Of a stretch of DNA of 64,000 bases, positions 1-64,000 are shown piece by piece. The notes under the pieces were generated by a model. The model was not told the DNA's origin. It was given only the letters and a program-made list of their open reading frames with translations, and did no database searches. The stretch comes from a virus. Lineage: Duplodnaviria; Caudoviricetes. Positions within the stretch are counted from its first letter, which is position 1. Each line of letters begins with the position of its first letter. Both the position numbers and the translations under genes were made by a program. Location: positions 841-64,840 of the IMG/VR virus record IMGVR_UViG_3300005533_000226; one strand, given 5' to 3'.

Positions 1-183
1 TTTTCGCTCGGCAATGTAGTCGGCTAATTGGGTTTCCGCATTAGCGCGCTCCGTAAAGCCGCAACCTGTGCGCTTTCCGAAAGTGCCGTCGCGGATGCAC
101 CACGTTTTTCTTTTCTTATCCCAATAGAGCCTTGCGCCTTTCGTGCGAATAACGCCCTCGCTTCCCCAACGGTGGTGAACCAC
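1..183 (-). CDS. int: Tyrosine integrase, N-terminal part (runs off the window; not in the ORF track)
   Basis: Minus-strand frame reads ...IRTKGARLYWDKKRKTWCIRDGTFGKRTGCGFTERANAETQLADYIAERK and stays open to base 1. It resembles the arm-binding N-terminus of rhizobial phage integrases. First possible start is GTG at 183. Confidence 0.7.
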   Translation of the reverse strand, partial: MVHHRWGSEGVIRTKGARLYWDKKRKTWCIRDGTFGKRTGCGFTERANAETQLADYIAERK

Positions 184-317
184 TTACGCCCAAACTTTGC
201 GATGGTGATATTGCCATTCTCCGCCTCTGCCTTCAATACGTGAGGCGTGATTTCGTCATCGAAGATTTCGGCGCAGGCGCGTTCAAGCGTGATCGGCTTG
301 TCGTTTTCTTCGCTCAA
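24..317 (-). CDS. Excisionase-like DNA-binding protein
   Basis: Small winged-helix-like protein (ITLERAC...IAKFGRKWFTT) overlapping the integrase start. Confidence 0.6.
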   Translation of the reverse strand: MSEENDKPITLERACAEIFDDEITPHVLKAEAENGNITIAKFGRKWFTTVGEARALFARKAQGSIGIRKEKRGASATALSESAQVAALRSALMRKPN

Positions 318-508
318 CGCTCGCCCCTCATTGCCTTCCCGGCCATCACCGTATCGCCAGCCATTTCATAGCCCAGCGCATTCTTTGCGCGGTTGAGGGC
401 GTGCGCGGTGACGTGCGCACCAAGCTGATGCGCTTCGTGTTCGATGGCCTGAATCTTGGTGGCAAGGTTAAGGCCGTAGGTGGCGACCTTGGTGGTGCGA
501 TCAACCAT
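314..508 (-). CDS. Hypothetical phage protein
   Basis: Coupled ORF in the leftward operon. Confidence 0.6.
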   Translation of the reverse strand: MVDRTTKVATYGLNLATKIQAIEHEAHQLGAHVTAHALNRAKNALGYEMAGDTVMAGKAMRGER

Positions 509-785
509 GTTTCTTCTCCGCTGGCGGCAGCCGGTGGTAGCCGCGACAGCCACCGCGCAGGTCGATCTTCTCTGCCTTCGGTTGCTCGATGACCGGCGCC
601 GGATAGGTTTGCTTCAGCTCGCTGATCGACATTCGCATTTCAGCTTCGCTAAGCGGATGCTCGGCGAGAATGCGCGGGCGCGATTGACCGTAATAGGTGC
701 GGTCATTGTCGGCCCATATCTGCGCTTCAGGGCCACGCATCCCTTCGATCCAAACGAGGAAGCCATGCGCGCTATTCGCGTTCAT
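501..785 (-). CDS. Hypothetical phage protein
   Basis: ATG preceded by AGGAGA; overlaps both neighbours. Confidence 0.6.
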   Translation of the reverse strand: MNANSAHGFLVWIEGMRGPEAQIWADNDRTYYGQSRPRILAEHPLSEAEMRMSISELKQTYPAPVIEQPKAEKIDLRGGCRGYHRLPPAEKKHG

Positions 786-1057
786 GCTGTCTCCTTCGGT
801 TTGACGCGGTATTCCCAGCACTCGCCGTTGAGGCTGATTGCGGGAGACCACCATGGCCAGTCGCGGCCGATTGTTCCGAATGGCGACATCGCTTCTTGGC
901 GACAGTTGAGCCGCAATCTGCGTTGAATCAACTCGCCGCCAAAGTAAATCACGTCGCCGATCTTGACCGGCCAGATGGCGTAATGATCGTGCCACTCCGA
1001 GATGCGCGCGTATTCGCGCTCGCGCGCCTCGCGCATAGATGACGTGTCAATGCGCAT
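782..1057 (-). CDS. Hypothetical phage protein
   Basis: Coupled ORF with GGAGG RBS. Confidence 0.55.
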   Translation of the reverse strand: MRIDTSSMREAREREYARISEWHDHYAIWPVKIGDVIYFGGELIQRRLRLNCRQEAMSPFGTIGRDWPWWSPAISLNGECWEYRVKPKETA

Positions 1058-1259
1058 TGTTCGGCCTCCATAGCTCGTAACTGATGTGAAGCGGCACATA
1101 CGCTGGCCACAAGAAGGCGACCGGCAGCGCGCAAAGCTGCCATCCGTTTTGGCGCTTCGCATCGCAATCGCCGTGCGCAGCCCAGCCGTATGTGATCGCA
1201 ACACCGGCGAGATAGCACCATAGGGTTATCATTGGGGCATGATCGCTGAGGCGCTTCAT
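1047..1259 (-). CDS. Small membrane protein
   Basis: Two hydrophobic segments; coupled ORF. Confidence 0.55.
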   Translation of the reverse strand: MKRLSDHAPMITLWCYLAGVAITYGWAAHGDCDAKRQNGWQLCALPVAFLWPAYVPLHISYELWRPNNAH

Positions 1260-1708
1260 GGCTGACTCCTGTTTTTTTCCAAGAGGCGAATTGCTTCTGT
1301 CCTAAGGGCGCCAGCAATCGCGTAGCCGACGCCCTCACCGCCGCGCGCATATTCTTGCGCTGAAGATAGAATTGATTCTGCAATCTCTTTTCGCAGAAGC
1401 TTTGCAGCCGCGTTGCTTGGCGGCGCGTATCGTTCGATCAGCAGCGCCACGGCATCGTGATCGGTCATCGGATATGGCGCGAAGAAGGATTGGCAAAGGG
1501 CTAGATTGCCAGCGCCGAAAAATAGTTTCCGGCGCTCGTATATTTGCCGCGCGACCGGAATCGTTTCCTCAGGCTCACGCGCTCCCGGCATTGTTGATAC
1601 CGCAAGCGCATGGATGGGCTTGTGGACAATCACCGTGTTGCGGGTCTCTCTTATTATTTCGGTTTCACCGTCACGGAATCCGCCGACGAATTTTTCGGGA
1701 CGGTTCAT
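1256..1708 (-). CDS. Hypothetical phage protein
   Basis: ATGA coupling at both ends. Confidence 0.6.
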   Translation of the reverse strand: MNRPEKFVGGFRDGETEIIRETRNTVIVHKPIHALAVSTMPGAREPEETIPVARQIYERRKLFFGAGNLALCQSFFAPYPMTDHDAVALLIERYAPPSNAAAKLLRKEIAESILSSAQEYARGGEGVGYAIAGALRTEAIRLLEKNRSQP

Positions 1709-1965
1709 GGCTGCCGCTCCGGCATCACCCAATGCCGTTCGGGATATGGCACCTCGCACAGCGCGTTGATCCACATGGTCATGCCAGCGGTGGGCTGATA
1801 GAGGCGTGTTACATCGGGCGTCTTCTTCAGAAGACCAAGCGCGACGAATTCGTTGATGGCGTCGCGTACCGCTGGCAGCTTTAGGTCGCCGTCGCGATAG
1901 TCTTTGTCACCGCCCTCGGTGATCCGATAGAACATTCCGATTTCGATTTTCAGCGGCGTAGGCAT
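1705..1965 (-). CDS. Hypothetical phage protein
   Basis: AAAGGAGACC RBS upstream. Confidence 0.65.
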   Translation of the reverse strand: MPTPLKIEIGMFYRITEGGDKDYRDGDLKLPAVRDAINEFVALGLLKKTPDVTRLYQPTAGMTMWINALCEVPYPERHWVMPERQP

Positions 1966-1994
1966 TCGGTTGGTCTCCTTTGATTGACGCGCGA

Positions 1995-2471
1995 TCAGTC
2001 GCGATATTGGACGCTACGTGGCCACTTGATTTTTCCGGTGGTGAGGAATTCAAGCGCAACTTTTCCGGCCACCGTTTCATTTACGATGGTGTAATCCACG
2101 CCGGTTGGGCCGAATAGGTCTCTAAGGCAGCGCGAGTATTGGTATTCATAGCCATGAGATTTGTTCGCGTTGCACAGCTCATCGCGGCGGCCATCCTGCA
2201 ACGCCAGCAATTCCATCGTTCCCGCGATGCATCCGGCGGTGTTGCACACGTTCGCAGCATCCGCGATGGAAAGTTCTTCGATTGGGCGCATCATTTTTGC
2301 GCCGAATTTTTTGATGAATACGCGCGCCCAAGTTTGCATATCGAATTTCCAAGGCCGCCCGAAGAATCTGAAGCGAACGCCCTTGGCCGCGCCTTCGGCG
2401 AATTTGATCAGGTAGTGGCGCTCGACCTCGCGAATGCCAAGCCGCGTTGAGCTGAGATATTCCTTTTTCAT
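1995..2471 (-). CDS. Hypothetical phage protein
   Basis: AAAGGAGACC RBS; contains CNTAGCIAG. Confidence 0.65.
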   Translation of the reverse strand: MKKEYLSSTRLGIREVERHYLIKFAEGAAKGVRFRFFGRPWKFDMQTWARVFIKKFGAKMMRPIEELSIADAANVCNTAGCIAGTMELLALQDGRRDELCNANKSHGYEYQYSRCLRDLFGPTGVDYTIVNETVAGKVALEFLTTGKIKWPRSVQYRD

Positions 2472-2488
2472 GGCTGGTCTCCTTTGAT

Positions 2489-2884
2489 CTATTCGTATCG
2501 TGGCGGGACAGGCGATCCATCAAAGCGCCTGTAACCCATCTTGCGTTTACGCCCACGGATTCCGCGATGACGCTGCCGCTTGCGGGCTGCGCGCGATTTT
2601 TCGCGCACGTCGCGCCGCGTCTTTTCCTTGTGAGGCTTATCCTTGAGCGCGGGCGCGAGATTGCTTTCGCGGTTCTCGCCGCCGTTGATGATCGCTTTGA
2701 TATGGTCGCAATCCCAATGGTCGCCGGGGAAAATTTTGCGGCCGGTGAGGTAGCATTTTCCTTCATAGCGCCTGAAGACGCGATCCTTGACGCGCGGCGG
2801 CGGCGGCGTGTCCGGCGTCTTGCCGATCCATTCCGGCACGCTGCGCGTGTCGAGTGCGATAGGGGTGATGGCGGGAACGGTCAC
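2489..2884 (-). CDS. HNH endonuclease
   Basis: CYLTG...WDCDHIKAIINGGENRESNL HNH motif. Confidence 0.85.
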   Translation of the reverse strand: MTVPAITPIALDTRSVPEWIGKTPDTPPPPRVKDRVFRRYEGKCYLTGRKIFPGDHWDCDHIKAIINGGENRESNLAPALKDKPHKEKTRRDVREKSRAARKRQRHRGIRGRKRKMGYRRFDGSPVPPRYE

Positions 2885-3600
2885 AGCGCGCTTAACCTTT
2901 CCTCGATGGCCTTGGCCGCCGCCTCATAGACCTGTCCGGCCATCTCTTGCCGGTAGGCGCGCACAATCTCGATGCAGCGCCGGTGCATCGCTGCTTCTTG
3001 CCCGGTGTCGGCGGGTAGAGCGGCGAGGGCTTCTATCGCTTCCTTGCAGGCGTCAGCGATCAGCTTGTTGCTGATGTTTGTGAATTGACGGATCGCGCGG
3101 TTGTTTTCTGACTGAATTCGCTTTACCGCTTCCAGCGCCGTTCGCAGCGTGTTGGATTGGGCGGTGTCAATCGGCTTCCAATGTCCGCGCTGATAGCATT
3201 CACGATCATCAAGGTCGCAATAGCACGCCCCGGCAGGTCGTTTCTTTACCGCTTCTTCGTATGAAATCTCGACAGTCGATAGAACGGCTAGTGCTTCTTT
3301 GGCCTCTTGAAGCATCGCGTCATAGGTAGAATTCGGAAGGCGCGAATAGCTTCTGTCGATTTTTTCTTTGACCAGCGCCCAGTAATTTTCCAGTGCTGCG
3401 CGCAGCTTGTCGGTAATTGGCCTCCCGGTGCCGGTGTAAAGGGACAGTGCAGCGAGAAACAAAACCCCAAAGTCGTCTTTTGAAATGCGACCTTCGATGA
3501 TTTTGCGTGGCCCATCGTTCTCAAATTTAGTTGTGGGACAGAATGTCGGGCGGACTCGCGCTTCAATTGCTCCTAGCGTCGCCAGCAGCTTGTCAGTCAT
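2881..3600 (-). CDS. Hypothetical phage protein
   Basis: 239 aa coupled ORF; contains WKPIDTA. Confidence 0.65.
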   Translation of the reverse strand: MTDKLLATLGAIEARVRPTFCPTTKFENDGPRKIIEGRISKDDFGVLFLAALSLYTGTGRPITDKLRAALENYWALVKEKIDRSYSRLPNSTYDAMLQEAKEALAVLSTVEISYEEAVKKRPAGACYCDLDDRECYQRGHWKPIDTAQSNTLRTALEAVKRIQSENNRAIRQFTNISNKLIADACKEAIEALAALPADTGQEAAMHRRCIEIVRAYRQEMAGQVYEAAAKAIEERLSAL

Positions 3601-3863
3601 GGCTTGCCCTTTCTCTTTGGTTGCCTCGGAGTGACGGCCACTATGACGGCACCGCGCGCAAAGCCCTTCCCTGTCACGCGCATCCCGACCGCTGGCATGA
3701 ACGGCGGTGGCGGAGCTGGGCGACGGAATCGCTTCGGCGGCGGATTGATGCCGCCTTTGCTATTCGAGACCGTTGGCAGCGGTTCCGTGCGCGCCTTCTG
3801 CCGCTTCGCGTGCTGCGCGAGCGCGTAGGCGGAGAGACCTTTCGGCTGTGCTTTCTTTTTCAT
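3597..3863 (-). CDS. Basic hypothetical protein
   Basis: ATGA-coupled to the Tas-like gene. Confidence 0.55.
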   Translation of the reverse strand: MKKKAQPKGLSAYALAQHAKRQKARTEPLPTVSNSKGGINPPPKRFRRPAPPPPFMPAVGMRVTGKGFARGAVIVAVTPRQPKRKGKP

Positions 3864-5113
3864 TTCGGATCGCTGTTTGCAGCCCGCTGGATTAACTCAA
3901 GTCTCCGCCACTCTTGGAACATCGCCTTGAGGAATTTTTTCACCACGTAACGGCTCGCTCTGATGGCGGCATATTCAGCGTAGCTTTCGCGCAATTGGCC
4001 ATCCGTCATCACCGGCTCGCGGGCAAATTCAGGATTATTTTGCACCTCATATCTGCATCGGCTGACAAACATTTTTTGCCAGCAGGTCATTTTGTCGTTT
4101 TTTTCGATGTCTTCGCCGACAAGAGGGCGTTTCATATAGCCGACAAGGTTATCCTCTATGAGATGCGCTGCTGCGCGCCGCCGTGGGCTATAGCCAGCAT
4201 TTTCCCATTCTGATTTTGAAAGTCCCGTGGCGCCCATTTTTCGCCACGTCGCGCAGGCGCGCACGGTGCCGTCCGCGCCTTTGACTGGCGCGAGACCAAG
4301 TCGCTTATAGAGCGCAGAGAATGAGCTGTATTTGGAGATGTCGCCGCATTCGCCGATGATGCGAACAAGCGACTTGATGCCAAGTCCTCTGAAGCCTGTA
4401 AACCACGTCGCGATAGGAATTGTTTTTGCGATTTTCCCTAGGTATTTATCCAGCTCCTTGATTTCATTTTCTATTGAATCGCTGAGTGCGATGATCGGAA
4501 GAACAGTGAATTTTTTGTCTTCATCTTCCGGCAGCATATCGCCTGATATAATACGCTTGAGCGCGTCGCCTCCCTTCTTCCAAGATTCTTTTTGCCCAAG
4601 ATGACTATAGCTGCGAGCGCAAAATGCGCGCGCGCGATTGTCGATTCCGATTTTCAATTTTTCCCATGCTCGATGCGTGGGCCATAGAGAAACGATTTGT
4701 TCTATGGGCGTGAAATTTTGATCTGACGCTGGGGCGGTGATTTGGGTGCTGCCAATGGTCCGATCACGGTCAAGCGATGGCTTTTTGAGTTGTGTATTGG
4801 AAGCGGCTTGACCAAAATCTTCGGAAGACATCTTCCCACTGATCGGTGGTTTTTGGCTGGTCTTCCGCGCGGATTTTTTGTCCGCAATAGAGTCGCCCGG
4901 CTGGCTCCCTTTGATATGCGTAAGCTTTGTGGCCGGGCGCGCTGATTTCTCAGCGATAGATTCGGATGGCAGAAGAAATTTGGTTTGCACCAGCGTTGGG
5001 GCCATCCGCGCGGTTTTCTTCCCGCGAACAAGTTTGCCCGGCGTGACCGTTCCGGTTTCGACCGCTATAGTGGCCGGGCATCCGCTTTGCGCGGAAATTT
5101 CATGCTTGCTCAT
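3860..5113 (-). CDS. IS110/Nop-domain RNA-binding protein (TasA-like); no RuvC or HNH domain; N-terminus encoded by the stem-loop array
   Basis: Coiled coil, then WFTGFRGLGIKSLVRIIGECGDISKYSSFSALYKRLGLAP (IS110 Transposase_20-like), YSPRRRA, and C-terminal AIRASRYVVKKFLKAMFQEWR. The likely ATG at 5113 overlaps the upstream stop. Confidence 0.8.
   Translation of the reverse strand: MSKHEISAQSGCPATIAVETGTVTPGKLVRGKKTARMAPTLVQTKFLLPSESIAEKSARPATKLTHIKGSQPGDSIADKKSARKTSQKPPISGKMSSEDFGQAASNTQLKKPSLDRDRTIGSTQITAPASDQNFTPIEQIVSLWPTHRAWEKLKIGIDNRARAFCARSYSHLGQKESWKKGGDALKRIISGDMLPEDEDKKFTVLPIIALSDSIENEIKELDKYLGKIAKTIPIATWFTGFRGLGIKSLVRIIGECGDISKYSSFSALYKRLGLAPVKGADGTVRACATWRKMGATGLSKSEWENAGYSPRRRAAAHLIEDNLVGYMKRPLVGEDIEKNDKMTCWQKMFVSRCRYEVQNNPEFAREPVMTDGQLRESYAEYAAIRASRYVVKKFLKAMFQEWRRLELIQRAANSDPK
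4720..5095 (-). ncRNA. Array of six 46-nt stem-loop guide-like units (TIGR-like stem-loop array)
   Basis: Units at 5035-5080, 4963-5008, 4894-4939, 4822-4867, 4768-4813 and 4720-4765. Each has an 8-bp inverted repeat around exactly 30 nt, with CCA- and YCA-like motifs 18 nt apart. Confidence 0.85.
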
Positions 5114-5628
5114 TGCCAAAAACCTTTCTGTGAATCTTGTTAGCCTGCTGAAGCGAGATGCACTGGCGAACGGTTTTTCCTTCGCTGATTTTTTTCGCGA
5201 TGAGTTTATAGAAGCTGCCCTTGGCGAGCATGTTTCTACCCTGCGCAAAATAGAATTCGCTTTCTTCAAGCAATTCTTCGCGCGTAACGTCGCCAAGTTT
5301 TCTTCCTGAACGCAGCATCATATCAAATAGGATGTTGCGCATTCCTTCCGCCGCCGCAGCCGTGGCTCGCGCCCCTTCTTCGTCCGGCCTGTTGGCGTTA
5401 TCCCAAATTTGTTTTCGCTGAGCGCGAGTGCAATGGCGGATCACGTTGTCACACGCGGTCCAAACCATAGCGTCAAAAAGTCCGCGATATAGTGATGGAT
5501 CGCGTTTGACGCGCTCAACCATCTTCTCGCGCGCTTTCTCAATAATGCCATCACACTCGTCGAGCGACTCCTTGGCCACGTCCCGAATTTTATTTTGAGT
5601 TGCCGGTGTGACGGAAAAAAAAGTTCAT
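5100..5628 (-). CDS. Hypothetical helical protein directly upstream of the Tas-like gene; apparent frameshift in a T8 run near its 5' end
   Basis: Open 5100-5579. The ATG at 5628 (ATGA-coupled) joins this frame only if the A8 at 5615-5622 were A7. Confidence 0.65.
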
Positions 5629-6044
5629 GCTGCCTCCTTCATGCGCTTCTGATTCCGCCGCTGGCCGCTCTTGCAAAGCCAGCGCAGATTGCCGCGCGTA
5701 TTGTTGAGGGTGTCGGTATCTATGTGATCGCCGGTGTGCCGATCCGTTGGACGCGGCAGGCCCATGCGATCAAGGATGACATCGTGCATCATTATGGTGA
5801 CGCGCCGATTTTCTTTGCGCGGACCTACGCGAATACAGCGTCGGGCATAGACGTGATTGCCGTGGCGCTTGTCGCTGATTTTGAATGTCCACGGCCATTG
5901 CATCAGATAGTCATAGTCTTCGGCCGACACGCGCACGCAGTATTGCGCTTTCGCGCCTATCGTGATCGTGCGCACATCCTCGTTGCGAGGATCATAAAGC
6001 TGGATCACCCGGTCGCCGGGGAATGGGATGACATCGCCGCTCAC
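5625..6044 (-). CDS. HNH endonuclease (HNH_3 type)
   Basis: MHDVIL...GDHIDTDTLNNTRGNLR. Confidence 0.85.
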   Translation of the reverse strand: MSGDVIPFPGDRVIQLYDPRNEDVRTITIGAKAQYCVRVSAEDYDYLMQWPWTFKISDKRHGNHVYARRCIRVGPRKENRRVTIMMHDVILDRMGLPRPTDRHTGDHIDTDTLNNTRGNLRWLCKSGQRRNQKRMKEAA

Positions 6045-6667
6045 GTCGAGGCTCCCTGCGTCTCAGTGGGGTCTTCCTCGATGGCGCCCAGCTCGCGCAG
6101 CTTCAGAAAGAGCCGCTTGGTGCGTTGCATATCTTGCCAAGCGTTGTGAAAGCCGCTGCGCGGTTCTTCGCTCAGAAGCTTCACACAAGCCTCATCGAGC
6201 GATGGCCACTTAAATGTGCCGTTCTTGCTGCCGTTCTTCGGCGGGATTTTGCAGAGCTGCGTTGACAGCTTCATCGTGTCGAGCCACGTCAGGCCCGGCC
6301 TCAGCCAGTTGTCTGTCGGCTTTCCGCGCCGCAGGATAGCGCCAGCGATCAGGTCTTTGTCGAAATCGACGCCGTGCCCGATAACGTGAGTGGCTTGGCT
6401 GGCGAGGCCGATGAGCATTCCAAGTGCCGTGACCTCGCTGACGCCCCGCCGGGCGGCCTCCTTGCTGCTGATTCCGTGGATCAGCGCAGCGCCTTCGCGG
6501 ATTTTCCGCCCCTCAGCGCGCACTTTGATATAGAAGAATTCCTGCGCCCAGCCCTCATCATCGAACAGCTCAGCAGCGATGGCGACCGGCCACGGTTGCG
6601 CCGGATCATCAAGCGCAAGATGCTGCTTGATCAGGTCGCTGCTTTCGCAATCGAAGGCGAGGAACAT
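6041..6667 (-). CDS. DEDDh 3'-5' exonuclease (DnaQ-like)
   Basis: AFDCES, GHGVDFD and HNAWQD motifs. Confidence 0.85.
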   Translation of the reverse strand: MFLAFDCESSDLIKQHLALDDPAQPWPVAIAAELFDDEGWAQEFFYIKVRAEGRKIREGAALIHGISSKEAARRGVSEVTALGMLIGLASQATHVIGHGVDFDKDLIAGAILRRGKPTDNWLRPGLTWLDTMKLSTQLCKIPPKNGSKNGTFKWPSLDEACVKLLSEEPRSGFHNAWQDMQRTKRLFLKLRELGAIEEDPTETQGAST

Positions 6668-6674
6668 GGCGCGT

Positions 6675-6902
6675 TCACTCGCTGATCAATTCGATCTTGC
6701 CGGTGAACGGCTCGAATTCTTCTTCGCCCCAACTTTGGCAATGAAAACCTAGGTGGTATCCGCCGACATTAACGGCAACAACGGTGCCACAGTTCTCGGC
6801 ATGGAAAAGCACAACAAATTCGCATCCGCCCTTGGTGTATTTTTTCAAGCAAGGATATGCGGATCGCGGCGCTTTATTTGATGGCACAATTACTGATCTC
6901 AT
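6675..6902 (-). CDS. Hypothetical phage protein
   Basis: AAAGGAGACC RBS. Confidence 0.6.
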   Translation of the reverse strand: MRSVIVPSNKAPRSAYPCLKKYTKGGCEFVVLFHAENCGTVVAVNVGGYHLGFHCQSWGEEEFEPFTGKIELISE

Positions 6903-7001
6903 TTTTGGTCTCCTTTGGTTTCCGAGTGGCGGGAGGGGGAAGAGTCAGCCGGACAGAACCCCCTCCCGCCCGCATCCCGCCGGGCGGCCCCGGCGAGCGC
7001 G

Positions 7002-7355
7002 TTAGATGTCCAATCTCATTTCAGCGCGCCGCGACGCCTCCATTGATCCAAGTTGCCGATCCTTCATCTCGATGTAGCGAAGCTGCACCTTCAGAAGATT
7101 CGCCGCCTTCCGCGCCTCGACCATCCTCTGATTGAACTGCGCCCATTCCGGCGAAGCCTTCACAGTCTGTTGCGCCTTGTTGAACGCCATCTTGGGATTC
7201 TGTTCTTGAACGCTGGCGATCAACTGCGCTTCGGTTGCAGAGCGCGTGTTTTCGAGAAGGGACGCAGCGGCTTCCGCGTCCACCCATTTTTTCGCAGCGA
7301 TGCGATATTCTTCCGGCCAGTCGCGGCGCCTGTTCGGATCAGCGGGCGCCACCAT
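7002..7355 (-). CDS. Coiled-coil protein, possibly a UvsY-like recombination accessory
   Basis: All-helical; lies next to the SSB and SSAP genes. Confidence 0.5.
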   Translation of the reverse strand: MVAPADPNRRRDWPEEYRIAAKKWVDAEAAASLLENTRSATEAQLIASVQEQNPKMAFNKAQQTVKASPEWAQFNQRMVEARKAANLLKVQLRYIEMKDRQLGSMEASRRAEMRLDI

Positions 7356-7801
7356 CAGAACGGAATTTCATCGTCCATCGCGCGTCCGCGATCATCGGAT
7401 TCGGGGCCGGGGTCGCCCCGGTCGCGGTCATCGGGGTAGTCATCGTGCCCGCGTCCGCGATCATCGCTCCGCCGATCATCCCGGCGGCCACCGCGACGAT
7501 CATCCCGATCATCATAACGGTCGCGATCACGGTCACGTCCGCGTCCGCTGCGTCCGCCACGGCTGTCGCGATCATCGCGATCACGGCCACGTCCACCGCG
7601 CCCACGCGACTCTTTTTCGTCGCCGCGCTTGAGCGCAATGTATTCATCGCCGCCCCGGCTTTCGTTCCACCAGCCCGACAGCCAGTATTCAACGCCGTCG
7701 ATGTTGATGCTGCCGCTGAAATCGCGATCCGTGCGACGTTTCTTGTCATCGTTCTTGAAAAGAACGCCTTGGTTGGTGTTGTCATAGTCGTCCCGCGCCA
7801 T
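7355..7801 (-). CDS. Phage single-stranded DNA-binding protein
   Basis: OB-like N-terminus (GVLFKNDDK...FSGSINIDGVEYWLSGW), RD-rich linker, C-terminal DDEIPF tail. Confidence 0.75.
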   Translation of the reverse strand: MARDDYDNTNQGVLFKNDDKKRRTDRDFSGSINIDGVEYWLSGWWNESRGGDEYIALKRGDEKESRGRGGRGRDRDDRDSRGGRSGRGRDRDRDRYDDRDDRRGGRRDDRRSDDRGRGHDDYPDDRDRGDPGPESDDRGRAMDDEIPF

Positions 7802-7825
7802 GGTTGGTCTCCTTTGGCGTTTCAA

Positions 7826-8134
7826 TTAGAAGGTTGGTTCACGAAACAGGCTCATCACCGTTTCGATTTTGTCCTTGGATTCCTTCAGGCCATCGCCGGT
7901 GAGGCTGCGATAGATTTTGATGGCGTCTATTTTTCTGCGCTCAGCCATGCAACCGATGAGATGCGCGACCATCAGGGGAGATGGGGCGTTTTGCTGGCGG
8001 CGCTCAGCTTCGTCGAGCCGCTCATTGAGCGAAGCGATTTCGCGGCTCGTGATGCCGCGCTCGCAGCCCAAGTCTTCCGCCTGCCTTTCGAGGCGGTCGA
8101 GAAGAAGGCGCAGCACATCAAACATGGGCGCCAT
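7826..8134 (-). CDS. Coiled-coil protein with a ribosomal L7/L12 C-terminal-like domain
   Basis: KIDAIKIYRSLTGDGLKESKDKIE. Confidence 0.6.
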   Translation of the reverse strand: MAPMFDVLRLLLDRLERQAEDLGCERGITSREIASLNERLDEAERRQQNAPSPLMVAHLIGCMAERRKIDAIKIYRSLTGDGLKESKDKIETVMSLFREPTF

Positions 8135-8774
8135 CCTTCTTCGTAGCGGTGCCATCCTTCTTCGCGGCGGCGATTTCCTTCAGCTTGTTGTGAAGGTCGA
8201 TTCCAATTTCCGCCTTCTGATCATCCGTCAGTGAATTCCAGAACGCCTTATATGTCGGCATTCCTTTTTCGGCTGCGGCTTGCGCCCGCTCTTTCACCGG
8301 CCGTCCGTAGTTGGCGATGATTTCGGCGAGGCGCGGATATTCGTGATCCTCGATTTCGGCGACATCTTTTTTGCCGCGCTTGATCCAGCGCACATCGACC
8401 ATCATTGCCGGGATGGCATAGAGGTAGCGGCCGACATTCCAGTTGACGGCGGCGCGTTTAAAGGAATCGCTCAGCGATCCTTTTTCCGGTTCGAATTTCG
8501 TTTCACCGGCGCCATCCCATTTCCAAACCCAGCCGTCCGGCCCCTTGATGCCGATGCCAGCGAGCATCACACCGCAAACGTCCTTCTGATCGCGCGCCCA
8601 ATTCATCGGGCTGCACACCTCATCGAAGCGATTCATCACGTCGCGCGCGTCGATGTAGCAGAGCGCGAGGCCCGTCCTGTCGCCAGCGTGAGCGAGGCGC
8701 CAAGAAACGAGTTTTGAATCGAACGGTTCTGCAAGCGCCTTGAGCAATTCCGGAGTTACGAAATCTTTTGGCAT
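8118..8774 (-). CDS. Rad52/Sak-family single-strand annealing protein
   Basis: YIDARDVMNRFDEV...KGSLSDSFKRAAVNWNVGRYLY. Confidence 0.9.
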   Translation of the reverse strand: MPKDFVTPELLKALAEPFDSKLVSWRLAHAGDRTGLALCYIDARDVMNRFDEVCSPMNWARDQKDVCGVMLAGIGIKGPDGWVWKWDGAGETKFEPEKGSLSDSFKRAAVNWNVGRYLYAIPAMMVDVRWIKRGKKDVAEIEDHEYPRLAEIIANYGRPVKERAQAAAEKGMPTYKAFWNSLTDDQKAEIGIDLHNKLKEIAAAKKDGTATKKDGAHV

Positions 8775-9544
8775 TAGTAGCCTCGTTGGGTTTCAGAGCG
8801 GACGCCATTCGGAAGCTTGTTGTGAAGCTTCCGGTAGGCGCGAGCGCCCTTGATGATGGCCTCGTTGATGTCGTCAGTTGCCCCGATGGCCTTAACGGCT
8901 TTCACCGCGTCATCGACAATCAGGGTTTCCTTAGTGCGGACGGCGAGCGCCTTCTGCCCGTGCCCGGCCGACACACGCACGCTCACATCGCGTTGTGCGA
9001 GCGTCGCCTGCCGATCAGCGGATTTGAAATCGTCAACAGCTTCGTGGGCCGCCTCGGTGGCGGTGCCCACATCAGATTCGACGCCAAGCGAGGCATCTTC
9101 TTTTGCGGCGTCGGCAGCGGCGACGGCGGCAAGCGCACGTTCGCGCGCCTCATCCGCTTCCTTCTTCGCCGCGTCGGCAGCCGCTTGGCGCTTCTGTTCT
9201 TCGATGGCGCGGAATGAATTGAGGCGCTTCTTTATCTCGATGCATAAATCATCGAGCAATTCTTTGGGTGACTTAAAGAGTGCGTTGATCTTGCGCACCT
9301 GATCGTTCAGCGGATCGACTTGTTTTTTGCGCTCAGTCTCGCAGGCATCATAGGCGCCATCGGCAAGGCCAATCATCTGCGCGGCCTTACGCGCGCCTTC
9401 TTCGGAAACGACAACCGGCTCATCCTTGAGATATTGTTTGAGCGTCTTGTACGCTTCCCGAGCCTGCGTGATGACAGCAGGCTCATCGGCTGGCGGATTG
9501 TTGCCACCGATTACAGCGCGAGGATTTTCTGCCGCCTGATTCAT
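8774..9544 (-). CDS. Coiled-coil phage protein in the recombination module
   Basis: IGGNNPP start, long Ala/Glu-rich helix, LPNGV near the C-terminus. Confidence 0.7.
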   Translation of the reverse strand: MNQAAENPRAVIGGNNPPADEPAVITQAREAYKTLKQYLKDEPVVVSEEGARKAAQMIGLADGAYDACETERKKQVDPLNDQVRKINALFKSPKELLDDLCIEIKKRLNSFRAIEEQKRQAAADAAKKEADEARERALAAVAAADAAKEDASLGVESDVGTATEAAHEAVDDFKSADRQATLAQRDVSVRVSAGHGQKALAVRTKETLIVDDAVKAVKAIGATDDINEAIIKGARAYRKLHNKLPNGVRSETQRGY

Positions 9545-9550
9545 TTCCGT

Positions 9551-9754
9551 TCAGCTCATCATGCCGCTGAAGAAGCCACCAGCGAGAAGCAAAAGAAAAA
9601 GACCGCCCCACAAGACGAAGACGGCAACAATGCCGGTGATCGTGAGGCTGGTCCGTTGTCCGTGCGCCATGCATTCGCCTTCGCGCAGAAGCCCGACAAC
9701 AATGTGCAGGATGATGAAGGCGAGTACCGCCCACTGAGGCCAATACGCAATCAT
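9551..9754 (-). CDS. Small membrane protein
   Basis: Two transmembrane segments. Confidence 0.6.
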   Translation of the reverse strand: MIAYWPQWAVLAFIILHIVVGLLREGECMAHGQRTSLTITGIVAVFVLWGGLFLLLLAGGFFSGMMS

Positions 9755-9757
9755 TGG

Positions 9758-10081
9758 TTACGCTCCCTCCTTGGCTGGCGCGCGTGAATAGAGTGGCGTT
9801 GTGCGCGCGTGGCTGCTTTTGATTTTCATTTGGCCATAGCCGACCTTGTGAAGAAGGCCGCGCTTGACGGCGGTGAGGATCAGCGATCCCCATGCGTTGT
9901 GATGATTTGGTTTCACGCCGACATCGGTGAGCATCACACGGATGTCTTCGGCGGTGCCGGACCAAGATGCGCTAAGTCCCTCGATGAGCGGAAGCGCAAG
10001 CTTGATGAAATTGCTGTTTACGGCGGCGATGGCCGATGTCGCCTGATTGCGCGCCTCGCGCGCGGCGGTGAGCGTGTTCAT
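9758..10081 (-). CDS. Hypothetical winged-helix-like protein
   Basis: PNHHNAWGSLI...SHAR. Confidence 0.65.
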   Translation of the reverse strand: MNTLTAAREARNQATSAIAAVNSNFIKLALPLIEGLSASWSGTAEDIRVMLTDVGVKPNHHNAWGSLILTAVKRGLLHKVGYGQMKIKSSHARTTPLYSRAPAKEGA

Positions 10082-10338
10082 ATCGCGCCCACCTCGCGCG
10101 CCAGCTCATAGCGCATCTCCGCAAGAAGCTTGAAGACCCCGGCCGGGAACACGCCGTCATAGCGCGCTTCCAATAGCCTGATGCCGAAACGCAGCTCGCG
10201 CACGCGCTCAGGGTCGGCAGGGCGCTTCAGGTCGGCGAACGATTTGAGGGGCGCGGCGCTCACCTGATCACCACACTCAGGATCAGCGCGGCGCTCGCGA
10301 GCATCCCAATCACACCAAAGACGGCGGTGCGATTCCAT
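10078..10338 (-). CDS. Hypothetical protein, first gene of the leftward operon
   Basis: Coupled to the downstream gene. Confidence 0.55.
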   Translation of the reverse strand: MESHRRLWCDWDARERRADPECGDQVSAAPLKSFADLKRPADPERVRELRFGIRLLEARYDGVFPAGVFKLLAEMRYELAREVGAI

Positions 10339-10404
10339 CCGCGCTCGCTAAGGAAAGATTGCATTCCCGGCCTCTTGTCGGTGACGAATCAAGTCGTCAC
10401 GTTT

Positions 10405-10440
10405 GCGACAATAGGAATAGGACTCTTACTCTGTCAATAT
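10405..10440 (-). promoter_or_regulatory. PL-like promoter with a repressor operator
   Basis: Minus-strand TTGACA at 10437-10432 next to ATAGGACTCTTACTCT (10417-10432), which resembles the 11879 palindrome. Confidence 0.55.
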
Positions 10441-10840
10441 GTCCCTACAAAAAATGTTGACACCCCCTTTCGGAATTGTGCTGCGCATCTGTATGCATGA
10501 CGCCCGGCCGCGATTCGCTCGCGGCCTCGTATGTCAGTCAGGCGTGACCGATCCGCTGGCATATCAGAGCTACCGCGCGATGGATGGGTGCTAAGGAATC
10601 GAGCGCGGACAGGTCTCGTCGCGAGGGGTGTGCCTGTTTCCTTCGGCTGCGTCGCCGAAAAAGTATCCCAGCGTCGCCACGCCGCAGCGTGAGCGCGTTT
10701 CCGGCAAGCGTCCGTCCGAACTGCACCTAGCAGAACGTGACCCCCGGAAGACGGTAGCCTGCGCTTGCTCGCGGGCTAGGTCTTCGTCTTTCCGGGCTTC
10801 GCATCCGAACCGACTACACCAGCAAAATTAAGGAGAAGGA

Positions 10841-11041
10841 ATGAGTCAGAGTCAGGCTTTGAGTCCGCCTGCGCATAGGCAGTTGAGCAAAGAGGAAATC
10901 AGGGAGTTGGAAGGGCAGCACGGCGGATGGACCGCTGACGATCTAGCGCGTTACGGCGTTCCGTTCCCGCCTCCGCGCGGATGGAAGAAGCAAATCATTC
11001 GCCATGGAATCCCATGGCGTGATGAACGCGACTCCCGATGA
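10841..11041 (+). CDS. Small hypothetical protein convergent on the repressor
   Basis: AAGGAGAAGGA RBS; GGWT...GVPFPPPRGWK. Confidence 0.7.
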   Translation: MSQSQALSPPAHRQLSKEEIRELEGQHGGWTADDLARYGVPFPPPRGWKKQIIRHGIPWRDERDSR

Positions 11042-11065
11042 AATCAGGAATCGCGTCCAGTTTTT

Positions 11066-11764
11066 TTATGCGTCTCCCGACATAACGATGCGATGCACTG
11101 AGACGACTTGTTCGCGGTCGAAAACGAATGGTCGCTCAGGGTTGAGCTGTTCAAGCCTCAGCTTCTTGTCATCCATCGAGACAAACCGCTTTACATACGC
11201 TGCCGGTGGCTCGCCATCGTCTCCGAGAATTTGAGCGATGACGTAATCTCCTTTGCGCACTGGCAGGTGCGGGTTGATGAAGACTGTTTCGCCGGGCATG
11301 TAGCGCGGCGTCATGGAATCGCCGACTACATAGACCGCGTAAGCGTCAGGGACGCCCGTGAGAGACGGCGGCGCCAGCACGTCCGTCACCTTGTTTCCAT
11401 TGAGAATGAACTGTCCATCTTTGCCCCCTACAGCGTGCCCGTAAACCGGGACTGTTGTGAATTTGCCGACTGAACTGCCGATCTTAGCGTTGGCAATTTG
11501 TCGCAGGGGTGCGGCATCGGAGTCAAGCGATCCGCGCAGCTCCGATTCAGGAATGCTTAAAATCTCCGCGACTTGCGGTCGAATTTTTTCTGGCAACACC
11601 TTCGGAATTCCGCGCTTGATGAACTGCTGAATATAGGAATGACTTTGGCCGATTTTTTTCGACAAATCGGACCATGGGATTTTCAGCTCTGACGTTCGTT
11701 CTGCAACCAAATCGCGCACGCGCTGATCGCGCTCGTCGTCGATTTTTGTTGGCTTCTTGATCAT
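11066..11764 (-). CDS. CI-like repressor (HTH plus S24 autopeptidase)
   Basis: LSKKIGQSHSYIQQFI HTH, VGDSMTP catalytic Ser, YVKR catalytic Lys. Confidence 0.92.
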   Translation of the reverse strand: MIKKPTKIDDERDQRVRDLVAERTSELKIPWSDLSKKIGQSHSYIQQFIKRGIPKVLPEKIRPQVAEILSIPESELRGSLDSDAAPLRQIANAKIGSSVGKFTTVPVYGHAVGGKDGQFILNGNKVTDVLAPPSLTGVPDAYAVYVVGDSMTPRYMPGETVFINPHLPVRKGDYVIAQILGDDGEPPAAYVKRFVSMDDKKLRLEQLNPERPFVFDREQVVSVHRIVMSGDA

Positions 11765-11856
11765 CTCTGTTCCCTGCTGAACCAACGGTTAATGGTTGTG
11801 CGGTTGTCCTTTTTACCCGCTTCGCCCGCCGCCTTCAACAACCTATTTTGCCCGCA

Positions 11857-11894
11857 ATAGGAACCTGCCTCTTGCGAAATAGGATTTATCCTAT
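11857..11894. promoter_or_regulatory. Tandem repressor operators (OR-like)
   Basis: Palindrome ATAGGA-TTTA-TCCTAT (11879-11894) and degenerate copy ATAGGAACCTGCCTCT (11857-11872) between divergent genes. Confidence 0.65.
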
Positions 11895-11966
11895 ACGGTG
11901 ATCGTCTGTTTCCGGGGTGATTCGTGGTGAACGCCACTCCCCCGTTAACCATGCGGGGCGATTGCG

Positions 11967-12308
11967 GTGCGGTTTTTCTCCTTAGCCTACACGGGCGAAC
12001 AGCTCAGGGAAGCCAAACGGCTGATCCTCGACGGCGCCGGATTGATGCAGGTGGTGCGCGAAACGCAGCTACCTGAGAATTATGTGCGCGTCCTTTTGGG
12101 AATCGTTAGCTGCCCGGCCATCGCCCACACATTCGAGATTGCTTCCAAGTTTGACCGGCCGTTCGCGATGAATGGAACGGCGCGCGTTCTCAACGAAAAC
12201 GATCACGTCGCATATCGGCGAGTGGTGGTGGACGATTTTGATGAGCCGCGCGTTTATTTCGTGACCGTGCCGCGCATTCGTTGCATCGAGGAAAGGGCGG
12301 CACAGTGA
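11967..12308 (+). CDS. Hypothetical protein in the Cro position with a possible N-terminal HTH
   Basis: First ORF divergent from the repressor. Confidence 0.55.
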   Translation: MRFFSLAYTGEQLREAKRLILDGAGLMQVVRETQLPENYVRVLLGIVSCPAIAHTFEIASKFDRPFAMNGTARVLNENDHVAYRRVVVDDFDEPRVYFVTVPRIRCIEERAAQ

Positions 12309-13105
12309 GAGATTTCGAGCGCAAGGCTTGCGGCATTCGGTGGCCACAACACATCGCGGATTTTTCCGCTGAGCGTTGGAGGGCCGGTGACAAGGCGCGG
12401 CAAATCATCGCGAAGCTAATTGAGATGCACGGCGATGATCCAGCTTGCGGAAATTTCGTCAAGTCGCTGAAGAAGGAATCGCTTGTCAGCAAGATGGCGC
12501 GCATGGGCGTCGAGACGCCGAATCTTTTTGGCAAGGCGTGGCCCGATGATGAATTCCAGTTTGTGAAGACATCATGGATGAACGGATTGTCGGCCGCCGT
12601 TATCGCGCAGCAGGTTTCGATGCGGTTAGACGAAAATCCTCATTGGCGAAAAGTCAGCCGCAATTCCGTCATTGGGAAAATGAGCCGCCACGGCATTGTC
12701 GCGCCCGGCGCGAAAGCCGTGACCAAGGACGGCCGGAAGGTTCTTCGCAAGGCTCGGCCGAAGGGAATGGCTGATCGGCCGCGCGCGCACCGGCCGCCAA
12801 GTCTGTCGATGGTGAAGCGCGCGGAGATGATAGCGAAGCCGCTTGGGCCGCTCGTATCGTTCGATGCGCTTACTCAGCATCAGTGCAGATATTCGTTCGG
12901 GCATCCGAATGAAGAAGGATTCGGTTTCTGCTGCGAGCCTGCTGAGGCGGGGTCGCCTTGGTGCAAGACGCACAAGGTTGTCTGCACGAGCGGATTCTAT
13001 GGTCCGAAGACGGCAGAGGATCGGCGCGCACGCGCGGCCTGCGCGGCAAAGCCGCGTTTCAGTGCCCTGATGTATCGCGCGCTCGACGCGGGGCAGGTGC
13101 CATGA
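12305..13105 (+). CDS. GcrA-family transcriptional regulator
   Basis: W...GLSAAVIA...SRNSVIGK and C-terminal CRYSFGHP...FGFC...SPWCKTH. Confidence 0.85.
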   Translation: MRDFERKACGIRWPQHIADFSAERWRAGDKARQIIAKLIEMHGDDPACGNFVKSLKKESLVSKMARMGVETPNLFGKAWPDDEFQFVKTSWMNGLSAAVIAQQVSMRLDENPHWRKVSRNSVIGKMSRHGIVAPGAKAVTKDGRKVLRKARPKGMADRPRAHRPPSLSMVKRAEMIAKPLGPLVSFDALTQHQCRYSFGHPNEEGFGFCCEPAEAGSPWCKTHKVVCTSGFYGPKTAEDRRARAACAAKPRFSALMYRALDAGQVP

Positions 13106-13419
13106 GCATCAAGCCAAGCCGTCCGTGCCCCGATCCTGCATCCTGCGATATTTTTCCGCTGTGCAGGTGCCCGGTGGATTATGAGCGCAAGCCGCTGGCG
13201 GCCGATCCGTCGCATTTGCGCGCCGTGCCGCACGCGCAGCATCAGCGCGAGTGCATGGCGATCACCGGCGGCGCGTCCGTTCTTTTCCCCCGCACCGGCT
13301 ATCTCGTGAAGCTTCGTCCGCAGGTCGCGCAGGCGCTTGAGGAATACGCGGCATCGACGCAGGGCCAACCCGAAACCGTGGCGGCCGAAATCATCGCAGC
13401 GTTCTTGGGGGGTCTATGA
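13102..13419 (+). CDS. Hypothetical protein (Cys-rich N-terminus, RHH-like C-terminus)
   Basis: ATGA-coupled on both sides. Confidence 0.55.
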   Translation: MSIKPSRPCPDPASCDIFPLCRCPVDYERKPLAADPSHLRAVPHAQHQRECMAITGGASVLFPRTGYLVKLRPQVAQALEEYAASTQGQPETVAAEIIAAFLGGL

Positions 13420-13985
13420 GATTCCCCCGGCGCCGCAAGTATAGAGTGATTTATGCCGATCCGCCTTGGGCGTTTTCGTCCGGCCCGTCGCGCAATCCTC
13501 GCAATCACTATCCGACGATGAAGGTGGCGGCAATCGCCGCGCTGCCGGTGGCGGCAATCGCCAATGCGAGCGGATCGCGTTTGCTGATGTGGACAACGAT
13601 TCCGTTCTTGGAACATTCGTTCACCGTGATCAGGGCGTGGGGCTTTCGCTACGTGAGCGCCCGCGTGTGGATCAAGACGCAGAAGGGCCACGTTGGCAGA
13701 TATTTCGCCATTGAAGACCTGTTCCGTGGAACCGGATACGAAAATATCGGCAACGCCGAAATTTTGCTGGTGGCGAAGCGCGGCCGTCCCGCGCCTGCAC
13801 GCGGGCGGAAGCCGTTCGGCGTGATCGTCTCGCCGCGCCGCGAGCATTCTCGCAAACCTGATGAGGTCCGCGCTGAGATAGCGCGCTGTTTCGCCGGGCC
13901 GCGCATCGAGCTTTTCGCGCGCTCGCGCTCACCCGGTTGGGATGCGTGGGGCAATGAGACAGGAAAATTTAAGGAGGCAGCATGA
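13416..13985 (+). CDS. MT-A70 family N6-adenine methyltransferase
   Basis: VIYADPPW, HSRKPD, RIELFAR, GWDAWGNE. Confidence 0.92.
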   Translation: MRFPRRRKYRVIYADPPWAFSSGPSRNPRNHYPTMKVAAIAALPVAAIANASGSRLLMWTTIPFLEHSFTVIRAWGFRYVSARVWIKTQKGHVGRYFAIEDLFRGTGYENIGNAEILLVAKRGRPAPARGRKPFGVIVSPRREHSRKPDEVRAEIARCFAGPRIELFARSRSPGWDAWGNETGKFKEAA

Positions 13986-14272
13986 AAAAGCGCACTCGCA
14001 AGCAGAAGAAGCCGACGCAGCCGAAGACACCTTGGCCGGTGATTGGGATGTTTGCGGCTATTGCCGTTGCGGCGGCAACCGCGCCGACGATCAAGCATCA
14101 GCGGAATCCGATCCCCGAAATCGTCATCGGTGGTCCGGCTCAGCCGTCGCCCGCGCCTGAACGCTCGACCGTGAGCGTCACGGCGCCGCGCAAGGCTGCC
14201 GTAAAGCGGCACTCGGCGTCGCGCAAATGCGTCTTCGGCGACCTTCCAGTTTCGCCGGTGAACGGCGCTTGA
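13982..14272 (+). CDS. Hypothetical membrane-anchored protein
   Basis: Coupled ORF with one hydrophobic helix. Confidence 0.5.
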   Translation: MKKRTRKQKKPTQPKTPWPVIGMFAAIAVAAATAPTIKHQRNPIPEIVIGGPAQPSPAPERSTVSVTAPRKAAVKRHSASRKCVFGDLPVSPVNGA

Positions 14273-14444
14273 GGCCGGGCGAAAATTATCGCGCGGCTCG
14301 CCGACGCGCGTTCGGAAAGAATTGGCGGAAAATGGGCTTCATCAATTTGAAGCAGGTCCGCGACAACGGCAAGCGAGTCTCATTTCAGTGCATCCACGCA
14401 TCGGTGGGCATGACTTGGGCTGATGCGAAGGAGAAGAAGGCCGC

Positions 14445-15005
14445 ATGATTCTGCTTGGTCTCGATATTTCCAAGCGCGCGACGGGTTGGGAGCTGATCGA
14501 CCTTTCCAATCCGAAATTCACCGTGCTTACGCACGGCGGCCTTCTGTTGTGTCCATACAAGCCACCGGCTGAGGGCGCCGTCGAGACAGCCCTTGACGGC
14601 GATTACTCATCTCGTGTGTTCGATTGGTTTGATCGCGAGATTTTCCAGCTCGTGCAGGAATTCAAGCCAACGCGCGTGGCCATCGAACAGCCGATGCCGA
14701 CGCAGGGAAACACGAATTTTCTCACCACGCATCTCGTGCATGGATGCATTGGCGTCGCGTGCCGCATCTTCGGCCGCAAGAGCATCAGGCCAAAATTCGT
14801 GGCGTCGCAAACGTGGCGTGCGCATCTTGGTATTGGTCGGCCGCCGAAGGGCGTTAAGAACAAATCGGATTGGTACAAGGCGCGTGCGCATGAATGGTGC
14901 CGCGCGAATAAAATTGAGGTGGAAAGCGACGATCAGGCTGAGGCCGCGTGCATCGTTTCATGGTTCCGCGATTGGATTGCCGTGATGGAACGTGAGGCGG
15001 CATGA
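14445..15005 (+). CDS. RuvC-like Holliday junction resolvase
   Basis: LLGLDIS...VAIEQP...DDQAEA. Confidence 0.85.
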   Translation: MILLGLDISKRATGWELIDLSNPKFTVLTHGGLLLCPYKPPAEGAVETALDGDYSSRVFDWFDREIFQLVQEFKPTRVAIEQPMPTQGNTNFLTTHLVHGCIGVACRIFGRKSIRPKFVASQTWRAHLGIGRPPKGVKNKSDWYKARAHEWCRANKIEVESDDQAEAACIVSWFRDWIAVMEREAA

Positions 15006-16069
15006 ACATCGACACCCCCGCGTGGAATCTGTGGAAGCAGAAGGCGCTCGCCGCCGACATCCTGAACGCCGCGCGCGAACGCGGTGCGCAGCTCAAGCGC
15101 GCTGGCAGCGAATGGACCGGCCCGTGCCCGGCGTGCGGCGGCTCGGATCGCTTCTCGATCAACACGCGCAAGAAGGTTTTTAATTGTCGCGGTGCGAATG
15201 GCGGTGACGTGATCGCGATGGTTCAGCACATCGACGGCTGCACCTTTATGGAGGCGGTTGAGCGCCTTTCGGGTGAAGCACCGCCATCCGGTGAATCGAA
15301 GCCGCTGACGCCGGAAGAAAAAGAAAAGCAGGAACGGATTCGGCGCCGCATCGAGCGCAGGCGCTATCAAGAGCATCAACAGGATGAGCGCAAGGCGCAG
15401 GTGAGGGAGAGGGGCGCGCTTGAAATCCTCGCCGAGTCTTCGCCGCCAGCCGGTACGGCCGCAGAGACGTACCTGAAAAAGCGCGGTCTCGTGAATTTGC
15501 CGGATGAGTTGATCAACATGATCCGCTTTCATCCAATGGTCCGGTATGACCTTGATCACCGCAAGGCGTTCCCCGCGCTCGTGGCGCCGGTGCAGAACGT
15601 TGATGGCGAGACGGTTGCTGCGTGGCGCATTTATCTCACGGCAAGCGGGGCAAAGGCAGCGGTGAAGAAGCCGAAGCTTGGCATCGGACCCGCCGCCGGT
15701 GGTGCTGTTCGCTTCGGTGGCCTTGCTCCCAAGATTGGGATTGCTGAGGGAATCGAAACTGCGCTCGCCGTTTCTTGCATCAACGGTCATCGCTTCCCCG
15801 TGTGGGCTGCGCTTTCGACGGCTGGCATGACGCATATACGCTTGCCCATCGAGGTGCAGAGCGTCGTTATTTTTCCCGATGGCGATTTGCCTGCGAAGAA
15901 GAAAGACGGGGAGTGGGTGCCGACTGATTTTGGCCCCGGCCTCGTTGCCGCTCGCAATCTAAAGCAGCGCCTTCAAAGGATCGGCGTCGATTGCGCGATC
16001 AATGAGCCACCATTCGGTTCAGATTTTCTCGACGTGTGGAATGAGATTCAGAGCGCGGGTGTCGAATGA
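15002..16069 (+). CDS. DNA primase (zinc finger plus TOPRIM)
   Basis: GPCPACGGSDRF...FNCRG; IAEGIETAL; FPDGD; DFLD. Confidence 0.88.
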   Translation: MNIDTPAWNLWKQKALAADILNAARERGAQLKRAGSEWTGPCPACGGSDRFSINTRKKVFNCRGANGGDVIAMVQHIDGCTFMEAVERLSGEAPPSGESKPLTPEEKEKQERIRRRIERRRYQEHQQDERKAQVRERGALEILAESSPPAGTAAETYLKKRGLVNLPDELINMIRFHPMVRYDLDHRKAFPALVAPVQNVDGETVAAWRIYLTASGAKAAVKKPKLGIGPAAGGAVRFGGLAPKIGIAEGIETALAVSCINGHRFPVWAALSTAGMTHIRLPIEVQSVVIFPDGDLPAKKKDGEWVPTDFGPGLVAARNLKQRLQRIGVDCAINEPPFGSDFLDVWNEIQSAGVE

Positions 16070-17427
16070 AGAATCCGCGAGCTGAAAAGGCGCTTCTTGG
16101 TCTATTGATCAAGACGCCGGGAGAGATTGCGAAAGTGAACGCGATCCTTCAGCCACATCATTTCGATGACAAGCTTCACGCTGAAATCTATTCGGCGATC
16201 AATGATCTTTGGGAGAAAAACGGCGCGGTGTCTCTGACGCTTCTGGCCTCACGTCTTCCTCTTGAAGACGAAGAAGGCGCCAGCGTTTCGACTTATCTGG
16301 CTGTTCTTTTCAAGAACGCGGAGGCCGGTGGATCGGTGACGGCGTTCGCCGATGAGATTCTTTCAGAGTGGACTCGCCGTCAGCTCGACGCCGTTGGCGA
16401 TTGGGCGATCAAGGCGGCGGCCTCAGCGAAGATTTCCGCCGCTGATGCGCTCGCGCGCATCGAGGAACGTGTGCGTGATATTGCGCGTGGCTCTGATGTG
16501 GTCCGCGAGAAGCCGATGAGCGACATCGCGGCTCGCGTTATTGAGCGTGCTGCCGATGCCTATAAGGTGGAAAGCCCGCCCGGCATTGAGACTGGCATCC
16601 CGGCGCTCGATGAGATTGTTGGCCGGATCATGCCCGGCGATCTTGTGTTCATTGGTGCCAGTCAGGGCGATAGCAAGACATCGTTGCTGACGCAGATTCT
16701 TGAACACAATGCGAAGCCTAAAAACGTTGATGGCGTCGAGAAGCCCGGCTTGCCGTGTCTGATGTTTCAGCAAGAGATGGGCGACGAAGATGTGGCCCGG
16801 CGGTTGTTTGCGGCTCGCACTCAGATTTCGGTTGCTAAGATTGAAGAAGGCGATTTCCAACCGGCTGAGTTTGATCGCCTTTGCGCGGCACAGGATGAGT
16901 TGGCGAAGCTGAATCTTTCGATCATTGATCAGCCTCGTATGCGTGTTTCGCAAATTCGCTCGCGCGCGCTTTCGATGAAGCGTTCACGCGGGCTTGCCGT
17001 TGTCGGCATCGACCATCTGCGCCTGATCCAAGCCGATAGCCGGACATCGGATATTTTCGAGCGCATCGAATACGTGACCGGCTCTTTGAAATCTCTTGCC
17101 AAAGAACTGCACGCGCCCGTGATCGTGTTGGCGCAGCGCACGCGCTCATCTCAGGATCGCGATGATCCTGAGCCTCGTATTTCAGATTTATTCGGCGGCG
17201 GCTCGATTGAGCAAGATGCCGACATAGTGATTGGTCTTTGGCGCCGGGATATTTGGTTGCGCCAGCGTGAGCCGCACAGCGCCGCAAGTCGCGGTGAATG
17301 GGAGGTCGATCTTGCCAAGTGGCGCGACAAGGTTGGCGCTGTTTGCCTGAAGCGTCGGCGCGGCCCGGCTATGGGCAAGACTCGATTGAAATGGAATGGC
17401 GAGGCAACACGTTTCGAGGGAGAGTGA
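16066..17427 (+). CDS. DnaB-like replicative helicase
   Basis: DnaB N-terminal domain, GASQGDSKT, IDHLRLI, LKSLAKEL, SIEQDAD. Confidence 0.92.
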   Translation: MKNPRAEKALLGLLIKTPGEIAKVNAILQPHHFDDKLHAEIYSAINDLWEKNGAVSLTLLASRLPLEDEEGASVSTYLAVLFKNAEAGGSVTAFADEILSEWTRRQLDAVGDWAIKAAASAKISAADALARIEERVRDIARGSDVVREKPMSDIAARVIERAADAYKVESPPGIETGIPALDEIVGRIMPGDLVFIGASQGDSKTSLLTQILEHNAKPKNVDGVEKPGLPCLMFQQEMGDEDVARRLFAARTQISVAKIEEGDFQPAEFDRLCAAQDELAKLNLSIIDQPRMRVSQIRSRALSMKRSRGLAVVGIDHLRLIQADSRTSDIFERIEYVTGSLKSLAKELHAPVIVLAQRTRSSQDRDDPEPRISDLFGGGSIEQDADIVIGLWRRDIWLRQREPHSAASRGEWEVDLAKWRDKVGAVCLKRRRGPAMGKTRLKWNGEATRFEGE

Positions 17428-17429
17428 AC

Positions 17430-18125
17430 ATGGTGAAGCGGCTGAAGCTGAAGAAGGCGAAGGCGAAAAAGCGTTCCACTCATCCCCGCACGCAGGCTGA
17501 GATGACAGCCGCATATGACGCGCGGAAAAACCACGGCGCGATCACCGACAACACGCCGGTCGCTCCCATCGAAATCGTTGACCCGCACGGAACGAATCCG
17601 GGTGATAAGATTGTCACCTTCAGGTCGCTGCGTAGCGATCCGATTGCCTCGATCCACGCGCGCGGCAGCATCACCGACATCCAATACGATGCCGCGCGCC
17701 GGTATCAGCGGCTTTACGAGCTGACGCAGATTGGGATGGTGCAGGCGATTGACCCGGCGAAGCCAGCCGTCGATGGCGGCCGTTTTTCGGATGGCAATAC
17801 GGACGCGCGGATGCGCGCCGCCGATACGCTCGCGGCTATCAACAAGGAGCTAGGATGGTCGGCGGCGTGGTTATTCGACATCCTCGTGGCGGAGATGACG
17901 CTGCGCGATGCGTGCGCCAAGCGCGGCATGTTCAGCAAGCAGGAACAGATAGGCGCCACGCTGATCCTTACCGAAGCCCTCAGCAGCGTTGCCGTCGAAT
18001 TGGGGCTGATGACGGCGCCGGATGTGCCCGTTATCCCGCCGGACGCCAGTGAGAAGCCGCAGGCGCCTAAAACGCCCGCAAAACAGGTCGTTTCCGCCGA
18101 GCGGATGCACCCCTTTCACCCCTAA
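17430..18125 (+). CDS. Putative late transcriptional regulator
   Basis: Last gene of the replication operon; RGSITDIQYDAARRY motif typical of alphaproteobacterial phage late regulators. Confidence 0.6.
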   Translation: MVKRLKLKKAKAKKRSTHPRTQAEMTAAYDARKNHGAITDNTPVAPIEIVDPHGTNPGDKIVTFRSLRSDPIASIHARGSITDIQYDAARRYQRLYELTQIGMVQAIDPAKPAVDGGRFSDGNTDARMRAADTLAAINKELGWSAAWLFDILVAEMTLRDACAKRGMFSKQEQIGATLILTEALSSVAVELGLMTAPDVPVIPPDASEKPQAPKTPAKQVVSAERMHPFHP

Positions 18126-18205
18126 TAGGGGGTCGGAAGAAAGGCACCCCCTACCCCTTGACGGCAGGTAACTTTGCATGTATAAATTGGGCTATGGCAG
18201 GAATT

Positions 18206-18233
18206 GCGCCCGGCACAGCGACCGGGCGCTTTT
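18206..18233 (+). terminator. Rho-independent terminator
   Basis: GCGCCCGG...CCGGGCGC followed by TTTT. Confidence 0.55.
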
Positions 18234-18332
18234 GATTCTGGGCACGCAGGCCCGGCGCGGCGTTCGCCAACTGCGCAAGGCGATACCGGCGACAGAATGC
18301 CGGGGCCGCAACAATTCTCGACAGGATCAGCA

Positions 18333-18575
18333 ATGAAATACGTTGGCGATAACGCGCCAGCGCCGTCACGATTGACGGTGCCGGTCTCGATTGATTTCGC
18401 CTGCGATTGCAAAAATCGCATCACCGCGAATTTCAAACTGCTTCCTGAAATGACGCTCCCCATGATCGTGAAATGCGGGATGTGTGATCGCCGTTATGAG
18501 CATTCGGTTGACGGCAAGACGATCAAACCGATGCCAAGCAACAGACTCATCGGAGTGCGTAAGAGGTCTTTCTGA
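18333..18575 (+). CDS. Small zinc-ribbon protein
   Basis: CDC...CGMC. Confidence 0.55.
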   Translation: MKYVGDNAPAPSRLTVPVSIDFACDCKNRITANFKLLPEMTLPMIVKCGMCDRRYEHSVDGKTIKPMPSNRLIGVRKRSF

Positions 18576-18817
18576 TGCCGCTCGCCATTCGCGAAAAAGA
18601 ATTGGGCGGCGAATATCTAACCGACGATGAGCTGGCGCGCTTACCCGAATTGTTCAAGCACATCGTTTTTCACGGCCGCACTCATCAGAATTTGATGAAG
18701 GCGCCCGTGGTCGATTTCAACGAATATAAAAAATCGAAGGCGCGCGTGCGCGAGCTGGCGGCTGCCGCGCAAAAGCAATATGCGCCGAATTGGTTGGATG
18801 GTCCGCAGCACGCATAA
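18575..18817 (+). CDS. Hypothetical protein
   Basis: TGATG coupling. Confidence 0.55.
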   Translation: MPLAIREKELGGEYLTDDELARLPELFKHIVFHGRTHQNLMKAPVVDFNEYKKSKARVRELAAAAQKQYAPNWLDGPQHA

Positions 18818-19142
18818 CGAAAAAAGACGGGCGAAAAGTCCGCGCTAAGGAATCTGCATGAGCGTCGAAACATTGCTGGCGTGCGCAGCGTGGAATGACC
18901 GCGCCGCGATCCGCGCTCAGCAGAAAAAAGATTTACGGTCGAGCGAGCGCCACGTTGAGAATGCAAGGCGGCTTCGCGCTCAGGCTGATGAGGCTCGCGA
19001 TGCTTCGCAGGATTGATCGGTTTGTTTTCTTTTATCGCTTATGGCGCCGCTGCAAGAACAGCCGGGCGACAAGCGCAAGGATGGCTTGGTTAGCTTTTTG
19101 AACGTGCGTACTCCCAGCAACCCCGAAACCCACAGGTCATCC

Positions 19143-19373
19143 ATGTTTGGATTCTTCCGGCCGAAGACCGCCGACGAAATCGTTGGCAAGCATATCGCGA
19201 AATTGTCCAGCAAGCTTCAGCGCCATGGCGAACGCCATGCTGCGCTCGCTGAGAGACACGATGAGCGCGCGACGAAGCATCGCAAGCGCGCCACCGCCGC
19301 CGAAAAGAACGCGGCGAAGAATGCCGAAATGGCGCGGTCGCTGTCTTCGCTTCTGCCGGAAGCCCACAAGTGA
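19143..19373 (+). CDS. Hypothetical helical protein
   Basis: Coupled to the MazG-like gene. Confidence 0.55.
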   Translation: MFGFFRPKTADEIVGKHIAKLSSKLQRHGERHAALAERHDERATKHRKRATAAEKNAAKNAEMARSLSSLLPEAHK

Positions 19374-19702
19374 GCGACGGCATCCTTGAGAAGCTTCGCG
19401 CCGCCAACATCGTTCGCGATCCTGAATTTGATCCTGATGGCTTGATCACTCCTTCGTTTCGCGGAAACGAGTTGGCTGGCGAAGCAGGCGAAGCCTGCAA
19501 TGTGATCAAGAAGCTTGAGCGCGACCGGCTCAATTTGCGTGGTTCGCGCGCGACCATCGACCAGCTCGCGGAAGAATTGGGCGACGTAATTATTTGCGTT
19601 GACCTGATCGCGATGGAATACGGAATCGACCTTGCGAAAGCGGTGAGGGAAAAATTCAACAAGACATCCGCGAAGCTTGGGTTGGCACCTCGCATTGACT
19701 GA
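19370..19702 (+). CDS. MazG-like nucleotide pyrophosphohydrolase
   Basis: ELAGEAGEACNVIKK...EELGDV...KFN. Confidence 0.85.
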   Translation: MSDGILEKLRAANIVRDPEFDPDGLITPSFRGNELAGEAGEACNVIKKLERDRLNLRGSRATIDQLAEELGDVIICVDLIAMEYGIDLAKAVREKFNKTSAKLGLAPRID

Positions 19703-19851
19703 ATTCGATGCTCGCGATCTTGCGAGCGTCAAACGAAAATCGAAGCGTTTGAGTCCGAGTCCGACAAGCATCTCAGTCAAGGCCCGCTGAACGGGCCAGT
19801 TCTGATCAGGGATTGCGGGACCGCGCTTCGATCTTCTTTTCCACCGGGGGA

Positions 19852-20265
19852 ATGATGCGTAAGGCAATCATCATCGGCAGCAGCTTAATTGTCATGGCCG
19901 GTGGAACCATGCTCACGCAGCTCGCGGATTCTGAACCTGCAAAGGTTATCGCGACGCCAGCGAAGCGCATCGAGATTACATCGTGCAAGACCACGCGCTT
20001 TGATCTTCAGCGCGAGTTGCCGCAGGTGATTCTCCCCGGCGACAAAATCATCATCCTGAATCGCGATGAGCTGCACACCTACGTCGAGGCGGCGGATTCT
20101 GTTCAGCGCGCGCCGTTGGCGACATCGGGTGCCGTTCTAGTGCGGCCCAGCAAACCTATCGCGGCCGTGCTTGTGCGCTTCGCTGGTGATTGCGTTCTCG
20201 ATCTAGTGCGCGTGCCGTGGAATGAGCATGTGCTGGCGATTGGCGCCGCTAAGCCAGAAGCGTGA
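19852..20265 (+). CDS. Hypothetical exported protein
   Basis: N-terminal signal or TM helix. Confidence 0.55.
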   Translation: MMRKAIIIGSSLIVMAGGTMLTQLADSEPAKVIATPAKRIEITSCKTTRFDLQRELPQVILPGDKIIILNRDELHTYVEAADSVQRAPLATSGAVLVRPSKPIAAVLVRFAGDCVLDLVRVPWNEHVLAIGAAKPEA

Positions 20266-20603
20266 TGCCTCGTACTACGCCCGGCTCGCGCAAGTCGCAG
20301 ATGCCCCACCAAGATATTTTCGCGGATATGCGCAAGCTTGATTTGCGCACCGGCGATTTCGTTGTGATCGAGACGAAGCGCGCACTGTCATGGCACGAGC
20401 GCGAGCGCGCTCAAGACCTGTTCCGGCAGGTGGCGTTGAGCATGGGCGTCAGGGTCACGCTCTTGATCATGGATCAAGACGACAAGTTGAAGGTCTTGCG
20501 GCCTGAGCGCCATCCCGAATTTGAGGATCATGTGCGCCGTGTCGCTGTACCGGCCGCGCTCGATGCCGTGAAGAAAGTGGAAAATCTTTCGGTGCGCAAA
20601 TGA
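20262..20603 (+). CDS. Hypothetical protein
   Basis: Coupled ORF. Confidence 0.55.
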   Translation: MMPRTTPGSRKSQMPHQDIFADMRKLDLRTGDFVVIETKRALSWHERERAQDLFRQVALSMGVRVTLLIMDQDDKLKVLRPERHPEFEDHVRRVAVPAALDAVKKVENLSVRK

Positions 20604-20836
20604 ATGGATGGATCATCGCTCGCGCGTGCGCTGGTGGCGTTTCAGAATTTTGGTGTGGCCGCGCCTACGGAAACAACAAGATGGCCGCCGTCAGGTTTTT
20701 GCGCGAGCAAGATGCGCGGCAGGTCATCGAATGTTTGCTTGGCAGTTCGCATTACACCGTCAAGCTTGAACAATGTCGCTCATCCGGTGGCAACTGGACT
20801 CCTTGGGGCCTGATGCCGTCCGAAACGGGATGTTGA
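20600..20836 (+). CDS. Hypothetical protein
   Basis: Coupled ORF. Confidence 0.5.
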   Translation: MNGWIIARACAGGVSEFWCGRAYGNNKMAAVRFLREQDARQVIECLLGSSHYTVKLEQCRSSGGNWTPWGLMPSETGC

Positions 20837-20838
20837 AA

Positions 20839-21000
20839 ATGAAATCTGTTATCCGGTTGATGTGGATGATCGCTGACGGCGATCTAGCCGACATTCGCAC
20901 GCGCGACCGCGCGTATGAAATCGCGCAGAATTGCGATCCCGGTATGTTTGAGCGCGACCGCGAAAAGCTATTCTCCGGTCTATTCCGCAACGGCAGATAA
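20839..21000 (+). CDS. Hypothetical protein
   Basis: Fits the operon spacing. Confidence 0.45.
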   Translation: MKSVIRLMWMIADGDLADIRTRDRAYEIAQNCDPGMFERDREKLFSGLFRNGR

Positions 21001-21002
21001 CT

Positions 21003-21290
21003 ATGTTTTGTGCGGGTCAAGTAAGCGTCCCGCGTATTCGTTTCGATGAGCCGAAGGGTAACGAGCTGTTCATCGACGAAATCAGAAAAGCTGGTCTCAC
21101 TGTCCGCGTCTTCTTCAAGGACATCGAGATTGAACAGCGTTGGCTCGTGTTCGCCGACGCTGAGGCCGGATACATCGAGCGTCTTGTGCCGGGCTATTGC
21201 CCGATACAAGGACAGCTCCCTGCAAGAAAAATGTTTGGCAAGGTGGTGATCGCTGTCGCCGGACCAATTCCAAGTAGGTGCGCAGCATGA
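21003..21290 (+). CDS. Hypothetical protein
   Basis: Fits the operon spacing. Confidence 0.5.
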   Translation: MFCAGQVSVPRIRFDEPKGNELFIDEIRKAGLTVRVFFKDIEIEQRWLVFADAEAGYIERLVPGYCPIQGQLPARKMFGKVVIAVAGPIPSRCAA

Positions 21291-21565
21291 AACCGATCAT
21301 GGCCAAGGGTTGCAACGTTGTGCTTGCGTCGCCGGAAGATTGGATTGGCCGCGATCACGGGCATGACAATTTGCCGGTCACTTATCAAGACGGCAAGTAT
21401 TTTTCGCTTTGGCAGCCAAGCACTGAGGAATTGCTGGCGATGTTCGCTGGCGCTCCCGTGCTTTTGCAGTTGGACGGTGACTCGCATCCGCCAGCGTGGG
21501 TCTCGATTGGTGAGAAGCCATCGCTTGCTGAACAGCGCAAGGCTCACGTCCATGGGCGCGGCTAA
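21287..21565 (+). CDS. Conserved phage hypothetical protein
   Basis: LASPEDW...LPV...SLWQPSTEEL...HPP. Confidence 0.6.
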   Translation: MKPIMAKGCNVVLASPEDWIGRDHGHDNLPVTYQDGKYFSLWQPSTEELLAMFAGAPVLLQLDGDSHPPAWVSIGEKPSLAEQRKAHVHGRG

Positions 21566-21887
21566 ACCAAGATTGGTGTCGGCACCCGGAAGGGTCGCGA
21601 CTCTTGATACCCGAAAGGTCAGGAACGCAGAGACCGGCACCAACCCGTTTTATCTCACGGTCGAATGGCGTTCGCTTGTTAAGCATCTGATCAAGGTGCG
21701 CGGCTATCGCTGCGAAGACCCGAAATGCAAATACCCTGATCGCAAGCCAACGCGCTTATTCGGCGATCACATTGTTGAGCTGGCTGACGGCGGCGCGAAG
21801 CTTGATCCCGAAAACGTAATGCTGCGTTGTGGCTCGTGTCACACGCGCAAGACGAATGAAGAACGCGCGAAGCGCATGGCCCGATAG
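21552..21887 (+). CDS. HNH endonuclease, terminase-associated (HK97 gp74-like)
   Basis: FYLTVEWR...CEDPKC...DHIVELADGG...NVMLRCGSCHTRKT. Confidence 0.85.
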   Translation: MGAAKPRLVSAPGRVATLDTRKVRNAETGTNPFYLTVEWRSLVKHLIKVRGYRCEDPKCKYPDRKPTRLFGDHIVELADGGAKLDPENVMLRCGSCHTRKTNEERAKRMAR

Positions 21888-21899
21888 GAAAATAAAAAA

Positions 21900-22133
21900 A
21901 TGCACTACAAGAACGGCCGCCCGGCAAAGATTGGTGACAAGGTGGTGCTGATCCCGCAATACGGATCGCCCGTCATCGGCATTCTATACGATGCCGTGGA
22001 AGGAAATGATTACTGCAACGGGCGCATCGCTCCGATTGCTCCGAACGATCCTTCGCCGAATTTGAAGGAGTGCTTGCATCTCGACGATCTTCTGAAGGCG
22101 CTTCCTGAAGACGTGCCCGACTCGTCGAGATGA
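21900..22133 (+). CDS. Conserved hypothetical protein
   Basis: MHYKNGRPAK...NDYCNG...ECLHLDD. Confidence 0.6.
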   Translation: MHYKNGRPAKIGDKVVLIPQYGSPVIGILYDAVEGNDYCNGRIAPIAPNDPSPNLKECLHLDDLLKALPEDVPDSSR

Positions 22134-22436
22134 GCCTGCTGATCATTCCGCTTTGGTTTGGGCGGCTTCACATCAAGCATAATCGCTTTTCGCTGTTTTC
22201 TGAGCGCAACGGTTTCGTTCCATCGTTCGCGCTGTTCGGCGTTCGCTTTACGTGGCGCCGGTATGGATCGCTTCTCTAAAGTTTGAGGCCACAAGTAAGA
22301 ATGAGGTCCGACAAAGCCTGCGCTGTCCGCAAGACTAATGTGCAGGTGTCAAATCGGGCGCCGTTTGCGGCGGAATCCGGCGGTGGGCAAACCCGCTGGT
22401 CTCTTGTGGTCTCGATCCTTTTCACACGGAGTCCAC

Positions 22437-23045
22437 TTGAGCATCGCTGATCGCCTCATTGAAATCGCTATGGTGATTGTTCTGATCATCGGCGGTTATC
22501 AATTCTATTTTTGGGCGCAGCGTCAACGCTGGTATGAGGCGCGCTTTCTCGAAACGCGCTTTGACTCCATGATCAGTTATGACCCGCGCTGGGTGTGGGT
22601 TTACAGCGGCCTATATTACCCGATGATCGTGATTGCGGCGTTGTCGCTGCCGACTTGGGATGAATTTGCGAAGGCCACCGGCTGCTTCCTTCTGTTACTC
22701 GCGGTTCAGGTTTGTTTCTTCTTGTATGCGCCCGTCGAAATTCCCGTGCATTGGCGCGCGAATGCACGCGGCCCATGGGAGGGCACGCGGTCGCAACGCT
22801 TCATCGACGTTGTTTGGAGCTATGACAAGCTTCGCAATTCGATGCCGTCGATGCACGTCAGCGTCGCGACGATGACTGATCTAACGATTTGGTGGAATTG
22901 GCCGACGATTGGTCATGTTGGAATTCTGTTTCCGATTCTCATTGCGATCAGCGCGTTGAAGACCAAACAGCACTACGTTGTGGACGTGGTGCCCGGCGCG
23001 GCGCTCGGCGCGTTCGTATTTTGGGTTTGGCATTTGATGATTTGA
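22437..23045 (+). CDS. PAP2-superfamily integral membrane phosphatase/phosphotransferase
   Basis: Several TM helices; NSMPSMHV and KQHYVVDV catalytic motifs; start approximate. Confidence 0.8.
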   Translation: MSIADRLIEIAMVIVLIIGGYQFYFWAQRQRWYEARFLETRFDSMISYDPRWVWVYSGLYYPMIVIAALSLPTWDEFAKATGCFLLLLAVQVCFFLYAPVEIPVHWRANARGPWEGTRSQRFIDVVWSYDKLRNSMPSMHVSVATMTDLTIWWNWPTIGHVGILFPILIAISALKTKQHYVVDVVPGAALGAFVFWVWHLMI

Positions 23046-23087
23046 AGACCGCGCGGAATAGGCCGCGCTTATCGGAGCAACCCAGCC

Positions 23088-23468
23088 ATGAAACGCCTGA
23101 TGCTCGCGGCGCTCGCCGCGCTCGCACTCATTTTGTCCGCTTCTCTGCAAGGCCCGCGCGCCGATGATCTTCCCGGCGCCGGATGTGTCCCGGCGGAGAA
23201 GGTGAATGTCGCGATGGCGAACAATCCCGACACCGCTGGCAAGTATGAGCTGACGGCAGCTCAGGTTCAGCTCATCTTGGCCGACAAGGCCACGTATGGC
23301 GATCACATCGACGATCCGTCTTGGACCTACGGCATCGCCTTCTATTCGACCGCCGGTTGGGGCAAGGTCTTCTTGGGCACGCGCGACAACTACTGTCTCG
23401 TGATGGACCTAACGCCGGATGCGTGGATCGCGTTTCAGAATCGCGTCGGCGTCGGCGTCTCGTCCTGA
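23088..23468 (+). CDS. Exported hypothetical protein
   Basis: Signal peptide MKRLMLAALAALAL. Confidence 0.65.
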   Translation: MKRLMLAALAALALILSASLQGPRADDLPGAGCVPAEKVNVAMANNPDTAGKYELTAAQVQLILADKATYGDHIDDPSWTYGIAFYSTAGWGKVFLGTRDNYCLVMDLTPDAWIAFQNRVGVGVSS

Positions 23469-23740
23469 TGTTCAACATTTCAAAGGCGCTGATGGCAGCG
23501 AAATCGCTGCCAGCGCGCGTCACTCAGGCTCTTGTCCGCAAGGCCACTGAGGTACGTTCGCCGAAGGCGGAAAACGTCTTGGCGAGCCGTCACATCTATT
23601 ACGCCAAGCTGGCAGCGCGCCAATACGCGCCAGCGCATCGCGCACGCTCGAAATACACGCCTCATCAGGGCGAGCGCGAGAAGGCGCGGCGTCGCGGTCA
23701 AGCGCCGGTAGCGCCGGACGGGCGCGTGGTGCTCGGATGA
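23468..23740 (+). CDS. Hypothetical protein
   Basis: RSKYTPHQGERE motif. Confidence 0.55.
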   Translation: MFNISKALMAAKSLPARVTQALVRKATEVRSPKAENVLASRHIYYAKLAARQYAPAHRARSKYTPHQGEREKARRRGQAPVAPDGRVVLG

Positions 23741-23831
23741 GCGTCATCCTGTTCATCATCGCCATCGTTTGCTTTTGCGAGGGGCATTGGTGGTGGGCCG
23801 CGTTTTGGTTCTTCCTCACCGCGATGTGCTT

Positions 23832-24065
23832 ATGACTCGCGTTCGCTTGATTGACGCCATCGAGGCCAACAAGAATGGGTTGGCCTCCCTCGTGAATGAG
23901 CGCAATCGTCTTGCTGATGAAGGGCGGCGTTTACTCGACAAGGCCGATTGTTTGACGCGCGAAATTCAAGCGCGGAAGCAGATGGCCGACGCGATGCAGC
24001 GCGTGCAAGACATTTACCCGAAAGATGAAACGCTCAGCTTCAATGTGCCTGAGGTGCGAGACTGA
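23832..24065 (+). CDS. Hypothetical coiled-coil protein
   Basis: Fits the operon spacing. Confidence 0.5.
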   Translation: MTRVRLIDAIEANKNGLASLVNERNRLADEGRRLLDKADCLTREIQARKQMADAMQRVQDIYPKDETLSFNVPEVRD

Positions 24066-24544
24066 TATGCGCCAACTCGCGATGATCTTCGCTTTCGGCG
24101 CAGGCTTCGCCGCCGGTGCGCTCCTTGGCGACGTTTGGGGCTTGTTCCTCGGTGTCGCCGGATCGTGGATTTCGGTGGTCCTGTTGGACATCGCGGATCG
24201 GCCTATAGGTGGAAAATGATGCGCTTGGTTGTCATCACAGCGTTGTCGGCGCTTCTCGTTGCGTGCGGCGATGCGCCGGATCGCAGCCGCCCCGGTTGTG
24301 GCGGATCGAATCCGTCAGATAGCTGTTACATCGCGCCGCCATCCGTGATCTTGTGCGCACTGTTCGATCCGAATTGCGGGCACGAGAAGCCCGGCAAGCA
24401 TAAGCGCAAGTGATACCACTGTTCCGCGTCGAGATTCCGCCTGAGCCGCCGACAACGGATCAGCAGGCTTTGGCCGATGGCAGGAAATCACAGATTACCT
24501 TCGCGATTATTTCGCATCGAAACGATGGAAGGCAACGGTGGTCA

Positions 24545-24868
24545 ATGCCAAAACGTGCTGAGGTATATGCGGCGGTTGATAGCGAGCGCGACTATCAGGA
24601 CGCGCAGCGTGGAAATGCAGCTCGCCACCACGGCTATCAGGCCGGAGTCAATCATCCCGCCGAATTCATCGTCTATATGCGCAAATGCCTTCGCGACGCG
24701 GAAGAAGCGATCTATCGCGGCTCAACCGGAATTGAACAGGCATTGCCGTTCATTCGCAAGGTAACGGCGCTTGGTGTGGCCTGCATGGAACAGCACGGCG
24801 CTCCTATGCGCGATGTTCAATCGTTGCATCCATTCATTGATCCAAATGAAAAAATGTCGCCACGCTGA
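24545..24868 (+). CDS. All-alpha NTP-pyrophosphatase-like hypothetical protein
   Basis: VYAAVDSERDYQD...IRKVTALGVACMEQHGAP. Confidence 0.55.
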   Translation: MPKRAEVYAAVDSERDYQDAQRGNAARHHGYQAGVNHPAEFIVYMRKCLRDAEEAIYRGSTGIEQALPFIRKVTALGVACMEQHGAPMRDVQSLHPFIDPNEKMSPR

Positions 24869-25049
24869 CGCTTATCGCGCGATCCGCGCGCCACGCTGCA
24901 ACGGCGGTAAGCCGTGCGACGTGTGCAAGGCCAAATGGAACATCAGAAAGGCGTTGCAAGGCTTGCCCATCGAGCAAGCGCGCCGGGCGCTACGCGCCGC
25001 TGCGATCATTCTCGGAATCGAGTAACACTATGACCGGCGGAGGCTGAAG

Positions 25050-25244
25050 ATGGGTTTGCCCAAGACGATTTACGTGAAGATGGATGGCGATGGCGATGAC
25101 GCCATTCTGATCGCTGATGAGAATGTGGCGCCGTTGCTCGATCCAAGCGACATTGAGGATGGTATCGAGGTCGGCACGTATCAGTTGGTCGAGACCAAGA
25201 ACGCCAAATTTCAGGTAGTCACTGAGCCGGTGAAAGAGACGTGA
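25050..25244 (+). CDS. Small acidic hypothetical protein
   Basis: GGAGG RBS. Confidence 0.55.
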   Translation: MGLPKTIYVKMDGDGDDAILIADENVAPLLDPSDIEDGIEVGTYQLVETKNAKFQVVTEPVKET

Positions 25245-25372
25245 GCGACAACCCATACGCTCGCGAGCTGATCACCGCCAGCAAGTCGCCAGTCACCATA
25301 TGCAGATTGTCACGTAATGACGTTTGAACAGGTAGTCGCTGCTGTCGAGCGTGCTGCCGCTGAGGTGGCATC

Positions 25373-25684
25373 ATGGCCAGAATGGAAGCGCAACGCTTCA
25401 ACAAGGAAGCGCGCACAGTGAGCAAGCATACCCGCCTCAAGATAGTAGCTGTGCTGGCCCTCATCGCCATGGCACCAATTACATTGGCCTATCTGATGCA
25501 AGTCTGCTTGGTGCTGGTATCGGATGGCATCCAATGGTGTGTGGAAGGCAGAGCGTGGACACGCCCATTCGTGCGTGCATCCGAATTGGTCGAGCTGCAC
25601 GTTGCGCGTTGGCTTGGTGTCGATGCCGATACGATGTATGAAGAATGGCGCGAGCATATGCGCCGTCGAGCGGACACCCCCTAG
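25373..25684 (+). CDS. Hypothetical membrane protein
   Basis: Last plus-strand ORF before the candidate cos. Confidence 0.45.
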   Translation: MARMEAQRFNKEARTVSKHTRLKIVAVLALIAMAPITLAYLMQVCLVLVSDGIQWCVEGRAWTRPFVRASELVELHVARWLGVDADTMYEEWREHMRRRADTP

Positions 25685-25755
25685 GGGGGGTCGCATCCTG
25701 AATCATTATGGGAGGCGGCAACCGCGCTGGGCCTCACGCAGGGATTTTTTATTTG
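25677..25755. other. Candidate cos (cohesive-end) region
   Basis: CCCCCTAGGGGGGG run, then AACCGCGCTGGGCCTCACGCAGGGATTTTTT. This layout is typical between the gp74-like HNH and terS in HK97-like phages. Confidence 0.45.
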
Positions 25756-26024
25756 GATTGGCTGACGCCGATCCCGCGCAAATCCTTTCCCTGCTTGGCT
25801 TCGGCAGGTTTTTCCCGTGTGGTCTCGAATGGGCTGCGCAGGCCGGGCGGTAATCCCGGCGTCCACGGGCCGCGCGTCATATGGTTTGAACGCGGCTCGC
25901 CGATTGTCGGCCGCTCGATCCGCCGGTGGCGGAAGGCGATGTCATTCCCGGCCGGTGCGGCGTGCAGCTCATATCGTGATCCCGGCGGCGTGACATCGCG
26001 CCAGTCGATTTCGTGGATTTTCAT
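25749..26024 (-). CDS. Hypothetical protein
   Basis: ATGA-coupled within the inverted island. Confidence 0.45.
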   Translation of the reverse strand: MKIHEIDWRDVTPPGSRYELHAAPAGNDIAFRHRRIERPTIGEPRSNHMTRGPWTPGLPPGLRSPFETTREKPAEAKQGKDLRGIGVSQSK

Positions 26025-26224
26025 TTGCGTCCTTTCCTGCGCGCTGCGTCTTGCCGCTTCAATTCGGCAAACATCAGCTCGCATTTTTCTTTGCCATGCT
26101 TCTCGATGAAGCGCGGCATTTCGAGCCGCGCGCGAATGCGATCCATCTGATCGCTACTCGACGCCATCCAAGTTAGGTAATCGAATTCGTCGAGCTGCTT
26201 TTTGGTGTATGGCTTTTTCGCCAT
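26021..26224 (-). CDS. Hypothetical protein
   Basis: RBS plus coupling. Confidence 0.6.
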   Translation of the reverse strand: MAKKPYTKKQLDEFDYLTWMASSSDQMDRIRARLEMPRFIEKHGKEKCELMFAELKRQDAARRKGRK

Positions 26225-26628
26225 CGCTCTAATCCCTTCCGACTAGCGCCCGCATCGCCGCGCGCGCCGCTATGATCGCAGCGTGCGCCATCGCGCGGGT
26301 GTGATCCTCGCAGGACTCTCGCTTGATCTTTTCGAGTGCCGCGATGAGGTCGGCCACGATTAGGTCAGCTCCGGTCGATGACGACATTACGCCCATCGCT
26401 GGTCGATGCGCACCACCGGGTATTCTTCATCGCCCGGCGGGGGCGTCAACACGGCCGCCAGCGCGATGAGCGTGATGGCGATGGCAGCAAGGTTCACGAG
26501 AATCTTGAAGGCTTTCATGGTTGGTCTCCTTTGTGATACCTAACGCGAGTCCGCTCGCGTTACGGGCTTGGTCTCCTTTGGCGCGTCGGACACGGGGCGC
26601 GTAGTTGACGCTGCGCGCCCCACATCCT

Positions 26629-26865
26629 TTAGCGCCGCTTCTTCTTTCGTTCGGCCTCCTTCGCCTTGGCGCGATCCGCCATGTATTTCGCAACCTTCTC
26701 CTTGGTCATAAGGGCAAGGACAGCCGCCGCGTAGGGCGGCACCGGCGGCCACCGCCGGACGGTGCGCTCATTGAGGCCCAAGTAATGAGCGAGTCCGTTC
26801 TTGCTCCATTTCAGCTCGCGCAGGCGAGCCTCGAATTGCTGGCCGGTCATTTCGTGATCGCTCAT
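26629..26865 (-). CDS. HTH (Xre-like) DNA-binding protein
   Basis: MTGQQFEARLRELKWSKNGLAHYLGLNERTVRRW. Confidence 0.75.
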   Translation of the reverse strand: MSDHEMTGQQFEARLRELKWSKNGLAHYLGLNERTVRRWPPVPPYAAAVLALMTKEKVAKYMADRAKAKEAERKKKRR

Positions 26866-27022
26866 TTCGATCCCCTTGTTTTAAGTCGGCGCTGGCGCCA
26901 CGGTGATTTGCGTTTGTCGCCGGTGCCATTGCAGCTTTCGCATTGAACCTCGCCGCGTCGGCCAAGCGGCACGCGGCCTGTGCCATCGCAGGTTTTGCAT
27001 TCGTGCTTAGCCGGGATGATCT

Positions 27023-27295
27023 TCATAGCCTCGCCGCTGCTTTCACAGCAGCGGCCATCGCTGCTTTTTCGGTGAGGTAGCGCCGTCCGATGGTGATGGA
27101 TTGTCCTTCACCGCCAGAACGGATGCAGGCCCAATAAGTCGTTCGCTCGAAATTACGCTGCACCCACAAGCGCCCATCTTCACTGATCATCGCATAGCGA
27201 TTGATGCTGACGCGATATGAGAAGAATTGAACACCATCGACGGTGACGTGTCCGCGCGATGTACGCCGGTAGCTTTCGGGGATAGGGACGGTCAT
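27023..27295 (-). CDS. Hypothetical protein
   Basis: Coupled ORF. Confidence 0.55.
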   Translation of the reverse strand: MTVPIPESYRRTSRGHVTVDGVQFFSYRVSINRYAMISEDGRLWVQRNFERTTYWACIRSGGEGQSITIGRRYLTEKAAMAAAVKAAARL

Positions 27296-27495
27296 TGCTG
27301 GCTGTCCTTGAGGAATTCGAGCGCCTTTGCGAGCGCGCTGATCATGCCAATTTTCGCGCGGCCGATGTAATGGATTGCGCCACCGCCGCTCTTGATCAGC
27401 CGATATTCTCCGCCGTGCAGCTCAAGCAGATAGTCGGCGCCTTCAAATTCGATGTCGGCCGCCATACTTGTTTCAGATTCGATTTTGAAGCGCAT
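27292..27495 (-). CDS. Hypothetical protein
   Basis: Coupled ORF. Confidence 0.55.
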   Translation of the reverse strand: MRFKIESETSMAADIEFEGADYLLELHGGEYRLIKSGGGAIHYIGRAKIGMISALAKALEFLKDSQQ

Positions 27496-27551
27496 GGTGT
27501 GTGTCCGCGTAAAGAGTTGCCCGGCGGATTGCTCCGCCGGGCGTTCTCTTG

Positions 27552-28433
27552 TTAGGCGGCCTCCTTTAGCTTGGCCATCTCATCGGCCAGCACCCAAAGG
27601 GCGCGGTTCAGCTTCACGTCACCGTCCACCGATTGAATCGGGCGGGTGTGACGATGAATGATCCGGCCTTCTGAGTTGGCTTGCGAGTAGCCGATGCCAC
27701 CACGCACAAGATTTTCTTGCACGCGGTTGAAAGTCCGCCACAGGTCATTGCCGGTGTCTTCCGGCCGCCGACCCGCGTTGAGCGCGGACGCCTTGATGGG
27801 GGAGTCGCCTTCAAAGCGGAGCTGAGCCGCCGCCGTAGCGAACGCCTGTTGCTCCGGGGCCGCCAGCATGAGCGTTTGGAAGCGCCCAACCTTCTCGGCC
27901 ACATGGTCAACCTCATCAATGACGCGGTAAGCGCCGTCGATGACTTGACCTACCACGTCGCCCTTATGCGGCACGCGAACGTGCGCGTTCGGACGGCTGT
28001 GATCGGACACCACCATGCCGTTGAGGCAGATGAGACGAAACCAGCCCATGAACAGTTCATAGGCTGACGTACCATCGTGCGAATTCAGCAGGCACACCTC
28101 AGGCACGCTATCGCCGACCGCGCGAGCGACAAGGCCGCTCTTGCGAAAGCGAATCATGTGCTTGGTAAAGCCGCGCTTCATTTCGTCTTTCGATCCGCCT
28201 TGCCGAACGGCAACCGGCTGAAAGCCTTCCTTCCGCAAGCCGTCGATCACGGCGCCGGTCGGCATGTAGGTGTAACGATCCGAACGGCTTTCGTGCTTCT
28301 CGATGGCGAACACCGAAGGGCACGCCTTGGCGATTTCCTCATTGCTGAGGCTCGCACCATTGCGCGACATCAGTGACGCGCCACCACGGCCGAAGCGGTT
28401 GAAGCTACGGGTGGGGTCAAATTGAAGGTTCAT
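27552..28433 (-). CDS. DUF932/DUF945-family protein
   Basis: HESRSDRYTYMPT...GFTKHMIRFR...LLNSHDGTSAY...FRLICLNG...DLWRTFNRVQEN. Confidence 0.9.
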   Translation of the reverse strand: MNLQFDPTRSFNRFGRGGASLMSRNGASLSNEEIAKACPSVFAIEKHESRSDRYTYMPTGAVIDGLRKEGFQPVAVRQGGSKDEMKRGFTKHMIRFRKSGLVARAVGDSVPEVCLLNSHDGTSAYELFMGWFRLICLNGMVVSDHSRPNAHVRVPHKGDVVGQVIDGAYRVIDEVDHVAEKVGRFQTLMLAAPEQQAFATAAAQLRFEGDSPIKASALNAGRRPEDTGNDLWRTFNRVQENLVRGGIGYSQANSEGRIIHRHTRPIQSVDGDVKLNRALWVLADEMAKLKEAA

Positions 28434-28478
28434 GCTTGGTCTCCTTTGTGTCCGGGCGTGATTGCCCATGACCATTCC

Positions 28479-28512
28479 TTTATAGGGCATAATGCCCTAG
28501 GGCGTCAAGCCC
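28479..28512 (-). promoter_or_regulatory. Sigma70-like promoter with an internal palindromic operator (copy 1)
   Basis: Minus strand TTGACG-N18-TATAAA enclosing TAGGGCA-TTA-TGCCCTA. Confidence 0.7.
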
Positions 28513-28568
28513 AAAAATAAACCCCGCCAATGGCGGGGTTGGAGGCAGGCGCCGGGGATTGCAGCTTG

Positions 28569-28796
28569 TTAATTGTCGAATTCGGCGACCGTTGCCATCG
28601 TGTGACCGGCAACGAATGCATCCCATGCGGATCGAATGGCGGTAAGGCGATCATTCATCGCGATCACCCTTAGCTCGTTACCGGCGCGCTTTGCAGATTC
28701 GATGGCCGCTTCAATTCGTGATTCGGTAAGTCCAACTATTCTGCAAAAGTCATCGGTGATATTGAGCGCATTGTATTGCTCGATGGGCTTCTCCAT
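28569..28796 (-). CDS. Hypothetical protein
   Basis: AAAGGAGACC RBS. Confidence 0.6.
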   Translation of the reverse strand: MEKPIEQYNALNITDDFCRIVGLTESRIEAAIESAKRAGNELRVIAMNDRLTAIRSAWDAFVAGHTMATVAEFDN

Positions 28797-28797
28797 T

Positions 28798-29007
28798 TCA
28801 GGTCTCCTTTGCTTTCTTTCGTGATTGACGGAATTTGGGGCAATCGCATTTTGGATACGGCGCCATCGTGTGAGCTGCGCAATCGTGCGGGGCGCCGTGG
28901 AAATGCTGGGCCAGCGTATGACCGCATACGCACATGCGGGTCAGGTCGCCATCGAAGGTGTAGCGGCCATTGCGCTGATCGCGGTTCTGTCTGTGTTTCG
29001 TTTCCAT
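28798..29007 (-). CDS. Small zinc-finger protein
   Basis: CVCGH...H...C...CDC. Confidence 0.6.
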   Translation of the reverse strand: METKHRQNRDQRNGRYTFDGDLTRMCVCGHTLAQHFHGAPHDCAAHTMAPYPKCDCPKFRQSRKKAKET

Positions 29008-29014
29008 GATTAGG

Positions 29015-29048
29015 ATAATAGGGCAATTCGCCCTAGGGCGTCAAGCCC
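29015..29048 (-). promoter_or_regulatory. Sigma70-like promoter with an internal palindromic operator (copy 2)
   Basis: Minus strand TTGACG-N18-TATTAT enclosing TAGGGCG-AAT-TGCCCTA; near-identical to copy 1. Confidence 0.7.
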
Positions 29049-29109
29049 TATTTTTATGTGCGAATAAGAAGCCCCGATCAGCAATGACCGGGGCTTAAGC
29101 CGTTTTGAT

Positions 29110-29712
29110 TTACGTTGAGGCGTCGCCAATCCTCACTTCATAGTATTTGACTTGCCGCCGACGCTTCTTAATGGCGGTGGCGATTCGCTTCGCTCGCGTT
29201 TCGAGGCGGGCGAGTGCGCGCCGCGCGCGTTCTGCACGGACGGCGACGTGATCGACCGGCGGCTTCGTCGCCTTCGGCTTTTCGTCGGCTGGCATTCTTG
29301 TCTTGCCGTCGAATTGCCAGAAGCCGGTAACGCGACGTGAGAGTCGCCGATAGTTTTGCCACGGCACGCTGTATCCGTCATGGATCATTCCGTGGCTGAT
29401 GACGAAGACGTGCCCCGGCACGCGGACAATGAACGGCCCCATGTGCGCGCGGTCTTCGCAGAATGCCCGCACTGTCGGCGCCTTGGCGAAATCGAACGTG
29501 CCGCTGTCGGTGACGCGCCAACCGAGTCTGCGCATCACCTCGATGGTCTCGTTGCAGTACGTGCCTTGGACCGGCTTGCCCTTCTTCCACCGGCGCAGCC
29601 GCCGGTACTTGCGCTCGACTTTGCTCACCGGGACTCCGGTGATGACTTAGATGGCGCGAGGGCCGCAGAACGCGCGCCCCTCGCGGTCGATGATCGGATC
29701 ATTGAGCATCAT
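29110..29712 (-). pseudogene. Cys-His peptidase-like gene interrupted by one in-frame TAA at 29647-29649
   Basis: Coupled start gives MMLNDPIIDREGRAFCGPRAI*VITGVPVSKVERK...GHVFVISHGMIHD. Confidence 0.6.
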
Positions 29713-29999
29713 CACGCCGCCTCCGCCAGAAGCCTGTCGCGCTTGGCAACAAGCGATTGATGGATGCGCTCGGCGACACTCCATTCGGCGGGCAAGATGC
29801 TGCGCTTGTTATACGCATCAATCTTCTGATTGAGCCGCCTTAGCTCGCGCTCGCGCGCTTCGCGTTGTGTTGCGGCTTTCGCCAGCTCACGCCCGCGTTT
29901 CATAGTTTCTTTCCAGAGCCGTTCGCTTTCGGCGATACGCTCCGGTGTCCACAGTTTCCTGTTCAGGAAATCGGGAAGCGTCAGGTCGATGTCAGTCAT
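29712..29999 (-). CDS. Hypothetical protein
   Basis: AAAGGAGACC RBS; DLTLPDFLNR. Confidence 0.6.
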   Translation of the reverse strand: MTDIDLTLPDFLNRKLWTPERIAESERLWKETMKRGRELAKAATQREARERELRRLNQKIDAYNKRSILPAEWSVAERIHQSLVAKRDRLLAEAA

Positions 30000-30201
30000 T
30001 GGCTTGGTCTCCTTTTTTAATTCACGCACGCATTATAGCAAACGAGTTTTTTCAGAATTTCGAGAATCAATGACTTAGCGGCGACCGCCTTTCTGTTTGC
30101 GCCGTGAAATTGCGAAAAAAAATTTACTTGACTCGACTTTTTGAATTTTTTTGTGAGCGACGATGGATGCGAAATAACAAGAACAAAAAAAGAGAATCAA
30201 A

Positions 30202-30660
30202 ATGGGGCGCCCGCAATATGTGCCGACTGAAAAGGACAGAAGGCACGTCGAGCTAGAGCTGTCGCTTGGCGGCAAGGAAGCCGACATCTGCGCGATTCTC
30301 GAAATTGATGAGAAGACCTTTCGCAAGCATTTCGCCGCAGAGATTGCCGCAGGCGTCGAGGGCGCGAGTAGGCGCGTGGCGCACGCGCTTTACGAAAACG
30401 CGGTCGGGCGCCCGGCCGAATACAACGCCAAGGGCAAGCTGATCCGCGAGGAAATCAAGCCGCAGCTTGGTGCGCAAAAATACTGGCTGGCTTGCCGTGC
30501 CGGTTGGTACGAATACGCGCCGCCGAAGCTTCCGAATCCGAATAAGGCAGCGACGCCGCTTGGAAGGAAACAGCAGGCCACGGCCGATGCGATGACCGCA
30601 GCCAAGGGCACGAGCTGGGAAGATGTTCTAGGCAAGTCGCCCGCGCCGTCGCGTCAGTAA
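30202..30660 (+). CDS. terS: Terminase small subunit
   Basis: GRPQYVPT...IDEKTFRKHF...ALYENA...KYWL; directly upstream of terL. Confidence 0.85.
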   Translation: MGRPQYVPTEKDRRHVELELSLGGKEADICAILEIDEKTFRKHFAAEIAAGVEGASRRVAHALYENAVGRPAEYNAKGKLIREEIKPQLGAQKYWLACRAGWYEYAPPKLPNPNKAATPLGRKQQATADAMTAAKGTSWEDVLGKSPAPSRQ

Positions 30661-32358
30661 ATGAAAAAGTGGAATTTTGCGTGCCCTGATTGGGAAGACC
30701 GCATTAGGGCGCGCGAATCATTACTGCCTGATTTGCCGCTTTACGATGAACAGGTGCGGAAGGCTCTTATTGTCTTCGGCAAGCTGCACATTCCCGATGT
30801 TGTCGGCACGCCATCGTTCGCGGATGTCGGCAAAGATTGGATTTACGATCCCGTTCGCGCGCTATTCGGTTCCCTCGACCCGGATACGATGATCAGGCAT
30901 GTGCGCGAGATTTTCCAGCTCGTGCCGAAGAAGAATGCCAAGACCACGAATGGCGCCGCTATTATGGTCACGGCGTTGGCGCTGAACATCCGGCCGCGCG
31001 CTGAATTCCTTTTGATCGGCCCGACGCAAACGGTTTCCGACCGCGCTTTTGAGCAAGCGGTTGGCATGATTCAGAATGACCCTGAAGGGTATCTGCAAAA
31101 GCGGATGCATATTCAGGATCACCGCAAGCGCATCATCGACCGTATGAACGGCGCGATGCTGTCGGTGAAAACATTCGACACCAAGATTGTCACCGGCGCC
31201 AAGCCTGCTGGCGTTCTCATTGATGAGCTGCACGAAATTTCGTCGATGGCTGACGCCGACCGCGTAATTGGACAGCTACGCGGTGGCATTATCTCGCAGA
31301 GCGAAGGCTTTCTTATTTTCATCACTACGCAATCCGAACGGCCGCCCGCTGGCGTGTTCAGGATCGAGTTGAGTAAGGCGCGCGCAATCCGCGACGGTCG
31401 GATTGAGGGCGCGATGCTCCCGCTGCTTTATGAATTCCCGGCGGATATGATCAAGTCCGGCGAATGGGAAAATCCGAAGAACTGGCCGATGGTGACGCCG
31501 AATCTTGGATGCGGTCTCACCATCGAGCGCCTTGTTGAAGATGCCCGCGATGCCAAGTTTGCTGGCGAACAGGAATACCGCCGCTGGGCATCACAGCATT
31601 TGAATATCGAGATTGGTCTTGCGCTCGCAGATGATCGTTGGCCCGGCGCCGATTTTTGGGAGGCGATGGGCGACACCAAGCTGACGCTTGAACAGATTAT
31701 CTCGCGCTCGGATGTCGGCGTTTTTGGAATTGACGGCGGCGGCCTCGACGATCTTTTGGGCCTCGCATTCATTGGCCGTGATCGCGAAACCCGCGAATGG
31801 CTTCATTGGTCGCACACATGGGCGCATCAGTCCGTGTTTGAGCGCCGCAAGGAAATCGCAGCGCGCCTGTTGGATTTTCAACAGGATGGCGAATTGACCG
31901 TGGTGAAAGAGCTGGGCAGCGACGTTCGGCAGATTGCTGAGATTGTCGCGTGGATCGACTCGCTTGGAATCCTGCCTGAGAAAAATGCCATCGGCGTTGA
32001 CCCGGTTGGCATCGGGCAAATCGTCGATGAAATCGCGGCGATGGGATTGGACACCACGCGCATCGTTGGCGTCCCGCAAGGATGGAAGCTGAACGGCGCT
32101 ATCAAGGCGCTTGAGCGCAAGCTGGCCGAACGCACGTTCACCCACGCCGGGCAGGCGCTTATGGCTTGGTGCGTTGGCAACGCCAAGGCTGAGCCGCGCG
32201 GTAATGCAATCAGCATAACGAAGCAGGCGGCCGGTAAGGCGAAAATCGACACGCTGATGGCGACCTTCAATGCGGCATCGTTGATGAGTTTGAATCCAGA
32301 AGCGATGGGCGCCCTCAAGTCTCCTTATGAGAATGAGGGCTTTTCCATCAAAAAGTGA
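30661..32358 (+). CDS. terL: Terminase large subunit
   Basis: VPKKNAKTT Walker A, LIDELH Walker B, GIDGGGLDD nuclease motif, KIDTLMA. Confidence 0.97.
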   Translation: MKKWNFACPDWEDRIRARESLLPDLPLYDEQVRKALIVFGKLHIPDVVGTPSFADVGKDWIYDPVRALFGSLDPDTMIRHVREIFQLVPKKNAKTTNGAAIMVTALALNIRPRAEFLLIGPTQTVSDRAFEQAVGMIQNDPEGYLQKRMHIQDHRKRIIDRMNGAMLSVKTFDTKIVTGAKPAGVLIDELHEISSMADADRVIGQLRGGIISQSEGFLIFITTQSERPPAGVFRIELSKARAIRDGRIEGAMLPLLYEFPADMIKSGEWENPKNWPMVTPNLGCGLTIERLVEDARDAKFAGEQEYRRWASQHLNIEIGLALADDRWPGADFWEAMGDTKLTLEQIISRSDVGVFGIDGGGLDDLLGLAFIGRDRETREWLHWSHTWAHQSVFERRKEIAARLLDFQQDGELTVVKELGSDVRQIAEIVAWIDSLGILPEKNAIGVDPVGIGQIVDEIAAMGLDTTRIVGVPQGWKLNGAIKALERKLAERTFTHAGQALMAWCVGNAKAEPRGNAISITKQAAGKAKIDTLMATFNAASLMSLNPEAMGALKSPYENEGFSIKK

Positions 32359-32367
32359 GGAAGCGAT

Positions 32368-32538
32368 ATGGCGCGGAAATTCTTGTTGTCGCTGAAATCA
32401 TTCGTTGATGAGCGCGACCTGATTTTCCTGATCGGCCTTGGCCTAATCTGCTACGGCTGCGCGTTGATCTATTTGCCGATGGCCTACATCGTGCCCGGCG
32501 CAATCCTTGTGCATCAAGCAAGCGCAAGACAAAAATGA
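32368..32538 (+). CDS. Small membrane protein between terL and portal
   Basis: MARKFLL...DLIFLIGLGLICYGCALIYLPMAYIVPG (below the ORF-track cutoff). Confidence 0.6.
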   Translation: MARKFLLSLKSFVDERDLIFLIGLGLICYGCALIYLPMAYIVPGAILVHQASARQK

Positions 32539-32559
32539 AAATAAAAAAAGGGCTGCGCA

Positions 32560-33882
32560 ATGGGAATCCTGTCACGCCTTGATAGGCGCGTGAGCGCCGG
32601 TGCTGAGGCGCGCATTTCGCTGGAAAATCCGCAGGTCTCCCTTTCGGACCCGGCAGCCCTTCGCGAGCTTTTTGGCGCTTGGTATTCGGCGGCGAACGGG
32701 ATTGAGGTAACGCCTGCGAAGGCGCTTTCCGTTCCGGCCGTGCTTTGCGCTGTCAGCTTCATCGGCGGCACCATCGCGTCGCTTCCGCTCGATCTTTACA
32801 AGGTCGATCAGGAAAAGGGGCCGATGGTCGATGAAAGCAATCCGCTTTACACGATCATCCATGATGAGGTGAATTCAGATTGCCTCACGTCATTCAAATG
32901 GCGTCAGGTAATGATGAATGGCACGTTGCTGACGGGCCGCTCATTCTCATACATCGAGCGCAACGTTGCGCAGCGCGTTGTCAATCTATGGCCGCTGAAT
33001 CCCAAGGGCGTTACGATCCGCCGCAAGAACGGCCGCACATTCTATGATTACCGCGAAACGCAGAACACGCGGCTGATCACATACGAGGCGCCCGAAATCA
33101 TCGACATTCCATTCCTGTTGGATGTCGATGTCATCAGTCACATCAATCTCGTTTCCAACATGCGCGACACGTTCGCGCTCTGCATTGCCGCGCAGGAATA
33201 CGCCACCAAGTATTTCGCCAACGGTGGCGTCCCGCCGCTTGCCTTAAAAGGACCGGCCGCCACGGCGGCGGCCGTGAAGCGCGCCGCCAACGATGTTCTT
33301 GAAGCGGTGCGCGACGCCAACGCGCAGAATCGCAACATGGTGTATTTGCCCGGCGGCCACGAGTTGACGCCGGTTGGCTTCAATCCCGAACAGGGCCAGC
33401 TCTTGCTCGCGCGACTGTTCCAGATTCAAGAGGTTGCGCGAATCTACAATCTGCCGCCGACCTTCCTTCACGATCTTTCGCGCGCGACCTACTCGAATGC
33501 TGAACAGGCCGATTTAAGCTTTGTGAAGCATACGCTGATGCATTGGCTGACGGCCATCGAGCAAGAGCTGAACGCCAAGCTTTTTTCCGCGCGCAATCGT
33601 AAGGCATTCGTGAAATTCAATCAGGACGAATTGCTGCGCGGCGACTTTATGTCTCGCATGGAAGGCTATTCCAACGCCGTTTCCGCCGCCGTGCTGTCGC
33701 CGAACGAAGCGCGCGCCAAGGAAGGATTGCCGCCGCTTCCCGGCGGCGACAAGCTTTACATCAACAGTGCATCGGTGCCGCTGGAAAGTGCGGGCCAGCA
33801 GCAGCAACAAAAGCAAGACACTGGCGCCGGGAAGAAGCCCGTCGATCAGGGGCAACCCAGCGATAAGACCGGGGACAAGTGA
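32560..33882 (+). CDS. HK97-family portal protein
   Basis: AVLCAVSFIGGTIASLPL, YFANGG, IARIYNLPP-like, SNAEQ, NEAR. Confidence 0.96.
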   Translation: MGILSRLDRRVSAGAEARISLENPQVSLSDPAALRELFGAWYSAANGIEVTPAKALSVPAVLCAVSFIGGTIASLPLDLYKVDQEKGPMVDESNPLYTIIHDEVNSDCLTSFKWRQVMMNGTLLTGRSFSYIERNVAQRVVNLWPLNPKGVTIRRKNGRTFYDYRETQNTRLITYEAPEIIDIPFLLDVDVISHINLVSNMRDTFALCIAAQEYATKYFANGGVPPLALKGPAATAAAVKRAANDVLEAVRDANAQNRNMVYLPGGHELTPVGFNPEQGQLLLARLFQIQEVARIYNLPPTFLHDLSRATYSNAEQADLSFVKHTLMHWLTAIEQELNAKLFSARNRKAFVKFNQDELLRGDFMSRMEGYSNAVSAAVLSPNEARAKEGLPPLPGGDKLYINSASVPLESAGQQQQQKQDTGAGKKPVDQGQPSDKTGDK

Positions 33883-33883
33883 T

Positions 33884-34495
33884 ATGCCGGACACCAAGAA
33901 AGAGGTACGCGCAATCGGCGTTGTCGAGATGCGCGCTACCGATGGGCAGCCGAAGAAGATTGTCGGCTATGCTGCCGTGTTCAATTCCATTACGGATATT
34001 GGCGGCTATTTCCGCGAACAGATTGCGCCCGGCGCATTTGCCGACGCTATCGGCAGCGATGACGTGCGCGCGCTGTTCAACCACGATTCCAATTTCGTTC
34101 TTGGGCGGAATACTGCCGGGACGCTCGTGCTTCGCGAGGATGACAAGGGACTCGCTTTCGAGGTTACGCCGCCCGACACGCAATGGGCGAAAGACCTGAT
34201 GGCGAGCATTGATCGCGGCGACGTGACGCAATGCTCATTTGCGTTTCGTGCGCGCAAAGAGGAATGGGATGAATCCGATCCCAAGGCGCTACCCCTTCGC
34301 ACTTTGCTCAGGTGCGATCTTTCTGATGTGAGCATTGTGACTTATCCCGCGTATGAAGACACGTCAGCCGCGCTGCGCTCATTGGATAGCTACCGCAAGG
34401 AGCGTGAAGCGGCGAAATCGACGCTATCGCCGGTCGGCCAGCTTTTGCAGGCGCGATTGAGGATGCAGCAAAAATTGAGATTCCGCGCGCGCTGA
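33884..34495 (+). CDS. HK97-family prohead protease
   Basis: GYAAVFN, ALFNHD, SFAF, DVSIVTYPAY. Confidence 0.95.
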   Translation: MPDTKKEVRAIGVVEMRATDGQPKKIVGYAAVFNSITDIGGYFREQIAPGAFADAIGSDDVRALFNHDSNFVLGRNTAGTLVLREDDKGLAFEVTPPDTQWAKDLMASIDRGDVTQCSFAFRARKEEWDESDPKALPLRTLLRCDLSDVSIVTYPAYEDTSAALRSLDSYRKEREAAKSTLSPVGQLLQARLRMQQKLRFRAR

Positions 34496-34624
34496 ACGCG
34501 CTCGCAGATAGAGGCCGCGCTAAGCGCGGCTTTCTTATTGCCAGAAACCGCCCTTGGGCAAGGCACACAACAAGCTGGCAGCCGATAACGGCGGCCCAAA
34601 ACAAACAAAAATGGGAAGAAAACC

Positions 34625-35920
34625 ATGACTCTCAAAGAGATTCGTGACGCGCAGGCGAAAGCTGTCGCCGACGCTCGCACTCTGATGGAAAGCATCGGCT
34701 CGGATACCACGCCTGAGAAGGCGAAGGAAATCGAGGAACAGCATGACAAGGCCATGGCGGAGTATGACCGCCTTGAGGCTCTTGCCGTGCGCGAGCAGGA
34801 ACAGATTAAGCGCGAGAATGCGCTGAACGCTGTTGCCGATCCGGTTCGGACGCCGAAGGGCGAAGACCGCTCGGTGCCTGCCGTCGAGGTTCCTGAGGAA
34901 CAGCCCGCGCCGCTCGATGACGTGCAGCGCAAGAAGGCGTTCGATTATTACCTGCGCTATGGCCTCACCGATATGCCCGCTGACATGCGGCAGATTATGC
35001 GGCGCGCGCAGGCTGAGGCTCGCACCTTCTTGGGGCAGGGCATCTCCACCACCGGCGGCGGCGCCGCAGGTTCGGACGGCGGCTACCTCGTGCCGACCGG
35101 CTTTATGCCTGAGCTGATCAAGTCCCTCAAGGCGTGGGGTCCGATGATGGACCCGGATATTGTCCGCGTCCTGAATACGTCCACCGGCGTTTCGATCCCG
35201 TGGCCGTCGATGGACGACACCTCCAACGAGGGCGCGCTGATCGCCGAAAACACGGCCGTCAGCACCGCTGAATTGACGTTCGGCACCAAGTCGCTCGATG
35301 CGTGGAAATACACCTCCGGCGTTGTGCTGGTGTCCAACGAGTTGCTTCAGGACGCCGCGCTTGATGTCGAGACCATCGTGCGTGATGCTATGGCTGAGCG
35401 TATCGGCCGCAAGGGCAACCGCGACCTTACCACCGGCGATGGCTCGTCCAAGCCGAATGGTATCGTTCACGCCACCAGCGGCGGCGTTACGGCCGCGAGC
35501 GCGTCGGGTGTCACCTTCGATGACCTGATTGAGCTGGAACACAGCGTCGATCCGGCGTACCGCAACGATCCGTCTTGCCGTTGGATGTTCACCGACACCA
35601 CGCTGAAAATCCTTCGCAAGCTGAAGGACGGTCAGGGCCGGTACATCTGGAATCCGGCGGACGTGAAGGCGGGCGAGCCTGCCACGATCAGCGGCTATGC
35701 CTATTCGGTGAATCAGCACATGGCCGAAGCGACCACGGGCAACAAGAGCGTCATTTTCGGCGCCTTCAATCGCTACGTGCGCCGCATGGTGCTTCAGTTC
35801 AGCATCCGTCGCTTGACGGAACGCTATGCTGAGGCGGACCAAATCGGCTTCATCGGCTTTACCCGTTTCGACGGCGAGCTGTTGGACGCTGGCGCGGTCA
35901 AGGCGCTCACGCAGGCGTAA
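34625..35920 (+). CDS. HK97-fold major capsid protein
   Basis: Delta-domain coiled coil, GGYLVP, VSNELLQDA, LKDGQGRYIW. Confidence 0.97.
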   Translation: MTLKEIRDAQAKAVADARTLMESIGSDTTPEKAKEIEEQHDKAMAEYDRLEALAVREQEQIKRENALNAVADPVRTPKGEDRSVPAVEVPEEQPAPLDDVQRKKAFDYYLRYGLTDMPADMRQIMRRAQAEARTFLGQGISTTGGGAAGSDGGYLVPTGFMPELIKSLKAWGPMMDPDIVRVLNTSTGVSIPWPSMDDTSNEGALIAENTAVSTAELTFGTKSLDAWKYTSGVVLVSNELLQDAALDVETIVRDAMAERIGRKGNRDLTTGDGSSKPNGIVHATSGGVTAASASGVTFDDLIELEHSVDPAYRNDPSCRWMFTDTTLKILRKLKDGQGRYIWNPADVKAGEPATISGYAYSVNQHMAEATTGNKSVIFGAFNRYVRRMVLQFSIRRLTERYAEADQIGFIGFTRFDGELLDAGAVKALTQA

Positions 35921-35940
35921 TCCACACCACCAAAATAGGG

Positions 35941-35971
35941 ACGGCGGGCTTCGGCCCGCCGTTTTTCTTTT
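35941..35971 (+). terminator. Rho-independent terminator after the capsid gene
   Basis: ACGGCGGGC-TTCG-GCCCGCCGT followed by a T tract. Confidence 0.8.
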
Positions 35972-35972
35972 C

Positions 35973-36155
35973 ATGCTCGTGAAGCTTCGCACCGGCTCCG
36001 TAGTTGACCTCCCGCAAGGGCAGGCAATCAAGTTGATGAAGGCTGATCGAGCGACACCATTTCGCTATGAGCCGTCCGAAAGGGCGGTGAAGCGACCGCC
36101 GGAAACGGCGGGTGAGTTTCCGCCCGCGCGTCGGGCAATGGAGCAAGAAAAATGA
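35973..36155 (+). CDS. Small hypothetical head-region protein
   Basis: Position after the capsid gene; coupled to the next gene. Confidence 0.5.
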   Translation: MLVKLRTGSVVDLPQGQAIKLMKADRATPFRYEPSERAVKRPPETAGEFPPARRAMEQEK

Positions 36156-36586
36156 AACACCTCAGGATCGCTCTTGCTGCGCTTATCATTGGCGCGCTCG
36201 GCGGCGCGGCGGCGGCGCAGTATTCGACGCTGAACTATATGCAGGAAGGCGGCGCTTATTGGGGCGTCGGCGGCACGCTCGAAATCAAGTCCGGCGGCGT
36301 CTTCAAGCAGAACGGTATCGTTCTGAAGGTTGCGCGCGGCGTCGATGCCGTTACCGGCACGCTCGACAAGACCACGGGCCTTACCACCGTGATCGCGTGC
36401 GCGGCGAATCTCGCCGAAGACCCGTCGCTGGCTGCCAATGTTGTTTCCTATGTGATCCCGACGCAATCGGGCGGCACGGCCGGTCACGTCACGCTTAAGG
36501 TATGGAAGCCCACGGCTTCCGGCGATGCGACTCCGATTGCTGGCACCGCCGCCAAGAATGTCGGCTGGGTTTGCATCGGTACGTAA
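36152..36586 (+). CDS. Putative head decoration or fibre protein
   Basis: Beta-rich; followed by a terminator at about 36605-36645. Confidence 0.5.
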   Translation: MKHLRIALAALIIGALGGAAAAQYSTLNYMQEGGAYWGVGGTLEIKSGGVFKQNGIVLKVARGVDAVTGTLDKTTGLTTVIACAANLAEDPSLAANVVSYVIPTQSGGTAGHVTLKVWKPTASGDATPIAGTAAKNVGWVCIGT

Positions 36587-36656
36587 TACTTGCCCGTTCA
36601 TGGGGCGACGGCCCCGGCCTTCGTGGCCGGGGTCGCTTTTTTCTTGAGGTGGGGCG

Positions 36657-37295
36657 ATGAAAAGCTTTTTGACGGTCAACACGCCAGCCTCGTCGATTGA
36701 CTTGACCACGCGCGATGCGGTCAAGGGTGAATTCGGCATCACTGGAACGGCCGAAGATACGCAGCTCGCTACATGGATCACGCAAGCGAGCGCGATCATT
36801 GCAAAAGAATGTAACGCGGTATTCGGGGCCGAAGATGTGACGCAAACGTTTGCGCACGTTATTGCGTTTGGCACTCAGCGCCGTGGCTCGCCTGAGCTGA
36901 ACCTGCTGCGCTTTCCCGTCATCGAAATCGAATCCTTGACGGAAGACGGAATCACGTTGGAAGAAGACACCGACTTTTCTGTTGATAAGGAAACCGGGAT
37001 TTTATACCGCCTTACGGGCGGCTCTGTTCGCGATTGGTGGGCGCGCGATATTACCGTGACCTATCAGGGCGGTTACAGTCTTCCCGGCAGCTCGCCGCCA
37101 GAATTGGCGCGTGCCTGCACTATTTTCGTTCGCCATATGCGCGCCTCTGCCCGGCGCGATCCACTTGTGAAAAGCGTGAATGTGCCGAACGTCATTCAAC
37201 GCGATTATTGGGTTGGTCCTGTTGGCCAGAATGCGGCGCTTCCGCCTGAGGTTGACGCGCTGCTTACTGAGTGGCGCCGCCCGGCGTTCGGCTGA
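36657..37295 (+). CDS. Head-tail connector (gp6-like adaptor)
   Basis: DLTTRDAVK...ITVTYQGGY...LPPEVDALL. Confidence 0.8.
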   Translation: MKSFLTVNTPASSIDLTTRDAVKGEFGITGTAEDTQLATWITQASAIIAKECNAVFGAEDVTQTFAHVIAFGTQRRGSPELNLLRFPVIEIESLTEDGITLEEDTDFSVDKETGILYRLTGGSVRDWWARDITVTYQGGYSLPGSSPPELARACTIFVRHMRASARRDPLVKSVNVPNVIQRDYWVGPVGQNAALPPEVDALLTEWRRPAFG

Positions 37296-37303
37296 GGTGC
37301 GAG

Positions 37304-37678
37304 ATGTCACAGGTTGATGACCTCGACAGCGCGCTACAGGAAGACGGCGAGGATTGCATTCTGCGCCGGTTGGTCGGCAAGTCACCGACCACGAATAACG
37401 ACCTGCCGGTGCGCGCTAACGTTCGCTCGTATCGCTTGCGCGCCAATCTCCTTGTCAACGATATGGCGCAGTATGACCTCGTGGCGATTATGTCGCCGAC
37501 TGAAATCAAGAATTCAAACGGTGCTTGGCCGGGCGATGGCAGTACGGCCGAATGCGACCTTTATCCGCGCAAGGGCGACAAGCTGATTGTGCAGGGTCGC
37601 GTTCGCGCGATTGATGTGGCTGAGCTGGTGAAAACCGAAGAAGGCGTTGTCCGCATCGAGCTGATGCTGTTGGGCTGA
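37304..37678 (+). CDS. Head closure / head-tail joining protein
   Basis: Gene order; PRKGDKLIVQG. Confidence 0.65.
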   Translation: MSQVDDLDSALQEDGEDCILRRLVGKSPTTNNDLPVRANVRSYRLRANLLVNDMAQYDLVAIMSPTEIKNSNGAWPGDGSTAECDLYPRKGDKLIVQGRVRAIDVAELVKTEEGVVRIELMLLG

Positions 37679-38358
37679 TGGCTGTCAAAATTTCAAGCAA
37701 GGTCGAGGTTCTTGACCGCGACATCAAGCTGCTATTTCCGGCCGACCTAAGCGATGCTGCGCGCAGCGAGAAAATTGCTGATTATGCAGAACAGGTATTC
37801 GAGTCGGCTGAGGCTCAGAATGAAGCCATCAGCGGCGTAAAGCCGCAACACAAGATTTTCGTTGACGGCGCGCAAACAGAAGATTTCCACGCCGTCAAGC
37901 CTGATGGCACAATCGTAATTGAATTTGAGTTGGTCGATGATCTTTTCCAGTGGATCGACAGCCAGCTCATCGCGCATTCGCCTGTCAAGAGCGGCCGGTA
38001 TGGGCGCGGCCATCGTTTCTATGCCGATGGCATTGAGACTGATGTTGGCGGAGCGATCCCGAACGCCAGTCAGTACGCTTTCGTGAATGTCGAGCCGTAT
38101 GCGCGCAAGATTGAAAGCGGTGAATCAGCTCAGGCGCCGGAAGGCGTTTATGAGGTGGTCGCGGCTCTTGCGGCGCAGAGGTATGGAAGCCTCGCCAAGA
38201 TTCGTTTCACTTATCAGTCGGTGATCGGCGGCGATACTGACTTGGCCAAATGGGCATCCGTCGCAAAACAAACCCGGCGCGGGCTTCAGTCGCGAAAGTC
38301 GAAAAGCGATCTTGAGCGGAATACGCGCAACCCCGCCATTCTCATCACGGTGAAATAA
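37678..38358 (+). CDS. Neck / tail completion protein
   Basis: SPVKSGRY, PYARKIE, SAQAPEGV. Confidence 0.7.
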   Translation: MAVKISSKVEVLDRDIKLLFPADLSDAARSEKIADYAEQVFESAEAQNEAISGVKPQHKIFVDGAQTEDFHAVKPDGTIVIEFELVDDLFQWIDSQLIAHSPVKSGRYGRGHRFYADGIETDVGGAIPNASQYAFVNVEPYARKIESGESAQAPEGVYEVVAALAAQRYGSLAKIRFTYQSVIGGDTDLAKWASVAKQTRRGLQSRKSKSDLERNTRNPAILITVK

Positions 38359-38360
38359 CA

Positions 38361-38771
38361 ATGGCATCGCAGGCTGTGCAGGCCGCCGTCCGCGCGCGGA
38401 TCGGCGAAACTTGGAATGGGCTGCCCGTGGTGTATCCGAATGAGAAGGCATCGACGCCGAATGACGGCGGCAACTTTCTCAGCGTTCAATATCCGGTCTC
38501 GAATTCGCAGCATGTTGGCATGGCGCAGATTGGCGCCCGCACCTTCCGCGAGGAAGGCGGCATCAGGCTGGTGCTGAGCGCAAATCGAGATACCGGAGTC
38601 GATGACGCGATGACGCTCATCGAGGAATTGAAAACACTTTTTCGCGCCGTTCAATTTAGCGGCGTGATGTGTCTCACGCCATCAGGGCCAGCATTCGACG
38701 ATAACAACGGCGACGGCAATTACTATCTGCTTTCGCTCGCTGTTCCGTACTATTTCGATGAGCTTGGATGA
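38361..38771 (+). CDS. Tail terminator protein
   Basis: Gene order before the tail tube gene. Confidence 0.7.
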   Translation: MASQAVQAAVRARIGETWNGLPVVYPNEKASTPNDGGNFLSVQYPVSNSQHVGMAQIGARTFREEGGIRLVLSANRDTGVDDAMTLIEELKTLFRAVQFSGVMCLTPSGPAFDDNNGDGNYYLLSLAVPYYFDELG

Positions 38772-38841
38772 CGCAATAGCCTAAGCCGCCCTTGGGCAAG
38801 GCGATCCTGCGAAAACAAAAAAAAGAATTTGGAGACCTGCT

Positions 38842-40302
38842 ATGGGTTCAACCAATCGTTCAGCCTCGGCTTATGTGGCTGAGGTGACGCCGGGCGTTAC
38901 GCCTGCCAGCCCCGCGATGAAGGCGATTCGCCTCACGTCGAGCGGCCTGAAATTCTCGCCCAACCGCACCGAAAGCAATGAGCTGCAAGCCGACCGGCAG
39001 GTTGCCGATCAGATTCTTGTCGGCCTCACGAATGAAGGCCCGATTGGCAATGAGCTGTCGTTTCAGGCTTTCGACGATTTTCTTGAAGCGACGTTTCAGG
39101 GAACGTGGGCGAACAAGCCATATAAGGCTTGCGTGAATGCTGACACCGAAATTTCGGACCTCAGCACCACCACCGCGACCGTTGATTCCGGCGGCGCCGC
39201 GTTCAAAGCCGGGATGCTCGTGCTGACAAACGGCTTTGCGACGCCCGGCAATAACGGCATTCTGTCGCGCGTTGCTTCGTCGAGCGCGACCACCGTTGTC
39301 TTTCCGGCGTCTTCGTTTACCGCTGAAGCTTCTGTCCCGGCTGGCGCGTATCTGCGCGTTGTCGGATTTCAGGGCGCGAGCGGCGATCTTGTGGCTGTCG
39401 CTGATGGCATCACGTCAACGTCGCTCGATTTCACCACGCTTGGCTTGAATGTCGGCGAGTGGGTTAAGATTGGCGGCGATATTGCTGGCAATCAGTTTGC
39501 GACCGCCGGGTGCAATGGCTGGGCGCAAATCAAGGCCATCGCTGCGAACAAGCTTACGTTCAACGTGCTGCCGCCCTCGTGGGCGACGGACGCTGGCACG
39601 GGTAAGACCGTGCAGGTCTTCGCTGGCGATCAGGTGAAGAATGGCGTGACGCAGCGTTCATTCACCATCGAGCGTCAGCAGCAAGACTTGGTGTCGCCCT
39701 CGTATGAGTATTTCCGTGGCTGCCAATTCGACAAATTCAGCGCCACGGTCAAAGCGAACGCCGTCATTGATCTTCAGTTTGATGTTGTCGGCCTTGGTGC
39801 CAGCGCGGGCACCGTCCGCGCGTCCGGCGCAACCGATGTAGCGGCGCCCACCTTTCCGGTGATGAATTCGGCGTCCAACATCCTTGAGCTGATCGAAGGC
39901 GGATCGCCTATCACCGGCCCATCTTTCGTGATGGAGTTGGGATTTCAGATTGCGAACAATTTGGCCGGGCAACCGGCCGTTGCCTCGCTGTCGAGTGTTG
40001 GCATCCGCAACGGCGAGTTTTCCGTGAGCGGGCCGCTGACGGCATATTTCGGCGACCTTACGTTGCTCAACAAGGTGCTGAACGATACGCCGTCATCGCT
40101 GATGTTCCGCGCCGGTTATGCGGCATCGCCCCGGCAGAGCTACGTCTTTGATGTTCCGTACACGAAAATCAGCGGCGATTCGCCCGTGACGGCGAAGAAT
40201 ACCGACCGCATGTTCAACGGAACGTATAGCGCGTCAAAGCATCCGACGATGGGCTACACGGCCGCTGTCGGCCGCTACTGGTATTTGCCAGCGAGCGCAT
40301 AA
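38842..40302 (+). CDS. Major tail tube protein
   Basis: AYVAEVTPGVTP, ESNEL, RSFTIE, YFRGC. Confidence 0.88.
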   Translation: MGSTNRSASAYVAEVTPGVTPASPAMKAIRLTSSGLKFSPNRTESNELQADRQVADQILVGLTNEGPIGNELSFQAFDDFLEATFQGTWANKPYKACVNADTEISDLSTTTATVDSGGAAFKAGMLVLTNGFATPGNNGILSRVASSSATTVVFPASSFTAEASVPAGAYLRVVGFQGASGDLVAVADGITSTSLDFTTLGLNVGEWVKIGGDIAGNQFATAGCNGWAQIKAIAANKLTFNVLPPSWATDAGTGKTVQVFAGDQVKNGVTQRSFTIERQQQDLVSPSYEYFRGCQFDKFSATVKANAVIDLQFDVVGLGASAGTVRASGATDVAAPTFPVMNSASNILELIEGGSPITGPSFVMELGFQIANNLAGQPAVASLSSVGIRNGEFSVSGPLTAYFGDLTLLNKVLNDTPSSLMFRAGYAASPRQSYVFDVPYTKISGDSPVTAKNTDRMFNGTYSASKHPTMGYTAAVGRYWYLPASA

Positions 40303-40359
40303 CGAAAAAGAGCCGCGCGCCATCCCGGCGCGCGGCTTCTCGACTCCAAAGGTCATTCA

Positions 40360-40752
40360 ATGAGGATCACCGACATCAAGATTGATTCCAATGCCATCGA
40401 GCATGGCGATTGGGTTGACGCTCCCTTCATTCCCGGCCTCAGGTTGAAGGTGCGCGGGATTGGGAATTCTGATTACAAGGCGCTCGCCGTTAAGCAGGCC
40501 GCGCTCAGCGGTTTTCAGAAGACTGACGAAATCGAGGAAGCGAATCTTTCCGAACAGCTCATTGAGACCATCTTGGTCGATTGGGATGGTTTGGAAGATG
40601 ATGACGGAAAGCCAATCCCCTACAGCAAGGACAAGGCGCGAGAATATATCCTTGATCCCGACCTGCGCGCATTTCGTTGGTCGGTGAACGCGGCGGCCAC
40701 CGCGATCCTCAGCAAGAAGAAGGCCACGCAGGAGCAAGTCGCAAAAAACTGA
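40360..40752 (+). CDS. Tail assembly chaperone (gpG-like)
   Basis: ILVDWDGL...IPYS; ends in the slippery A AAA AAC. Confidence 0.85.
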   Translation: MRITDIKIDSNAIEHGDWVDAPFIPGLRLKVRGIGNSDYKALAVKQAALSGFQKTDEIEEANLSEQLIETILVDWDGLEDDDGKPIPYSKDKAREYILDPDLRAFRWSVNAAATAILSKKKATQEQVAKN

Positions 40753-41063
40753 GGGCGCGGGTCGAATGGGAAATTGTTTTCGGCCCGCACGCACTCGACA
40801 TTGCTCAAGCCGCGCTGTCTCGCGGCCAACCGATTCCTGAAGATGCGATCCCGCCCGTTCTGCCGCCGGGAATGGATGTCTTCTATAGGGCGTTTCAAGA
40901 GCTGAACACTGATCGGCAAGTCGGAATGACTATCGGCCCGATCATGTTTTCCTCGATCAACGCCTACGCGCAACGGTACGGCTTCAATGAGCCGGACATA
41001 TTCGATTGGTTTTTGTGGACCATCAGAATCCTCGATCAAGCATGGCTTGCATCGCAAAAATAA
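40749..41063 (+). CDS. Tail assembly chaperone -1 frameshift extension (gpGT-like)
   Basis: The -1 frame is open after the slippery site: AFQELNTDRQVG..GPIMFSSI. Confidence 0.8.
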   Translation: MRARVEWEIVFGPHALDIAQAALSRGQPIPEDAIPPVLPPGMDVFYRAFQELNTDRQVGMTIGPIMFSSINAYAQRYGFNEPDIFDWFLWTIRILDQAWLASQK

Positions 41064-41078
41064 AAAAGAGGCTATGCC

Positions 41079-43508
41079 ATGGCCACCGAAGACCAAATCC
41101 GCACCATTACGATCAAGGCCCAAACTGAGGGCTTCGATGATGCCAACAAGCAAGCGAGTCAGCTTGCCGACTCGATGGGCATGGTCGCTGAGGAAACGGA
41201 TTCCGTTTCCAAGTCGGCAATCAATGCATCGGGTGCGTATGACCGGCTGCTGAGCCGCATTGATCCAACCTATCGCTCGACGCAGCAGCTTGCGCAGGCG
41301 CATACGGTTCTGACGAAGGCGTTGGATCAGGGCGTGATCACGCAGGCGCAATATGCGGATGCCTTGGACAAGGCGACGAAAAAGTTTCAACCGCAGCCGG
41401 TCAATGCGTTTCAGGCTGCGATCAAGGGCGTTCAGGGCCAGCTCGTTGCGCTGTCGGCCGGGCTTGGCCCGGTTGGAGTTGCGCTCGCGGGTCTTGGTCC
41501 GTGGGGTCTCGGCGCTGCTGCCGTTCTTGGCGGCGTGGTGAAATCATTTGAGGCGGCGCGTGATGCCGCTGTCGATTTCGCGCGCAAGGCGCAGGGCTTG
41601 CAATCATTCTCTATCACCACCGGCCTCACCACCGATCAGATTCAAAAGCTGAACATCGAGGCCGCCAAGTTTGGCATCAATGGCGACGCGATGTCGCGCG
41701 CCATCGACCAATTCGATGTTCGGTTGAATGAGGTGCGCCGGTCGCAAGGCCCTTATTTCGATCTTCTGCGCGAAATCAATCCTGAGCTGGCGAAGCAGGC
41801 TCAGTCGGCGAAGACCACGGCCGACGAATTGAACATCCTCGCCGCCGCCTATGCGCAGGCGGGCGAGAAGGGCGGCGCGCTCTTGCAGGCTGCCGCCGGT
41901 CGCGGCGCGCAGGCGATTGCGCCGATCCTTCAATCCATCAACGGCGCCGGTGGCGTCGGCAATCTGTCCGGCAAGCCGACAATCGCGAATGATGAGGTTA
42001 AGAAGCTTGCGGATGCGCTCGCTGGAATCGAGGCGACATCTGGCCGCGTGCAGGATAAGATTGCGAATTGGTTTTCCGAATCCGTTCTGTCCACTTGGCA
42101 GCGCGGCCTCGATCTTGATGAGCGCATCGTTGACAAGCTGCAAGGCTTCACGCTCACGAAGGCGTGGAATGACCTGATTTCCTTTTTCAATAGCACGGCG
42201 CCCGGCCGTGGACCCGGCGCGGCGCTCGCATCGCCGCCCGGCTCAACGGGATTCGTTCCCAACCTTGTGCCGACTCCCGCGTATCCGCCGCAGCTCAACT
42301 TGAGCGGCATCGCGCAGCCCGCTCAGCAGAAGACCACCGAAGACCTGCAAAGCGAGTTGAACGTATATCGCGAGATGGTGTCGGCGATTGGTGCCGCCGC
42401 GACGGCGCACGATCAATACAATCTGCGCATCAAGGAATTGGACCTTTCGCTTTCCAAGCACATCATCACCGAAGACCAATACAAGAAGGCGGTTTCGGCT
42501 GAGGGATTGCAGTACGCGATCCAAATGGAAAGCCAGCGCAACAGCATCCTTGGCGCGGGCGCCCCGCTGACTGATCTTCTGAAGCAGAAGCAGGATGAGT
42601 TGAATGCTGCGCGTCAGCGCGGCGTGAAGATTACTGCCGATGAACAGGCCGCCGTGCTAGCGTCCGTGGTCTCGCAGAAGATGCAGGCCGACACGCAGAT
42701 TCTTGTCGCGAACGGTCTTGCCACGGCCGATCAGCTTCGCGCGACAAAGATGGCTGAGCTGAATACGCTCTATAAGCAGCACCAAATCACGCTTCAGGAT
42801 GTCGGCGTGGCGATGGCTGCTTATGAGAAGACCGTTGAAGACACCATCAAGCAGCAGGAAATCCTCAAGGCGCAGCTTCCCGGTTTGAAGCAGCTTGAGA
42901 TTGAATCCGGCAGCCTTCGGACGCAGCTCGACACCACGGGCACTAGCATCGCCAACGGCATCAGCTCCGATTTCGTCGATCTAGCGACGCACGCAAAAAA
43001 CACAGGCGACGCTTTCAAGGATATGGGCCTCGTGATCATCAAGGCGATTGATGAGATGGTCGCGAAGATGCTCATTGCTGCGCCGATTGCGAAGGGCCTT
43101 CAGGCGATCCTTGGCGCCTTTTTGCCGACAGGCGGCACGTCGAGCGGCGGCGGTTTGGTCGCTTCGGCCAACGGTAACGTTTTCTCGAATGGCCGTTTGG
43201 TTCCGTTCGCGAGCGGCGGCGTGATTTCGTCGCCAACGATGTTCGGCATGGCCGATGGCCGCACTGGCATTATGGCTGAGGCTGGCGATGAGGCGATCAT
43301 GCCTCTCGCGCGCGGCCCCGGCGGCAAGCTTGGCGTTGTCGCTCGCGGCGCCGGTGGCGGCGACATTCACATCCATTTTGCGATTGATGCGCGGGGGGCG
43401 ACGCAGGGCGTTGCCGATCAAATCGTTGCGCGCGCGAAAGCTGAAATTCTTCCGCAAATCATTCCGCTGGTGATTGATGCCAAGGATAGGCGAGTGCGGG
43501 GGCTATAA
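41079..43508 (+). CDS. Tail tape measure protein
   Basis: 809 aa Ala-rich helical; C-terminal FASGG...MAEAGDEAIMPL. Confidence 0.92.
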   Translation: MATEDQIRTITIKAQTEGFDDANKQASQLADSMGMVAEETDSVSKSAINASGAYDRLLSRIDPTYRSTQQLAQAHTVLTKALDQGVITQAQYADALDKATKKFQPQPVNAFQAAIKGVQGQLVALSAGLGPVGVALAGLGPWGLGAAAVLGGVVKSFEAARDAAVDFARKAQGLQSFSITTGLTTDQIQKLNIEAAKFGINGDAMSRAIDQFDVRLNEVRRSQGPYFDLLREINPELAKQAQSAKTTADELNILAAAYAQAGEKGGALLQAAAGRGAQAIAPILQSINGAGGVGNLSGKPTIANDEVKKLADALAGIEATSGRVQDKIANWFSESVLSTWQRGLDLDERIVDKLQGFTLTKAWNDLISFFNSTAPGRGPGAALASPPGSTGFVPNLVPTPAYPPQLNLSGIAQPAQQKTTEDLQSELNVYREMVSAIGAAATAHDQYNLRIKELDLSLSKHIITEDQYKKAVSAEGLQYAIQMESQRNSILGAGAPLTDLLKQKQDELNAARQRGVKITADEQAAVLASVVSQKMQADTQILVANGLATADQLRATKMAELNTLYKQHQITLQDVGVAMAAYEKTVEDTIKQQEILKAQLPGLKQLEIESGSLRTQLDTTGTSIANGISSDFVDLATHAKNTGDAFKDMGLVIIKAIDEMVAKMLIAAPIAKGLQAILGAFLPTGGTSSGGGLVASANGNVFSNGRLVPFASGGVISSPTMFGMADGRTGIMAEAGDEAIMPLARGPGGKLGVVARGAGGGDIHIHFAIDARGATQGVADQIVARAKAEILPQIIPLVIDAKDRRVRGL

Positions 43509-44167
43509 TGACAATCAGCTATCCGCGCTCATTCCCGTCAGGCATCGACAAATTCAAGCAGGTCACTTTCGACCTGTCCCGGCAGGAAGGCTACAACATT
43601 CTCGGCAGCGGTGCTGTTCAGTCGGCTGAGATTGGTGAGCCGTTGTGGACGGCGAAATATACCACCATTGACTTAACGCCAGCTCAGCGCGGCGCGTGGG
43701 CGGCATGGCGGGATTCGCTACGCGGCGCCGGGAAAAGCTTTTACGGCTACAATCCCGACGCGCCATCGCCGCTGGCGTACATCGGCGGCTCGCTGCCTGC
43801 GCTTCGCTATGATGGATCAACGCCGTTCGATGGAACGTGCGCGTTGAATACATGGTCCGGCGGAAACGTGATCACGCTTGGCAATTTGCCGAATGGGTAC
43901 ATGGTGAAGCCGGGCGATATGATCGGCTGGATTCTCAGCGGCAAGTATGCGCTGCATCGCGCTCTTGAGGATGTCGCGGCCAATAGCAGCGGCGTTGTCA
44001 GCTTTGCGGTCGAGCCGTTCCCGCGCGGGACAGCGCCAGTTTCGCCGATTGCCGCCAACCTCGTGAAGCCGGTTTGCGTCATGCGCATCGTTCCTCAAAC
44101 TTGGTCTAGCGATGTTTCCGGCTACACATCGCCGGTTTCGTTTCAGGCCGCACAGGATTTGTCATAA
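43508..44167 (+). CDS. Distal tail protein
   Basis: Gene order after the tape measure gene. Confidence 0.7.
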   Translation: MTISYPRSFPSGIDKFKQVTFDLSRQEGYNILGSGAVQSAEIGEPLWTAKYTTIDLTPAQRGAWAAWRDSLRGAGKSFYGYNPDAPSPLAYIGGSLPALRYDGSTPFDGTCALNTWSGGNVITLGNLPNGYMVKPGDMIGWILSGKYALHRALEDVAANSSGVVSFAVEPFPRGTAPVSPIAANLVKPVCVMRIVPQTWSSDVSGYTSPVSFQAAQDLS

Positions 44168-44790
44168 TGCGCACGTTTGATTCCGGCACGTTGGCATCGC
44201 TCGCCGCCGGTCACATTGTCGCGCGCGGCCTTGTGCTATTCGATTTTGATTCCGGCCTTTATGGCTTTTGGGATGGTTACGGAACGCTGACGTTCAACGG
44301 CGTCGATTATGTCGGCGCCGGTTCGCTTATCTCGGTTGATCCGATCAGCATGGTTTCGGACTTGTCCGCCGTTCCGTTGGTTCTTCGACTGACGGCTGTT
44401 CCCAATTCGGACCTTACACCGGACACGCTTGCGACCATCGAGGGCGAGACGTATCACCAACGGCCTGTAACGATCTATCGCGCGTATATGGACATCGACA
44501 CGCGCGCTCTGATTTCGGTGGAGAAGATTTATCGCGGCTATCTGGATCGCATCGACCACGATCAGAACATCAATGGCAATGCTCAGCTTGTTGTGAATCT
44601 CGAAAGCAAAGCGCGCGATAATACGAAGCACGGCTTTCGCAATCGCGATGACGCTGATCAGAAAACGATTGACTCGAACGATGGCGGTCTATCGCACGCG
44701 GTAATGGCCGCGAGCCTCGACATCTTTTGGGGCCGCGCAACACCGGCCAGTCAAACGAGCGGCGGCGTTGTTACCGGCACGGCTTCCTGA
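44167..44790 (+). CDS. Minor tail protein
   Basis: FWDGYGTLTFNGVDYVGAG. Confidence 0.75.
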   Translation: MRTFDSGTLASLAAGHIVARGLVLFDFDSGLYGFWDGYGTLTFNGVDYVGAGSLISVDPISMVSDLSAVPLVLRLTAVPNSDLTPDTLATIEGETYHQRPVTIYRAYMDIDTRALISVEKIYRGYLDRIDHDQNINGNAQLVVNLESKARDNTKHGFRNRDDADQKTIDSNDGGLSHAVMAASLDIFWGRATPASQTSGGVVTGTAS

Positions 44791-45184
44791 TTGGCGGCGA
44801 CGGTTCGATGCCGTCCTTGCCGCATATGGATCGCGTGATTTCGAGTGGGGCAGCGCCGATTGCGTGACGCTCGCGCTCGACACAATGAAGGCGATCACGG
44901 GCGTCGATCCGTTTGAATCGCACCGCGTATGGCGGAATGAATTCGGTTCCAAGCGCGTGATGTTGCGCCTTGGCTTCTACTCAATCGCAGATGTCTTCTC
45001 ATCGGTTTGCCCGCGCACGTCAGCATCAATGGCGCGCGCAGGCGACATCGGTGTTGCCATCGACGGAAATACAAAAAACGAGGTCGCGATTATTTTCGAC
45101 GGCCACAAAATCATCGGCATGGCACCTTGCGGGCTTACCCGGCTTCCGCTCAACGCAGCGAGGTTCGCCTACACCGTGGGGTAA
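44768..45184 (+). CDS. NlpC/P60-like tail-associated protein
   Basis: FEWGSADC...ARAGD. Confidence 0.75.
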   Translation: MLPARLPDWRRRFDAVLAAYGSRDFEWGSADCVTLALDTMKAITGVDPFESHRVWRNEFGSKRVMLRLGFYSIADVFSSVCPRTSASMARAGDIGVAIDGNTKNEVAIIFDGHKIIGMAPCGLTRLPLNAARFAYTVG

Positions 45185-45187
45185 ATA

Positions 45188-47734
45188 ATGGCGATCATCG
45201 CTGTTGCTATTGTCGGCGCTCTCGCGAGCGCCGCTATCACAGGCATGGCGGTGGTGACGGCCTTGACCCTTGCGGGTCTCAGCATTGGCTTGAGCTATGC
45301 CGCGAAGGCACTCACGAAAACCAAGGCGTCGTCAGTCGCTTCCACATCTGGCGTTCAAACGTCGCTGCAAACGGGCGGTGATGTTCCGCGCGGATCGGTG
45401 TTCGGGAAGCAGGGCGTCGCTGGGCAGCTCATCTATTTCAACACCTACGGCGCAGATAACGCCTATCTTGAAATGGTCTTCGCCATCGGCGACGGCCTGC
45501 ACGATGGCATCGACGCGGTTTGGGTTGATGGCGTGCGCAAGACGATCACGCGCACATCTAGCTCGACCTACGCTGAGCATTACACGGTCGATGGGTTTAC
45601 CGGCTTCACGCTCGACTTTTACCTTGGCAAGAGCGGCCAAACCGCCGACGCGAATCTTGTCACCAACGCAAACCCCGCTGGGCGGTGGACATCAGATTTT
45701 AAGCTGACTGGCATCAGCTACATCATTTGCCGGTTGAAATATGATGCCGACCTGTATCCGCAGGGTGTTCCGCAGTTTCTTTTCGAGGTGCGTGGGCGTC
45801 GCCTCTATGATATTCGCAAGGACGATACAGCAGGGGGGTCGGGTGCGCATCGTTGGGATGATGAGACCACTTGGGAATTTTCCGAAAATCCCATTGTGCA
45901 GCTCTATAATTTCCGGCGCGGCTTGTATGTCGCTTCCCAGCTCGTTGTCGGATGCGGTGTCGCGCCCGTCGATCTTGTGCCCGATTATTTCATGGCGGCT
46001 GCCACAGCCTGCGATGAAATCGTTGGTAGCAACCCACGTTTCCGGTGCGGTACTTACGTCTCCGCTGATGAGCAATACGGCGACGTTGTAACCCGGTTCC
46101 TTGAGGCTTGCGCTGGTGTCGAGCAAGAGCGCGCAGGCGCATTCGCCCCCATCGCTGGCGTCGCGCAATCGCTCGCGCTTCCTGATCCGATCACGGACGA
46201 TGATATTGTATCGGGGCAGCCCGTAAAGTTTTCGGCGAAGCAATCGCGCGCGTCGCTATTCAATGCCGTGTTCGGCATCTTCACCGATCCCTCGCAGCAA
46301 TGGAAACAGGTCGCCTATCCGCCGAACACGAATTCGGATGATGAGGCGACGGATGGCGAGCGCCTTGTTGAAACGCTCGACCTGCCGCAGATTCCATACG
46401 TCGATCAGGCTCAGAGGCTTTCCGAGATTGCGCGCAGGCTCGCGCGTCTTCAGGCGACGGCGACGATCACGCTGCCGTATAAATTCGTTGTGCTTGAGCC
46501 GGGCGATTGGATTCAGTGGAATTCCGCGCTGTACGGCAATCGGACTTGGATGGTGACGCAGGCGACGCTTAACGCCGATCACACGAATACGGTTGCGCTT
46601 CGCGAGATTTCGTCCGACGCATATTCGGATGTCACCCCGGCCGCAGGCCCGGCGGTTGGCACGCTTCCGACAGTGGCCACGCGGCTTTCGACGGCGCCAA
46701 GCTTCTCGATTGGGGGAAGCACAATCTTGGGCGCTGGCGGCCTTAAGATTCAGGCGATTGTCTGCAACTGGACTCCGATCCTCGATCTAACGGTTGATCG
46801 GGTCATCGTCGAATATCGCATTCACACTGATGATGATTCTGGCGCCGTGATGACGGCCTCATTCTCCAATGTCCTTTCGGGGCAGGGCGTCATCTCAGCC
46901 GGTATTCAGGCGTCAACCGAATACGATGTCCGCGCCACCATCGAGACAACGCCGGAACGCGCCACAACGTTCACGGCTTGGCAGCAGATGACCACCGGCG
47001 CTGAGCATGTGGTGCCCTCCGCCACCGGCGCCGTTCCTGTTGACGTTCAGCTTACAAGCTTCGATGACGCGCTTCAGGATTTGGTTCGCAATCGCATTAT
47101 GGGCGCGATCAACGATTTGACTACCACGGTTGCCGCCCTCGCGCTTGCGGTCGCCAATCAGGATTCTTCAAACGCGCTCGATAAGCAGGAATTGAAGCGC
47201 AGTATTTCGGCGTCATACGGCAATGCGCTGGCCGCCTTCAACGAGGCGATCATCGCCGCTGTTGGCCCCGGCGGCTCTGTTGTCGAATTGCTCGATGAGT
47301 TACAGGCCACGCTCGATGATGGCACGGCCCTTGGCACGGCATCGTTCATTGTTGGCGTGACACCTTCCGGCGCGGTGGCTTCTTACGAGCTAACCGTGAT
47401 GTCCAACAATACGAAGGCTGGCCTGAAGGTCGCCACGTATGATGACGGGCATGGCGGCCATACATCGCAAGTGCTGATCGAGGCTGATCAGTTTCAGGTC
47501 GGCTCGACCGCCGATGGTGTAGGGTTTATGCCGCTGTTCATCGTGTCAGGCGGCGAGGTTCTTATCAACGGCGACATCATCGCCACCGGCACGATCACGG
47601 CCGACAAACTGAGCGTAGCTACGCTTTCTGCTATCGTCGCGAACGTGGGCTTGCTCACGGCGGGGATGATCCAAAGCGCGGATGGAAAGCTTCAGCTCGA
47701 CCTAGACAATAACCGCCTTGTGATTTCCGACTGA
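45188..47734 (+). CDS. Central tail fibre / host-specificity (gpJ-like) protein
   Basis: VRGRRLYDIR, WEFSENP, LEPGD, FN3-like region, ITADKLSV. Confidence 0.88.
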   Translation: MAIIAVAIVGALASAAITGMAVVTALTLAGLSIGLSYAAKALTKTKASSVASTSGVQTSLQTGGDVPRGSVFGKQGVAGQLIYFNTYGADNAYLEMVFAIGDGLHDGIDAVWVDGVRKTITRTSSSTYAEHYTVDGFTGFTLDFYLGKSGQTADANLVTNANPAGRWTSDFKLTGISYIICRLKYDADLYPQGVPQFLFEVRGRRLYDIRKDDTAGGSGAHRWDDETTWEFSENPIVQLYNFRRGLYVASQLVVGCGVAPVDLVPDYFMAAATACDEIVGSNPRFRCGTYVSADEQYGDVVTRFLEACAGVEQERAGAFAPIAGVAQSLALPDPITDDDIVSGQPVKFSAKQSRASLFNAVFGIFTDPSQQWKQVAYPPNTNSDDEATDGERLVETLDLPQIPYVDQAQRLSEIARRLARLQATATITLPYKFVVLEPGDWIQWNSALYGNRTWMVTQATLNADHTNTVALREISSDAYSDVTPAAGPAVGTLPTVATRLSTAPSFSIGGSTILGAGGLKIQAIVCNWTPILDLTVDRVIVEYRIHTDDDSGAVMTASFSNVLSGQGVISAGIQASTEYDVRATIETTPERATTFTAWQQMTTGAEHVVPSATGAVPVDVQLTSFDDALQDLVRNRIMGAINDLTTTVAALALAVANQDSSNALDKQELKRSISASYGNALAAFNEAIIAAVGPGGSVVELLDELQATLDDGTALGTASFIVGVTPSGAVASYELTVMSNNTKAGLKVATYDDGHGGHTSQVLIEADQFQVGSTADGVGFMPLFIVSGGEVLINGDIIATGTITADKLSVATLSAIVANVGLLTAGMIQSADGKLQLDLDNNRLVISD

Positions 47735-48285
47735 TGACTCGCAGGGTTGTGATGTCATCGAGCGGCATTCGATGTTCGCTCCCCGGTATTGATGCGCTGT
47801 CGCCACCGACAACGGATGAAGATTCGCTGTCGCTTAATTCGGATTGGGATAGTGTATATCGGCTGTGGTCGGTGACGCGGCTCGTGAACACGAGCCTTAA
47901 TCCGCCGGTGGTGATCCCCTTCGCGCCGCTGGATTATCCGCCAGCCGTGCGGTTGTTTATGATTGATCGTTCGACCGGCGAGCAAGTTGATATTCCGGTT
48001 GTCGGCGGTTCGATTGCGGCCTTCGGCGGGACAGCGTTCTATGCCTCGCAGCGTTATCAGGTGCAAAGCTTCAGCAATCCGCTTGCGGGAAGCAACCCGC
48101 CGTATCTAGTTTCGCTTGCGGCTGCGCAGAATTATGGACTCAGCACTGAGGCCGACACAACGGCCGTGCCGCTTCCGGCTTCCGTGAAATTTAATCAGGT
48201 TACGGTTTGGCAGCGCCCCACCAACACCACGCCGGTAGATTCCCTCACCTATGATTTCGTGGTGATGGTTTTCAAAATGCGATGA
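47734..48285 (+). CDS. Tail tip accessory protein
   Basis: GIRCSLPGID N-terminal motif; gene order. Confidence 0.6.
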   Translation: MTRRVVMSSSGIRCSLPGIDALSPPTTDEDSLSLNSDWDSVYRLWSVTRLVNTSLNPPVVIPFAPLDYPPAVRLFMIDRSTGEQVDIPVVGGSIAAFGGTAFYASQRYQVQSFSNPLAGSNPPYLVSLAAAQNYGLSTEADTTAVPLPASVKFNQVTVWQRPTNTTPVDSLTYDFVVMVFKMR

Positions 48286-49406
48286 CCAATCGTCTTCTTG
48301 TCGGGCATAGGTCGCGGACAGTCCCGACCGGCTATGGTGGAAATGATTCTTACACCAAGGTTTTGCTCGACTTTGAAAGCGGCGTTGCGGACTCGAACGT
48401 TGGCGGCCTCGCGAAGACTTGGACGGCGCACGGGGCGATTGCAACCACCGGATCGCAATTCGTTTTCGGTTCTAAGTCTCTCGCCTGCACCGGCAATGTA
48501 AACGATTATATCGACACGCCGGATTCGGCTGACTTTAATCTTGGCGCAGCCGCCTCGTGGGAAATTGACTTTTGGTTCAAGGTCGGCGGCGGCGACGGTA
48601 CGCGCAGGTACATCTTCGGCCAATGCGATTCTGGCGGCAATGATTTTTCGATTGCCTGCGCGGTCAATGAAAACAACAAGCTGTGGGTGCAGCTCTCAAA
48701 TACCGGGAACACAATTCCCGCTACGCTAATCACGGGCACTACATTCCTCACGTCAGGGGCGACGTGGCATCACGCTGTAATTCAGTTCAACGGATATTAT
48801 TATCTTCTTTTCGTTGATGGCGTGATCCAAAACACCACAAATGGCGTTTTCAGCTCGGCGCTTTGGAATAGTTCATCGCCCTTTGCGATTGGCCGTCCCG
48901 GTGCTGGCGCTTTTAATGCGTTTAATGGCTGGGTTGATGAATTCCGAATTTCAGTCGGCGAACAACGATTCTATACGTTCGCATATACTGTGCCGACGCA
49001 GCCATATGATCAGCTCGGAACATCGACATTCACCGATTACGGCGTTTGGCTGAGCAAGCCGGGGATTGATGTTTTCACGGCGACTGACGATCAGTGCTTG
49101 CTCACCACCGGCGCAAAAAATTTCCAATTCCTGATGCGCGGTTCGGTGGCCGTGCCAGCATCGACTAATGTGACCGTTTATTTCGGCACCACGCTGGCAT
49201 CCATTCCCGTTATCGGTTGGGGCGTGAAGAAAACTGTCGGTGGCTGGATCAATCTTCCGGCGTTTGATTCCAATTTGCCGAATGATGGCGAGGCGCTTGG
49301 CATTGTGATGAAAGTGCAGCCTTTCACTGACAGGATTGTTTTCAAGAACATCTATACCATCGACGAAACCGTTGTTTATGTGGTCCTTGGGATGAGCGCG
49401 GCATGA
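48282..49406 (+). CDS. Tail protein with a LamG/concanavalin-like domain
   Basis: WEIDFW...TWHH...LFVDG...FNGWVDEFRIS. Confidence 0.8.
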   Translation: MTNRLLVGHRSRTVPTGYGGNDSYTKVLLDFESGVADSNVGGLAKTWTAHGAIATTGSQFVFGSKSLACTGNVNDYIDTPDSADFNLGAAASWEIDFWFKVGGGDGTRRYIFGQCDSGGNDFSIACAVNENNKLWVQLSNTGNTIPATLITGTTFLTSGATWHHAVIQFNGYYYLLFVDGVIQNTTNGVFSSALWNSSSPFAIGRPGAGAFNAFNGWVDEFRISVGEQRFYTFAYTVPTQPYDQLGTSTFTDYGVWLSKPGIDVFTATDDQCLLTTGAKNFQFLMRGSVAVPASTNVTVYFGTTLASIPVIGWGVKKTVGGWINLPAFDSNLPNDGEALGIVMKVQPFTDRIVFKNIYTIDETVVYVVLGMSAA

Positions 49407-49903
49407 GTCGGCGTCTCAAGGTCACGAAGGACGGCATCATTGTCGTCGGCCCCGGCTATGATGCCGACACGGCCACGCTCGATCAGATGACGTTCAATTC
49501 GCAGCTTGCTGCTGTGAACCGTTCGATTGTCGGAATGGCGTTGGTAGTGCGGCGTCAATTCGTGACCGTCACAACGAGCAATGCGATTCCTGTGACTACC
49601 ACATATTTCGGCAAGACGTTTCCTTATCCGCCGTTTTTTGCGTACATCGAAGAACAGGTTTCAACCAGTGCATTTGATGCTACGCGCGCCAACGTCATTC
49701 TGACTTATCGGCCGCCAGCTATGGACCTGTACGGATATTCCAGCGTCGGCACCACGCTATATACAGCGCCGACAACAGGCATCTATGCCGCGATTTTTGA
49801 GGATCACGTCGATTGGTACAATTTCAATCAGGGCGGCGATCCACGCAATTCGCCGCCCTATGATCACTATTACGATTGCGTGAGGTGGATGGCATACGCA
49901 TGA
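49403..49903 (+). CDS. Tail tip accessory protein
   Basis: GIIVVGPGYD motif, similar to its neighbours. Confidence 0.6.
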   Translation: MSRRLKVTKDGIIVVGPGYDADTATLDQMTFNSQLAAVNRSIVGMALVVRRQFVTVTTSNAIPVTTTYFGKTFPYPPFFAYIEEQVSTSAFDATRANVILTYRPPAMDLYGYSSVGTTLYTAPTTGIYAAIFEDHVDWYNFNQGGDPRNSPPYDHYYDCVRWMAYA

Positions 49904-50310
49904 AAACGCTTTTGGTCTATACGCCTGATGACGGTCGCATTATGCAGCGGCAGCAGGGCTCCTTTTCGCCGACCATCGTTGATCAGTACGCTTCTGCCGG
50001 GATGAAATGCCTCATCTTGGAAAAAGACATCTATGACATCTTGTACGTGAAAGACGGCGAGCTGCGTTCGCGGCCGAAAATGTCGATCACGCAGGACAAG
50101 ATGGAAGCGATAGGCGACGGTAAGGATGAGGTTACGTTTAGCGGCATCCCGCCGGGCGCCACGGTTCTTGTCGATGACGGGCACTCGCAGGCGACCTACG
50201 TGCCGACTGACGGCAAGGCGGAAATCTCATCGCCGGAAAGCGGGAACGTCATCGTGCATGTTGCGCTTTGGCCTTATCTCGAATGGGCTGGGAGTATCAC
50301 TTTCAAATGA
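49900..50310 (+). CDS. Tail fibre assembly-like protein
   Basis: YVKDG; coupled ORF. Confidence 0.55.
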   Translation: MKTLLVYTPDDGRIMQRQQGSFSPTIVDQYASAGMKCLILEKDIYDILYVKDGELRSRPKMSITQDKMEAIGDGKDEVTFSGIPPGATVLVDDGHSQATYVPTDGKAEISSPESGNVIVHVALWPYLEWAGSITFK

Positions 50311-50678
50311 AAATCGCCATCAATCGGAATCTATCTGACAAGGTTGCGAGCGCGGAAGAAGCCGTCAACGCGCATTTCAACGGTTTCGGGATGGCCCGCA
50401 CGCACACCGACGAAGCGCACCGACGAAAGCGCATCGAGGCTCAGGATTTTCTAGCGGGCGCCAATAAGGCGCCCGTTTTGCTTTCCGAAGAAAGCAGGCG
50501 CACCGGCATCGCGGTTGAGCTGCTTGCGAAGGCGATCATCAAGAAGCCCGACGAATTTGCCGGGCGTGAACATGCGCGGCGCGCACTGATTGAGAAGATT
50601 CGCGCCGCCAAGAGCGGGCGTGAAATCGACTCGCTGTTGCAGGCCGCCAATATAGGGCGGGCAAATGGCGTTCGGTGA
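50307..50678 (+). CDS. Tail fibre assembly-like protein
   Basis: Coupled helical ORF. Confidence 0.55.
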   Translation: MKIAINRNLSDKVASAEEAVNAHFNGFGMARTHTDEAHRRKRIEAQDFLAGANKAPVLLSEESRRTGIAVELLAKAIIKKPDEFAGREHARRALIEKIRAAKSGREIDSLLQAANIGRANGVR

Positions 50679-51552
50679 TCTTTACAGCGCAGGTACGGTA
50701 TCAGTCACATCGGGCAACACCGCCGTCACCGGCGTAGGCACGCTATGGTCGCTTGCGCTCGTTGCTGGCGACTCGTTTGAATCGGGCGGCATCCGCGTAA
50801 CCATCAAGACCGTCACCGACGATACGCACCTTGTTCTTGCGTATGGTTGGCCCGGCAGCAATCTCAGCGGCGCCTCATATGTGGTGCGCGAGGATTCTGG
50901 CCTTCGTCACGATCCGACTGAGATGACAGGGCGCGTTCGCGATCTTCTGCAAACGCTTCAGGTCTTTGATACCGCGCTTCCGATCATCGGCGTCAATTCC
51001 GCCGTTACCGCGCCAACCGGCAGCGAGGCGACAGGCACCAAGTACCGTGTCCTCCCCGGTGCAACTGGCGCATTTGCCGGGCACGATAATCAGATTGCGG
51101 AGAAGCAGGACACCGGATGGTTCTTCACGGTCCCTGAGGGCGGTTGGCAGGTCTTTGACGATTCAACGTTCTATCCGCTGGCTTATGACGGCGCGGGGAA
51201 TTGGAATCGCCTGTCAGGTCCGTATGACGTTCCCGTGTGGATCGCCGGGCGGCCGATTGAGTCCGAAATCATCTTCAAGATGAAATTCGTGACGCAGGTG
51301 AAATTCGCGACGGCGATTGCCGGGAGTCTCGGCGTCGCTGATGTCGCGGCTACAGCCGACTCTATTTTCTCGGTGCAAAAAAACGGCAGCGAGGTTGGGC
51401 AGGTCAAATTCGCCGCGTCGTCATCGACGGCGGTATTTATCGCCGCAAGCCCGTTCACTTTCAATCCCGGCGATGTTCTCAGCATCGTCGCGCCCGCCGT
51501 TCGCGACGCAACTCTTTCAAATATCGCGTTCACCCTAACGGGCACGCGCTGA
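50665..51552 (+). CDS. Tail fibre-related protein (DUF2793-like domain)
   Basis: YSAGTVSVT...; GATGAFAGHDNQIA...GWFFTVPEGGW. Confidence 0.75.
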   Translation: MAFGDLYSAGTVSVTSGNTAVTGVGTLWSLALVAGDSFESGGIRVTIKTVTDDTHLVLAYGWPGSNLSGASYVVREDSGLRHDPTEMTGRVRDLLQTLQVFDTALPIIGVNSAVTAPTGSEATGTKYRVLPGATGAFAGHDNQIAEKQDTGWFFTVPEGGWQVFDDSTFYPLAYDGAGNWNRLSGPYDVPVWIAGRPIESEIIFKMKFVTQVKFATAIAGSLGVADVAATADSIFSVQKNGSEVGQVKFAASSSTAVFIAASPFTFNPGDVLSIVAPAVRDATLSNIAFTLTGTR

Positions 51553-51576
51553 TCAATCTGAATAAGGAGACCTAGA

Positions 51577-52083
51577 ATGACACCGACCGTTATGGTGACG
51601 GATGGCGGCCCGCATCCTGCTGACAAATGGGCTGAGGTTACGGCTGGCCAGCTTGGCGACCTGATCGTGCTTGGCCCGAATGCCTCGCCGAAGGTTCGGC
51701 GCGAGAAGGAAAAATTTGTCATCTCGCTTCAGGAAGCTTTCGAGGGCCATCATCAAGACGTGCAGGATAACGAGGCGGCGGCGCTCAAGAAGGAAGGCAC
51801 CGCGCGCTTGTCCACCGGCTATCGCGAACACGTCGAGAAGCGGAAGGCTGCTGCGCTCAAGTCCGTCGCCGACGCCGCGAAGGGCACGTCATTCGAGTCG
51901 CATTTCGCGCGCCCCGAAATTCAGGAAATCGTTTGGCGCATGATCAGCCAGCATTTCACCAGCTCGATGAAGATTCATCGGAGCTGGCACGCTGACGCCA
52001 ATCCCGACGACAAACACGCGAAGGCGTTCAAGGCGCGTCGGATTGAATCGCCCATCGGCGGTCTCGCGCCAGCTACCAAGTAA
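51577..52083 (+). CDS. Hypothetical phage protein
   Basis: AGGAGA RBS; TDGGPHPADKWA. Confidence 0.65.
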   Translation: MTPTVMVTDGGPHPADKWAEVTAGQLGDLIVLGPNASPKVRREKEKFVISLQEAFEGHHQDVQDNEAAALKKEGTARLSTGYREHVEKRKAAALKSVADAAKGTSFESHFARPEIQEIVWRMISQHFTSSMKIHRSWHADANPDDKHAKAFKARRIESPIGGLAPATK

Positions 52084-52154
52084 CCCGCCCGCATAAGCGG
52101 ACAACTCCACAAAACGAAAAAGAACAAACGCCTTAACGGGCGGGGAGTCTATCA

Positions 52155-52823
52155 ATGGCTGGTATCACCACCGCGTTCTTGACATCGTTCAAGAGCGATC
52201 TTTTCTCCGCGTTGCATTGCTTCAACGCTACTGTCGTAAAAACCGGCGTTAACGGAACGTCCGGCCAATTCGGCCTTACTGGATTGGCGAACGTCACCGG
52301 CCTTGCGGTCGGCATGGCCGTGTCGGGCACCAACATTGCCGCTGGCGCCGTTGTAGCGTCCATCGACTCGTCCACAACCTGTACGTTGTCGAAGGCCCAC
52401 ACCGGCACGATTTCGTCCGGCTCGATTACCTTCACCGGCGACGTGTTCAAGGTCGCGCTGATCAAGTCGGGCATGGCGGGCACCTATGGCGCCTCGACCA
52501 CCAACTACACGGACGTAACGGGCAATTCGGACGAAGCGTCCGGCACCGGCTATACCGCTGGCGGACAGGCGCTTGCCGGGCAGGCTTCGCCGACCATATC
52601 GGGCACCACGGCATTCGTCGATTGGACAACCGATCCATCGTGGACATCCGCGACGCTGAGCGTTGCCGGTATGATCATTTACAACACCTCGCAACGCGGA
52701 CCTACCGCGACGCGCGCGATGTCGGTGCATGATTTCGGCGGCACGCAATCGGTGACGGCTGGCACGTTTACGGTTGTTCTGCCGACCGCTGACTCGTCCA
52801 ACGCGATCCTGCGCATCGGCTAA
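52155..52823 (+). CDS. Virion structural protein (fibre or decoration base)
   Basis: FKVAL...GTGYTAGG...DFGG..SVTAGTFTV. Confidence 0.7.
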   Translation: MAGITTAFLTSFKSDLFSALHCFNATVVKTGVNGTSGQFGLTGLANVTGLAVGMAVSGTNIAAGAVVASIDSSTTCTLSKAHTGTISSGSITFTGDVFKVALIKSGMAGTYGASTTNYTDVTGNSDEASGTGYTAGGQALAGQASPTISGTTAFVDWTTDPSWTSATLSVAGMIIYNTSQRGPTATRAMSVHDFGGTQSVTAGTFTVVLPTADSSNAILRIG

Positions 52824-52910
52824 GGCTGAAAAAGAAGAACAAAAAAATGGGGGCGCTGCGCTTCATCGCGGCGCCCCTTCGCCTTTTGACTTGATGCGCA
52901 GGGGGAAGCG

Positions 52911-55778
52911 ATGGCACTTGCTGTTTCTTTCCGAGCGCAAGTTACGGATACGAGCAACGCCACAACCTACACCTACAACGGTGTGGACATCGGGGCGGTG
53001 CAATCCGACAAGATTGTTGTCGTCGGCGTAGCGTCTTCGGCCGTTTCTGTTTCCACCTCGATCAGCGGCGTCACGCTGGATTCGGGGGATGGAAACGGCG
53101 CCGTCTCGATGACGCGCATCGAAACGCAATTCAACAGCCAAGACACCGTTGCGCTTTTCTGGCTTGCGGTTCCGGCCGGTAATACGACAGGCAACATTGT
53201 CGTTACGAATAGCGCGGGCAAGGGCCGTTGCTCGATTGGCGTGTGGGCCATCACCGGATCGGCTTCGGTTGGTGTGGTCGATCACAACAATTCGACAGCG
53301 ACGAATCCGGCGGCCACGCTCACCACGGTCAATGGCGGCGTGTCGATTGGTGTTGCGGCTACCCGCAACAGCGTCACCACGTTTACGTGGACGAATCTTA
53401 CCAAAGATTTCGACACGCAGCCTGAAGCCACGGCGACGTTCAGCGGCGGCAGCGCCACCGACTCCTCAACGTCGCGCGCCATCACCGCGACGCCCGGCTC
53501 ATCGAGCGAGCCGGTTGGCGCGTTCGCTTCGTTCAAGATTCTGGCGCTGATCCCGCCCGGCGTCTCCGCCACGGCCGCCGTTGGATCGCTTGCGCCTACA
53601 GTTAAGATTGCGCCTTCAATCGGCGTCGCAGGCACCGCCGCTGCTGGCATTGCGCAGCGCGCCGGGACGAATGCTAACCCGACAGGCGTTCATGCTACCG
53701 GCATTGTGCCGGGTGCGATTTATGCGCAGCATATTCTTCAGTTTTCTGCGCCTTCGCCGAATTCGACTCTCATCCTGTCTAAGAACACCTATTCAGGCAC
53801 GTTCACGATTAAGGGCGAGTGTCGGACGATTTCGCAGAACGCGGAATTTCCTTGGGTAGTCGGCAACATTCTTTGGCACTATCAGGACAGCACGCACTTT
53901 TTTGCTGTCGCGTTCCAAACGAATCTTCTCGATTTTTACAAAGAAGACCCCGCTTATCTCGGAAATCAGCGGTTCATTTATACTGACGTTCCGACATCCG
54001 CGCTTGGCCAGTGGATGCCGTTTGAGATTGACGTTAACGGTTCCGATGCCGTCATCAAGGTCAATGGCTCGACCGTTTACACGTTCACGGAAACAGAAAA
54101 TCCGTACACGTCAGGCAAGATTGGCCTTTATGTCGAATCGGCGGTGTGCGAATTCCGCAATATCACCGGGCCGTTCACGGAAGACTTTTCCGGTCTCGCT
54201 ATCGGCTCGACATACAATAGCGCCGATGATGTTGGCTCGAATTTAAATGTCCAATTCATCGGAACCGGATCGGGCGGCTTCGTCAAGATTGTCGGCGACA
54301 CTGGTAACATTGTCGCCAAGACGCCGACCGGCGTTGCTGGCACGGCCGCTGTCGGCTCCCCGGCTGAGCCGCACAGCCAGCCTGTCAATGGCGTCTCAGC
54401 AGCCACATCGGTTGGTTCGCTTACGTTCGTTCGCGGAACAACCGCTGTCGGCGTCTCCGCCACCGCTGCTGTAGGCACGCCTTCTGATCGGCAAATCACT
54501 ACCGCGCCCGCGCTCGGTGTTCAGGCTACCGCTGCAACGCCAGCGACGGCTATCCCCATCGTCTTTAATTGGGCGAGCCATTGCAACGGCGGCGGTGGTT
54601 CTATTACGGGCACCAGCGTCACCATCGGCTCGACCAACGTTGGCGTCGCCAACGGGACGTTCAATCAGGGCGACTTTCTCGTTGCCATTCTGAATATCCA
54701 CACCACCGGCTCCGATCCCGGCAGCCCCGATCCCGTCAGCGGCTTTACCACGCTAATTGATAGCTGGGATTCTGTATCTCATACGCGGGTTTGGGTCGGC
54801 TACAAATTTGCCGGTGTTTCCGAAAGCGGAGCGTATCCCGCAAGTTGGTCGGGCAGCGCGGACGGTATCGCTTGGGCGTTGCTGAATTTTGATAACGTCG
54901 ATCCGAATAATCCAATCGACGTTAGCGCGGTCGCTGCTTATGGCAATTCTGGAACGCACACCGTTCCGTCGATCACGCCGAATTACAGCAATGATTATTG
55001 GTTAGCGATTGAGGTTCGGCCCGGCGCAAACACGCCGGACACGCCGCAATCTCCGCTGATTGGACTGGCTGACGTTAACGGCAATTCTTCTGCTGGGCGT
55101 CCTGAAATTTCGATTGCCGGTCTTCAGCTAACATCAGGATCGGCGACCGGCACTGGCACATTTACGCAGGCCAGCTTTACGCAGAACAATCAGGGCGTTT
55201 CGATTGGCCTGAAGACGGCGCCGGGGCAGGCGCAGTTTTCAACTGTTTCGATCACCCCGCTGGGCGCTTCGGCCACAGGCGCGGCAGGCTCACCTTCTCG
55301 AATTGTTGCGCCTGCTGGATCGTATGGCGTCTCTGCCACCGCTGCCGTTGGTTCGCAAAGCTTTATTCGTGGATCGACCGCCGTTGGCGTCTCTGCCACG
55401 GCGGCTCTTGGTAGCGTCGCGGTCACGAGCGCAACGCAGGTTCCCGCCGTTGGTGTCTCTGCCACGGCGGCGGCCGGACAGGCTCAATCGCTTCGCGTGG
55501 TTTCGGTTATTGGCGTTGCCGCCAATTCTAATGTTGGCAGCATCGTCAAGCTGAACACTCCGAACAATGTTGGCGTTCAGGCAAATACTGCCATCGGGGC
55601 GTTGGCTGTAAAGGTCAAAATCGCGCCGGGCTTTGGCGTGAGCGCGAGCGGAGTCGTCGGCACCCTAACGCACGTCGATGTGAAAGCGATCATCGGCGTT
55701 GCAGCCAACGCTAACGTTGGGGCGCTCGCGATAAGTCACATCATTAAACGGCGACGAGTCTTCGCCGTAGCAAGCTGA
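52911..55778 (+). CDS. Large repetitive virion fibre / adhesin-like protein
   Basis: 955 aa Gly/Ala/Thr/Ser-rich; many GVSATAAVG-type repeats with inserted globular beta domains. Confidence 0.75.
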   Translation: MALAVSFRAQVTDTSNATTYTYNGVDIGAVQSDKIVVVGVASSAVSVSTSISGVTLDSGDGNGAVSMTRIETQFNSQDTVALFWLAVPAGNTTGNIVVTNSAGKGRCSIGVWAITGSASVGVVDHNNSTATNPAATLTTVNGGVSIGVAATRNSVTTFTWTNLTKDFDTQPEATATFSGGSATDSSTSRAITATPGSSSEPVGAFASFKILALIPPGVSATAAVGSLAPTVKIAPSIGVAGTAAAGIAQRAGTNANPTGVHATGIVPGAIYAQHILQFSAPSPNSTLILSKNTYSGTFTIKGECRTISQNAEFPWVVGNILWHYQDSTHFFAVAFQTNLLDFYKEDPAYLGNQRFIYTDVPTSALGQWMPFEIDVNGSDAVIKVNGSTVYTFTETENPYTSGKIGLYVESAVCEFRNITGPFTEDFSGLAIGSTYNSADDVGSNLNVQFIGTGSGGFVKIVGDTGNIVAKTPTGVAGTAAVGSPAEPHSQPVNGVSAATSVGSLTFVRGTTAVGVSATAAVGTPSDRQITTAPALGVQATAATPATAIPIVFNWASHCNGGGGSITGTSVTIGSTNVGVANGTFNQGDFLVAILNIHTTGSDPGSPDPVSGFTTLIDSWDSVSHTRVWVGYKFAGVSESGAYPASWSGSADGIAWALLNFDNVDPNNPIDVSAVAAYGNSGTHTVPSITPNYSNDYWLAIEVRPGANTPDTPQSPLIGLADVNGNSSAGRPEISIAGLQLTSGSATGTGTFTQASFTQNNQGVSIGLKTAPGQAQFSTVSITPLGASATGAAGSPSRIVAPAGSYGVSATAAVGSQSFIRGSTAVGVSATAALGSVAVTSATQVPAVGVSATAAAGQAQSLRVVSVIGVAANSNVGSIVKLNTPNNVGVQANTAIGALAVKVKIAPGFGVSASGVVGTLTHVDVKAIIGVAANANVGALAISHIIKRRRVFAVAS

Positions 55779-55830
55779 CGGTAAGGAAAACCAACCCGCG
55801 CGCGGGAAGCGCGACCAACCGTCAATTCAT

Positions 55831-55862
55831 GGGGCCGCCTTCGGGCGGCCCCTTCGTTTTTC
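55831..55862 (+). terminator. Rho-independent terminator
   Basis: GGGGCCGCC-TTCG-GGCGGCCCC followed by a T-rich tail. Confidence 0.7.
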
Positions 55863-55875
55863 CGGGGATGAGGCC

Positions 55876-56709
55876 ATGCAACCGAATTTTGAATCGCTCG
55901 CGCCGCAATACGCCAAATGGTTCGACTCGATGCACGTTACGCGCAAGAGCGAAATCGAGCGCACCGCCGACCGGCTCATCAAGCTGATCCCAATTTACAA
56001 GGACGTGGAAGCCGAAACCGGCGTGCCCGCCGTTTGGCTTGCGCCGATCAATGAGCGCGAGTCTAGCTCGAATTTCAGCACCTATCTCGGCAACGGCGAC
56101 CCTCTTTCGCGGAAGACGATTCACGTTCCCGCCGGGCGCGGCCCGTTCTTCGGCGAGCGTGCATGGCGTGACGGCGCCTGCGATGCGCTTCATCTCGATC
56201 ACATTGATCGCGTCAAGGACACGATTGGTTGGACCGTCGAGTCCAAGATGTATGAAGACGAATTGTGGAATGGCTTCGGCCCGCGCTTTCGCGGTCGCGT
56301 GACCGGCTACCTGATGGCCGGAACCGACATTTACACCGGCGGCAAATATATCGCTGACGGCGTTTGGTCGCCCAGCGCAATCGACACCCAGCTTGGCACC
56401 GTCCCGATGTATTGCGCGCTTGTCGAGCGCGATCCGTCGCTGGCGCTTCCTCGCTACGGCGTGATGGTGAAATCGGATACGCCAAGCGTTCCCGACTCCC
56501 GCCCCGATTTCATTCGCGATGCCAGCATTCTTCAGGCGGACCTCAACAAGCTGGTGCCCGGCGAAAACCTCATCATCGACGGCTCGATTGGCCGCATGAC
56601 GCGGCTCGCCATCAAGCATTTCCAAGAGAAACACGGCCTCGATGTCGATGGCATCGTTGGCGACGAAACCACACGCGCCATTCAATCGGCGCTTCAGGAA
56701 TTGCACTAA
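55876..56709 (+). CDS. Endolysin (lysozyme-like domain plus C-terminal peptidoglycan-binding domain)
   Basis: RESSSNF..YLGNGDP, WNGFG, GKYIADG; IDGSIG..T..AIKHFQ...VDGIVG..T. Confidence 0.88.
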   Translation: MQPNFESLAPQYAKWFDSMHVTRKSEIERTADRLIKLIPIYKDVEAETGVPAVWLAPINERESSSNFSTYLGNGDPLSRKTIHVPAGRGPFFGERAWRDGACDALHLDHIDRVKDTIGWTVESKMYEDELWNGFGPRFRGRVTGYLMAGTDIYTGGKYIADGVWSPSAIDTQLGTVPMYCALVERDPSLALPRYGVMVKSDTPSVPDSRPDFIRDASILQADLNKLVPGENLIIDGSIGRMTRLAIKHFQEKHGLDVDGIVGDETTRAIQSALQELH

Positions 56710-57230
56710 TGAACCGCGTTCGCGCTTTTTGCGTTCGCGGGCTGTTCGGCGCCGTCTTCTCGACGGGCATGAATGACCTTGCGAATGAGCTAAACACGAT
56801 CCCCGGCTGTTCGGCCACGGCCGAAGGCAACAGCCTTTTTCCGCTCGCCGTGATCGGCGACCTTACGCACGCCGCGATGGCGTCCGCTCTTTCGAGTGGT
56901 CGCAAGATTGTTCTTGTCGGGCATTCTTACGGCGGCTTTGCCGTTGAGTCGATTGCGGCTGGTCTTCGGCTGCACAACATCGACACGGCATTGCTCGTGA
57001 TGGTGGACACCACGAAGGATTCGCCATACGTGCCCGACAGCGGCGGCATCCGCATCCAATACTATCAGAGCATTGATCCGATGGGCGGCGGCACGCCCGA
57101 CAGCGTTCCGAATGCGCGCACTCCGCTTGAGCGGGTCAAGCTGAACCTCACCCACACAGAGATGGACAAGACTCCAATCGTTCATCAGCGCGTGATGGCT
57201 GAGGTGAAGAAAATCATCGCCGCCAACTGA
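56709..57230 (+). CDS. Small alpha/beta-hydrolase
   Basis: VLVGHSYGG nucleophile elbow; C-terminal H..MD. Confidence 0.8.
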   Translation: MNRVRAFCVRGLFGAVFSTGMNDLANELNTIPGCSATAEGNSLFPLAVIGDLTHAAMASALSSGRKIVLVGHSYGGFAVESIAAGLRLHNIDTALLVMVDTTKDSPYVPDSGGIRIQYYQSIDPMGGGTPDSVPNARTPLERVKLNLTHTEMDKTPIVHQRVMAEVKKIIAAN

Positions 57231-57243
57231 AAAGGATTCCGCC

Positions 57244-57435
57244 ATGGCCGCGCCTATGGAAAAAATGGTCGCTCACGTCAAGACAGTCAGCAGCGCATGG
57301 GGTCTCGATTTCCCGACTCTCGTGGCCGGGCTGATTGATATGGCGTCACGCATCGAGAAGCTTGAGGCCGATGTCGCGGCGATTGGTTCGCAGTTGGCGA
57401 AGGTGCAGCAGCCCACTGGCGGGGCCAAATCGTGA
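57244..57435 (+). CDS. Small coiled-coil protein
   Basis: Coupled to the next gene. Confidence 0.55.
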   Translation: MAAPMEKMVAHVKTVSSAWGLDFPTLVAGLIDMASRIEKLEADVAAIGSQLAKVQQPTGGAKS

Positions 57436-58190
57436 ATTTCAAGCGCAAGGGCTGGCGTCGCGACAGCCTCGATCATCGCGACCGTAGGCTTTCCCTTGCG
57501 CGCGCTCAGGCACCGCTACCCTCCCGCGTCGATCTAAGTCCGCGCTTCCCGGCCGTACACGATCAACTGAATTGCAATTCCTGCGTCGGTAATGCCGTCG
57601 CCGATCTTTCGCAATTCGTGACAGGCAAGCCGCAAGGGCCGTCGCGACTGATGATCTATTACGGCGCTCGAAAGCTTGAGGGTGATCCGGCGGCCGACAA
57701 CGGCTGCGAAATCAGAAACGGCATCAAGTCGCTTTCACGTTGGGCGGCCTGCACCGAAGCTGACTGGCCATATGACGTGTCTCGCGTTTCGCTGTCGCCA
57801 AACGCGAATGCCTATAACCACGCGGCAGCCATCGGCGATTACGCCAAGCTATATTTCCGGCTCGACCAAACGCTTGATCAGCTCCGCTCGATGTTGGCCG
57901 AAGGCTCGCCCTTCGTGTTCGGCTTCAGCGTATTTGAAAGCTTTGAGTCCGATGCCGTGGCGGCCAGTGGCGTCATGCCGATGCCGGTGCCGAATGAAGG
58001 AATCACCGGCGGCCATGCCGTCGCGGCTGTCGGTTATGACGATGATCAGCGCATGTTCATTGTCCGTAATAGCTGGGGAGCTGGCTGGGGAAGGTCCGGG
58101 TATTTCCTGATGCCATATGCATTCATCGAAAACCCGGACTATTGCGATGATTTTTGGGTGATCAAGTCCATCGGGCGCGGTGCGCCCTAA
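57432..58190 (+). CDS. Papain-family (C1) cysteine peptidase
   Basis: DQLNCNSCV, GGHAV, IVRNSWG..WG..GYF. Confidence 0.92.
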   Translation: MNFKRKGWRRDSLDHRDRRLSLARAQAPLPSRVDLSPRFPAVHDQLNCNSCVGNAVADLSQFVTGKPQGPSRLMIYYGARKLEGDPAADNGCEIRNGIKSLSRWAACTEADWPYDVSRVSLSPNANAYNHAAAIGDYAKLYFRLDQTLDQLRSMLAEGSPFVFGFSVFESFESDAVAASGVMPMPVPNEGITGGHAVAAVGYDDDQRMFIVRNSWGAGWGRSGYFLMPYAFIENPDYCDDFWVIKSIGRGAP

Positions 58191-58221
58191 TTCTCAAACC
58201 ACAAACCGAAAGAAGGAAACC

Positions 58222-58536
58222 ATGACCAAGAAGATTCTTGGCATCGTGTGCGCGGCTGCGCTCACGTTCGCCAATGCTGCCTGTACGCCGGAAGAGTCCG
58301 CTGCGACGGCGAAGAAGGTTCAGGACGCCGCCGTTGCGATTTGCGGCTTCCTCCCCGAAACCGCCGTTGTGACCAACATCCTCGACGCGAACACGGCTGG
58401 CGCCATCACCGGCGTTACCGCGATTGCTGAGGCTATCTGTCAGGCGGTGCTTCCGATGAAGGCTGGCGCCAAGCGTGGCGCTCCCGTGACCGCCGTGGTG
58501 AACGGCGTCCGCATCACCGGCCATTTCGTTCAGTAA
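58222..58536 (+). CDS. Lipoprotein, possibly spanin-like
   Basis: Signal peptide ending NAAC; located in the lysis cassette. Confidence 0.55.
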   Translation: MTKKILGIVCAAALTFANAACTPEESAATAKKVQDAAVAICGFLPETAVVTNILDANTAGAITGVTAIAEAICQAVLPMKAGAKRGAPVTAVVNGVRITGHFVQ

Positions 58537-58565
58537 GCGACGAAGCGGCTAACAGGGGAGTCTCA

Positions 58566-58775
58566 ATGACCTCTGATCTTGTTATCGCCCTGCTTCGCAC
58601 GTTCCTGCAAATGGCTGGCATCGCCCTCGCGGCGAAGCCCGGCCTAGTGACGCAGGATGCGTGGACGCAGTTTAGCAATGAGGTTGTCCAACTGGCGGGC
58701 CTTGCGATTTCGGCAGGCTCGTTTGTGTGGATGCTCGTTGCGCGCTGGAACACCAAGAGCGTTCCGGCGGCATAA
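58566..58775 (+). CDS. Holin
   Basis: 69 aa with two TM helices; LLRTFLQMAG. Confidence 0.7.
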   Translation: MTSDLVIALLRTFLQMAGIALAAKPGLVTQDAWTQFSNEVVQLAGLAISAGSFVWMLVARWNTKSVPAA

Positions 58776-58833
58776 GCACGCAAAGCGCGCCCCGGCCTCT
58801 CGGCCGGGGCGTTTCGCGTCAGAAGGAGCATTT

Positions 58834-59256
58834 ATGCTGTCTTCATATACGATGCGCACACGCCTGATCGAATGGATGCTGGCGATCCTGATGATCGTGT
58901 GGGGCGTCTCTGTTTTATTTCCACAGGTCACGGCACCTGTGTTGAATACCCTTTTCGGCGGCGACTTGCCGCTTGGCGCCATCGTTGTAAGCGTCGGATG
59001 CATCAGGATCATCGCGCTTCTCATCAACGGTCATTGGCGCCGTTCGCCGCTGTTGCGGCTTCTAGGTTCGATCCTTGGCCTGATGTTTTGGACGGCGGTT
59101 GGTATCGCCGCCGGGATGCATTTTTTCGGCATCTTCCCGGTCGCTGAGATTTATCCGACATCGTTCTTCTGGATCGTCTTCTTCCTGTTCGAGTTTTTCG
59201 CTGCGTTTAACAGCGCATGGGATTTATTCGAGCTGGGCGCAATTTACGGGGAATAA
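58834..59256 (+). CDS. Membrane protein (4 TM)
   Basis: Hydrophobic; ALLINGHWRRSPLLR. Confidence 0.65.
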   Translation: MLSSYTMRTRLIEWMLAILMIVWGVSVLFPQVTAPVLNTLFGGDLPLGAIVVSVGCIRIIALLINGHWRRSPLLRLLGSILGLMFWTAVGIAAGMHFFGIFPVAEIYPTSFFWIVFFLFEFFAAFNSAWDLFELGAIYGE

Positions 59257-59262
59257 CCGACG

Positions 59263-59580
59263 ATGGCCGCGCCTTCCGATCCGAACATTACCGCGCTGAG
59301 CGCCATCGCTGTCGCCTTGATCGGAGGCAGCGGATTGAGCGGCGTGATCGTGGCGATCATTGGTTATTTCAAGAGCAAGAGCGCCTATGCGCAGGCGAAG
59401 ACGAATTCCACCACGGCCGCGCTCGCTTCGATTGGATCGCAGCTCGGAGACCGTATGAGCATCGAAAGATTCCTTAGATTGTTTCAAGACCTGATCGACG
59501 AGATTCGTGAAATCAGAATGATGATGGAACTGAGCGGCAACGGCCGCACGCTCAGAAAAAAAATAGGAAAGAAGCGATAA
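59263..59580 (+). CDS. Membrane-anchored protein (holin or antiholin-like)
   Basis: One N-terminal TM helix and a basic tail. Confidence 0.55.
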   Translation: MAAPSDPNITALSAIAVALIGGSGLSGVIVAIIGYFKSKSAYAQAKTNSTTAALASIGSQLGDRMSIERFLRLFQDLIDEIREIRMMMELSGNGRTLRKKIGKKR

Positions 59581-59623
59581 GCCGCACGCCTTCCCCGTGT
59601 TCAATCTGCATCGGAGTTAAGGA

Positions 59624-60571
59624 ATGCCGAATCCCCGTTTCACGGACAGGGACTTTATTCGCGTTTTCGAGAAACATGGCGCCGAAGGTGCGGCGCGCAG
59701 ATTCAAGATGCCGGTGCGTTCGGTTTACTTACGGCGATCCAACGTCGAGAAGCGCATCGGCCGCCAGCTCAGGTCGCCCAACGGCGGAAACGTATTCCGG
59801 CCGGATCGGACGCATCCACAGCGAGCTGAGATGAAGGTGAGGAACGGCAGCGTTTTGATCGGCAGCGATGGCCACTATTGGCCGGGCAAAGCTACCACGG
59901 CGCATCGTGCGTTTGTGAAATTCAGCTCGATGCTGAAGCCGGTTGGAATCGTCTTCAATGGCGATGCTTTCGATGGCGCGAGGATTTCGCGGCATCCGCC
60001 TATCGGCTGGGAAGACAACCCCACGGTCGAGCAAGAGATTGAGACCACCAAGGAACGCCTCGGCGAGATTGAGGAAGCTGCGCCGGATGCGCGGAAGGTT
60101 TGGACGCTCGGCAACCATGACGCCAGATTCGAGACTCGTCTTGCGACCGTGGCGCCTGAATACGCGCGCATCCACGGTTTCCATCTCCGTGATCATTTCC
60201 CCGTTTGGGAACCGGCTTGGTCATGCTGGATCAACGATAGCGTGGTGGTGAAGCACCGCTTTCGTGGCGGCACGCACGCCACCTACAACAATACGCTGAA
60301 CGCTGGGAAGACCGTTGTGACCGGCCACCTGCATTCGCTGAAGGTGACGCCGTTCAACGATTACAACGGAACGCGCTACGGCGTGGACACCGGCTGTCTT
60401 GCCGATCCTGATGGTCCGCAATTCATGGACTACAGCGAAGACAATCCGCGCAATCACCGCGCTGGCTTCATCGTGCTGACGTTCCACAAGGGCGTGCTGT
60501 TGTGGCCTGAGCCTGTCGCCGTGATCGCGCCGGGCAAGGTGCAATTCCGGGGGCAAATCTTCAGCGTGTGA
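59624..60571 (+). CDS. Calcineurin-like metallophosphoesterase
   Basis: SDGH, NGDAFD, GNHD, KH, GHLH. Confidence 0.88.
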   Translation: MPNPRFTDRDFIRVFEKHGAEGAARRFKMPVRSVYLRRSNVEKRIGRQLRSPNGGNVFRPDRTHPQRAEMKVRNGSVLIGSDGHYWPGKATTAHRAFVKFSSMLKPVGIVFNGDAFDGARISRHPPIGWEDNPTVEQEIETTKERLGEIEEAAPDARKVWTLGNHDARFETRLATVAPEYARIHGFHLRDHFPVWEPAWSCWINDSVVVKHRFRGGTHATYNNTLNAGKTVVTGHLHSLKVTPFNDYNGTRYGVDTGCLADPDGPQFMDYSEDNPRNHRAGFIVLTFHKGVLLWPEPVAVIAPGKVQFRGQIFSV

Positions 60572-60629
60572 TGTTGGTGAAAGTGCTGTCAATCCGTATC
60601 TTGCAAACATCATCAGGTGACTCGACTCC

Positions 60630-61127
60630 ATGCAATGTCCGCGATGGATTCTTGAACTATTGCGGCGGTGGTGCATTCGCATCGTCGCATCGCGCCCGGC
60701 CGACTTTTCGGTTGGGCCTTCGCACGATCCCTATATGGATCGGTGGCACATCCTGAAGACGCGCTTTGGCGGCGTCTATGTCCATCTGTTCCACCACGAT
60801 GACGATGACCGCGCGATTCACGATCACCCGTGGTCTTCCATCTCTCTGCTTTTGCAGGGCACACAACGCGAGATATACGCCGCGCCCGGCAGCGATCCGA
60901 AGGACGCTTTGCAGCATTCATTTCGCACGCTGAGAGAAGGCGCGATTACGGTACGCCCGGCCAGCTTTGCCCACCGCATCGAGCTGACATCGTTCAAGGC
61001 GATGACGCTTTTCATCGTGGGGCCGAAGACTCGCGAGTGGGGCTTTTGGTGTCCGAAAGGATTCCGCCACTGGATCGAATACTGCAAGCCCGATGCTATG
61101 GGCGAAATCGGGCGAGGGTGCGAGTGA
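60630..61127 (+). CDS. Cupin-fold protein
   Basis: HLFHHDDDDRAIHDHPW...HRIEL...REWGF. Confidence 0.75.
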   Translation: MQCPRWILELLRRWCIRIVASRPADFSVGPSHDPYMDRWHILKTRFGGVYVHLFHHDDDDRAIHDHPWSSISLLLQGTQREIYAAPGSDPKDALQHSFRTLREGAITVRPASFAHRIELTSFKAMTLFIVGPKTREWGFWCPKGFRHWIEYCKPDAMGEIGRGCE

Positions 61128-61330
61128 AGCAATCGCGCGGGATGTCTCTTGCCGAAAGCGTCGCGAATGCCGTCTTTGGTTTCGCGATAGCTCTTGGTCT
61201 CAATTACGCGCTCGTGCGTGATGTTCAGCTCACGTTGGCGTTGTTTGTAGCGTTCACGCTTGCGTCTATGGCGCGTTCATATGTGATCCGACGCGCTTTT
61301 GAATTCATCAGGACAAGGGGGATTCAGTGA
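61124..61330 (+). CDS. Small membrane protein
   Basis: QSRGMSLAES...FTLASMARSYVIRRAF. Confidence 0.65.
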   Translation: MKQSRGMSLAESVANAVFGFAIALGLNYALVRDVQLTLALFVAFTLASMARSYVIRRAFEFIRTRGIQ

Positions 61331-62145
61331 CCGTTGTGATCGACAAACCGAAGGCTACCAGCGCGGCCACCACGGCATTCTGTGCAACGAAGATTTATGG
61401 GCCTTCTGACGGCTTCCTGTGGATCGACGGCAACGGAAAGATTACCGCCAATAATGGAACGCTCGACGATCCCAAGCCCAATGCCTTCAGCCTTGTCGAA
61501 ATCCAAGACTGTCCCGGCTCGACAGAGGTATGCCGCGCTGCCTGCTATGTCCACGGCCTGAAGAAGCACGCGCCAGCTACGCACGCGCTATACGTTCACA
61601 ACTCGAAAATGATCCGGCAAATCCTCGCCACCAAGGGGCCGGAAAATCGTTGGTCGCTGATCGTCGGCCAGTGGATCGAAAAGAATTGCCAAGGCGGCTT
61701 CCGGTGGCACGTCAGCGGCGATGTCTTCTCTCTGGAATACGCCTATTGGATCGCGCAGGTTGTCGGCTTCTCGACCACGGTTGATCACTGGATTTACACG
61801 CGGTCATTCGATTTCATCGGGCCGCTTGTCGCTATGAGCCGTCAGCGCGGCGGGAATCTCGCTATCAATCTATCGTGCGACAGCGAGAATTATTTCAAGG
61901 CGCTCAGGCTTGCGAACGAATTCAAGCTGCGCCTGTGCTATCTGACGCGCGACGGCCGCGTGCCCGAAAACCTGCCGGACGGCAGCGTGATCTTTCCCGA
62001 CTACAATCTGCGCGGCGGCACGGCTGAGGGCGCTGCTTGGTTCGCCAATCTCCCGGCGCATTACAAGTCATTTGTGTGCCCGGTGGATTTCCACGGCAAG
62101 AGTGACCGCCGCCGGTGCGGCCCGTGTGATCGGTGCATGTTCTAA
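61327..62145 (+). CDS. GP88-like Cys-rich protein (probable Fe-S, radical-SAM-like)
   Basis: FSL...CPG...C...CY, FRWHVSGD, WIYTRS, terminal CPxD...CGPCDRC. Confidence 0.7.
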   Translation: MTVVIDKPKATSAATTAFCATKIYGPSDGFLWIDGNGKITANNGTLDDPKPNAFSLVEIQDCPGSTEVCRAACYVHGLKKHAPATHALYVHNSKMIRQILATKGPENRWSLIVGQWIEKNCQGGFRWHVSGDVFSLEYAYWIAQVVGFSTTVDHWIYTRSFDFIGPLVAMSRQRGGNLAINLSCDSENYFKALRLANEFKLRLCYLTRDGRVPENLPDGSVIFPDYNLRGGTAEGAAWFANLPAHYKSFVCPVDFHGKSDRRRCGPCDRCMF

Positions 62146-62159
62146 TGCAGGGAGTCTCG

Positions 62160-62699
62160 ATGAAGCCAATCATCGCCTTTTCCGGCTTGGCGCGTTCTGG
62201 CAAATCGACCGCGCTTAATATCCTCGTGAACAAATACGGCTTTACACCGATCCCGCTGGCGGCTCCGCTAAAGCGAATGCTGATCGCATTGGGCCTTACT
62301 GAAGCGCAGGTCTATGGCGATCAGAAGGAAACGCCCTGCGAGCTGCTTTGTGGCAAGACGCCGCGCTGGGCGATGCAAACGCTTGGCACGGAATGGGGCC
62401 GCGACATCATAGCGCCCGATCTATGGACGAGGGCATGGGAGAGTGCGGCGGCCAAGGCTGGCGGCTTTGGCGTCACCTGCGATGACGTGCGCTTTCCTAA
62501 CGAGGTCGCGATGATCCGCAAGAACGGCGGTATCATCATTCGCATCGAGCGCAATGGCGCCGGTCTCAACGATGGCCACGTTTCGGAAAGCATGAACATC
62601 GAATTTGATTACCTGATCAGGAACACGGGCACGCTTGATAGCTTTGCCGCCCGCGTTCGCGCAATCGCTGATCAGCACATCTTCAAAGAAGCTGCCTGA
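62160..62699 (+). CDS. Deoxynucleoside monophosphate kinase
   Basis: GLARSGKST, LAAPLK, TPRWAMQTLGTEWGR, DDVRFPNE, HVSE. Confidence 0.9.
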   Translation: MKPIIAFSGLARSGKSTALNILVNKYGFTPIPLAAPLKRMLIALGLTEAQVYGDQKETPCELLCGKTPRWAMQTLGTEWGRDIIAPDLWTRAWESAAAKAGGFGVTCDDVRFPNEVAMIRKNGGIIIRIERNGAGLNDGHVSESMNIEFDYLIRNTGTLDSFAARVRAIADQHIFKEAA

Positions 62700-62703
62700 T
62701 ACA

Positions 62704-62733
62704 CCCCGGCGCCAGTACGGCGTCGGGGCTTTT
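62704..62733 (+). terminator. Rho-independent terminator
   Basis: CCCCGGCGCC...GGCGTCGGGG followed by CTTTT. Confidence 0.7.
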
Positions 62734-62740
62734 CGTGTCT

Positions 62741-63112
62741 CTAGTGTTTGCCGTTCAGCTCAGGGAACGGCTTGAGCGCGCCGCATGGTTCTGTCCGTGC
62801 CGCCTCAGCCATGGTGCCGAATGATTCCGCGTGCGTCCGGCCGGGGAATTGAATTCCGATCAGTTGGATGCCGGTATAGCCGCCAAGCGCATTCTTGGCG
62901 TTCGCCTCGATGCATACGCAATCGCCGCTGCCGTCCCGGCATGTGAATGGCTGGCCGATCTTCGCATCTCTGATTGAACCGGGGTCGCGGAAGATGCGGT
63001 TGCGATCCGCAAGGATCAGCTTTTTGGCGGTGGCGACCGGCAGATTACTCGGCAGCTCTGCGCGCGCAGGCACCGTGAGCGCAAGCAGTATAAGGAGCGG
63101 CGTCAATTTCAT
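62741..63112 (-). CDS. Exported protein (moron-like)
   Basis: Signal peptide; RDPGSIRDA...VCIEANAKNALGGYTG. Confidence 0.7.
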   Translation of the reverse strand: MKLTPLLILLALTVPARAELPSNLPVATAKKLILADRNRIFRDPGSIRDAKIGQPFTCRDGSGDCVCIEANAKNALGGYTGIQLIGIQFPGRTHAESFGTMAEAARTEPCGALKPFPELNGKH

Positions 63113-63202
63113 GGGCCGGAAGATGGCCCGCGCGCTTTGTCGCATCAAGGTGAACAGATGCGAAACGCTCTGTGGTACAGATTGGTACTGATCCGGGTTG
63201 AT

Positions 63203-63217
63203 GTTCGCGTGACGTTC
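63203..63217. promoter_or_regulatory. Alphaproteobacterial LexA (SOS) box
   Basis: GTTC-GCGTGAC-GTTC matches GTTC-N7-GTTC exactly. Confidence 0.6.
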
Positions 63218-63358
63218 TCTCCTTGTTTCATGCTTCGTCTCGCGAAATCCCTAGAAAAAGAGTGAGGCCGACTCCTGGGGGAAGAGCCGGCCTCCGCAAG
63301 CCCGGTCCGGGGACGGGGAGGGGTGGGGACGTGACCGGGTTGCGTTTCTTGCGCGCCT

Positions 63359-64000
63359 TCAGCGCGGCGATGCCACGTATGTAGTGGGCCGGTTGTCGCC
63401 TAGCGAGACCCACACATTCGGATCCGATTGCGACTGGCGCTTCACGTAGCGGTAGCCGGTGTCGGACCACGGGAGGATTTCCGCCTCCTGGTTATCGAGA
63501 ATGAATTCGCCCTTGTCGGTGCGCACGGTGAGCACGGCGTGGCCGTCGTTCTTCTTGTCGCGCACGACAGTGATGAGCAGCGCCTCGCGCGGCCAACCGA
63601 GCTGCATCAGCATGCGGCGTTTCAACAGCACGTAATCCTCACAGTCGCCATAGCCGTCTTCGGGATAGGCCCATTTCTCGATCACGCCGTAATGTTCGAG
63701 GTCGGTCATCGGCTTGACGTGATCGTTCACGTAGCGGTTGACCCGATCCATCTCCTTGAATGCAGCCTTGGTCAGCTGCACGTCACGCGGCGCGCTCGCT
63801 TCGGTCTTGCATTCCCAGGGCCGTTCCTCGCAGAACTGCACCCAGCCGATCGGCGGACGGGTCACTTCACCAACGGCTACGTAGGCCGTCCGTTCCGCCG
63901 CTTCCGTACCTGACGGAACGATGAGACTCGCAACTGCGAGTAAAAATGCCGCCCCGCCGCAAAGTCGCGTGGCGAAATTGAGATTTCGCTTGCACAACAT
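63359..64000 (-). CDS. Host transglutaminase-like cysteine peptidase (BTLCP, C93)
   Basis: PPIGWVQFC, GDCEDYVLLKR, GHAVL, ILDN. Confidence 0.92.
   Translation of the reverse strand: MLCKRNLNFATRLCGGAAFLLAVASLIVPSGTEAAERTAYVAVGEVTRPPIGWVQFCEERPWECKTEASAPRDVQLTKAAFKEMDRVNRYVNDHVKPMTDLEHYGVIEKWAYPEDGYGDCEDYVLLKRRMLMQLGWPREALLITVVRDKKNDGHAVLTVRTDKGEFILDNQEAEILPWSDTGYRYVKRQSQSDPNVWVSLGDNRPTTYVASPR

Follow-up and report, generated by a model that had tools for sequence, protein, structure and literature searches.

The window, that is, the whole 64-kb stretch of DNA analysed here, contains a complete siphovirus-like prophage, and so the phage setting proposed in the initial annotation holds. A leftward early operon of this prophage carries tasA together with genes for a repressor, Erf, SSB and an exonuclease. 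TasA is a Tas-like protein with a Nop domain, and the first ~130 codons of its gene double as six hairpin units (U1 to U6) with the geometry of tigRNA guides. A candidate partner gene for an all-helical protein overlaps the tasA start, and short mini-hairpins occupy four of the linkers of the array (Table 1). A PL-like consensus promoter is present at 10437-10408, and no consensus promoter was found adjoining tasA. PADLOC gave no match.

Table 1. Features of the tasA locus in window coordinates; scores refer to covariance model R1 and shuffles to controls of the mini-hairpin energies
Feature	Positions	Strand	Description
Candidate partner gene, 159 aa	5100..5579	minus	All-helical; stop overlaps tasA start by 14 nt
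tasA, 417 aa	3860..5113	minus	ORF with ATG at 5113 and stop at 3860
Stem-loop TIGR array	4720..5095	minus	Six tigRNA units and linker hairpins; wholly within tasA reading frame
Linker mini-hairpin before U1	5081..5095	minus	5 bp, 5-nt loop; -7.8 kcal; 1/200 shuffles as good
U1	5035..5080	minus	Box C CCA; inner D'/C' UC/CCG, inner pair broken; outer D CG; 20.6 bits
Linker mini-hairpin before U2	5009..5026	minus	5 bp, 8-nt A-rich loop; -8.6 kcal; 4/200 shuffles as good
U2	4963..5008	minus	Box C CCC; inner UG, 4-nt loop, CCA; outer D UG; 29.0 bits
Linker mini-hairpin before U3	4940..4955	minus	6 bp, GAAA loop; -8.1 kcal; 1/200 shuffles as good
U3	4894..4939	minus	Box C CCA; inner pair G.U; C' UCA; outer D AG; 23.3 bits
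Linker mini-hairpin before U4	4869..4885	minus	5 bp, 7-nt A-rich loop; -7.1 kcal; 2/200 shuffles as good
U4	4822..4867	minus	Box C CCA; inner pair A-U; C' UCA; outer D UG; 20.2 bits
U5	4768..4813	minus	Box C CCG; inner pair A-U; C' UCA; outer D CG; 18.2 bits
U6	4720..4765	minus	One stem mismatch; inner pair broken (C/U); absent from model matches at E up to 10

Fold and homology of TasA

The AF2 model of TasA has a disordered N-terminal region of residues 1-123, which is encoded by the array, followed by a coiled coil and a Nop RNA-binding domain (residues about 130-417). The pLDDT values are below 50 at residues 1-5 and 15-123 and high from about residue 130. A search of PDB sequences with the single TasA sequence gave no match, and a profile of 36 family homologues matched TasR (PDB 9MTY, the TasR RNP of Faure 2025, PMC12045711) with an E-value of 2.3e-9 and TasH with an E-value of 0.004. 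The sequence identity of TasA to the solved TasR and TasH chains is about 14-19%. Weak similarity to Pfam Transposase_20 is seen in 28 of the 36 family members. The NCBIfam model NF052498 (TIGR_Tas_endo) matches TasA over profile positions 11-215 with 54.8 bits (E 1.2e-14), which falls short of the curated 100-bit cut-off, indicating that TasA is a homologue but not that equivalog, in agreement with a nuclease-free protein.

Structural comparisons give the same order of relatives. The first ten Foldseek matches of the model are all TasR or TasH chains (E 1e-5 to 2e-3), followed by IS621 and ISCro4 and then by Nop5, Nop56 and Prp31. A VIA structural search of 48,161 chains gave TasR (9mty_B; Z 15.7, rmsd 2.6, 188 residues aligned), TasH (21kl_A; Z 14.7) and ISCro4 (Z 12.8), and the chains ranked below ISCro4, with Z of about 8, match the coiled coil only. 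PlTasA was absent from the matches of these structure searches. The initial annotation had described a Nop/IS110-like protein and proposed a structural comparison with Tas, Nop5 and IS110; the confident Nop fold and its ranking bear this out. Its assignment to the nuclease-less TasA type is likewise supported, since neither a RuvC nor an HNH nuclease domain was found: residues 1-130 contain no Pfam domain and are disordered in the model, and the parts of TasR and TasH that match TasA leave out their nuclease domains.

Geometry and conservation of the hairpin units

The six units lie at 4720-5080 on the minus strand, where the initial annotation had placed them, and each consists of an 8-bp stem and a loop of exactly 30 nt. 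The stems of U1 to U5 are perfect, and that of U6 has the one mismatch (G.A) already reported. The loop is made of box C, a 9-nt spacer, 2 nt, a 4-nt loop, box C', a second 9-nt spacer and box D, and in this geometry the G of box D opens the 3' stem. All six loops have C at positions 1 and 19, and the stem sequences differ from unit to unit while their pairing is kept, apart from the U6 mismatch; both features had been claimed before. A scan of the whole window found nine perfect 8-bp stems with a 30-nt loop, five of them in 4768-5080, as against 0 to 5 for each other loop length from 20 to 44, with none at 32. The minimum-energy fold of a 421-nt stretch reproduces all five perfect stems, and its energy of -149.8 kcal/mol compares with -120.8 ± 5.2 for 100 dinucleotide shuffles, none of which is as good (z -5.6). 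No Rfam family was matched within the window.

In the stem-loop tigRNAs published in Faure 2025 (PMC12045711) and the Xu 2026 preprint, the palindromic stems are variable, and the inner D'-loop-C' segment and each of the two spacers are 9 nt long. This geometry, which had led the initial annotation to call the units guide-like, recurs in relatives of tasA, as expected there for homologous loci: 281 unique units of the same geometry are present in 77 of 125 loci. Among these units, G13 is conserved in 96%, C18 in 98%, C19 in 98%, A20 in 71% and Y30 in 96%. The 45 viral loci contain 134 7-bp hairpins with a 30-nt loop compared with 34-58 at odd loop lengths, and their units are on the sense strand in 111 cases and on the antisense strand in 14. 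Matches of a covariance model in 24 loci are all on the sense strand (150/150). Model R1, which was built from the relatives' units without any window sequence, ranks U2, U3, U1, U4 and U5 as its first five matches on both strands of the window. Their scores of 29 to 18 bits are on the low side for the family (15 to 40 bits in relatives). Thus, a covariance model, suggested as a check on the array, recovers U1 to U5 but misses U6 at E-values up to 10. A search of the whole host genome gave no match at E 0.001.

In the outer boxes, CCA is found in four units, and G and the C-G pair in all six. In the inner boxes, UG is present in one unit, G at position 13 in two and C at position 18 in two, compared with 96-98% in the family, and so the earlier remark on degenerate box D positions stands for the inner D'/C' of five units. 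The inner pair is kept as G-C, G.U, A-U and A-U and is broken in U1 and U6. U2 is the only unit with a fully canonical inner segment and is the best model match in the window. U6 is the weakest unit and possibly decayed. Five units differ from the family consensus in their inner D'/C', so that perhaps only some units, most likely U2 and U3, are fully active guides. The closest clade likewise has CG instead of UG as box D.

The linker mini-hairpins covary. Pyrimidine stretches of the UCU/CUC type follow U2 and U3, and the CUU motif that Xu 2026 places at the stem base is found after U1 only.

Reading frame and the candidate partner gene upstream

Successive units are spaced by 72, 69, 72, 54 and 48 nt, each divisible by three, and the first base of every unit is in codon position 1. 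The tasA frame has no stop over 131 codons, compared with 2 and 4 stops in the other sense frames, and the ATG at 5113, which is preceded by GAAAGG at a distance of 9 nt, overlaps the partner stop as in coupled phage genes. These observations, together with the single codon phase, favour translation of the whole array over a start at Met106 (ATG at 4798-4796, assigned to U4), which would turn U1 to U3 and most of U4 into an untranslated leader of tasA, downstream of the partner gene, and would restrict the coding overlap to the 3' end of U4, U5 and U6. Such a late start would account for the flat GC content of the array part at the three codon positions (0.53/0.55/0.58), which lacks the usual dip at the second position seen in the Nop part (0.53/0.43/0.54), and a second sense frame of the array region is likewise open, for 109 codons. 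Relatives often have arrays outside the frame as well, accounting for 83 of 238 upstream units. However, the other 155 are in frame with tas, closest relatives included, the true frame across the family is open for a median of 624 nt upstream of the conserved motif compared with 96 nt in other frames, and in-frame arrays are described as a regular feature in section 5 of Xu 2026. Therefore, the Met106 start is considered unlikely, although it retains real weight. Two further statistics do not discriminate. Spacings that are multiples of three make up 56/91 inside the frame and 30/52 outside it in related loci, which fails to distinguish the two kinds of array and, given that the loci are related, is no test of translation. 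Phase 1 is depleted inside ORFs (5/176 units), which is partly circular because a UGA in phase 1 ends the frame.

In 57 of 130 related loci, tas is immediately preceded by a homologue of the partner gene in the same orientation; other tas neighbours are not conserved, and in genomes of the same order the partner homologues are found only beside tas. Its protein has no match in Pfam, NCBIfam or PADLOC and no usable fold match (best VIA Z 6.0; Foldseek E >2), a word-index search returned only the protein itself, and its Atlas matches are viral hypothetical proteins only. A ParB-like gene forms TasParB-TasA operons with tasA in section 44 of Faure 2025 (PMC12045711), and there was no ParB among the fold matches of the partner. 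The helical protein is probably part of the TasA module. Neither a conserved upstream partner of this kind nor linker mini-hairpins were found in the consulted passages of Faure 2025, Xu 2026 and the PlTasA preprint.

The locus as a probable TIGR-Tas system

[quoted passage not shown] An origin as an IS110-family transposase remnant with bridge-RNA-like leader hairpins is suggested by a weak Pfam Transposase_20 match (E 0.054), by PHROG families labelled 'transposase' (E 1.1e-9) and by the presence of IS621 and ISCro4 among the structural matches. However, the DEDD RuvC-like domain of the IS110 N-terminus (PF01548) was not found in TasA by Pfam and the N-terminus is disordered, TasR and TasH outrank the IS110 recombinases by both sequence and fold, six tandem units of fixed geometry differ from a single two-loop bridge RNA, and tasA is present in one copy in the host genome, so that this origin is highly improbable. 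It is no more credible that the hairpins are generic palindromes or a by-product of a repetitive disordered peptide with no role as RNA. The array region does encode loosely repeated peptides of 15-24 residues, but the pairing is kept despite differing stem sequences, and relatives share the 30-nt loop and the conserved letters whether or not their units lie in a reading frame, and on the sense strand only.

Partial decay of a TIGR-TasA system, in which the protein is intact and most guides are inactive, with at most U2 and U3 active, is a more probable reading than these two but still an unlikely one. It is consistent with the loss in four of six units of inner D'/C' letters that are 96-98% conserved in the 281 family units, with the mismatch of U6 and its escape from the model, and with window scores that are rather low for the family. 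However, all nine invariant family residues are retained in the protein, the stems, loop lengths and reading frame are intact, and the CG form of box D is shared with the closest clade. The inner pair is changed on both sides to A-U in U4 and U5 and to G.U in U3, which resembles maintained pairing rather than drift.

Stem-loop arrays were already described in section 9 of Faure 2025 (PMC12045711), and arrays in frame inside tas as well as TasA acting as a repressor in sections 5, 11 and 12 of Xu 2026, so that the initial annotation overstated the novelty of the locus. Systems of this kind were published in 2025-2026, and the present locus is a new example of a class already described. It is an extreme case of guides placed inside the gene, all six of them sharing a single codon phase. 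Its nearest counterparts are PlTasA from a Peromyscus gut contig (Faure 2025, section 9; 10.64898/2026.08.11.744272) and MbTasA (Xu 2026, section 12), which likewise combine a nuclease-less Nop protein and a disordered N-terminus with tandem hairpins, variable palindromic stems, two ~9-nt spacers, box C and box D letters and a viral setting. The present array differs from them, as described in these sources, in its degenerate inner box D'/C' in 5/6 units, its position wholly inside the gene and the helical partner upstream. [quoted passage not shown]

The dual-repeat systems TaTasR (PDB 9MTY) and SpTasH (PDB 9VZX, 21KL), which give the best structural and sequence matches, share the coiled coil and Nop core as well as the 9+9-nt spacers and 9-nt inner segment; unlike the present system, they have a RuvC or HNH nuclease, a Y/H processing loop and guides of constant length (36 nt) in which the repeats are conserved. 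The IS110/IS621 bridge-RNA recombinases (PDB 8WT6, 9T56) resemble it in their homologous RNA-binding domain and in a guide encoded 5' of the gene, whereas their DEDD RuvC domain, recombinase function, single bridge RNA and numerous genomic copies have no counterpart found at this locus. Archaeal and eukaryotic box C/D RNPs (Nop5, Nop56/58) share the Nop fold, the coiled-coil dimer and two guides per RNA, but their action is on RNA and involves fibrillarin, L7Ae and K-turns, and the structural matches to them are weak (Foldseek E 0.03-0.3).

By analogy with the TasA work reported in Faure 2025, Xu 2026 and the PlTasA preprint, the operon transcript would be cut in the single-stranded linkers to give single hairpin guides, each of which would be bound by a TasA dimer. 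On the DNA, spacer A would base-pair to one strand and spacer B to the neighbouring 9 nt of the opposite strand, and the bound complex may block transcription or some other DNA transaction while leaving the DNA uncut. The tasA message contains the guides, so each guide-processing event would destroy one tasA mRNA and thereby tie guide output to protein output. The partner gene and the linker hairpins could bear on the maturation of stem-loop guides. A more specific proposal, speculative and probably incorrect, is that the helical protein, the covarying mini-hairpins and the pyrimidine-rich single strands of the linkers form a dedicated tigRNA maturation or loading module of this TasA clade. 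If so, it would answer the question of what cuts stem-loop arrays, left open by Xu 2026, and the in-message guides would provide a built-in feedback between guide and protein supply.

Targets were searched for in the 3.28-Mb host genome with spacer A followed by the reverse complement of spacer B at gaps of 0-2 nt, a geometry deduced from the 8-nt 3' overhang and the C-5 rule in sections 7-8 of Faure 2025 (PMC12045711). Both spacer orders were tried because two sentences on the cut side in these sections disagree, and the opposite order served as the control. No tandem target with 0 or 1 mismatch was found in this genome, and at up to 3 mismatches the 44 targets in the expected geometry and 50 in the control are at chance level. 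According to section 13 of Xu 2026, which calls for work in native hosts, it is unknown what TasA systems target and do in nature, because most loci are on metagenomic fragments. The present locus is a complete TasA locus in a complete-looking prophage, which in turn resides in a 99%-complete bacterial genome, making prophage induction, small-RNA mapping and knock-outs feasible in context.

A TIGR-TasA locus in a prophage

The locus is a further example of a TIGR-TasA system, of a kind already published and with a weak-looking array. The TIGR-Tas reading proposed in the initial annotation is supported by the layout of the guide units, by the matches of the protein to the nuclease-bearing Tas proteins TasR and TasH, and by the presence of the same units in relatives. 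The value of the locus lies in its native-host setting and in two leads, namely the gene upstream of tasA (the candidate partner gene) and the hairpins that link the units. Because of the published work on TasA (Xu 2026, section 12; PlTasA preprint, 10.64898/2026.08.11.744272), we infer that the system may act as an RNA-guided repressor. No target of the spacers was found in the host genome.

Features of the locus and its surroundings (U1 to U6, guide units; bits, covariance-model score)
Feature	Position	Strand	Remarks
tasA	3860-5113	-	417 aa
Partner gene	5100-5579	-	159 aa; directly upstream of tasA, 14-nt overlap with its start
U1	5080-5035	-	13:18 pair broken; 20.6 bits
U2	5008-4963	-	13:18 pair G-C; 29.0 bits
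U3	4939-4894	-	13:18 pair G.U; 23.3 bits
U4	4867-4822	-	13:18 pair A-U; 20.2 bits
U5	4813-4768	-	13:18 pair A-U; 18.2 bits
U6	4765-4720	-	13:18 pair broken
Linker hairpin before U1	5081-5095	-	
Linker hairpin before U2	5009-5026	-	
Linker hairpin before U3	4940-4955	-	
Linker hairpin before U4	4869-4885	-	
HNH gene	2489-2884	-	
HNH gene	5625-6044	-	also matches Pfam Barwin marginally (22.8 bits; cut-off 21)
HNH gene	21318-21887	+	
SSB-like protein	7355-7825	-	extended C-terminal tail with many R, D and G residues (RDRD repeats)
Promoter-like site	10437-10408	-	head of leftward operon; best on minus strand, consensus match only
CI-type repressor	11066-11785		
Leftward operon			exonuclease, Erf, SSB, DnaQ-like exonuclease, HNH gene, partner gene, tasA
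Rightward genes			replication, terminase, portal, protease, tail

Predicted guide units in the window and in related loci

Reading of the minus strand of 3600-5400 bears out the six units at the positions first proposed. The 8-bp stems are perfect in U1 to U5, with a single G.A mismatch in U6; the loops are 30 nt long. When the whole window is scanned, nine perfect 8-bp stems with a 30-nt loop turn up, five of which lie within 4768-5080, and each of the other loop lengths from 20 to 44 nt gives at most five such stems. The folding energy of the 421-nt array stretch is -149.8 kcal/mol, compared with -120.8 +/- 5.2 kcal/mol for 100 dinucleotide shuffles (z -5.6), and the five perfect stems are present in its minimum-energy fold. 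When the last stem base is counted as part of box C, every unit consists of box C (3 nt), spacer A (9), D' (2), loop (4), C' (3), spacer B (9) and box D (2), the same layout as that of published TIGR guide RNAs (tigRNAs). Box C is CCA in four units, CCC in one and CCG in one, box C' is UCA in four, CCA in one and CCG in one, and box D is one letter followed by the G with which the 3' stem begins. The tigRNAs described in sections 4 and 8 of Faure 2025 (PMC12045711) and section 7 of the Xu 2026 preprint have CCA as box C, UG as box D, 9-nt spacers and a 9-nt inner 'loop repeat', and in the stem-loop class the edge repeat is replaced by variable palindromic stems (Faure 2025, section 9).

The 45 viral loci of tas relatives contain 134 7-bp hairpins with a 30-nt loop, compared with 34-58 when the loop length is odd; counts at 32, 34, 36 and 38 nt are also raised in this set because longer stems surround the same loop. 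When a unit is defined by a stem that has 7 bp or more and ends in C and by a loop starting with C, 77 of the 125 loci (the 45 viral loci and the best 80 of 192 confirmed metagenomic ones) together contain 281 unique units. Positions outside this selection criterion are strongly conserved among the 281 units, with T or C at 12 (95%), G13 (96%), C18 (98%), C19 (98%), A20 (71%) and T or C at 30 (96%), and in the viral loci 111 units are sense and 14 antisense. A covariance model, built from a random pick of 140 of the 281 units without window sequence and applied to the entire window with all filters disabled, places U2, U3, U1, U4 and U5 as its top five matches on either strand. Its 42 matches with E no higher than 10 do not include U6; apart from the five units they are short GC hairpins. 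In 24 related loci all 150 matches lie on the sense strand, with 15 to 40 bits. The ranking and scores therefore indicate that the window units belong to the family, yet in its lower range. The close relatives L001 (3601-3816) and L052 (2081-2204, 3344-3644) have 50-53-nt units at the tas 3' end, whose loops are longer than those of the common 46-nt units.

Departures of the window units from the family consensus concentrate in their inner segment, where G13 and C18 are each present in two of the six units; the structure of TasR described in Faure 2025 has a conserved C-G pair at positions 13 and 18. The closest clade, which has a common insertion containing RPLVGED, mostly has a box D that reads CG instead of UG, so that the degenerate D box first remarked on is in part a clade trait. 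Judged by their sequences, U2 and U3 are probably functional guides and U4 and U5 possibly so, and it is doubtful that U1 and U6 function as guides.

The tasA reading frame and its product

The tasA reading frame runs from an ATG at 5113 to a stop at 3860; a longer, TTG-started reading to 5296 is unlikely and overlaps the upstream gene. All six units begin at codon position 1, every spacing is a multiple of 3, and the array contains no stop in frame 0, compared with two and four in the other two sense frames. The conserved protein region begins by residue 125, and Met106, the last in-frame start before it, sits inside U4, so that U5, U6 and the 3' end of U4 overlap coding sequence regardless of the start chosen. 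Across the family, 155 of the 238 upstream units are in the frame continuing into the Nop domain. This frame stays open upstream of a conserved KRLGLA-type motif for a median of 624 nt; for the other two frames the median is 96 nt. GC content across codon positions is flat in the array part, unlike the Nop part, so RNA constraints dominate there, and translation of codons 1-105 is putative. Section 5 of Xu 2026 already describes in-frame arrays, located in disordered regions at either end of tas or within it, and processed in-gene tigRNAs have been demonstrated for BlTasA (section 11). In L001-L125, 56 of 91 neighbour pairs inside the tas frame and 30 of 52 outside it are spaced by a multiple of 3, the loci being related and the counts not independent.

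The protein is a TasA. Its own sequence gives a weak Pfam match to Transposase_20 (E 0.054) and no match in a single-sequence PDB search. A large protein collection contains 36 relatives including TasA itself, none with a Pfam label; nine residues are invariant across these homologues, and TasA keeps them all. The 36-relative profile matches the TasR chain in the TasR RNP structure of Faure 2025 (9MTY) at E 2.3e-9 and TasH at E 0.004, and the NCBIfam model TIGR_Tas_endo matches residues 150-403 (E 1.2e-14) at 54.8 bits, under its curated cut-off of 100. An AlphaFold model from the 36-row alignment shows disorder over residues 1-5 and 15-123, and its confident part begins at about residue 130; the disordered part is that encoded by the array, U6 ending at codon 131. 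Foldseek places TasR and TasH chains at ranks 1 to 10, followed by IS621 and ISCro4 and then by Nop5, Nop56/58 and Prp31. An independent fold search of 48,161 chains gives TasR at Z 15.7 (rmsd 2.6, 188 residues), TasH at 14.7 and ISCro4 at 12.8, and its further matches, at Z about 8, are coiled-coil-only. The structural comparison with Tas, Nop5 and IS110 that had been proposed thus puts TasR and TasH ahead of the IS110-type ISCro4 and of Nop5. No nuclease domain was found in the TasA protein, and its assignment as nuclease-less and TasA-like stands.

The candidate partner gene, the prophage and the linker hairpins

In 28 loci, single-sequence tblastn places the partner gene upstream of tas and in the same orientation, and the other five neighbours tested have no match except for one HNH gene in two loci. 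An 18-member profile detects the partner in 57 of the 130 loci; among the 87 that have 1500 nt or more of upstream sequence, 43 carry it. Units lie between partner and Nop domain in 47 of 56 such loci, as in the window. The family members (for example L046 1684-2199, L095 512-1015 and L133) are uncharacterised, all-helical and about 160-175 aa long. The family comprises 2357 representative clusters in a 1.84-billion-protein library and has no label in Pfam, NCBIfam, PADLOC or PHROG; a confident, all-helical structure model (pLDDT 85, pTM 0.46) gave no usable match in a fold search. Two of 301 same-order genomes carry the partner, in both adjoining tas, and all 295 genomes that lack a tas match lack the partner as well, a comparison of small numbers and related genomes. 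In the same-order genome locus L128 (G021:C7) the order is array, partner, array, tas, array, with units at 1342-1459, 2354-2480 and 3104-3390 (-). The GC content is 0.50 in the Nop part of tasA, 0.55 in its array part and 0.51 in the partner, compared with 0.55-0.64 in neighbouring early genes, 0.578 in the window and 0.631 in the genome; this low GC content suggests that the pair may have arrived together as one module. The only partner named for TasA in section 44 of Faure 2025 is ParB-like and accompanies dual-repeat TasA.

The window contains a complete-looking siphovirus-like prophage. A consensus search of the minus strand found no promoter-like site adjoining tasA. The host genome has one tas copy, and tas matches occur in six of 301 same-order genomes including the host (three of them strong) and in none of eight other genomes of the same family, a pattern that fits a mobile gene. 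One of the three HNH endonuclease genes of the prophage sits a single gene upstream of the partner-tasA pair.

U1 to U4 are each preceded by a 5-6-bp hairpin that abuts the unit stem, with differing hairpin stem sequences, and just before each hairpin is a pyrimidine-rich single strand of 7-8 nt. The 60 unique linkers of 14-40 nt from related loci have a mean folding energy of -8.1 kcal/mol compared with -3.9 for shuffles, and 43 of them reach -4 kcal/mol or better, mostly through a hairpin with a tetraloop at the linker 3' end. For stem-loop arrays, Xu 2026 (including section 13) discusses linker length and a CUU motif and raises 'auxiliary factors' as possible processors. Full-text searches yielded no paper on accessory genes or prophage TasA beyond Faure 2025 and Xu 2026, whose figures and supplements may cover the partner or the linker hairpins. 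Linker hairpins with covarying stems and tetraloops are seen throughout the family, for example in L044, L053, L069, L074 and L095.

What the first reader, a model, noticed from the sequence alone, without database searches (positions are those of the whole stretch)
4720..5113. The guide array appears dual-coded: every unit spacing is a multiple of 3 and the frame stays open
Seen: unit-to-unit offsets are 72, 69, 72, 54 and 48 nt, all divisible by 3. The frame from ATG 5113, which overlaps the upstream stop, runs through all six units without a stop into the folded domain. There is no in-frame ATG, GTG or TTG between the last unit and the start of the first helix (FTPIEQIVSLW). The N-terminal ~130 aa look unstructured, with echoes such as SIAEKSAR / SIADKKSAR / LVRGKKTAR. 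Inference: the mRNA is also the guide precursor. Processing would destroy the effector's own message (built-in autoregulation), and new units or spacers must preserve the frame.
Basis: partly seen in the sequence, partly recalled or inferred. Interest (0 to 1): 0.88.

Follow-up and report, generated by a model that had tools for sequence, protein, structure and literature searches.

The report
Guide-RNA hairpin array inside tasA gene
Six regularly built RNA hairpins lie in frame inside the start of a prophage gene for a TIGR-Tas guide-RNA-binding protein, a real and neat case of one stretch serving as both guide array and coding sequence, but a kind of arrangement already described for this family in 2026.

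Summary
On the minus strand, 5080-4720 carries six 46-nt hairpins. Each has an 8-bp stem and a loop of exactly 30 nt. They start at 5080, 5008, 4939, 4867, 4813 and 4765, giving offsets of 72, 69, 72, 54 and 48, and all sit in the same codon phase of ORF 5113..3860. Stems covary: 47 of 48 cells pair and 7 of 8 pairs show double changes. The region folds far better than synonymous-codon shuffles (z -4.76, 0 of 150).

The protein is a nuclease-less TIGR-associated protein (TasA type). Its best fold matches are TasR and TasH, then IS621 and Nop5. Residues 1-123 are predicted disordered. The hairpins are a TIGR stem-loop array, with two 9-nt spacers per loop. The same unit recurs beside homologues in 21 of 39 phage loci.

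No canonical in-frame start lies between 4831 and the first conserved helix, so at least units 5-6 are translated. A start at 5113 would make all six translated.

Spacings in multiples of 3 are local, not a family rule: homologue spacings mod 3 are 9/10/8. Xu et al. (bioRxiv 2026.09.09.750476) already report stem-loop arrays inside tas coding sequences without frame disruption. Autoregulation remains untested.

The parts
3860..5113 (-). tasA-type gene as the longest well-supported ORF (417 aa), from ATG 5113 with a Shine-Dalgarno-like AGAAAGG upstream
   Evidence: ORF list; start codons. The fold matches TasR 9mty and TasH 9vzx best. NCBIfam NF052498 E 1.2e-14, 54.8 bits, below the cut-off of 100. 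Profile hit to 9mty, E 1.4e-7.
3860..4714 (-). Conserved core (coiled-coil plus Nop-type RNA-binding domain), residues about 134-417
   Evidence: pLDDT is mostly above 90 from residue 131. The core is conserved in 36 word-index hits and in 1967 representative clusters at E<=1e-30.
4715..5113 (-). N-terminal 133 codons: predicted disordered, basic (21 K+R against 11 D+E), and holding the array
   Evidence: pLDDT below 50 for residues 1-123; composition. RNA folding z -4.89 against dinucleotide shuffles and z -4.76 against synonymous-codon shuffles, 0 of 150.
5035..5080 (-). Unit 1: 8-bp stem, 30-nt loop
   Evidence: Scores 15.2 bits with model R1, built from homologues only.
4963..5008 (-). Unit 2: 8-bp stem, 30-nt loop; the best match to the family consensus
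   Evidence: R1 26.7 bits, E 0.0035 over the whole window.
4894..4939 (-). Unit 3: 8-bp stem, 30-nt loop
   Evidence: R1 15.5 bits.
4822..4867 (-). Unit 4: 8-bp stem, 30-nt loop. The in-frame ATG 4831 spans its loop/3'-arm junction.
   Evidence: R1 13.5 bits.
4768..4813 (-). Unit 5: 8-bp stem, 30-nt loop; loop motifs degenerate
   Evidence: R1 only 2.6 bits.
4720..4765 (-). Unit 6: 7 of 8 stem pairs, 30-nt loop; loop motifs degenerate
   Evidence: Alignment A2 and pair counts. Not listed by R1 at E<=10.
5115..5124 (-). 10 nt between the Shine-Dalgarno-like site and ATG 5113, perfectly complementary to 4848-4857 (spacer A of unit 4 plus one base)
   Evidence: Inverted repeat I11. It forms the outer helix in the minimum-free-energy fold. 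Its significance is unproven.
5100..5579 (-). Upstream 159-aa gene of unknown function, syntenic with tasA in relatives; possibly part of the module
   Evidence: tblastn hits directly upstream of the tasA homologue in L003, L004, L006, L007, L016 and L031. No Pfam, PHROG or NCBIfam family.

Best explanation
This is a prophage-borne TIGR-Tas system of the nuclease-less (TasA) kind with a stem-loop guide array, and the array sits inside the 5' part of the tasA reading frame.

Shown here:
- Six tandem hairpins, each with an 8-bp stem of variable but complementary sequence and a 30-nt loop. The loop is laid out as box C, a 9-nt spacer, box D, a 4-nt linker, box C', a 9-nt spacer and box D'.
- All six are in one codon phase of an ORF that stays open from ATG 5113 into a Nop-type RNA-binding core.
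- The encoded 123-133 residues are predicted to be disordered.
- Nucleotide choice at synonymous and non-synonymous sites is dominated by the RNA stems.

Inferred from published work on relatives:
- The transcript is cut into single-hairpin tigRNAs.
- A TasA dimer binds each one.
- The two spacers pair with opposite strands of an 18-bp DNA site.
- The complex blocks transcription rather than cutting DNA.

Inferred for this locus: translation most likely starts at 5113, coupled to the upstream gene, so one RNA is both message and guide precursor. If it starts at 4831 instead, only the last two hairpins are translated. Coupling between guide maturation and TasA synthesis is plausible but unshown.
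For: Hairpin geometry and phase.

Covariation: 47 of 48 cells pair and 7 of 8 pairs carry compensatory double changes. 0 of 500 shuffles reach the observed pairing or covariation score, and slid controls pair in 19-42% of cells.

Folding: z -4.76 against synonymous-codon shuffles (0 of 150). Two core segments of the same gene give z -0.69 and -0.02.

Protein identity: best PDB fold hits are TasR 9mty (E 1e-5) and TasH 9vzx, then IS621, then Nop5. The sequence profile hits 9mty at E 1.4e-7. NCBIfam TIGR_Tas_endo gives E 1.2e-14.

Family-wide unit: 48 distinct hairpins from 21 phage loci share the layout C|CA, N9, TG, N4, CCA, N9, T|G with variable stems. They cluster within 800 nt upstream of the core.

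Independent model: model R1, built from homologue units only, finds unit 2 in the whole window (E 0.0035). It scores units 1, 3 and 4 at 13.5-15.5 bits on the sense strand, against 5.1-5.9 bits on the other strand.

Translation: no canonical start lies between 4831 and helix 1. In 15 of 21 loci at least one unit lies in the open frame joined to the core, and 7 of those 21 have no start after it.

Literature: Faure et al. 2025, PMC12045711, sections 4, 6, 9 and 10 read. Xu et al. 2026, bioRxiv 10.64898/2026.09.09.750476, sections 11, 12 and 21 and passages of 5 and 13 read.
Against: Loop motifs. The window's loops depart from the family consensus. The internal box D is TG or CG in only 2 of 6 units, although its G is invariant in 48 of 48 homologue units. 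The internal box C' is CCA in 1 of 6 (TCA in 4).

Model scores. Units 5 and 6, the two that must be translated, barely score or do not score with R1. They could be relics.

No direct evidence of expression, processing or the translation start (one search listed no RNA run).

Targets. No DNA target with 0 or 1 mismatch was found for any spacer pair in the 3.28-Mb host assembly.

Strand test. The G.U against A.C asymmetry test gave no signal (7 against 8). So an RNA rather than a DNA hairpin rests on orientation-specific loop motifs and on the literature.

Family cut-off. The NCBIfam score of 54.8 bits is below that model's cut-off of 100.
Confidence: 0.8

Rival explanations
1. The array is mostly a 5' leader, not coding. 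Translation starts at ATG 4831 (or at 5005 or 4990). Units 1-4 are untranslated guides between the upstream gene and tasA, and only the two degenerate units 5-6 lie in the coding sequence. The open frame from 5113 and the in-phase spacings would be incidental.
For: Units 1-4 fit the family model while units 5-6 do not. A start at 4831 would leave about 40 residues before the core, similar to the closest homologues P0002 and P0003. The region is stop-poor in most frames, so openness is weak evidence. In homologues many units lie outside the ORF: 18 of 48 are upstream of an in-frame stop.
Against: ATG 4831 has no properly spaced Shine-Dalgarno-like site and sits at the loop/3'-arm junction of unit 4, its G being the first stem base. 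ATG 5113 has AGAAAGG about 8-9 nt upstream and overlaps the upstream stop, as in coupled phage genes. Frame 0 is the only one of six frames with no stop, and 99 of 20000 shuffles stay open. Consensus-grade units do lie inside the frame with no later start in L004, L006, L007, L003, L016, L030 and L040.
Confidence: 0.3
2. The array is decayed: the hairpins persist but no longer act as guides. The stretch now serves only as a structured 5' coding region or a disordered basic tail.
For: Internal box D and box C' depart from the otherwise near-invariant consensus in 4-5 of 6 units. The R1 scores are low except for unit 2. No target was found.
Against: Perfect 8-bp stems and exact 30-nt loops are kept in five units, and the sixth has 7 of 8 pairs, with compensatory changes that include non-synonymous ones. 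That is hard to keep without selection on the RNA. In units 2-5 loop positions 13 and 18 can still pair (G-C, G-U, A-U, A-U; my reading). This suggests a clade variant rather than decay.
Confidence: 0.12
3. A purely protein-level repeat: a disordered N-terminal tail with repeated short peptide motifs, in which the nucleotide regularities are by-products.
For: Peptide echoes are present. Peptide repeats with a 22-24 aa period occur in some homologues, with third codon positions the least conserved.
Against: Stem partners covary through non-synonymous changes while the peptides differ. Folding exceeds all 150 synonymous shuffles. In homologues the same hairpins occur outside the ORF and in all three codon phases. 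Echoes such as G-Q and G-H in homologues are simply the translated stem/loop junction.
Confidence: 0.03
4. A DNA-level element, such as origin iterons inside a replication gene (as recalled for the lambda O gene) or cruciform-forming inverted repeats.
For: The locus lies in the early, replication-recombination arm of a prophage: an exonuclease-like gene and an HNH gene are adjacent. The wobble-pair asymmetry test could not tell RNA from DNA.
Against: The arms differ between units, so they are not a common protein-binding site. The loop motifs are strand-specific relative to the gene. The adjacent protein is a Nop-type RNA binder of the Tas family. Related arrays have been shown to be expressed and processed as RNA (Faure 2025 section 9; Xu 2026 section 11).
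Confidence: 0.03

Closest known systems
TIGR-Tas systems with stem-loop arrays and TasA effectors (Faure et al., Science 2025, PMC12045711; Xu et al., bioRxiv 10.64898/2026.09.09.750476, 2026)
   Same: A solo Nop-domain protein sits next to tandem hairpins. [quoted passage not shown] The setting is a phage or prophage. [quoted passage not shown]
   Different: This is one specific six-unit case in which every unit shares a codon phase. The internal box D and box C' differ from the motif sets quoted for TIGRFinder (TCA instead of CCA/CGA/CTA/CAA; CA, CC or TC instead of TG/CG). Small A-rich-loop hairpins fill four linkers. One spacer is complementary to the gene's own ribosome-binding region. 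I could not see the papers' supplements or the TIGRSafari catalogue, so this locus or clade may already be listed there.
IS110-family bridge recombinases (IS621) with bridge RNA
   Same: The C-terminal RNA-binding domain has a related fold: 8wt9 and 8wt6 are fold hits at E 0.007-0.03. There is a weak Pfam Transposase_20 match and PHROG 'transposase' matches. The guide RNA is encoded next to the 5' end of the gene.
   Different: There is no DEDD/RuvC domain. The equivalent N-terminal 130 residues are disordered. The gene is single-copy in the genome. The locus carries an array of single hairpins rather than one two-loop bridge RNA.
Box C/D snoRNP (Nop5/Nop56/58 with C/D guide RNAs)
   Same: Nop-domain fold: 3id5 and 3pla are weaker fold hits. 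[quoted passage not shown]
   Different: Relatives target DNA, not RNA. No fibrillarin or L7Ae partner was identified here. The boxes are 2-3 nt long instead of the full C and D boxes.
CRISPR arrays and phage mini-arrays
   Same: Tandem guide units with a 48-72 nt period lie beside their effector gene.
   Different: There is no conserved direct repeat: Tandem Repeats Finder found none and Rfam gave no hit. Each unit is its own hairpin with a split spacer.

Membership tests
TIGR-Tas (Tas protein) | Nop-type RNA-binding domain with a coiled-coil dimerisation region, related to TasR/TasH | tested here: met
   AlphaFold2 model: core pLDDT mostly above 90. Foldseek best hits are 9mty TasR (E 9.6e-6) and 9vzx TasH (E 4.9e-5). 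The profile of A1 hits 9mty at E 1.4e-7 and TasH at E 0.0023.
TIGR-Tas (Tas protein) | Passes the curated NCBIfam model NF052498 (TIGR_Tas_endo) | tested here: not met
   E 1.2e-14 but 54.8 bits against a cut-off of 100. That model is an equivalog for nuclease-bearing members, so this shows relatedness, not equivalence.
TasA subclass | No HNH or RuvC nuclease domain | tested here: met
   Residues 1-123 are predicted disordered. No nuclease family appears in Pfam, PHROGs or NCBIfam for this protein.
TIGR stem-loop array | Tandem units whose flanks are variable but consistently palindromic and form a stem | tested here: met
   Six units. Five have perfect 8-bp stems and one has 7 of 8 pairs. 7 of 8 pairs show compensatory changes.
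TIGR stem-loop array | Two spacers of 8-12 nt per unit with a short linker between them | tested here: met
   The 30-nt loop parses as 2+9+2+4+3+9+1 in all six units. This is the same layout as 48 homologue units.
TIGR stem-loop array | [quoted passage not shown] | tested here: inconclusive
   Read. The outer box C is CCA in 4 of 6 units. The outer box D' is TG or CG in 5 of 6. The internal box D is TG or CG in 2 of 6. The internal box C' is CCA in 1 of 6 (TCA in 4).
TIGR stem-loop array | Match to a covariance model built from units of homologous loci only | tested here: inconclusive
   R1 scores: unit 2 26.7 bits, unit 3 15.5, unit 1 15.2, unit 4 13.5, unit 5 2.6, unit 6 not listed.
TIGR stem-loop array | Conserved CUU at the stem base as the processing site (Xu et al., section 11) | tested here: inconclusive
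   By reading only. CUU lies 3 nt after the stem of unit 1, inside the 3' arms of units 4 and 5, and at the loop end of unit 2. There is no consistent position.
TIGR-Tas system | Array transcribed and processed into unit-length tigRNAs bound by Tas | not testable with these tools
   No RNA run was listed for this sequence.
IS110 transposase | N-terminal DEDD RuvC-like catalytic domain, and multi-copy mobile element ends | tested here: not met
   No DEDD_Tnp_IS110 match; only a weak Transposase_20 match (E 0.054). The N-terminus is disordered. The genome holds a single copy.
CRISPR array | Near-identical direct repeats separated by spacers | tested here: not met
   Tandem Repeats Finder: 0 rows. 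The units average 59% column identity, concentrated in a few positions.

The most novel reading that the evidence does not exclude
The intragenic array may be a self-limiting switch. The 10-nt stretch between the ribosome-binding site and ATG 5113 pairs perfectly with spacer A of unit 4. The resulting long-range helix encloses units 1-3. TasA binding to the hairpins, or their excision, would then open or destroy the start region of its own message. Guide loading and TasA synthesis would be tied together stoichiometrically. On this reading, keeping every unit in the same codon phase would reflect selection on how ribosomes and TasA compete on one RNA.
Probability: 0.12. Interest if true: 0.6.

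Novelty: new member of a known kind. Interest (0 to 1): 0.35.

Why it matters
[quoted passage not shown] Their natural roles, targets, guide maturation and array growth are still open questions (Faure 2025 Discussion; Xu 2026 Discussion).

This locus is a clean example within a 99%-complete genome assembly. It has a single tasA and a six-unit array wholly inside the open frame, in a 64-kb window with phage-like genes. That makes three questions directly testable:
- Is the array translated?
- Is the same transcript both message and guide precursor?
- Does maturation feed back on TasA synthesis?

It also shows how strongly an embedded RNA structure can dictate both synonymous and non-synonymous codon choice in a disordered protein segment. 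This is a practical warning for annotation. Gene callers give this family N-terminal extensions of 2 to about 300 residues. The peptide 'repeats' in them are translated hairpin junctions.

The general phenomenon is already in print, so the gain is a well-characterised case plus statistics, not a new principle.

Tried and rejected
1. Tandem Repeats Finder on 4500-5400 returned 0 rows. Rfam at E<=1 on 3000-7000 returned 0 matches.

2. My first reading was a protein-level repeat in a disordered tail, prompted by the peptide repeats in homologues. I dropped it after the synonymous-shuffle and covariation results.

3. The 12-nt motif behind the peptide echoes is not enriched window-wide: 25 matches against 20.2 expected.

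4. Single units folded alone are not exceptional, with z from -1.38 to +0.74.

5. Strand and RNA test by wobble pairs. Inside stems I counted 2 G.U, 2 A.C and 3 others in 53 units. At stem ends I counted 7 G.U and 8 A.C in 47 units. Neither count is informative.

6. Spacer targets. Both possible arrangements of the two spacers were tested, with gaps of 0-2 and up to 3 mismatches, against the 3.28-Mb genome. There were no hits with 0 or 1 mismatch. Two-mismatch hits numbered 8 for the 6 cognate pairs and 17 for the 30 non-cognate pairs. In the homologue loci there were 6 cognate hits against 5 control hits. I did not scan public virus collections for 18-mers, because I estimated (no call) that chance hits would swamp them.

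7. Sequencing runs: no RNA holder was listed.

8. The promoter and terminator scan of 3500-6800 gave nothing above the shuffles.

10. Relatives. The protein was found in 1 of 60 other related genomes searched (G057, 38% identity). That locus has eight units at three positions. The genome-contig scan returned only seven copies of a distant (27%) relative in one metagenome chromosome, probably IS110-like; I did not pursue them.

11. The L013/L014/L009/L010 subgroup has no hairpins with a 30-nt loop. By eye, its units may have about 35-nt loops with an interrupted stem. This was not tested.

12. Supplements of both TIGR papers and the TIGRSafari catalogue could not be seen. They may already list this clade or locus.
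Full report
What is there

The finding lies on the minus strand in ORF 5113..3860 (417 aa). The surrounding genes resemble phage genes. The upstream gene 5579..5100 overlaps the ATG by 14 nt, and further upstream lie an HNH endonuclease-like gene and an exonuclease-like gene.

I scanned 4700-5140 for perfect 8-bp stems with any loop of 3-60 nt. The scan returned exactly five hairpins. All have a 30-nt loop and all begin at codon position 1 of the ORF. Their 5' arms start at 5080, 5008, 4939, 4867 and 4813. A sixth hairpin (4765-4720) has the same loop length and 7 of 8 pairs.

Hairpins of this kind occur about once per 18 kb in the genome (184 in 3.28 Mb), yet five lie within 313 nt here.

Is it a nucleic-acid structure or a peptide repeat?

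At first the peptide echoes suggested a protein-level repeat, as did the 22-24 aa repeats in some homologues. Three results overturned that reading.

- Aligned without gaps, the six units pair in 47 of 48 stem cells, and 7 of 8 pairs show changes on both sides. No shuffle out of 500 reaches the observed pairing or covariation score. Sliding the partner by 1-3 columns drops pairing to 19-42%. Several of the compensatory changes alter the amino acid.
- The 399-nt N-terminal coding stretch folds at -142.4 kcal/mol, against -116.4 +/- 5.5 for sequences that encode the same peptide with the same codons permuted (z -4.76, 0 of 150). Two core segments of the same gene give z -0.69 and -0.02. Against dinucleotide shuffles z is -4.89.
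- In 42 phage loci that encode homologues, hairpins with stems of 7-16 bp and an innermost loop of exactly 30 nt cluster within 800 nt upstream of the conserved core. Their stem sequences all differ. They occur in all three codon phases and also outside the ORF.

Recurrent G-Q and G-H dipeptides in homologues are the translated stem/loop junction.

What the protein is

Pfam gives only a weak Transposase_20 match (E 0.054), and PHROGs call the protein a 'transposase'.

An AlphaFold2 model built from 16 sequences has a confident core (pLDDT mostly above 90 from residue 131). Residues 1-123 are below 50. Its best PDB matches are TIGR-TasR (9mty, E 9.6e-6) and TasH (9vzx), then the IS621 bridge recombinase, then archaeal Nop5. 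A sequence profile also reaches 9mty (E 1.4e-7) and TasH. NCBIfam NF052498 (TIGR-Tas endonuclease) matches at E 1.2e-14, although below its equivalog cut-off.

There is no nuclease domain, so this is the TasA type. The family is large: 1967 representative clusters at E<=1e-30. Predicted N-terminal extensions run from 2 to about 300 residues.

What the array is

From 48 distinct homologue units in 21 loci, the loop consensus has this layout:
- the last stem base C followed by CA (box C);
- nine variable bases;
- TG (box D);
- a 4-nt linker;
- CCA;
- nine variable bases;
- T, then the first stem base G.

This is the stem-loop form of the TIGR array described by Faure et al. 2025 (PMC12045711, section 9 read). 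It also fits the motif definition quoted for TIGRFinder by Xu et al. 2026 (Methods passage read).

The window's six units parse in exactly this register, but their boxes are partly off-consensus:
- outer box C is CCA in 4 of 6;
- outer box D' is TG or CG in 5 of 6;
- internal box D is TG or CG in 2 of 6;
- internal box C' is CCA in 1 of 6 (TCA in 4).

I built a covariance model from 46 homologue units only. It finds unit 2 in the whole window (26.7 bits, E 0.0035). With filters off it scores units 3, 1 and 4 at 15.5, 15.2 and 13.5 bits on the sense strand, against 5-6 bits on the other strand. Unit 5 scores 2.6 bits and unit 6 is not listed. So units 1-4 look like working guides of a variant clade, and units 5-6 may be relics.

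Is it dual-coded?

Frame 0 has no stop over the 133 codons. Only 99 of 20000 shuffles stay open. The other frames are also stop-poor (2, 4, 2, 2 and 9 stops), so this alone is weak evidence.

The stronger argument comes from the start codons. The canonical in-frame starts are 5113, 5005, 4990 and 4831. The next one, TTG 4657, lies inside the first conserved helix. So units 5 and 6 are translated in any case.

ATG 5113 has the only well-placed Shine-Dalgarno-like site and overlaps the upstream stop. ATG 4831 lies at the loop/3'-arm junction of unit 4 and has no usable spacing to a ribosome-binding site. I put about 0.55-0.6 on 5113.

Among the homologues, 21 of 39 evaluable loci had strict units. 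In 15 of those 21, at least one unit lies in the open frame joined to the core. In 7 of those 21 there is no canonical start after the last unit, and several of those units are consensus-grade.

Spacings in multiples of 3 are not a family rule: 27 spacings give 9/10/8 for mod 3 = 0/1/2. In the window, units 1/3 and 2/4 share stems and linkers at a distance of 141 nt (47 codons). This suggests a two-unit block duplicated in frame. That would account for three of the five spacings.

Function

For relatives it is published that:
- stem-loop arrays are expressed and cut into single-hairpin RNAs;
- TasA lacks nuclease activity;
- TasA represses transcription in a guide-dependent, reversible way;
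- the two spacers pair with opposite DNA strands.

These points come from Faure 2025 sections 6 and 9 and from Xu 2026 sections 11 and 12.

I found no site with 0 or 1 mismatch for any spacer pair in the host assembly, and no excess of matches in the homologue loci. The targets are unknown and presumably lie in other mobile elements.

Comparison with what is known

[quoted passage not shown] They detected intragenic tigRNAs for one TasA. They also note that separate internal promoters are an alternative (passages read).

The autoregulation step is as untested here as it is there. I could not see the supplements or the TIGRSafari catalogue.

Verdict

This is a new member of a known kind.

- quantitative evidence that RNA structure overrides codon and residue choice in this stretch;
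- family statistics showing that only the total frame, not each spacing, is conserved;
- a variant box pattern;
- a syntenic upstream gene;
- a 10-nt complementarity between one spacer and the gene's own start region, which could be chance.

Noticed in passing
window 5100-5579 (-): The 159-aa gene just upstream of tasA has no Pfam, PHROG or NCBIfam family. It recurs directly upstream of the tasA homologue in six phage loci (L003, L004, L006, L007, L016, L031; 26-30% identity). Its mRNA segment 5579-5181 also folds better than synonymous shuffles (z -2.96, 2 of 150). It may be a partner of the system.
   Followed up: partly
window 5081-5095, 5009-5026, 4940-4955, 4869-4885 (-): Four small hairpins (5-6 bp stems, A-rich loops of 4-8 nt) fill the linkers just 5' of units 1-4. 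Their role (processing signal, stem extension or by-product) is unknown.
   Followed up: no
window 5115-5124 and 4848-4857 (-): There is a perfect 10-nt complementarity between the stretch separating the ribosome-binding site from ATG 5113 and spacer A (plus one base) of unit 4. It forms the outer helix of the predicted fold. Comparable single-spacer matches in homologue loci were not above control (9 against 5).
   Followed up: partly
L009, L010, L013, L014 (N-terminal extensions of the homologues): This subgroup has 22-24 aa peptide repeats with a conserved A-D-K-A centre but no hairpins with a 30-nt loop. By eye, the units may be hairpins with about 35-nt loops and an interrupted stem, that is, a different unit geometry.
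   Followed up: no
L051 (G057:C7:244971-248729), minus strand of the locus: This is the only homologue found among 60 related genomes. It has eight 30-nt-loop hairpins at three places: four about 0.8-1 kb upstream, two at the 5' end of the gene, and two just downstream. The match holds one in-frame TAG.
   Followed up: partly
L043-L049 (one metagenome-assembled chromosome): Seven copies of a distant relative (27% identity over about 100 residues) lie on a single chromosome. This looks like a multi-copy IS110-type element rather than a Tas locus.
   Followed up: no
window 5625-6044 (-): The HNH endonuclease-like protein also gives a Pfam Barwin match (E 9e-5, 22.8 bits, just above the cut-off of 21). 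This is probably spurious for a phage HNH protein.
   Followed up: no

What the first reader, a model, noticed from the sequence alone, without database searches (positions are those of the whole stretch)
4869..5095. A second class of short hairpin sits immediately 5' of guide units 1-4
Seen (minus strand): TCCGC-gcaaa-GCGGA (5095-5081), CGCGG-gaagaaaa-CCGCG (5026-5009), CGCTGA-gaaa-TCAGCG (4955-4940) and GCGGA-caaaaaa-TCCGC (4885-4869). Each is a GC stem with an A-rich loop lying 0-1 nt before the large stem. Units 5 and 6 lack one. The U1 and U3 stems are near-identical (GCCCGGC), suggesting growth by duplication followed by spacer change. Inference: these are processing or 5'-protection signals, or a docking site for a partner protein. 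I do not recall this two-hairpin unit being described for such arrays.
Basis: partly seen in the sequence, partly recalled or inferred. Interest (0 to 1): 0.7.

Follow-up and report, generated by a model that had tools for sequence, protein, structure and literature searches.

The report
Small linker hairpins in TIGR array
Four short, stable RNA hairpins sit flush against the front of guide-RNA hairpins in a prophage's TIGR-TasA system; the guide array is a known kind, but these accessory hairpins recur in relatives, seem undescribed, and may bear on how the guides are cut out and protected.

Summary
On the minus strand, four 5-6-bp GC hairpins (5095-5081, 5026-5009, 4955-4940, 4885-4869) end 0-1 nt before four of five perfect 8-bp stems that each close a loop of exactly 30 nt.

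The large hairpins are not new. They are a five-unit stem-loop TIGR array (box C, 9-nt spacer A, box D, 4 nt, box C, 9-nt spacer B, box D). It lies in the 5' part of a nuclease-free tasA gene in a prophage-like region, a system described in 2025-2026.

The small hairpins are a real, recurrent feature of the family:
- In 126 related loci, 118 of 442 distinct units carry a hairpin of at least 5 bp within 0-2 nt of the main stem's 5' side.
- 47 of 65 long linkers carry one, against 12% of random positions and 7% of shuffled linkers.
- With perfect stems the 3' side has 5 of 351, against 86 of 351 on the 5' side.
- 61 of 80 tetraloops are GNRA or UNCG on the gene strand, against 1 of the reverse-complement classes, so they act as RNA.

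They are optional, array-specific and evolutionarily labile. Their function is inferred: a stacked 5' cap or boundary element for guide maturation. I found no description in the TIGR paper texts that I could read.

The parts
5081..5095 (-). Small hairpin h1: 5-bp GC stem, 5-nt loop (GNRA plus one A), flush (0 nt) with U1. It precedes the first unit of the array.
5035..5080 (-). tigRNA unit U1: 8-bp stem and 30-nt loop (box C CA, spacer A 9 nt, degenerate box D, 4 nt, box C-like CCG, spacer B 9 nt, box D)
   Evidence: covariance model R1 scores it 14.1 bits
5027..5034 (-). Single-stranded leader 1 (8 nt, one G, contains CUU) between U1 and h2
   Evidence: family leader consensus
5009..5026 (-). 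Small hairpin h2: 5-bp stem, 8-nt A-rich loop, flush with U2
4963..5008 (-). tigRNA unit U2, the best match to the family consensus (box D UG, box C CCA, box D UG)
   Evidence: R1 22.6 bits, E 0.006, the top hit in the 64-kb window
4956..4962 (-). Single-stranded leader 2 (7 nt, no G)
4940..4955 (-). Small hairpin h3: 6-bp stem, GAAA (GNRA) tetraloop, flush with U3
4894..4939 (-). tigRNA unit U3; its 5' arm matches that of U1 at 7 of 8 positions
   Evidence: R1 14.2 bits
4886..4893 (-). Single-stranded leader 3 (8 nt, no G)
4869..4885 (-). Small hairpin h4: 5-bp stem, 7-nt A-rich loop, 1 nt before U4
4822..4867 (-). tigRNA unit U4, the most degenerate boxes of the five
   Evidence: not recovered by R1 at E <= 10
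4814..4821 (-). Short linker (8 nt) between U4 and U5; it has the leader only and no small hairpin
4768..4813 (-). tigRNA unit U5, with no small hairpin
   Evidence: R1 9.6 bits
3860..5113 (-). tasA open frame (417 aa from the ATG at 5113, which overlaps the end of the upstream gene). The folded Nop-type core is about 3860-4708. The first ~135 codons run through the array and are predicted to be disordered if translated.
5100..5579 (-). Upstream companion gene (159 aa, no family match). A homologue lies directly upstream of tasA in 28 of 126 related loci.

Best explanation
The stretch is the guide array of a prophage TIGR-TasA system. It has five stem-loop tigRNA units, each an 8-bp stem of its own sequence closing a 30-nt loop that carries two 9-nt spacers framed by box C and box D. 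The array is embedded in the 5' part of the tasA transcript. The four small hairpins are optional RNA-level linker modules that belong to the unit downstream of them. The layout of a linker is: previous stem, a 6-8-nt G-poor single-stranded leader, a small GC hairpin, then the next main stem with no gap. Shown: the position, the strand, the structure, the recurrence in relatives and the optional nature. Inferred: the small helix stacks coaxially on the base of the main stem. A host RNase cuts the precursor in the leader, as published for other stem-loop arrays ('processed at linker regions', CUU motif at the stem base). The hairpin then stays as a very stable 5' end structure. In that position it would fix the 5' boundary, shield the guide from 5'-end-dependent decay or trimming, and keep neighbouring units with similar stems (U1 and U3) folding separately. 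My odds by part: identity as a stem-loop TIGR-TasA array about 0.95; small hairpins as a selected RNA-level accessory of the downstream unit about 0.85; the retained 5' cap/boundary function about 0.35. The confidence given is for the statement as a whole.
For: Identity of the system:
- The protein core matches NCBIfam NF052498 'TIGR-Tas system RNA-guided endonuclease' (E 1.2e-14).
- Its family profile hits PDB 9MTY (E 3.4e-9).
- Its AlphaFold model (pLDDT 89.8) has TIGR-TasR and TasH structures as its best PDB matches, followed by IS621 recombinase and Nop5.
- No nuclease domain was found.
- 351 distinct units from 126 related loci give the consensus stem-GGC | CA N9 YG nAAC CCA N9 Y | GCC-stem. 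This is box C = CCA and box D = UG as defined by Faure et al. 2025 (PMC12045711, passage seen; stem-loop arrays in section 9).
- The loop motif occurs 517 times on the gene strand and 10 times on the antisense strand. Isolated mismatches inside helices are G-U 95 against A-C 27.

Small hairpins:
- Perfect stems of at least 5 bp lie 0-2 nt 5' of the main stem in 86 of 351 units, against 5 of 351 on the 3' side and 3.1% of random positions.
- With one G-U allowed the count is 118 of 442 units. 80 of these have tetraloops: 52 GNRA, 9 UNCG, 1 reverse-complement GNRA.
- Of 120 hairpins found within 40 nt upstream, 62 end exactly flush with the main stem, and the leader is mostly 6-7 nt.
- They precede first units as often as internal units (41 of 213 and 43 of 228), so they go with the downstream unit.
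- Linker lengths are bimodal, about 5-8 nt and about 18-28 nt.
- 59 of 75 linkers of 15-40 nt fold at -3 kcal/mol or better, with mean -8.0 against -3.25 for shuffles.
- 47 of 65 linkers of 18-40 nt have the hairpin, against 12.1% of random positions and 6.7% of shuffled linkers.
- In the window itself P = 7e-6.
- In orthologous hairpins the loops change faster (26 of 99 nt) than the stems (31 of 147 pairs changed), and loops switch between GNRA variants.
Against: - There are no RNA data: no end mapping and no expression evidence for this locus.
- The hairpins are dispensable for the system. Whole related arrays lack them (L009 0 of 13, L046 0 of 13, L029 0 of 7), as does U5 here.
- Their presence does not track main-stem length (mean 9.97 with, 10.05 without, P = 0.68). 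A simple 'helix extension for short stems' role is therefore not supported.
- The trait is scattered on the TasA tree (5 changes for 8 hairpin-rich against 28 hairpin-free arrays; shuffled mean 7.4). This argues against tight co-evolution with the protein.
- Orthologous covariation is thin: 3 double changes and 8 single changes keep the pair, against 20 single changes that break it, in 25 comparisons.
- Two of the four window hairpins have 7-8-nt A-rich loops instead of the family's tetraloops. These loops also read as Lys codons in the open tasA frame, so a coding influence cannot be excluded here.
- The CUU motif published as a processing mark is in only 1 of the 4 window leaders and in 83 of 440 family trailers.
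Confidence: 0.5

Rival explanations
1. The hairpins are pure folding insulators or spacers. They keep long linkers structured so that adjacent units fold on their own and adjacent TasA dimers have room. They are trimmed away during maturation and play no part in the mature guide.
For: They are optional and array-specific. Linker length is bimodal and the long class is the structured one. The U1 and U3 arms are near-identical, so mispairing between units is possible. Xu et al. 2026 (bioRxiv 10.64898/2026.09.09.750476, sections 7 and 11 read) report that linker length is clade-specific and that flanking context sharpens processing.
Against: An insulator need not abut the next stem, yet 62 of 120 hairpins are exactly flush and 84 of 120 lie within 2 nt. 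They also precede first units, where there is no upstream unit to insulate from (41 of 213), including h1 here.
Confidence: 0.22
2. The hairpins are a processing determinant for a helix-recognising host RNase. The flush small helix and the main stem form one stacked helix of 13-19 bp with two single-stranded flaps at the nick, and this structure directs the cleavage.
For: The junction is flush. [quoted passage not shown] 2026, sections 10 and 13 seen). Faure et al. note that plain arrays lack duplexes long enough for RNase III (Discussion).
Against: Units without the hairpin are common in the same arrays and are presumably processed too. No enzyme is implicated by any result here.
Confidence: 0.1
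3. The hairpins are docking sites for a partner protein. Candidates are the conserved upstream companion protein, a TasA extension, or a phage N-like or Nus-type antitermination factor. In the last case the leader plus hairpin would resemble a boxA-boxB nut site and would keep transcription going through a long structured array.
For: A companion gene lies directly upstream of tasA in 28 of 126 loci, and hairpin-bearing units are somewhat more frequent there (38 of 119 against 76 of 401; odds ratio 2.0, P = 0.004, not corrected for relatedness). h1 is a 15-nt hairpin with a 5-bp stem and a GNRA-like pentaloop; the resemblance to lambda boxB is recalled from memory, not tested.
Against: Loci with the companion gene can lack hairpins entirely (L053 0 of 7, L060 0 of 10, L089 0 of 6). 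Stem sequences are not conserved, and loops include both GNRA and UNCG classes, which suits a generic stable cap better than a specific protein site. The trait is scattered on the TasA tree.
Confidence: 0.08
4. The hairpins are a by-product with no function of their own. They could be remnants of array growth or decay (stems of lost units closed by a short loop), or a side effect of this stretch also being read as the N-terminal tail of TasA.
For: The array lies in an open frame continuous with tasA, and the unit periods are all multiples of three (72, 69, 72, 54). The same is seen in L049. The window's hairpin loops encode Lys-rich peptides. The trait is labile.
Against: 61 of 80 tetraloops belong to the two extra-stable classes on one strand only. 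The strong 5' against 3' asymmetry and the flush junction indicate selection on RNA structure. Across the family the arrays are not constrained as coding: spacing modulo 3 is 60/55/37, and 71-141 of 351 units have stops in each frame. The peptides encoded by the hairpins in L049 are unrelated to those here.
Confidence: 0.08
5. The hairpins are DNA-level elements: cruciforms, iterons or recombination sites.
For: Perfect inverted repeats can in principle form in DNA, and the gene family was annotated 'transposase'.
Against: Stem sequences differ at every copy, so there is no common duplex binding site. G-U exceeds A-C inside helices, and the strand-specific GNRA and UNCG loops point to a folded transcript. 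The protein folds like Tas RNA-guided proteins.
Confidence: 0.02

Closest known systems
Stem-loop TIGR arrays with nuclease-free TasA (Faure et al. 2025, PMC12045711, section 9 and Fig. 7 legend; Xu et al. 2026, bioRxiv 10.64898/2026.09.09.750476; Guan et al. 2026, bioRxiv 10.64898/2026.08.11.744272)
   Same: Tandem hairpins with variable palindromic stems. The loop holds two ~9-nt spacers framed by box C (CCA) and box D (UG). The Tas protein has a solo Nop domain. The setting is a phage or prophage. Arrays lie upstream, downstream or inside the 5' end of tas in frame. There is a linker between units where processing occurs.
   Different: The papers, as far as I could read their text and legends, treat the linker as a length variable with a CUU motif. 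[quoted passage not shown] Here, and in about a quarter of the units of this clade, the long linkers hold a separate GNRA- or UNCG-capped hairpin flush with the next stem. The window's box motifs are partly degenerate.
Dual-repeat TIGR arrays (TaTasR, SpTasH)
   Same: The same box C, spacer, box D tandem logic and a homologous Nop-domain protein (Foldseek top hits 9MTY, 9VZX, 9W04).
   Different: Those have fixed edge and loop repeats, 36-nt guides, protein-borne Y/H processing, nuclease domains and no variable stems.
IS110-family bridge RNA and recombinase (IS621)
   Same: A homologous RNA-binding domain (8WT6 and 8WT9 among the Foldseek hits; weak Pfam Transposase_20 hit) and guide segments presented in loops closed by helices.
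   Different: No RuvC/DEDD domain here, an array of single-loop units instead of one two-loop RNA, and no transposon ends.
Lambda-type nut sites (boxA plus boxB hairpin) and boxA antitermination upstream of CRISPR arrays (both recalled from memory, not tested)
   Same: A short single-stranded pyrimidine-rich element followed by a 15-nt GC hairpin with a GNRA-like loop, lying in a phage transcript that must be read through.
   Different: The element is repeated before every unit, the stems are not conserved, most loops are plain tetraloops, and no N-like protein was identified.

Membership tests
TIGR-Tas system, stem-loop array class with TasA | An adjacent protein with the Tas/Nop-type RNA-binding domain and coiled coil | tested here: met
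   NCBIfam NF052498 TIGR_Tas_endo: E 1.2e-14, 54.8 bits (below the equivalog cut-off of 100), residues 150-403 of 417. Profile of 40 homologues against PDB chains: 9mty_A, E 3.4e-9. AlphaFold model pLDDT 89.8. Foldseek top 10 are all TIGR-TasR or TasH structures, followed by IS621 and Nop5.
TIGR-Tas system, stem-loop array class with TasA | TasA subtype: no HNH or RuvC nuclease domain | tested here: met
   Pfam and PHROGs find no nuclease domain. The part N-terminal to the core is the array itself, and the 27 residues just before the core are modelled as disordered.
TIGR-Tas system, stem-loop array class with TasA | Tandem units, each with two 8-12-nt spacers framed by box C (CCA) and box D (UG) | tested here: met
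   The family consensus from 351 units fits exactly. In the window the geometry is exact (two 9-nt spacers in a 30-nt loop) but the boxes are partly degenerate: first box C fits in 3 of 5 units, first box D YG in 2 of 5, second box C as CCA in 1 of 5 (UCA in 3), second box D YG in 4 of 5. The family covariance model finds U2, U3, U1 and U5 but not U4.
TIGR-Tas system, stem-loop array class with TasA | Variable but consistently palindromic flanks in place of edge repeats | tested here: met
   Five different perfect 8-bp stems. In 429 family units, stem pairs 1-9 are 74-100% Watson-Crick.
TIGR-Tas system, stem-loop array class with TasA | The array is transcribed and processed into single-unit guides bound by Tas | not testable with these tools
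   No RNA run was listed for this DNA.
TIGR-Tas system, stem-loop array class with TasA | The spacers direct binding to both strands of a DNA target | tested here: inconclusive
   The own genome has no match with 0-1 mismatch for the 5 units in 2 geometries and gaps of 0-2. There were 7 hits with 2 mismatches, against about 4 expected by my own estimate. Other phages and plasmids were not searched.
Lambda-type nut site (boxA-boxB) | A conserved boxB stem-loop sequence bound by an N-type arginine-rich peptide, with a boxA consensus upstream | not tested
   This is only a resemblance in size and loop type, recalled from memory. The stems are not conserved among copies. No N-like protein was looked for.

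The most novel reading that the evidence does not exclude
In a sizeable subset of stem-loop TIGR arrays the working guide would be a two-hairpin RNA. A GNRA- or UNCG-capped mini-helix stacked on the base of the main stem would be kept in the mature tigRNA, where it defines the cleavage point in the G-poor leader and blocks 5'-end-dependent decay. This would give the first concrete cis element for the still unknown maturation pathway of stem-loop tigRNAs. Because the array here sits inside the tasA message, it would also act as a switch that decides whether a transcript yields guides or protein.
Probability: 0.25. Interest if true: 0.6.

Novelty: new variant of a known kind. Interest (0 to 1): 0.42.

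Why it matters
TIGR-Tas systems are compact RNA-guided DNA binders with no PAM requirement, and they are being developed as tools. How stem-loop guides are cut out of their precursor is an acknowledged open point: the Tas proteins of this class lack the processing loop of the dual-repeat systems, and only a CUU motif and 'flanking context' have been implicated.

A recurrent, strand-specific, very stable hairpin placed flush against the 5' side of the guide stem is a concrete cis element that can be mutated to address that question. It could also be a useful design feature for multiplexed guide arrays, for insulation or 5' protection.

For genome annotation, the result shows that this 'transposase-like' phage gene and its odd low-complexity N-terminal extension are a TasA gene with an embedded guide array.

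Tried and rejected
- **Rfam** (3500-6500, E up to 10): only chance-level hits, no family.
- **Protein repeat.** I first considered that the ~23-aa peptide repeat seen in homologues' N-termini was a true protein repeat. I rejected this because the peptide motif is simply the box consensus read in one frame, the window reads its array in another frame, spacing modulo 3 across the family is 60/55/37, and stops occur in every frame. Inside open frames that continue into tasA the spacing is 41/22/17, against 25/27/21 outside. That enrichment could reflect real translation or ascertainment, so it is left open.
- **DNA-level iterons or a transposon.** Rejected.
- **RNA evidence.** No RNA holder was listed for 3860-5600.
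- **Spacer targets in the own genome.** Nothing better than 2 mismatches.
- **Link between hairpin presence and main-stem length.** None.
- **Link with the companion gene.** Weak and uncorrected for relatedness.
- **Clustering on the TasA tree.** Weak. The tree used 49 loci with at least 4 units and a BLAST match of at least 150 aa; 13 arrays with intermediate hairpin content were left unlabelled.
- **A fixed '5 bp + tetraloop' column model.** It fitted only 14 of 65 long linkers because stem lengths vary, so a flexible search with controls was used instead.
- **Promoter and terminator scan of 3500-6200.** Counts as expected by chance.
- **More units elsewhere in the window.** None were found by the covariance model.
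- **The second close pair of 8-bp/30-nt repeats (contig C19).** It has no box motifs; from its sequence I read it as lying inside an ordinary coding region, which no call tested.
- **First attempt at search for related loci with the single protein in viral contigs.** It found nothing; the alignment-based scans succeeded.
Full report
**What is in the sequence**

Read on the minus strand, 5095-4768 has a strict plan.
- Five perfect 8-bp inverted repeats each enclose exactly 30 nt. They are U1 5080-5035, U2 5008-4963, U3 4939-4894, U4 4867-4822 and U5 4813-4768.
- Every stem has its own sequence. The U1 and U3 arms agree at 7 of 8 positions.
- Four units are preceded by a small GC hairpin that ends 0, 0, 0 and 1 nt before the main stem:
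  - h1 5095-5081: 5 bp, 5-nt loop.
  - h2 5026-5009: 5 bp, 8-nt loop.
  - h3 4955-4940: 6 bp, GAAA loop.
  - h4 4885-4869: 5 bp, 7-nt loop.
- Between a main stem and the next small hairpin lie 7-8 nt with at most one G.
- U4 and U5 are joined by such an 8-nt piece alone.

RNAfold recovers all nine helices (z = -4.73). A hairpin of this kind ends within 2 nt of only 3.5% of window positions, so four or more of five has P = 7e-6. The window has nine 8-bp/30-nt repeats, five of them here. The 3.28-Mb genome has about 184, and this is the only cluster of three or more. A second close pair on another contig has no box motifs. One correction: 'unit 6' (4707-4682: 7-bp stem, 12-nt loop) is not a unit.

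**What the large hairpins are**

The stretch lies in an open frame (ATG 5113 to stop 3860, 417 aa).
- Its last ~270 residues match phage 'transposase' PHROGs.
- They match Pfam Transposase_20 weakly.
- They match NCBIfam NF052498 'TIGR-Tas system RNA-guided endonuclease' (E 1.2e-14, below the equivalog cut-off).
- A full HMMER scan found 1,734 representatives with E <= 1e-3, many with long low-complexity N-terminal extensions.
- A profile of 40 of them hits PDB 9MTY.
- The AlphaFold model of the core (pLDDT 89.8) is most similar to the TIGR-TasR and TasH cryo-EM structures, then to IS621 bridge recombinase and Nop5.
- No nuclease domain is present, so this is a TasA.

I fetched 46 related loci from species genomes, mostly Rhizobiales and other Alphaproteobacteria, and 80 from viral contigs.
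- In these loci, inverted repeats of at least 7 bp show a spike at a gap of exactly 30 nt: 502, against about 75 for neighbouring gap lengths.
- 351 distinct units give the consensus stem-GGC | CA-N9-YG-nAAC-CCA-N9-Y | GCC-stem.
- This is box C (CCA), spacer A, box D (UG), a short loop, box C, spacer B, box D as defined by Faure et al. 2025. I read sections 4, 6, 9, 10 and 24 and the figure legends of PMC12045711.
- Their section 9 describes exactly this 'stem-loop array' class with TasA.
- The motif is on the gene strand 517 times and on the other strand 10 times. Isolated mismatches inside the helices are G-U 95 against A-C 27, so the gene-sense transcript is what folds.
- A covariance model built from 140 family units ranks U2 as the best hit in the whole window (22.6 bits). 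It also finds U3, U1 and U5, but not U4, and finds no further unit elsewhere.
- The window's boxes are partly degenerate.

**Coding or not**

The peptide repeat in homologues' N-termini (G-[HQ]-x3-[DE]-T-[QH]-x3-A) is the box consensus read in one frame.
- The window reads its array in another frame.
- Across the family, unit spacing modulo 3 is 60/55/37, and 71-141 of 351 units carry a stop in each frame. The arrays are therefore not generally under coding constraint.
- In this window the frame stays open, the periods are 72, 69, 72 and 54, and the ATG at 5113 overlaps the end of the upstream gene.
- In the related locus L049 the same layout recurs: a companion gene, an ATGA overlap, then a 503-aa frame running through nine or so units.
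- Xu et al. 2026 report such in-frame intragenic arrays at the 5' end of tas. I read sections 5, 11 and 30 and passages of other sections of bioRxiv 10.64898/2026.09.09.750476.
- Inside open frames that continue into tasA, spacing is 41/22/17, against 25/27/21 outside. This fits real translation in some loci but could be ascertainment.
- I leave open whether the N-terminal ~135 residues are made.

**The small hairpins in relatives**

This is the question of the finding.
- With perfect stems of at least 5 bp, loops of 3-9 nt and an end 0-2 nt before the main stem, 86 of 351 distinct units have one. The mirror position on the 3' side has 5 of 351, and random positions in the same loci 3.1%.
- Allowing one G-U gives 118 of 442 units.
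  - 80 have tetraloops: 52 GNRA, 9 UNCG, 18 other, and 1 that would be GNRA on the opposite strand.
  - Stems are 5-6 bp in 94 of 118.
- Of 120 hairpins found anywhere within 40 nt upstream, 62 end exactly flush with the main stem.
- Linker lengths are bimodal, about 5-8 nt and about 18-28 nt.
- The long linkers read as a G-poor leader (A, A/C, C, C, N, U, U, Y), then the hairpin, then the next stem.
- 59 of 75 linkers of 15-40 nt fold at -3 kcal/mol or better, with mean -8.0 against -3.25 for shuffles.
- Choosing linkers by length alone (18-40 nt), 47 of 65 have the hairpin, against 12.1% of random positions and 6.7% of shuffled linkers.
- Hairpins precede first units as often as internal ones (41 of 213 and 43 of 228). 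Last units are followed by a hairpin at leader distance in only 22 of 215. The element therefore belongs to the unit downstream of it, as h1 does here.

**Limits and contrary results**

- The element is optional and array-specific. Some arrays are hairpin-rich (L008 6 of 7, L021 8 of 11, L049 7 of 8, L056 5 of 5). Others have none (L009 0 of 13, L046 0 of 13, L029 0 of 7, L053 0 of 7). 59 of 88 loci with units have at least one.
- It does not depend on main-stem length (P = 0.68).
- On a FastTree of 49 TasA cores, hairpin-rich arrays (8) against hairpin-free arrays (28) need 5 changes. Shuffles give a mean of 7.4, and P is about 0.01. The trait is gained and lost often.
- Orthologous comparisons are few (25). 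116 pairs are unchanged, 3 double changes and 8 single changes keep the pair, and 20 single changes break it. Loops change at 26 of 99 positions, often from one GNRA to another.
- The evidence for structure therefore rests mainly on the many independent copies with different sequences, not on orthologous covariation.
- In the window, two of the four loops are 7-8 nt and A-rich, which is unusual for the family.
- The isolated Rhizobium phage RHph_X2_25 has at least 11 units around its unannotated tasA but short linkers.

**How it most likely works**

Shown:
- an RNA-level, strand-specific and very stable mini-helix;
- it is placed flush on the 5' side of the main stem;
- it follows a conserved G-poor single-stranded leader.

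Published for other stem-loop arrays:
- guides are released by cuts in the linker (Faure, Fig. 7 legend);
- the boundaries often fall at a CUU at the stem base;

Inferred:
- the cut falls in the leader;
- the small hairpin stays on the 5' end of the downstream guide, stacked on its stem;
- there it fixes the boundary, protects against 5'-end-dependent RNases, and keeps neighbouring units folding independently.

The flush junction and the presence before first units favour this over a pure spacer or insulator role. The optional nature and the scattered phylogeny argue against an essential recognition element or a co-evolved protein site. Rivals are listed with odds.

**Novelty**

The array and the protein are an already described kind of system. 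For the linker hairpin I found no description in the following:
- the main text and legends of Faure 2025;
- the sections and legends I read of Xu 2026, which mentions linker length, CUU, and secondary hairpins only inside the loop between the spacers;
- passages of Guan 2026;
- a library search for tigRNA with tetraloop. It returned only Faure 2025, where the word refers to the loop repeat. A wider search adding GNRA and 'linker hairpin' showed no TIGR paper among its 15 listed of 187.

Supplementary figures (S12-S13 of Faure; Extended Data images of Xu) could not be seen and might show them.

I rate the finding as a new variant of a known kind, of moderate interest.

Noticed in passing
window 5100-5579 (-): A 159-aa gene with no Pfam, PHROG or NCBIfam match ends 14 nt inside the tasA frame. 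Homologues lie directly upstream of tasA in 28 of 126 related loci, for example L049 1805-2338 with an ATGA overlap. It may be a conserved TasA companion of unknown function. An earlier scan note (e1-6123029) also mentions a gene that always precedes tas.
   Followed up: partly
window 3860-5113 (-); L049 2335-3846: The guide array lies inside an open frame continuous with tasA. Unit periods are all multiples of three here (72, 69, 72, 54) and for the first four intervals in L049 (69, 69, 72, 69). If translated, it gives a ~135-aa disordered, Lys/Arg/Ser-rich N-terminal tail, so cutting out guides would destroy the tasA message.
   Followed up: partly
L128 (MW960032.1 22553-28206), units at L128 1017-3285: The isolated Rhizobium phage RHph_X2_25 (host Sinorhizobium americanum) carries at least 11 units (E <= 0.0025) upstream of, inside the 5' end of, and downstream of a CDS annotated 'hypothetical protein' (record 24663-25718). 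This CDS is a TasA homologue and lies between 'repressor protein C' and an XRE-family gene, in the lysogeny-control region. It is a culturable system for experiments, but its linkers are short and lack the small hairpins.
   Followed up: partly
It has no box motifs and its meaning is unknown.
   Followed up: no
window 4864-4873, 5006-5013, 4937-4942: The junctions between the small hairpins and the main stems are themselves short CG-rich palindromes (8-10 nt). These could allow alternative pairing between the 3' arm of the small hairpin and the start of the main stem. Whether this is composition or a switch was not examined.
   Followed up: no
window 5625-6044 (-): The HNH-endonuclease-like ORF next to the locus also gives a marginal Pfam Barwin hit (E 9e-5, 22.8 bits against a cut-off of 21), which is probably spurious. 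The next ORF, 6041-6667, matches a phage DNA polymerase exonuclease subunit PHROG. This fits a prophage replication module.
   Followed up: no
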